From Takakia lepidozioides (lineage: Eukaryota > Plantae > Bryophyta): a DNA stretch of 25,000 bases. A program made the translations under genes and the position numbers. The stretch covers positions 1 to 25,000 of the forward strand of contig JAKLZA010000040.1 of the NCBI GenBank assembly GCA_030704615.1, in the 5' to 3' direction. The notes under the pieces are model-generated. The model was given only the letters and a program-made list of their open reading frames with translations, did no database searches and was not told the DNA's origin. Below are positions 1-25,000 of the stretch, piece by piece. Within the stretch, counting starts at the first letter, position 1. The number at the start of each line of letters is the position of its first letter.

Positions 1-3000
1 TGCAACAACTGCCTTGGCCAACTGTTCATAGGGCAAACTCAGTTCGACTGCCGGTTTCATTGCTGGTGCTGCTGCCTTGGTTCCTTTGCCCGCTTTGGCT
101 CCCTTCCCTGCTGGGGCCACTTCTACTGGTGCAGCCTCAACCTGCTCACTGGTCTATCTTAAAATCATGCCAACAACATCATCACCATCTGGATATGCCC
201 CTAGAGCTAAGTACGTCCTAAACGGGTTCAAGAAATACAATGAGGATGTCAAACAGGTCGGGACAGGGCTGACCATTTCCTTTGTTTCCTTATGAAGTAT
301 CACAAGATTCTGTTGTGTTCAGCATCACATACTAAGAGAAAGTAGATTCTCAAGTTGGGGTAACAGGAAATACACCCTTACCTACGTTGCAGCTTCCACA
401 TGTGAATATATTCAGCACCCTCAACTTGCATGAGTTTGGAAATAACACAGTAAACCACAGATTTCTCCACAATCACCAGTCCCATAGATTCAGCATACAA
501 AACGTGACAATGCATAAAACTTAATCTCATATGGGAGATTCTTATAACAAGGTATGCCAGAAAGCACGCTTACTGGGGTTGGCTCCATAGCGTCCTCGTA
601 TAGTACATCCAATATGGGTAGATTTCTGGATGGATGCTCAATCTTGGACAACTGTGCCAAGGCCTTCAACTCTGCAATAAGCACAGGCATTGGAGCCGGT
701 TGTGATGGTGCCAGAGGACTTGCTGATGGTTTCAGTGGAGCAACCGCATCATCCTGGATCTCTGGAGGTGGAGGTGGTGGGGGTGGTTTTTTGGCCAAGT
801 TGAAAATGGCTCGGAAGATGCTCTGAACAGACACCTGGTTGGCAATGGCCTCAGCTGTCTCTCCTAAGCCCAGACACCAGTAAACTCGCAATATTGTGAA
901 GGGATCATCCTTCACAGTTTCTCCCTTCAGATCCCAGTACATGGCTGCCTTAGTCTGTAGAAACCCACATACACCAACACCAGGTTGTAGCACGAGTAAC
1001 ACTCAAACTCCAGACACAATCTTTAGAAAGGTAAATACCCTTTAGATTGTAACTGGAAAAATCTGGCTGTGATATGAAACATAATTCTTCATCTGTAGCT
1101 AGGGTTACTTAACTTAACCATACTTTACGTTGAACTGTATGCACTGTTACAACTGTAAAATCCAGGCAGGCATAGTCAGTGAAGGCAGAACCAACATTTT
1201 GTTCAGTACACTGGAGAGCAACTCGAAGTTCAGCAGTCCTGTCTTCCAGCACCTTTCTTTCCTCATCCAGACTGAGAGCTGGTGTGGGCAGTGGGCCAGT
1301 ACCTTTACCTGCTTCAGATTTGAGGCAATGTATAGCATAGGTTTTACACATAGTTTGACATTCAGTCCTCACACTCAATCACATTGAGAAGTGCTGAGCT
1401 GATAAAAAAAACAACCACTTGCTGCAGGTAAAAGAGGAAGTTCTAAACACCATCTTGCAGTTCATATCACCTGAAGCTGGTTCTTTCTTAGGAGGGGCAC
1501 CCTTCCCCTTTACAGGAGCAGCCGCAGCCGCAGCCGCAGCGGCGGCCACCTCTGCTGCAGCCTTTGCAGCTATAAAGCTTGGCCTCTGTTCTGTAGCCGA
1601 TCGTGCTCTTACATTATCTTCAAATTCTTTCAAGGCCAACAAGGCACCTTCAAATTGTGTCTTGGCCTCTGCTTCTTTGATCTTTGTTTCCTGTTACATT
1701 ATCAAAAGACATCCATAAATTTCACCATCTTCAAGCTTTCACTATTTTCGGGGCTTGAGGTCTTGGATATGTCGTGGAGGGAGAAACGTTTTGGATGACA
1801 ACCCTCCAGCAATGCGAATCTGGACCTCATCAGCACATACAGCAGAATATTATTGGCAGTGTTTTCCAAGTGCAGTACATGCCATGAACCGCAAACACCT
1901 TAACAAGAATAAACTGCTTGAAGAACAGGATCAAATATCAGTCACCTCGATATTCATTTTGCAAGTTTCTGCTGTGGTGATCCTGCGTTGTGCTTCCCTC
2001 CGGTGTTCATCATCTTTGTCTAGAGCTGACCTCACTGGACCCACAGCCACAACATTCCAGGCAAAAGCCACAGTGAAACTTACATCTTCAAAGGCTGCTT
2101 TCAGCCAATCTGCCTGTCTGTCTCTCCCTGCCAACACCTATTGCTCAATCTCAGGGTTACGACCAATTACAAGTGCTGTCCAAGTGTATCAGTCTTCATC
2201 TTTAACTGTTGACTTCAGCTACCCTTACATGTTCAACACTCCCAATTGAAGAAACTGACTAAGCAAAATTGCAGGAAACCCCACGTGCAGGTAGCAGAAA
2301 ACTAATCCTGGTTGAGTCCATTATAAGGGAAAAGAAAGGAAGTTGCTAATATGAGAACAGAAAGCAATTGATAAAGAGGTGGAAAGACATACAACTTGAC
2401 CATTAACCCCCTTTGGAAGGTTCGAGGCACCCTCATGACCCCTTTGTTCTCACATACGAAGGATTATTCAAATGAAAAGATTGAAGTACCATCAAGAAGG
2501 TTGGAGATAAGCAGGGGACTTAGCCAGTTGGCATCTCCCGATTCCTGTAAAAATCCATACGTAACTACCATGTATCATGGATGTTCCCATTAACAAGTAT
2601 AACCGGTATTGTAGGAAAGAGTTGAGCTGTCCAGATCGGAGTGCGTGATATTTAAGAAACTTCCTTAAAGGGGAAGGAGTGTCATTTTTTCTAGTCTTTG
2701 AAACAAATACTTACATCTCGCATAGTATCTATCTGGGGCAGTCATTTTCCAACTGGTTATGCGGTAAGAGATAACAACAACTTGATAAAAAACTATAGGC
2801 TCAGTATCAGAAAAATGATGCCAGCTGTTGCCAAACTCTTGAGCTGTTAGGGGTACTGCCTCCAGGTAGCAGGTGGGAATTTTCGAAGGATTGCATACAA
2901 CCAAGCAACTTTTTGTGCCCACTCAGGAATCTCAAAAATCACTACTGCCCTAGCATGAGGGTGGATCCCAACTGACAGACCAGTAAAGCATAAATGACTT

Positions 3001-4336
3001 GAACTCAAAAGAAACTAAGCATTATATGTTGGCCTCTAACTTGGGGATAAGCTTTCTATACCTTAGCAACTTTGAGCGTGTTGCCGAGTTCCGTTGCTGG
3101 ATCCACCTCCATCTCCTGCATTTAGCACCAATAAGATATACCCCAAAAGAATGTACTCAAAAGACGTTGTTTGCCGTAGCCTTGTGGCCATGATATACCC
3201 CAAAAGACTTGGGGAAGAAGTCATTCTTTGGATTTGTAGCTACATATGTTAGTGCCTGAATAGGACAAACAATTGCACAATTCAGCTATTTACCCATGGA
3301 ACAGAATACTCTAACCAGGCTGTTCAGCCCCACACTCTGGATTTAAGGTTCGACCGGACAATTGCCCTCTGCTACACTGAAGACACGTCTGTGTGGTGAG
3401 AGAGGAAAGACGGCCAATGCCAGAATAGAGTGCCCTTTGTTGCCATCTGGCATGGTTGTGAAATACAGATACACATATGTTAGAATCGGAAAACAAACCC
3501 CACCCTAGCTTGAGCCCAGACTGTTTGGGATGCTACATAGGCCCAAGATTAGTTTTCTGTCAAGTAATTGGAGACTGAAGGGAAGTTTCAATCTTCAACC
3601 TCGCAAACAAACTGATTAGCTTTAAGCTCAAGGTACTAGTTGTGGCCTAAAACAGGAGTCAATGAATGGCTAACTACACACATGAAGGTCGATATTCAAG
3701 AAAGATGCCCGACACTTACATCCGCAGCCATTGTTTGAGCATCCACAATGGCCATACTCAAGTTTGGCCTTCCAATTGCGTTCACCATCTCAACCAGCTT
3801 TTCAGAGTCCAAGTTGGGCAGAAGGGTCTCCAGTCGCATGCCCACACATGACCATGATATGGGCCATTCCGGTAGTGGGGGAGCCTGTCTCACACCAGCA
3901 GTTAACCAGATAATCATTAACCATATCACCTAAACTTCTGCCAGAATTGTGTCCACAAATTAATACTACAGAGACTGCAAGACATACCTATATTGGTCTT
4001 TACTTGGTACAAATGCAAGCAATCCATCACAATGCATTAAAAATCGCCCAGTAAGCACTTCTAGCACATACTCTCAAATTGAACACTTGACCTAAACATG
4101 CTCAAAATCTCTTGCGGTTGGTCCAACACTCACGATAGCACCGGAACGCACCGCGATGCAAAACCAGCAGAATCATTTCCAGTTTAGTGACATCTCACCT
4201 CCCCTTCTTTGTATCGAGGAGGTGCTGGGGTCCCTTTCTTGGCTGGCGGAGCTGGAACTTTGGCAGCCTCTGCATCGGCCTTGGCAGTTTTCCCATCCGC
4301 TTTTCCCGCTGGGGGAGCTTTCCCCTTCGGTGGCAT
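1..4336 (-). CDS. SPAG17: SPAG17/PF6-like axonemal central-pair protein, 5' portion (gene continues beyond position 1)
   Basis: Hand-spliced exons with GT-AG boundaries and consistent phase: 4336-4199 (MPPKGKAPPAGK...RYKEGE), 3884-3720 (APPLPEWPISWSCVG...AAD), 3115-3062 (EMEVDPATELGNTLKVAK), 2544-2490 (ESGDANWLSPLLISNLLD), ~2109 or 2019 to 1946 (...DKDDEHRREAQRR...; acceptor ambiguous), 1690-1471 (Ala/Lys/Pro-rich), 1308-1124 (...SAFTDYACLDFTV...), 954-574, and 153 or 141 to 1 (...PAGKGAK...ELSLPYEQLAKAV). Several colinear blocks resemble the recalled SPAG17 N-terminus: [70 protein letters not shown]. Similarity is modest and from memory. Confidence 0.68.
1517..1547. repeat. (GCAGCC)n coding repeat giving a poly-Ala tract in the SPAG17-like gene
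   Basis: GCAGCCGCAGCCGCAGCCGCAGCGGCGGCC; the minus strand encodes AAAAAAAAAA. Confidence 0.9.
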
Positions 4337-5470
4337 TACCTACCGTTCGTCAATTTGGTACTTGCAGTGAGACAGGAGATCTATAGTCTCAAATGTTGAT
4401 AGATATGTTGGGACGAACCGAATTCTCTGTGTGTCTGTCTCTCTCCAATAAGAAGAGTGCCCTGGGAATCCTCTGATTCATACCATTGTTGCGTTCTAGT
4501 AGGTTTTAGGTTGGCTCATGACACATGAAAGCGCCTACGCCCAACAGTTCATTTCATCTTCAAGGTGTTGCTTACAGGAATCCGGTAGAGGCTGGTGGGA
4601 TCAAGAGATCCAAGATTCGAGAATTTGGGCATTGTAGTATTTGCTCTATATAAGAACCAGAATTCCCTTCTCAGTTATTGATATTGCACAACAGAAACCA
4701 AGGAGCCCGTTTGGGTTTTCCTTAACCATGAAGTAAAAGCTCTTGTAATACCCAGAATGTTTTCTCTAAGCAGTGAATTCTTTTCACCATCCAAGATCTG
4801 CTGCCGAATGTGCAAGACAATCTTTTCAATGTAACTGGGGCGAATCCTTCCAAAAGACACAGAATTAAGAGATGAGAAGTTCCAGTCCTGCGGATAGTCA
4901 AATTCCCATCAGAGAGCGAGCAGCTTGCTGCCCTAACAGTTGTAAACTGCCTCCACAATTTTAGGAAAGAAGTTTGTGGAATTCTGGATGCATGAGAAAG
5001 TATTTGATGCAACAAAGCAAACGTGTGGATGGATTGTGTGCAGTGGAGTTGGCGAGAGGAGGTGAACTTCTGCGAGTACACAATCAAAGGCGTTTCGTGA
5101 ACATTGCTGATCAGTATAAATTCAGGAATACTCCGGTCAAGACTCGACATTGTTCGAGACAGCAATACATATATAAGCATTGACTACATATCCGTAGCCA
5201 TGCACAATGTTCACGATCATCTGCTAGTAATACGTTAGATTCTAAAAATTGGGGTCTTTCTCTTTAGTGCTGACATCTAGCTTCGGCTGCTATGCTGCAG
5301 AAATCAATTAAAACCTAGCTACAAAATATGTAAAGCTGTGGCTCCGTGTCAAGCGCACAAGTATGATATGGCAGTAGTTAGCATGTGGGCTGGACTGCGA
5401 TCCAAAGAAAACCAAAGCTTGATCATCTTTCTGGATTGGCAATCGCTCAACACTCTGCATCCAAGATTTT

Positions 5471-8400
5471 CTAGCGTCTTTTATTCCTGCCAGTGAGGCG
5501 CAGGACCACGTAGAATAAACACCGGAAAACTACTCCAAACCCCACTGTCACTCCCAAGCACTCCCACTTGCTGAGTTGTGTAATCTCCTTGGCAATTAGT
5601 ACATCATGGCCGGTAAGAACACATGAAGAAGGACTCAATCTAGCATACGAGGTGTTCCTTAGTGCTGCTGATCCCCTCATGAATGTCAGCATGGCTTTCA
5701 CAAGACTCTCATTAAATGTGGCCAGGGGAGTTCCAAAGAGAATGTCACGGCCCCTCTCATAACAAATTCCCTTCCGTTCAAACTCATTGATCAACACTGC
5801 CTCATACGGGTACTTTATGATGGACAAGTAGTGGAACCATAGCCAGTATTTGGGAATCCGTGGGCGAGAAATGAAAAATCCACTTAAAAGGAGAAAGTAG
5901 GCCAAGAGGGCCACAACCACAGTGTAGCCAAGCATAACATTGGGCATCACTGCAGAGAGCAATGTGACAAATGAATTTCCAGCCCAAAAAGATGCCCAAA
6001 CTATGAGAAAGAAGAAGAGGAATCCTGGGCCCCCTCCAGCAAGTCCCACCGCCCACCAAATAGTGATAGAAAACGCCATTGACAACAAGGCTAGAAATGG
6101 GATGTAGATTATAGCATGTGCCAGAACATATGACGATATGCGGTATGCATTGTGGGAGGTCTCTCGCATGAAGATGTAGCGCTCTTGCAGGAATACAGGG
6201 AGCGCATCTGCGCATGTATAGTATGTGGTTGACATTGCAAACGCAAAGAAACCCAACCGCTCCTGCATGCACCCAAAATTTGAAGCATTCTTGTCAGAGA
6301 TTATCTAAATCAACAATTAGGAATGATCATGGATGTGGGCAATTCCATGCCTTCAGTCCACCTGACAATTGCACATGCATATATGCTAGGGGAGTCCAGT
6401 TGCCTCAGAAAACTTAAGAGTGATCGAGATGAGTTAATTCCTGGACGAAGCCCACAATCATCTTACCATTTCAAATGTTGCTACATTTAGATAGATGTTG
6501 TGGTCCTCTCAAAGGCTGAATATTTGATGATGCAAAATTGTGGTGTAAGTCAGTGCAAAAAAACCACCTGGACACATGTTCTTTGACCAATGATGGATCT
6601 TTTTTGTCATCATGTGCAGTCGAAGATGGTGCTAAGTACAAGGGATTTTGCTAGAAACCTTTGGTTCCCTCAGTGCTCTGATCAGCAAGGTGACTGAAGA
6701 CAGTACATTTTTTTGAGGTCTGGCATTGAAGTCTTCTTCATTCATCTCATATCTAGGAATCACTAGATAGACACAAAATTCAGCTCAACATGAATGATCA
6801 GCGAAGTACCTGAACTCCTTTGGGGCTGTGATCAAGGTTCCAGAAAATGGTGGCCAACAGAAAGCCGGTGATCATTACAGCGGCCAACCGCATCAGGAAA
6901 AGCTCTGGCATCCGTTGGATATTGATGACTGACCTGCGTATAAGCACAGGGATTTCTGCCAACTGAGAATTTGCAAACTTAGACACCATCTCCGCACTAT
7001 CCTTAGCGGCGCTGGCAAATTGGGTGGGATGCACCAAAGCTGAAGGGCGGGCGGCCACCAACTTCCCCCTCGAAATGGATGCAGTAATCGCCTCACGAAC
7101 ATCCGGGAAGCCCACCCGGGTCTCAGACCCCTTGGAGTCCGAAGCCCAAGTCTTGCAAAAATCAACAAGCTGCTTTACTCCCCCCTGAATGCACGGACCC
7201 ATGATATCAGCAACTATTTTGATCTTCTACGCAATACACCACATGAGAAACATCTTAAGATGCTGGCATCATCAAGATCCAGCTGTCATTCAAACTTATA
7301 ACATGTATAACCAGCTGCCATGAACACCGAATGTCCTGTGCAGCGCTCATCTGTTATTCATCAGGGATGTTGTTTTAACATGGACTACTGCAGATGAATC
7401 TCGGAAACATGTGACCAACTACATGGTGGATGCTTGCAAGGAAGAATATAGAAATGATTGATACATGTGCATGCTCCCCTGCCAGGCCTGCCTGTGTTTG
7501 TTCAAATATGTGCACACTAGCAGATAGGACTTCAAGTTGTAGCTACAGAGAATCTTGCTCGTAAGCAACGCACCTGAGAAATGTGTAATTCTTGGATGAG
7601 ATCAAGAGCGTGCTCAGTACTGTTCTCGTGTTCAGGTACAGGCCGCCCAAATCCCTCAAAGAAGGTATGGAGTCCTGGTGGGGAGCCATAGTAAACCTTT
7701 TGGCCAAAAGCTAGGAGCATTAGGTGGTCAAGCAGGCCCATAATGCGGTAGCTCGGTTGATGGATGGACAAAATTACAATGCTGCCAGTTTGTGCAATTC
7801 TCTGGAGTGTTCGAACCTAACAACCAGACCCAAAAGAGAGGATTTCCATGGTTAGACAACTGGTGTGCTCCAGGCCTAGTCTAGAAGTAAAGACTTCGGA
7901 TGTTCTCTACCAGATTTTTCAAGGTACATGGGTTGTAGAGCTGTAGCTCGGAATATAGTGTGAGATAGTCCATGACGAAGCCTAATCCTGAGCAAGAAAA
8001 ATTAGTGAGCTCACGGGCATACCACCATGAAAGCACTGGTGGAGTCAAGGCCTGAAGTGGGCTCGTCCAGGAAGAGGATGAGAGGGTCGTGGATGATGTC
8101 GATGCCTATAGAAACACGGCGCCGCTCGCCACCTGAAATGCCGCGTCGGCCTTCGTCACCAACGATGGTGTCGCCCACAAGCTGCAGCCCCAACTGCTCC
8201 AGCAAGTTGAACACTCTTGCCCTCTTCTTTTCACTCGATTGGGACTTTGGCAGCCGAAAGAACGCAGAAAACATAAGAGTTTCTTTTACCGTCAGCATAG
8301 GGAACAGCAGGTCGTCCTGCAGGGTGCTGGGGACAATGATTAGCACGCGCAACCTGGTCCGAGCCAACAAAAAACAGCAGCCAAACATGTGGAGTAGTCA

Positions 8401-9606
8401 CAGCGTCTGCAAACCGACCTAGTGCCATTGTACCAAATCTTCAAGAGCCTTTGAATGCTTGGTATACACAAAACCCTATAGAAGCAAACAGCGAAAGCAG
8501 TCTCAATTGCCCTGTGGCAAAAATGACTTCTCTGATGCCCAGGAGTGAGAATACGTGTGGGTAATGTTGTTTGTCCTTGATCAGCTGCAGCTACCAGATG
8601 GAAATCTAATACCCCTAGTGTCTTAAAACTCGGTACTACTCGATCAATGAAGACAGTAATCAGACTTGGTCTCTCTGAAAAGACGGGAGAAATTGAAGTG
8701 AATTACCTGCATGACGTATGCTGAAATGCTACGAAGAAGTCGATTACTAACTTGCTCTCCGTTCAAAGTGACTCTTCCCTCCAGATTCTCAATCCTCTGT
8801 GCAAGGGCATCTATAAGTGTCGACTTCCCTGAGCCGCTAGGACCCATAACAGCCAAAATTTCTCCATCTCTTGCTTCTCCCGATAGATTGTCCAGCAGGC
8901 GCTTTGTTGTATAACTGTGTTGCAAGGAGCCCAGAATACTGCCAGCTGCAGGCTTCGTGAAATTCGGGAGTCTCCATTTAGATCTGTTCTTTTTCACTGT
9001 GTACGTGAGTTCATGGAACTGTAAAACCAGGAGGGGTTTCCGAGCATCTGTCTCCTCCACTACATTTTTCAGTTCAATCACTTTGTGGGCTGGCTCCAGC
9101 AGCTGGAAAGACTCACTATGATCTGAAATTAGTGACGAACTGAGCTCTGGAATTCGTAACTCACCGTAGTCTGAAGTCAGATACTCGCCGAGCTCTGGAA
9201 TTTGCGGTTCTCCAAGCTCAGGAATTTCTTTAAATTCCTTTCCTAATGCTCCCTGTATCTTGTGCAAAACCTCTCCCATTCGTGGCCCTACTGGAGGCCC
9301 GGATGCCTCCTCAGTGCTGCCAGAAAGCCCATTGACACCGGCCACTTCTGGCGACCTTCCAAGCAACCAAGAGGATCCCTGCGCATCAGACGTGGAAGAG
9401 AGGTCCGAATACAGGCTGCCATGGCTGGAGAGCTGGAGGGGGGAGGCTAAAATGTTTAGGGAAGCCACTGGGTCCCCAGTAATCTCAGATCCAGATGATT
9501 CCGCCTTCCGCTTATGCCTTTCTGCTACAGCAGCATCTAAAGATTTATGACTTTCTACCAATTCTTTTCGGCGAGGAACCCTTGGTTTACGGGGCTGGTT
9601 CTCCAT
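5471..9606 (-). CDS. ABC transporter G family half-transporter (WBC type), AtABCG1/2/6/16/20 (OsABCG5/RCN1) clade, 867 aa
   Basis: Exons 9606-8707, 8316-8023, 7816-7574, 7184-6810 and 6262-5471; all four introns are GT-AG, phase 0. Motifs: Walker [11 protein letters not shown]-loop YVMQDD, signature [12 protein letters not shown], Walker [13 protein letters not shown]-loop SIHQP, C-terminal ABC2 membrane domain. Clade-diagnostic strings [65 protein letters not shown] and [16 protein letters not shown] match the ABCG1/2/6/20 group rather than STR/STR2. Confidence 0.95.
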
Positions 9607-11975
9607 TCCTCAGTGCTGGTTATTCTTGCACACTGGTTGTGCCGGTCTCACGGGAGTCCTGAGTTATGGCTAGCAACCAAGGTTCTACTCAGGTGAAGAC
9701 AGCTTACAAGGGAATCCGCCTTGCTGAAGAAATTCATCCTCGCAGCTGCCTGGGTTTAAGATTACTGGTAGGCAGTTGTGCATTTCTATCTTTGAACTTT
9801 TCACCCTCTTACCAGGGGATAGGCTATGAAGAGACACAAGATATACAGAACGCGGATAGGAAATGGATCCATGGTACTTCTTGCACTGTGTCAGAAAGCC
9901 TGTGAGTTGGAATGGGTTGGTGTCACTTTGTGTCAATTGGTGCGAATTTGTGCGAGCTACAGTGTGTAAGAAAACGTATGAAGGATTTGGTCTCTTTCAG
10001 GCAGAGTGAGAGTCTGGTTCTTGAAACAGATGGGGCAGAGGTTGTAGCTTCACAGTAGCACTGTGTGGTAGATTGCACGTCCCAGTATTAGCACAAGCTG
10101 CCCACATGGGAACTTTCCTGAAAGAAATTACAAAGAGAAAGACAGGAGAGAAGACTCCAGGGGGTGGGGAATAATCAAAGATCTTTGATCGTAAGGACGG
10201 TACTGTAGGAACTGACTTTTAAGTATCCATAGTCTGGCACAGACCATTCCCGCCCAGTTTCAGCATCTACCTGCAAAAATACTCCACCCAAGACACACGA
10301 CAGCGAAATAGAGAAGAAAAGGTGTTCGCAATCGAGCATCACCAGAGACATCCCTCCCAAACTGCAGCATCTAAGTGCCTCTGGCCAATAATCGCCAACT
10401 AACAAGTAGGGGGAAGAGGGACGGAGCGGCACGGTGCACAATTCACATCAGCTCTAAAAACTCAAGCACCCTATATTGCCTCCATGAAAGCTCCCCAGTG
10501 AGATCTCCAAGGCAGAGGGTGGTGGTGGTGGGTAACTGAGAGAGTCCTGGAGGCACTCCGGTGGGGTAGGAGAGGCAGGCTATGACAATCCCCCAAACTT
10601 ACCCTGCCAGGAAGATTTCACAGGCTGCATGCATCGCCCACCTTCGATTCCCCAAACCTACCTCCAACGCAATGTGCCACATGTGGTGTGGGTGAATGAA
10701 GAAACTACCCACATGATCGATCTCTGTTTCACCGAGTGTGCCCTTCCCACCCTCGTGACCATACCGTTAAACCAACTCCTACGCTGTACTCCTCCACATC
10801 CTTACGAGTACGCATACTCAATACAACAATGCATACCTACCTTGGCGTACACCTACTCCAAAGATCCCATTCAGCGGACATTCCACCCCGAGAATGGAAT
10901 GGAAATGGAAGGCCACCTACGGCAGTTCATGCCAGGGACCTCTTCATTGCAATGATAATAGTAGATGACTCTCACATGCACAATTTGGCGGTTGCTTTAC
11001 TGTCCCTGGGTGTCTTCCGTTCCGTGATCTTTCAATAGTCAGGAATTGCTGGCAACGCATATGGAATGCACCCTTTCAAAGGAAAAGTCATTTTGTCGCA
11101 CCAACATGTTCTACCATAACCTCCTCTGATCTCAGCCCCAGAGGTCCCTTGAATGATCAGTCAGCTTCCGCATGGTACCTTGCTCAACGCCAATCAAGTG
11201 TGGCTTCATGTATCGAGGAACTGGGTTATGTACTATGGTGCTTTCCTTTGGTTTGGACCATCCATCAGTACCTAAGCCATCATGAACTCAAATCCAGCAT
11301 GAGGCACAAAACCTTGTTTCCTAGGATGTAATGGAAGGAAATTTTACATCCAGCATGGTGGAAGAATGGGCAAGGTGATGTGATAGTTACCCACTAAACA
11401 AGGCCAACTATATGCATTCTAGTGCTCAACAGCACAAAAGTTGGTAACATGTGAAAGCTGACTGTCCCTGGATTCCGCTATTTCCATGCAGAAACTTTCT
11501 TGCCCTTCCACCACTTCCCACTGAGTGACTGATGAATTTGTATTTACACACTCAGAGATAACCGTGATTCCACTTTGACTGGCTAACACGTTGTAACTAA
11601 GCTGCAATTGTTGCTCATCTACAAAGCATCCATTCATGGCAGTGAGGAGGCCTGGTTGACTTGAGCACTGGTGAGTATGAAGCAAAGTTTCCTCTTCATG
11701 CACAGAGAAATCTCAAAACATAACTGTGCATGAACGATCCTTACTAACAAACCTAGTGTTGAACACAATATGAGTGAAGATATCATCCTCCGAAGACTTG
11801 TCTTGCCTATGCGGAGGTGAATGACTTGATATCTTTGTCCGCAGAAATTAATTCAGAGTCATACTTGGACCTGTTTGAATCAGATACCAAAGATACAGTG
11901 GATGGAAGAACAAAAATGTGCATCTTCAATCAGTATCTTGTGGTCTGAAGTCACACTCCAATTTCAGAAGTTTGC

Positions 11976-14900
11976 TCAATGTGTGTGCGGAACCATTTCA
12001 CACCTGCAGGCAAGCAACAGATGTTTCCTGTTCTTAGTGCCCCTCCAAAACAAATTTGCACTTCTGTCTGATAACTCGTGACTGCTTATCACACCACCCC
12101 TTTCCTGCCGCTATCCGCTCCTGACAACCTAGGGTCCGCAAAGTGTAATGGATTGACCTTTCTTTCCAATTCATTTCATTTCTTTCTCTATGGAACCCAC
12201 TCTCTCACTGAGGTCTTTCACTAGGCAGATCAGAAATGTTTGGCAGCCTACCTGCACGAGGCATTCACCCTTAGAACAATAGTTCTTATCTCTCTGGTTT
12301 CCTGTTTTCTCTCATGTTTTTCTTTCCATTTTGTCCCATAAGCTCTATGAGCTTTCTGCGGACGTTATAAAGCACCATTTCATTTCATTTCTCTTGAAAA
12401 TACGCCTGCTGTCCACAGAAGGTAGGACATCCTCAGGCAATTGGGTGGCTTGGATGTCCTCGGCTTCCGACCAAGGTCCTCCTGATGGTTGAATGTGGTC
12501 TCAGTAGAAATAAAGCAGTGGCGCTACAATGTCTACATACTTGAGGCCGCAGAGAGCAAAATCTAACATACTACTTGGCTATATAGGGTGTATGATGTTA
12601 CCTGCAAGGACAAACATCCCTAAAACCTCGAGAAATAACGCCAACTGCAGCTGATGCAATCTCCTTCCATGCAACTTCTGAAGGAAGTTCATCTCTGAAT
12701 GAAAGCTGCAAAAGATGGTCTGCAGCATGCAAGCCACCCACAGTTACAGTAGCTGATATTCCAAGAAACATAGTGGCAAAGCCCACTACAATCTTGACGA
12801 GGGTTCAGGACAGGTTGGGGGGAAGGGTAAACACACCTTCTTTCAAAGACGAGGCCACAGTCAAGAAGAGGATTCCTCGACCATTAACGCTGCGCATGAG
12901 AGCCGCATTCAGATCCCCCTGCAACATAGCACAGTGTAATCCATGTCACAACCACCTCACTATGGTCTTTGGAAGCATGCTATTCCATGACTGGGATATA
13001 TAAGTGCAAAGATTTAGGGTAGCAGCCAAAACAATCACCACAAACTGGTGGGTGAATTTGCATTTTAGACCAACCCATCAAGGTGTTCTGCTCAAAACCC
13101 CACTCTAACAAAGATTGGAGTTCATAGCATGTGGTAAATCAGCTGGAAACTGCTCATACGCTAAACAAGCTATATTCAGACCTCATGGACACCTCGAAGT
13201 GGAGATCCAACAAGACCAAACACAACGAGCAAGTTGACATTGTTGGCTTCCCCTTCTTCCTGACAGCTGCCGTAATATTTGAATCTACCATCTGATTGCA
13301 CCAGCTTGGCAAACTTGTGTGCTGCTTCTACTCCATGTGATAGGGCCCCGTTGCTGCAGCCCCCAGCAAAGTCCTCACACACCACTGCCCGAGAAAGAGC
13401 TTCTTGCAATGACATAAGATTTTGCCAATCTTGGCCAATCAAAACCAGGCACGTGTTGGGTTGGCTCTCCCAGGGACCCCCAAACAAAGCCTCTGCCCTC
13501 TTCTTGCCACTCCAGTGAAAGAGGAACCGAGTTTGCCTGTAACAGACAGTACAAAGTAAATGACTATCCTGTCAATACACCCAAGCAGTTCTGCAAACGG
13601 TTTGAAGAGAATGGGCCATCCATCCAAAGCACTGGGCCCCTAACCACAATGGCAACTTGTACACTTGTAGCTACCAACAACAAAGCCATCAATGCACTGA
13701 GTGATCTACTTCCATCTACCAAACTGCCCAAAGATACACTGTCCACATCCGTTTGTGCATTCACAACATGTTACTTTCCAGAATTGCTTTAGTGATCACC
13801 AGTCCTTTAAATGGGTTCGTTGTTAGAATGGAAACACCTGTATCAAGGTGAATAGGAATTCATATGATTCAAATTACAAAACTTTAGAGAGAGTCGCTGC
13901 CTCAGATACAATATGATACCCTAAAAATGCACACTGATCTCTCGTACAAGAGCTATGCTTCCATGGTAATAGGCCTCTGCTTTCCTGTTGGATTGGCTTC
14001 GCATGTACATCACAAAATTCCTATACTCCATCGTCAAGAATCCCACTCAATGGTGTAAATCGCTTTCCATGACTACAATAAAACATCGTGAGTTGTCAGC
14101 AAATTACCTGCTTTCCTCAAACCAAATGACTCCTTTTGCTCTGAGCAGACCTTTCAATGTTCGCATTTGATTCACAACTATTGTCTGGAAAGCTGCCAGA
14201 GAGATCGGTCTAATGCTAGAGAAGCTGACCGCAGAAAACGTCTTCCCCTCACCATCATGACTGCCTGGAGAAGTGGAACACCAACAATAAAAACTTTCAT
14301 TACCAGTCAGTTTTTAGAAGTGGGTCCGTATTACTTCCTTCATGGACATGCTCCCTCTTGTCTATTATAAGGCCACTTCTAAGTACGATGTAATATTGTA
14401 AAGACTCGATAGAGTGCTTGAAGTATTTCCAGTCTCATTCCCACCTGATTACTCCACCCTCCCCCTCCATTTTTGCTTTTGCTCACAAAACTACAAAAGA
14501 GAATTTTAAGAGAGGAACTTACCCATAGTGGATGCCTGTTCAAGTTTAGCTTTCCTCATCTTAGATAGGAAGTCCTCATCACTCTCACTAGCAACATAGC
14601 TTGAACCTCCCTTCGGTCCAGGTCGAGATGAGATTGCCGAAATTGCTTCATGAGAAAGAAACCCAGCAGTGGAGTTTGCACTGGTTGTAGCAAGAGGCGG
14701 AGGGAGCTCAGGCACACCAACATTGATAACCAAATCAATGGGAACATTGCAGAACCGACATCGAACAGCTTTGGTGCCTCCAGTTGCTTCATCCACACGG
14801 TCTTCGGCATCTGAGATAACACCTAAGGAGGCTATATCACACCTGCCTCCTGTTAGGTTAGGATCTCAGCCCAGAGATAGAGAAACAAGAAACCAGGAAG

Positions 14901-16147
14901 GGAAGGAAGGGACAAGGCTAATGCTTGCAATAAGGTCTAATGAAAAAACATGGAAAGCAAAAGAAGGGTAAACAGAGACAATGTATGAGCATTCAGGATT
15001 TGGTGAAGTGCAAGAGAACTCTCACAACAAGACAACTGACATGATCTAATTATTTCCATAGCCACTCCTTGAATGAGAAAGAGGGTAGAGCAAGAGATAC
15101 TTGTTGATGAGGACAATGTCCGCAATGACTAGCTGTTGCTTGGCAATAGGAAATTCAAGAATAGTGTTAAGAGCTTCCGCATCGACTACCGTCACTATTA
15201 TGTCCAACCGCACTCCTGCAGCTTCCAAATCTTTGGCTATTGGGAGCGGGTCCGCCACTCCTGATGTCTGCATCATAGCATAAATAGCTTAAAACCCCAA
15301 CTACACACAGCTGGTTAAAAACATTTCGCACTCGGCTCTTTTTGAGCGCTTGTATGACTGAAAGTGCACAGAGTTGCATCACACAAGCCTTCAAAATTAT
15401 ACAAAATAAAACCAACACAGTTTATAGCTTAAGATCCAATCAGACAAATGCGAACAAGACAATAAAGTTAACCCTGAAAATCTCCTTCACAATCACCAGA
15501 GAACTCGCCAAAAAAGAGCTTTGACCACTAATGCAGACCTCAATTACGAGATAATCGAAGTTATGTTTGCTGCTAATGACGTCCCGTACCGCCTCCTTCA
15601 AGTTGCCTCTCACATTGCAGCAAGCACATCCTGCTCAGAACCCAATTCCGTCATAAAAAAAATCGATCCTTGATTTTGTGATGACCACAAGAACATAGGA
15701 ATGATGCCTCTGACTACCATCACCAAGTCTGGATATCGACAGAACTATCAATTTGACAAAATTACCCACCACACAATTCCCCACTGATCTGTTCTAGAGC
15801 TGACGAGCAAGCATAAATACTGAAATACTCTCAAAAGTGAACAACATATTCGTACCATTGGAGAGCGACACTGACCGTAAGCCAAGGGCGGCATTCGAGG
15901 CAGAAGAATCCAGCAGAAGAGAATCAATATCGATTTCTGCCAACTCATTAACCAGAACAGCAACTCGCAAATCCCCTCTTTGCTTCATGATGTGGTGCAC
16001 CAAAGTGGTCTTCCCACTTCCCAGGAAGCCTGTAACCAAAGAACATCCCATACGCCCACCTGTCCCTTCCTTCTTATCGAACACTCGGCTCTCATATGCC
16101 AGGGACATCTGATTGCTTTCTTTCATAAAACCCTGTAAATCCTCCAT
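11976..16147 (-). CDS. COG0523/CobW-family G3E P-loop GTPase (putative Zn/metal chaperone) with CobW_C domain plus an extra C-terminal decarboxylase-small-domain-like module, 536 aa
   Basis: Exons 16147-15856, 15630-15539, 15267-15101, 14842-14523, 14264-14108, 13536-13182, 12918-12837, 12719-12602 and 12003-11976 total 1611 nt with all phases consistent. Motifs: Walker A TGFLGSGKTT, VLVNE, metal-binding GCACC (CxCC), Walker B LVIETSGVADP, VTVVDA, G4 NKCD, CobW_C LLRAKGVIWF...RFLFHWSGK...CLVLIGQ. The last micro-exon is less certain: unspliced read-through stops at 12598-12600. Confidence 0.93.
12329..12391 (+). mobile_element. Short 3'-terminal copy of the same LINE/SINE family in the last CobW intron (antisense to CobW)
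   Basis: Near-identical to 19133-19200: identical 20-mer TGAGCTTTCTGCGGACGTTA, the AAGCTC-TAT-GAGCTT hairpin and an (ATTTC)3 tail. Confidence 0.75.
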
Positions 16148-16157
16148 TTCTATCTCC

Positions 16158-16162
<5 letters not shown>

Positions 16163-16227
<65 letters not shown>
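16163..16227. repeat. (CT)n/(GA)n microsatellite, ~65 bp with one interruption, 15 nt upstream of the CobW start codon
   Basis: Directly visible CT run from 16163 to 16227; reads (GA)n on the CobW sense strand. Confidence 0.98.
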
Positions 16228-18279
16228 ACAGGCGAGTTGGGCTTGTGGGTCCTCTCCTCCGTCCTCAACAACACACCGATCGATCCTTCTGTCCGATCTG
16301 CTGTGTGTACAGGAGACGCTACGGATCGAAAAATCCCACACTTTTTTCACTCCTGAATTTCTCAATAACATATGGGTCCAAATTCTACCGTCGATTTTTC
16401 GAGAATCCACGGTTTCAAAGTAGCCCGTCCCTATTGATTAGTTACAGAGGGACCAGCCTTTGTAGAGCAACGCTTCAAGGACTTGTATACTCGGCTCTCC
16501 ATATCAAAGCTGCAAGAGCTGGTGCCGCCTCTTTTCAGGGAAAAATCTCATTTTCCCTGATGTGGGTCCGTCCTTGGAAGTTTTCTCTTGCGGTAGAGAT
16601 AAGAAGGAGGGGAGGAGAAGAAGAAGAAACAGACAATAACTACATTTTCACATCGGGTATTTGCTTCACACCTACCATGGGCGTGAATTCAGAGTAGACG
16701 GTTGACAGAAAGTTTGTATCGTGTTGTTCGGGGTTGTTAACAATGCCTCTGTGATCTCGCAGAGACAGGAAGAGAGAGAAGAGTTACTTATCACTTAGGC
16801 ATTCAAGATTAACATAAGTGTTTTTCTCGATAAGTCCGTGTTGGAACATACACATCTTCTGGCGCCAAAATTGGTGAACCAATCTGAATTCCCACAATGA
16901 AGCCTTGCTATTGTGAGGCACTGAATCGAATCTGGTAGAATCTACCAAGAGGACTTCAGCATCCCAAATAATGGTTCGTCGATTCGTCCTCCTTGGATGA
17001 TCGCAGTCGCTCAATTTCGTAGAAGTTATTTTCCCTTTGCCTGTAGTTGGAATGACGTTTTTGTTTCTCACCTTGTTCGTATATCTTGGTCCAAATGCTA
17101 GTATAGAACTCCTACTTCCCTCAAATATATTTATATCTGTACAGGGGAAACTGTATCCACAACTCCATATATAAGTTAAGGTCACAGTCAACATGCCGTC
17201 ATTTGAATATTGAGGAATTTAAGGGGTTGTTGAGCGCTGATTCTGCCAGCGAGACACCTGATACTGTCTGGTCAACATTCACAATTGTCGATGCACTTGT
17301 CAAGCTTAATTTTATATTGTTTCTGCATTTTAGAGCAGTTTACTGGGCTGTAGCACCTTTCCAATGTGTTTCAGGGTGCTAGATTGCTTAGTACATTCAA
17401 TGGCCTGTCAGTGTGAGGCATGCTTGTGACAGCCGGATTAAACCTCAATCTCTTTCCAATCATGGGTTACCAATACTGAGACTGTCACCCACCCAGGCTG
17501 GATAATATCCTGCAGGCATATCACAAGGCTATGCAACTGTGTACTTGCTTTGCAAACCATACAATGTGGCAATCCAATTCTAATGGATTGATTTGCCTTT
17601 TTTCTGTGACCTATAATACGGCATGGAATTCAAACATTTGGTCTCACCATTCATATGGTCCCAAATAAAGTTTCAGTCGACACGTCATGTAATCAACATG
17701 ACAGCAATTGGATTTGAATTGACATGGACTCCAGCTGGAGAGTACATAAAGTATATGTTTCCAGAGGTTTGTTTGATCTGGTTGCCTACATGCTTAGATC
17801 GAGTGTAGACCGCCTTTGGGACAATAATTTGGGTGCTCAAATGACTTCATTTTTGTGTGTTATGTTGTGGTGCACCAATTGATGTGAAAGTCCTGTCAAC
17901 CTTCTAATCAACTTCAGTCCTCGACCTTATTGGAATTTCCATGGAAGATTGGTTTTGACTGCAAGGAAGATAATGTTTTTTGTGTGAAGTCAGTATATCA
18001 TTAAAGCAAACAATCAAGCTTTGTCAGGGCTTTAAAATTACATCTAAGTGCTGCCACTGAGAGAAAGAGAAGCCATAGGAGTGCGTTCACTGTATTTATA
18101 CTTTGTTTGTATATTGAGGGTATCCTCCAATTCTTGTCCCTGGTCATTTTGAATTGTGAGGCCTTCTTTTCACACTTTGGAAACATTTTTCTGTCTCGTC
18201 TTTCTCTCTGGTCAGCACTTGAGGTAATGCCTAGAACCCTGGCCCTCCTTTTGTAAGAAATCTGTCTTGATCCTCAGGG

Positions 18280-18526
18280 TATGGATAAAGTAGTGAAGAT
18301 TTTTCTAGAGAATATCTGGGAAGCCAGAACTGATGCAAGTGAGGTGAACTACAGGCCCTAGCTTCAGCAATGGCAAGAGGCCCACTCTGTCGGCCCTCTG
18401 CTCATCAAAGTGGTTGAGAATGTGTGATCAATCTCTCTTGTTGTTGGGGTAACCTTGTTTTCTCTTTTGGCCATAAGCTCCCTAAGCTTCTCTGACATTG
18501 TGAAGTTTTTCTTTCTCTCTCTCTCT
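18280..18526 (+). mobile_element. Second, more diverged 3' fragment of a related LINE (may extend upstream to ~17950)
   Basis: GTGAAGATTTTTCTAGAGAATATCTGGGAAGCCAGAACT (~18293-18332; MDKVVKIFLENIWEART) aligns with GTGAAGGGCTTTCTAGAGGATATCTGGAAAACCCAAACT (~18876-18914). Its 3' end TCTTTTGGCCATAAGCTCCCTAAGCTTCTCTGAC resembles 19131-19167 and is followed by a TC-rich tail. Confidence 0.6.
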
Positions 18527-18529
18527 TGT

Positions 18530-19212
18530 CCCTTAATGAAATCACTTATAAGACTTCCCTGAACTTGTTTCCTGTGTGTGACATGGGCGAGGACCTTAAG
18601 GATGATCTCAAGGGCCTACCTTTGAATTTTAAAAAAATGCAGAGAGGAAAGGAGAATGTACTTGGCCGATGTGCAGGCAGCCTGAAACATTTTCTGATAC
18701 ATTGTCTGGGATTATCTCACCAGAGAGTGACCCTCTTCAGTAACATCAAGAAAATTGTTCCCACACCTCTGTTCACCAACTTGAAAATCTTGACCTGCTG
18801 AGAAGCCGCCTGTTTGGGGTCCGATTGCTGGGCAGCTCACACACAGCAGCTCACACACAGCAGGTTGATGCTTGTGTGAAGGGCTTTCTAGAGGATATCT
18901 GGAAAACCCAAACTAAGTTTCTTTAACGTGGTGAGTCTCACTGCTGCAGAGAGCCCCTCACAAAGATAGTGTCTGTTGCCTTTGTTCCGCCCAAACTGGG
19001 CATGGGGTCTATGGCCACAAGACTAGCACTTATAAGTACATTCTTTCTCCTCCCCTGGGCCCTTTTGGCCCTCCATAGACGTAATAAAATTTTATCTTTT
19101 TGGGCCCAATTTTTTCCTTGTTCCTTGCTTTCTTTTGGCCCACAAGCTCTTTGAGCTTTCTGCGGACGTTAAAAAGTACTATTTCATTTCATTTCATTTC
19201 TTATTTCTCTCT
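18530..19212 (+). mobile_element. Degenerate 3' end of a non-LTR retrotransposon (LINE): ORF2 C-terminus, 3' UTR, stem-loop and (ATTTC)n tail
   Basis: The translation contains LKHFLIHC...R..LF (HxxxxC half of the LINE C-terminal zinc knuckle), then ...VDACVKGFLEDIWKTQTKFL*, with an internal stop and a 14-bp duplication. It ends in the AAGCTC-TTT-GAGCTT hairpin followed by (ATTTC)4. The 3' end recurs elsewhere in the window. Confidence 0.7.
18832..18862. repeat. 14-bp tandem duplication (GCAGCTCACACACA)x2 within the LINE remnant
   Basis: Directly visible; it frameshifts the LINE ORF2 remnant. Confidence 0.9.
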
Positions 19213-19978
19213 CCCTTCCACACACTCACACTCACTGTCTCAATGACCTATATCCTTTGGGGTCTGTGGCTGCTAGACAATAGCCCCGTGCAGCTTCCGA
19301 GTACATCTCCCTGTTCATCCTTTTTAGGTAGATCCTTTCAGTCAAAATTACGTCCATGTTAGGTGGTACACTAATTGGATCACCAAATGTTCTGTCTGCA
19401 GGCGGGACTTGTAGCATTGACTAAGCAGTTTGGTTTGATTATACATGAGGACTTCGGAGTGCAATGGCTCCTTGATGAGTTGTAACATAAACATAGAGGT
19501 TGGATCTTAGGCTGCAGGGGGACTGTATGACGAGTCCAATTATTTGATACCTTCGTCCAGGGTTCAACCATGTGTGAGACTGATCAAGCTATGATGGTTG
19601 GTAGTTGTCATGGGTGACTGGTTGGAATTTTTGTCCCATCTGACCGTAATCAACCATCAGGCAGACTAAGCATTTCTCTTCTGGTCTTTTGCAGAATTAC
19701 AATGTTCTGTTTGAGAAAGAGGGGATAGCCAACTTGAGGAGTATGAGTTGGGAGGCCCTTGAGCTCTAGGGAAGAGGCTAGGGTGGTTTGAAATCAAGAA
19801 CCTTGGCCACGGATTTCTTATTGATTCCTTACTGACTGAACTACTGTTGGGCATGGTCTTACTTGTGACAGTAACCATAATGGCCCTTTTCTGTAACTGA
19901 TTTCATTCTCTCTTATACCTTACATATGAGCAATAATGGGTCACATTACCCACTTCACACTTCTGTGAGCTGGCCTCC

Positions 19979-22507
19979 ATGATGCACTCGCCTGATAAGG
20001 ATAGAAGCTTCTCAGAGTGTTCAAGCTCTGCTCCCAGCCATGGGGGGCCTTCTGATCAGAGATCTGTTCAAACACTCTTGTGGCACAAAATCTCGGAGTT
20101 GTTGCAAGTCCCAGAGCGGGATGCTGTGAAGGCAGAGCTAGGAAGAGACTTGATCGAAGAAAATGAACTTCTGTTCAATGAGGCTGTTGCTTTGGAAGAG
20201 ATCTTGGCAACAGTTAAGCAGGATACCAACCAGCATATTGTATCACAACATCTTTTTGACTCACCTTTGCGCCTGATGCTGGAAAATGAGGTCCGTATTT
20301 TAGTACAAGCATTGCAGAAAATTGGTACGCCCTTGCCTCAAGATCTTGTGTCATTTCCACCGCCCTCAAAAAGTAACCAGCGTCAAGCTCTTAGCCATGT
20401 CAATAGCAACAATATCTGCATATCATTGGCAAGTGAAGCTTACTGGTTAGATGATATCGAAGGAAGGAGTGTGGGTGGAGAGGTGGCCGTGAGTGAGTCC
20501 CCGGTGGTGGATCGCCTTAGTGGAGCTGTCGGCCAAGACAGGGAACGATGCAACTTTGATAGTACCCTATTACGAAACTCTTTCCCTGATGACCAAAATT
20601 CATTACATGTGGGAACTCTAGCAAGTCAGAAGCCCTTGGCACAGCTTCATGTTTCAACAATTCCTGGATCCAAGGGCCTGCCAGATTCAATCCTTAACGA
20701 CCACAAATACAAGCAAACACTCGACCACATAATCTGCAGGGGCAAAGTCCAAGATTGGAAAGAGGAGAAGTGCTCTCGAAGTCTGTCATCAAGGGCATCA
20801 ACTACCAGTAGCAGCATCAGCAGTGACAAGGGGAGCATGACTGATTTTTTAAGCAGTCCTGGCTCTGTTTCTTCATCCCAGAGCTTGTCTATGGCCCCTT
20901 TTGATCCAGCTTTGGTGGTGCATTCGGTGGCCCCTCACTTGAGCTTATTTCATATTGATGCAGTGGCAGATAGATTGCACTCTGCTCTTGCCACTGAGCA
21001 TGTATGGATCAATTCTTCATCTGCTTCCGCCTTTGTTCTTTCTCATCTCCACAGAGACTTAATTGGGAATCACACTTCGGCAAAAATCTACATACGACTT
21101 TGCTTGGCTTAGAGAGTTGTGTTCGGTACATTAGTTGCTTTTGGGTCAGGTCACTTTTTTAGATGTTCAAGTGGAGAATTTTCTACATCCTAGCAGTTTC
21201 TTTAAGATATGATTGCAATGGAGAGCCAAGGTTTGCACGGCACGGGGCAGGGCAAGGGTACACCCTTGATGTCCTCTCCAAATGTTGGACTTTATACCAG
21301 TAGGATCATATTCCCTTTGAGATAATAACCCACAGAAGGCATTGTGGGGATGTGAGACGCCATGAGATTGCCACAGTGCTCACACCATAGCTCATGATAG
21401 TCTGCTTTCACATGCTTGAATGTTGATTTAAGGGCTGACCCTGACAGCATAAACAACTTGAGTTTGATTCCTGGACTGCTTTTCTGGCCCTGTACCTTGC
21501 AATGAATGTGGCACATGTTGCAGTGGTTTGCCCTATACTGCTGATGGAAAAGGACTGAGAGAAAGAGAAAGATGTGGACTGGGAGCTGGGTTGCTGCCGC
21601 TGCCACTAAAGACTGACTGCATTGTGGATGATGTGCTGCAGGCTGCTCTGCTTGAGGACGTTGAGCATTTGCGAGCTTGCCTTGAGGAGTCCACTGACGT
21701 TTACTCAGGGGTGAGGGATTGTCTTTGTATGTACCTCCCCCCATCTACCTGTGAGTCATGCAGATTTGGAGCTTGGAGCTATAGAAGAGGCGGTTTCCTA
21801 GTGTTACATAGGTCTCAACCCTGCTAACTTTTATTGTTCCAAGGTACTGCGACACAGTTGACTGTTTGGGAATTAACAAAGACGCAAGGTTTATGGAGGA
21901 TGGGCATCAGACCTACGGAAGGCATATTGAAGATTGGCCTTAGTGTGTCCCTTGGGTAGACCGCAATATCATCCTTACATGTATGTATATATCTTGTCTT
22001 GATGGTCAGATACTTCACTGAAGCCTGAAGAATTGCAGGTCCATCTCACTAAGACGAGGATGTGACATACTAGCTAGCCTTTTGCAGGTCAAGAGTGAAC
22101 CCCCATCATTTGCAGACATGAAGAATTGTGGGCGAAAGCTAGAGGAGCACTTATGGAGTCAGCAGTTCCATAAAGCACCCACAACTGGACCCCAGCAGCT
22201 GGCCAAGACTCGCAGACATTCAAGTGTTCGACCTTTGCAACCTGGGCTTATTTCAAGTTTTGAAAGTTCGGATGGTCAGACACCTCCACTTCCCCATATC
22301 AAGAACAGGAGACAAGCAATTGTTGGTGGATCCGTGAGAAGTGATCATGCACCTCTTCCTTCAACTGGTGGAGTGCGGAGGAGTGAACAGTTACCACCTG
22401 TGTCAAATGGGAGAGTTCTTTCAAGTAATCACGAGATTTTGGGGACTTTGATTTCCAAGAATTCCAAGGCTCCCTCCCAAAGACCGAATATTGTGAATCA
22501 GAGGTGA
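19979..22507 (+). CDS. CCDC24: CCDC24-like coiled-coil protein (~503 aa)
   Basis: Exons 19979-21001, 21642-21710 and 22088-22507, all phase 0. Blocks LLWHKISELLQVPERDAVKAELG..LIEENELL..EA.AL, LMLENEVRILVQAL, HLSLFHIDAVADRLHSALATEHAALLEDVEHLRACLEE and EPPSFADMK match recalled CCDC24 blocks ([77 protein letters not shown]). The 3' end is uncertain because of a possible donor at 22504. Confidence 0.82.
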
Positions 22508-24703
22508 TAGCAAAATGAACCCTTATGGCACTATCACAGGCATTCTATTCAATCTTATAACTCTGGTCCAAGGTGGTGTCGTGAACATATTCTACACCGA
22601 TTCGGAAAGAAGAGCTCATGTGCATGAGAACCCTCCGAAACCCAGGGGTGGCAGCAACTTATTGTCTTCTGAAAACTGCAACAGATACAACTTGGCAGGG
22701 CGAACCAAATGCATGCTGGGGACAACAAACCTTAGTCTGGTAAGGAATACCTACGCACTGAATAATTTAAATTATAGTGTACAATTTGTTGGGTTGGGTT
22801 TTCCTCTTAGACGAACAGGAATCAGATATCTGGAATCAGACAAAGTAAGACAAAGTAAACTGATTGTGACTTTGCTTACTCAACTCAAGTTCAGCACAAT
22901 TGCTTTAGTGGGAGGCACAGATGCAGTATCACGAGTCCCAACCAGCTTTTTGACATTCCAGACCTATCATATTCTTATGGAGTTATCCAACTTACAAGGC
23001 TGATTTTGTTCTTATGGGTTTGTTATCATTGGCCAGTCCTCCTTTGAGTCAACTCTGCTCACTATCTGGGTGCCTTGTATATATACACAGCTACCATACT
23101 TGCCAGTTTGTACTTTATCGTAGTTCACTTTTTGTTGCAGGTTGCTTTTCAGATATAGCTCCAGGATTGAGGAGTGTGGATGCAAGAACAATGTATGCAG
23201 ATTCTTCCCTTACCTTGCTCTGTTTATCTTGTCAGCACCAAGTTCTTGAGATAATCAGGGTATTTCATCATGGTAAATAGGGCTCTTGATCAGTAGCTGG
23301 TCAGTGCGTCATGGAAGACAGAACCCCTCTGAAGATGCAATAATTAGTAAATGTTGGTAATTATCACAAGTGCGTCTCATGGGATTGGAACATTGTTCAC
23401 ACCACAGGCAAAGAGGTCCTCTTGACTAAGAGCGAGATCCTCTATTTTCTGCAGACTCCATGTGTGTCTGATTTTTGTTGGTGATTGAAGTAAACGTAAA
23501 TGATGGTATACAAGGTGAGTCTTAGACTTGCAAAATATATTCCCAGCCCAAAAAAAGTCCCCGCCTCTTTCTCTATGAACATATGCTACATTGAGCAGAG
23601 TCATTGGAGAGACTGATTCACTGGTGCCTTGGAAACGGAGGTGTGACTCAGTTCCTGCTTGGGCTTGACTACAAAGTTTGCTCAATTAGCTCATCATTAG
23701 TTGGGATAGGACAACCTGCTTTGATTACTCCTCTTCCCCTATATTCTGTGTAAAACTTGCACTTCAGTTGGGACGCTGCATCGACTATCCATGTTCTCAG
23801 GCACAATCCTTAAAGCCTAACTTCAAATCTCTAATGCCACAGCAGCAGGGGTTTCCAGCCACGTCCTAGGTACCTGTCAGCCTCCAGGAAGAGTCACTAA
23901 CACGACAAGAGGTTTCAGTGTGATTTGAGTGGGAATTAAGGAGTGTCCACCTTACAATCGGATCAGCTGAAAGAGGCAGGACAACAAGACATCCGGATGG
24001 ATTGGTGGGGATTGATCCATGAACGACGTCACTTCTTGACAAGACAAGTTACAGAGTAGTCTTTGGGAAAGTTTGCAAAAAGGCCATTGGAGTCCGGGCC
24101 TGCTACCTACTTGGGTGTTACATTCACGGTGGCTTGTTTGCAAAAAGCCTTGTCAACCGACGTACAAGGTGCCACCTCGGTGCTACCAATCATTATTACA
24201 AGGATCAAAGCGAGATGATCAGTATTTCTATCCTGCCACAGACCGGAAAAAGCCTACAGGATTGGATTTCCAACCTCACTTGTCCAGAATTTCCTGCTAA
24301 AGTTGAGGAATGATCATTGGGGATGCTGATTGTGAAGACTCGCTTTCCACCTCTCTGACATAACATCTGGTGGGTCCATAAGATATGACATTGTCATCTG
24401 TTCCCATGATCATCACGTTCAGTAATGGCCAGCAATGATCCCGCAGTGGCACGCGGCAATGGCCGCTTGTCACTGCTGCTCTTACCGACCTTTGCTTTGT
24501 ATAGCCTTTCCTCTCTCTCAACAATATGAAAAAACAAAACTGGCACATGTTTCCACCACAAAATTGTCGGGTGGGTGAGAAGCGGCGGCAGAGTCGGTGG
24601 CCAAATAGACTGCTCAGTTCGTTACTCACAAGTCTAGTCACTGCTCAACCCTGCACTTGCTGTTGCGGCACCTGGCGAACTGCCTGACAAAAGCTGCTCA
24701 CCA

Positions 24704-24880
24704 TTATATAGCTTCCCCCACACTCCTCCATCACTCAGGCACTAACTTACCACAGCCTTACCAAGCTGCATGTCTGCAACAATCTACGCAGGTAGGTAGC
24801 TGGGTGGCACAGGTGGAGCAGATTGCGCAAACATCCCAGACTGGGGAGATCCCAGTAACCCAGTTTATGTACACTCGCAG
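24704..24880 (+). promoter_or_regulatory. Possible TATA promoter, first exon and first intron of a gene beginning at the right edge
   Basis: TTATATAG at 24704-24711, pyrimidine/CA initiator-like CTCCATCACTCA ~20-30 nt downstream, donor CAG|GTAGGT at 24792 and acceptor CTCGCAG at 24880 (89-nt intron). Motif evidence only. Confidence 0.35.
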
Positions 24881-25000
24881 ATGTACAGACTCACTCTGGG
24901 ACTCATCATTCAAGGCCATGACAAATGGTACCCCGTTGTCAGACTCAGGGCGTGCGGATCATCATGAGGGACGGAACAGTTTCGTATGGCCATCCAATGA

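Follow-up and report, generated by a model that had tools for sequence, protein, structure and literature searches.

A CobW-type GTPase of the green lineage carrying a third domain homologous to the small domain of aromatic amino acid decarboxylases

Introduction

COG0523 proteins hold a metal at a CxCC motif and hand it to a client upon GTP hydrolysis, as described in the accessible portions of three reports (PMC11672702, PMC12891040, PMC13368412). This motif, located between switch I and Walker B, is the defining feature of COG0523 according to the available text of Zhang et al. 2023 (PMC10642216). For most of these proteins the client is unknown; where it has been solved, for ZNG1 and CBP1/ZNG3, the choice of the client is made by an extra module. 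In the parts of PMC11672702 that are accessible, the add-on of ZNG1 is an N-terminal peptide whose CPxLxP motif binds the zinc finger of MetAP1. The available part of PMC12891040 gives a WW domain as the add-on of CBP1/ZNG3, a protein that binds the regulator CCM1/CIA5.

The aromatic amino acid decarboxylases (AADC) belong to the pyridoxal phosphate (PLP) enzymes. As reported in the accessible part of PMC8003434, the PLP site and Lys303 of AADC are contained in residues 86-360, and Arg447 touches active-site loop 1.

Here, we describe a gene from Takakia lepidozioides (Bryophyta), located in a stretch of 25,000 nucleotides referred to below as the window (contig JAKLZA010000040.1, assembly GCA_030704615.1). 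A preliminary description had proposed that a CobW metallochaperone is fused in this gene to the C-terminal small domain of a group II PLP-dependent decarboxylase.

Results

Gene model and transcript support

The CobW-fusion gene lies on the minus strand and consists of nine exons, from 16147 to 11976 (Table 1). All eight introns are GT-AG, and the open frame of 536 residues encodes successively a CobW GTPase, CobW_C and about 113 extra residues. Transcript support was sought in two public runs from two studies, which are RNA only by guess and whose contigs carry neither level nor strand. In each of them, one contig (2124 and 2155 nt, respectively) skips the eight introns at the modelled places and joins all nine exons. 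Four contig joints are flagged "between: not known", and the gaps of 81 and 91 nt in contig coordinates correspond to exons 7 and 2. The joint between exons 8 and 9 (12600/12001) is present in both runs, the three bins of intron 5 (13571-14071) have zero depth, and the sampled words of 11900-16200 were recovered at 0.37-0.38, approximately the coding share of the stretch. Moreover, the end of CobW_C and the start of the new domain are both located inside exon 6, so that the fusion junction is independent of the splice model. A chance frame or a mis-splice as the source of the fusion is ruled out by the intron-skipping contigs together with this exon 6 junction. The proposed fusion is thus borne out, and the joints between exons 6, 7 and 8, which it had been suggested to check, are present in the contigs of these presumed RNA runs. 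On the other hand, the protein had been thought to end at 12602, and a conserved tail in fact continues on exon 9.

Table 1. Position and content of the features of the CobW-fusion gene in the window.
Feature	Position	Strand	Content
Exon 1	15856..16147	-	Start codon, conserved N-terminal motif, Walker A, GTPase start; Pfam CobW E 8.8e-15
Conserved N-terminal motif (residues 12-23; Met14, Glu19)	16079..16114	-	In exon 1
Walker A / G1 (residues 40-48)	16004..16030	-	In exon 1
Exon 2	15539..15630	-	CxCC metal motif (Cys99-Cys102, 15628-15617), first half of Walker B
Exon 3	15101..15267	-	Remainder of Walker B, GTPase core, first half of G4 (NKxD)
Exon 4	14523..14842	-	GTPase end and variable linker with Ser-His-Glu (residues 247-249, 14655-14647)
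Exon 5	14108..14264	-	CobW_C, first half; Pfam CobW_C found on homologues
Exon 6	13182..13536	-	CobW_C remainder (to ~13389), junction, AADC-like small domain start (from ~13343)
Exon 6, small-domain part			Helix 1 and strands of the AADC-like domain
Family-specific loop, residues 455-461 (P-L-x-G-[IV]-x-E)	13182..13202	-	End of exon 6
Exon 7	12837..12918	-	Small domain: second helix and strand; Asn473 in 47/48 rows
Exon 8	12602..12719	-	Last strand (Gln493, 12708-12706), last helix (Trp506), tail Cys525 and Cys527
Exon 9, coding part	11976..12003	-	Cys529, Glu530, His534, His536, stop; ends the Cys/His tail, predicted metal site
3' untranslated part	11430..11975	-	Covered by the contigs that join the coding exons

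A minor X1 contig (13017-13200, depth 2.3 versus 25.9) retains part of intron 6, and such a retention would stop the frame inside the small domain. A single T>C difference was also seen in X1 at 14677. Intron 8 contains one copy (12329-12391) of a 63-nt dispersed repeat, the other copy of which, 90% identical, lies at 19133-19195. The intron-8 copy draws 27-38 contigs with a summed depth of thousands in the two runs, which makes it a short element found very often in transcripts. Rfam matched nothing in the window, in intron 8 or in its repeat. The start codon is immediately preceded by an AG microsatellite (16151-16236). On the minus strand, the CobW gene is followed downstream by a multi-exon gene for an ABCG-type half transporter (5471-9609; ABC_tran then ABC2_membrane), whose N-terminal part contains four 24-nt tandem units (9111-9226) encoding Glu-Leu repeats. 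A gene of the CCDC24 family (19937-21112, plus strand, Pfam E 7e-16) is divergent from the CobW gene.

The CobW core

Conservation was read from an alignment of 48 rows, namely the window and 47 homologues, from which two truncated Closterium models, three cyanobacteria, isoforms and partial models were left out. The rows were picked by likeness to the family and include many close relatives, so that the counts given below overstate independent support.

The G3E GTPase is intact, with Walker A (residues 40-48), Walker B (126-131) and NKxD (183-186), and Pfam PF02492 (CobW) matches exon 1 as well as the homologues. The best solved relative of the core is YjiA (E 2e-46). Between switch I and Walker B, the CxCC motif (Cys99-x-Cys101-Cys102) is kept in 33 of the 35 rows that cover it. 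CobW_C follows the GTPase: PF07683 is recognized in four homologues (E 1e-8 to 1e-12), to which the window is 45-53% identical over CobW_C, and three arginines of this domain (343, 346 and 356) are kept across the family. In the model of homologue P0027, the GTPase and CobW_C (residues 26-387) adopt a pose nearer to that of Tetrahymena Shulin than to the crystal pose of YjiA.

The linker is 12-33% identical outside a Ser-His-Glu motif, in which Ser and His are each present in 43 of the 43 rows covering it and Glu in 41. At the other end of the protein, the conserved N-terminal motif (Glu19 in 34 and Met14 in 31 of 35 covering rows) is modelled as a helix of low confidence, and we infer that it is a candidate client-binding peptide. 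The CPxLxP motif of ZNG1 was not found there, the 32 residues that precede the GTPase being devoid of Cys and Pro. ZNG2 of Arabidopsis is characterized by plastid targeting and a long His/acidic linker; in the window, as read by eye, the N-terminus is short and the linker shows no His run. Since about 13 residues precede the conserved motif and no transit peptide is evident, the sequence suggests that the protein is likely cytosolic or nuclear.

A third domain of the AADC small-domain type

Pfam gives no family for the third domain, nothing being found after residue ~390 in the homologues. As Pfam is blind to it, the proteins of the family are annotated as plain CobW or uncharacterized. An ESM Atlas search with the Marchantia domain gave no usable match. 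Nevertheless, sequence profiles and predicted folds identify the third domain as a homologue of the small domain at the C-terminal end of AADC. A profile made from just four domains of homologues ranked fly DDC 396-469 first (E 0.0048). Matches to P5C dehydrogenase obtained with the first small profile (E 0.24) were gone with deeper profiles. A 49-sequence full-length profile found plant, fly and human AADC-type enzymes over the last 100 residues (E 6e-6 to 3e-4). When a 19-sequence domain profile was run against the PDB, 15 of the 16 matches up to E 10 were AADC, TDC, TyDC, aldehyde synthases or HDC, the best one being human AADC (E 1.6e-6). HHalign against a profile of 10 cyanobacterial decarboxylases yielded 96.6% (E 6.8e-10, 101 columns), with an alignment confined to the final 105 positions of the enzyme profile. 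On a profile built from 10 group II decarboxylases of cyanobacteria, the domain of the window itself (residues 408-520) reached 11.6 bits, against 2.1 bits for the best of 1000 shuffles, 554 of which scored at all, and -3.9 for the reversed sequence.

The structure models are template-free and were made for two homologues, P0006 and P0027, in place of the protein encoded in the window. With the isolated fern-type domain (pLDDT 67), Foldseek listed 30 rows, all of them group II decarboxylases or related proteins, and all 50 rows given by VIA are PLP fold-type-I proteins (best Z 8.6). In the full-length Marchantia model (pLDDT 78, pTM 0.73), residues 385-506 superimpose on human AADC 373-480 with a Z of 14.0 over 104 residues, an rmsd of 1.8-1.9 A and 22% identity; across the decarboxylases of this type, the rmsd is 1.7-2.2 A and the identity 22-24%. 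The predicted fold is that of a fold-type-I small domain, with three helices on an antiparallel sheet. With almost no break, the last CobW_C helix (365-384) is continued by the first small-domain helix (387-406). This helix-into-helix junction, together with a pTM above the 0.57-0.62 that a rough bookkeeping, made without coordinates, gives for a freely tethered domain, leads us to read the domain as a packed platform. The blocks likened to the AADC small domain in the preliminary description are located in exons 6, 7 and 8. The homology is supported by the profiles, by HHalign and by the predicted fold, and the Foldseek comparison that had been proposed returned decarboxylase-type matches with the model of a homologue.

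The absence of the large PLP-binding domain and of the catalytic Lys had also been correctly recognized: PF00282 is not found, and the match is limited to the end of the decarboxylase profile. Similarly, the replacement of Arg by Gln in the last strand holds for most of the family, since the position of human Arg447 is occupied by Gln in 39 of the 48 rows (Gln493 in the window) and by Arg in one; all 12 cyanobacterial enzymes read have Arg. The position of Arg412 is a Gly in the fusion protein. Because the large domain is missing and Arg447 is replaced by Gln, the third domain cannot be an enzyme of the AADC kind. Few PLP-enzyme small domains are known apart from their large domain, and the fusion represents a clear case.

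Conserved features and the Cys/His tail

In land plants, the third domain (40-53% identity to the window) is conserved to the same degree as CobW_C (44-62%), whereas the linker falls to 12-33%. Several conserved residues are shared with AADC and look structural, namely Asp425-x-Arg-Phe, Phe449, Leu464-Asn465, Asn473 and Trp506. In contrast, the loop 455-461, Gln493 and a Cys/His tail are not shared with AADC. The loop (Leu456 and Gly458 in 46/48 rows each, [IV]459 in 47/48) falls at a gap in human and fly AADC and is longer than, or unlike, the AADC loop. The tail follows the pattern [C/H]-x-C-[R/K]-[C/S]-D, often with a terminal H-x-H. Its Cys527 is present in all 48 rows, and no other residue in the C-terminal part of the protein is invariant; 45 rows have at least three Cys/His within nine residues, and the remaining three keep only two. 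Ser is found at 529 in 17 rows, all of which have Cys at 521, whereas Cys521 occurs in one of the 31 others. The exchange of Cys529 for Ser together with the presence of Cys521 is probably one event, in flowering plants, as judged from these 17 flowering-plant-type rows. The end of the tail is poorly modelled (pLDDT below 50 for residues 515-520 of the Marchantia model), and such a tail occurs in none of the 12 cyanobacterial decarboxylases read. Independent tests of sequence, profile and fold support the domain call made at the outset, which had missed this tail, the most conserved C-terminal feature.

Distribution and origin of the family

Within the best 120 of the 762 matches of a family profile search (8000 candidates), 51 family rows are followed by a drop to bacterial proteins. 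The domain profile exceeds 20 bits in 48 of these 51 rows, most of which were part of its training set, the three misses being Closterium and Tetraselmis models. It does so in none of the 69 bacterial rows, the nearest of which are cyanobacterial proteins of ~320-400 residues. The members named come from chlorophytes (Chlamydomonas eustigma, Edaphochlamys, Tetraselmis), streptophyte algae (Chara, Klebsormidium, Mesotaenium, Closterium), liverworts, a lycophyte and ferns (Adiantum, Ceratopteris, Diphasiastrum, Marchantia, Riccia, Calypogeia) and flowering plants (Amborella, magnoliids, non-grass monocots), and cluster look-ups added members from Spirogloea, Iris and Persea. The fusion, for which a search of other proteomes had been proposed, is therefore shared by a whole subfamily going back to chlorophyte algae, a scale that the preliminary description had not foreseen. 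No eudicot, grass, moss or gymnosperm was met among the named rows of the matches listed, many rows carrying no name; lineage losses of the gene in eudicots, grasses and mosses are suggested by this distribution.

Among 1.84 billion representatives, a word-free search retrieved 18 matches, of which 16 carry CobW_C. The two others (P0140 and P0148), which might have represented a stand-alone domain, look like partial gene models. In a quick tree of the core (35 family and 23 bacterial rows, fragments and the ZNG1 and ZNG2 outgroups being left out), family and bacteria are split with full support and the family roughly tracks plant phylogeny, the window adjoining Diphasiastrum in an open fork. 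This topology would fit one origin followed by vertical descent. On the basis of its sequences, the family is an ancient green-lineage subfamily extending from chlorophytes to monocots.

A cluster of 19 metagenome records (P0064) contains a deep-branching member, apparently intron-free and with a full domain. A truncated member of this cluster without the third domain (P0162), borne by a 1.8-kb contig, is labelled as coming from an archaeal MAG and is more likely a mis-binned eukaryotic piece.

A bacterial precursor of the fusion was sought and none was found in the loci searched. Over 1.05 Mb of sequence, comprising 80 CobW loci of bacteria and archaea, the domain profile had no match. In cyanobacteria, 13 of 401 sampled genomes had an AADC-type match, and the 12 loci read (L081-L092) all encode ordinary full-length decarboxylases with the PLP-lysine motif, with no CobW match in their short flanks. 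As cyanobacterial, plant and animal enzymes score alike (~22-36 bits), no donor lineage can be named.

Discussion

We propose that this COG0523 GTPase acts as a GTP-gated metal chaperone or sensor, whose small domain would pack on the core and, with the Cys/His tail that it presents, provide a second site for metal as well as a surface for docking. Based on sequence and on models of homologues, we consider the chances of this reading to be about even. The AADC small domain would have been joined once, by its first long helix, to the last CobW_C helix, before the split between chlorophytes and streptophytes. Its contacts with the PLP domain would then have disappeared (Arg447 to Gln, Arg412 to Gly), and the conserved loop and the tail would have been acquired. 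Devoid of the catalytic part, it could pack on the GTPase core as a platform for the tail; metal held by CxCC and by the tail could be buffered or relayed, and GTP hydrolysis would release it to a dedicated client, in the way that ZNG1 serves MetAP1. That the tail binds metal is a prediction from its sequence, and its conserved cysteines could instead serve lipidation, disulphides or redox sensing. Zinc would be the likely metal; the metal of a COG0523 protein cannot be read from sequence, as stated in the accessible part of PMC13368412. An exact match to the zinc-deficiency promoter element was not found, and the two one-mismatch sites (1.7 expected) are not upstream of the gene. A more specific version of our proposal is possible but rather doubtful: the small domain, detached from a PLP enzyme, would have become a second, GTP-coupled metal module, its tail and CxCC forming a relay or a shared site that metalates a dedicated client. 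This client would have been retained in algae, liverworts, ferns, magnoliids and non-grass monocots, and lost together with the gene in eudicots, grasses and mosses. If true, the loss pattern of the fusion gene would point to a metalloprotein client.

Other roles for the third domain have to be weighed against this proposal. It could be a pure docking or dimerization module, using the exposed sheet around Gln493 and the loop, with a tail whose cysteines would be structural. The conservation of a loop foreign to AADC and of Gln at the former Arg447 speaks for it, as do the add-on modules through which related proteins bind their clients. In addition, COG0523 proteins may be monomers, and CobW_C of YjiA seems to block HypB-like dimers, as described in the accessible part of PMC11672702, so that the new domain could supply a dimer surface. 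However, the sole invariant C-terminal residue is a tail cysteine and not a residue of the fold surface, and in AADC the sheet faces other enzyme domains and is not described as a dimer interface in the available part of PMC8003434; we therefore regard this explanation as unlikely. The arguments from conservation bear also on the idea that the domain would be a mere passenger, kept as a fold stabilizer without function of its own. Most of the conserved residues are indeed also those of AADC and look structural, and the gene seems to have been lost in several large lineages, but the maintenance of the new loop and of the invariant tail cysteine across the green lineage makes this improbable.

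The preliminary description had also suggested a link with amine or aldehyde metabolism, and none of our results points there. The domain would in this case sense an amine, an amino acid or an aldehyde, or dock on a PLP decarboxylase by mimicry, thereby tying metal status to amine metabolism. It is true that the small domain is kept whole and that its sequence similarity singles out the AADC/HDC group from the other PLP enzymes. On the other hand, PLP, Lys303 and the binding residues belong to the large domain, 86-360 in AADC (PMC8003434, in its accessible part), which is absent here, and Arg447, the contact to active-site loop 1, has been replaced. The genomic context does not argue for such a link either, with no small domain near the 80 bacterial CobW genes and no CobW in the short flanks of the 12 cyanobacterial decarboxylase loci. 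Moreover, AADCs are not known to be metalloenzymes, which makes them unlikely clients. Altogether, we give little credence to this hypothesis. A last possibility is that the protein would not be a metal donor at all but a GTPase-type assembly or packaging factor, like the ciliary Shulin with its YjiA-like module. The GTPase and CobW_C pair can be superimposed on Shulin with an rmsd of 4.7 A over 287 residues (Z 14.1), the overlay with YjiA reaching only ~18 A when both domains are aligned. Nevertheless, the sequence is 12% identical to that of Shulin, CxCC is retained in 33 of the 35 rows covering it, and the family has persisted in two groups devoid of cilia, the flowering plants and the Zygnematophyceae. 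Such a function thus appears to us as a long shot.

Under the metal-chaperone or sensor reading, the residues to be tested are Cys527, Gln493, Ser-His-Glu and the N-terminal motif. The fusion is absent from the three COG0523 genes of Arabidopsis and present in Marchantia (Mp1g21820) and in Ceratopteris, and both Mp1g21820 and the Ceratopteris orthologue are open to knockout. The patchy distribution of the family could also be used to find the client.

The fusion architecture was not found in print in the open literature, most subscription papers being outside the search, and the accessible text of Haas et al. 2009 (PMC2770081) mentions neither the fusion nor a decarboxylase. The initial statement that this architecture is undescribed is in this respect correct, but the family itself has probably already been seen as an uncharacterized network cluster. 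Indeed, by taxa only, it is probably the "cluster 4" of Zhang et al. 2023, a small streptophyte cluster to which the available text devotes two sentences and which it leaves uncharacterized (PMC10642216). As described there, this cluster shares with the fusion family the Charales, Klebsormidiales, Marchantiales, Polypodiales and Mesangiospermae, a patchy presence in land plants and chlorophyte relatives. The words "decarboxylase" and "pyridoxal" are absent from the accessible text of that report, where a domain of this kind is not named. For one more plant subfamily of COG0523, the extra module now has a name.

The fusion is a new architecture in the known COG0523 family, with an age close to that of the green lineage itself. 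With the COG0523/CobW metallochaperones (E. coli YjiA, ZNG1 and ZNG2), it shares the GTPase with CxCC, a variable linker and CobW_C, to which it adds the third domain, the Cys/His tail and the Ser-His-Glu linker motif; in place of the CPxLxP of ZNG1, it has an N-terminal motif of its own. With the PF00282 enzymes (DDC/AADC, TDC, TyDC, AAS and HDC), it has in common the predicted fold of their C-terminal small domain (373-480 in AADC), but it lacks their N-terminal and large domains as well as the PLP lysine, and carries the additional loop and the Cys/His tail. Finally, a parallel can be drawn with Chlamydomonas CBP1/ZNG3 (CobW-CobW_C-WW), which is likewise a green-algal COG0523 protein with an extra C-terminal module. 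The module of CBP1/ZNG3 is a WW domain that does not extend beyond Chlorophyceae and Trebouxiophyceae, whereas in the fusion family it is an enzyme-derived domain that has been kept into land plants.
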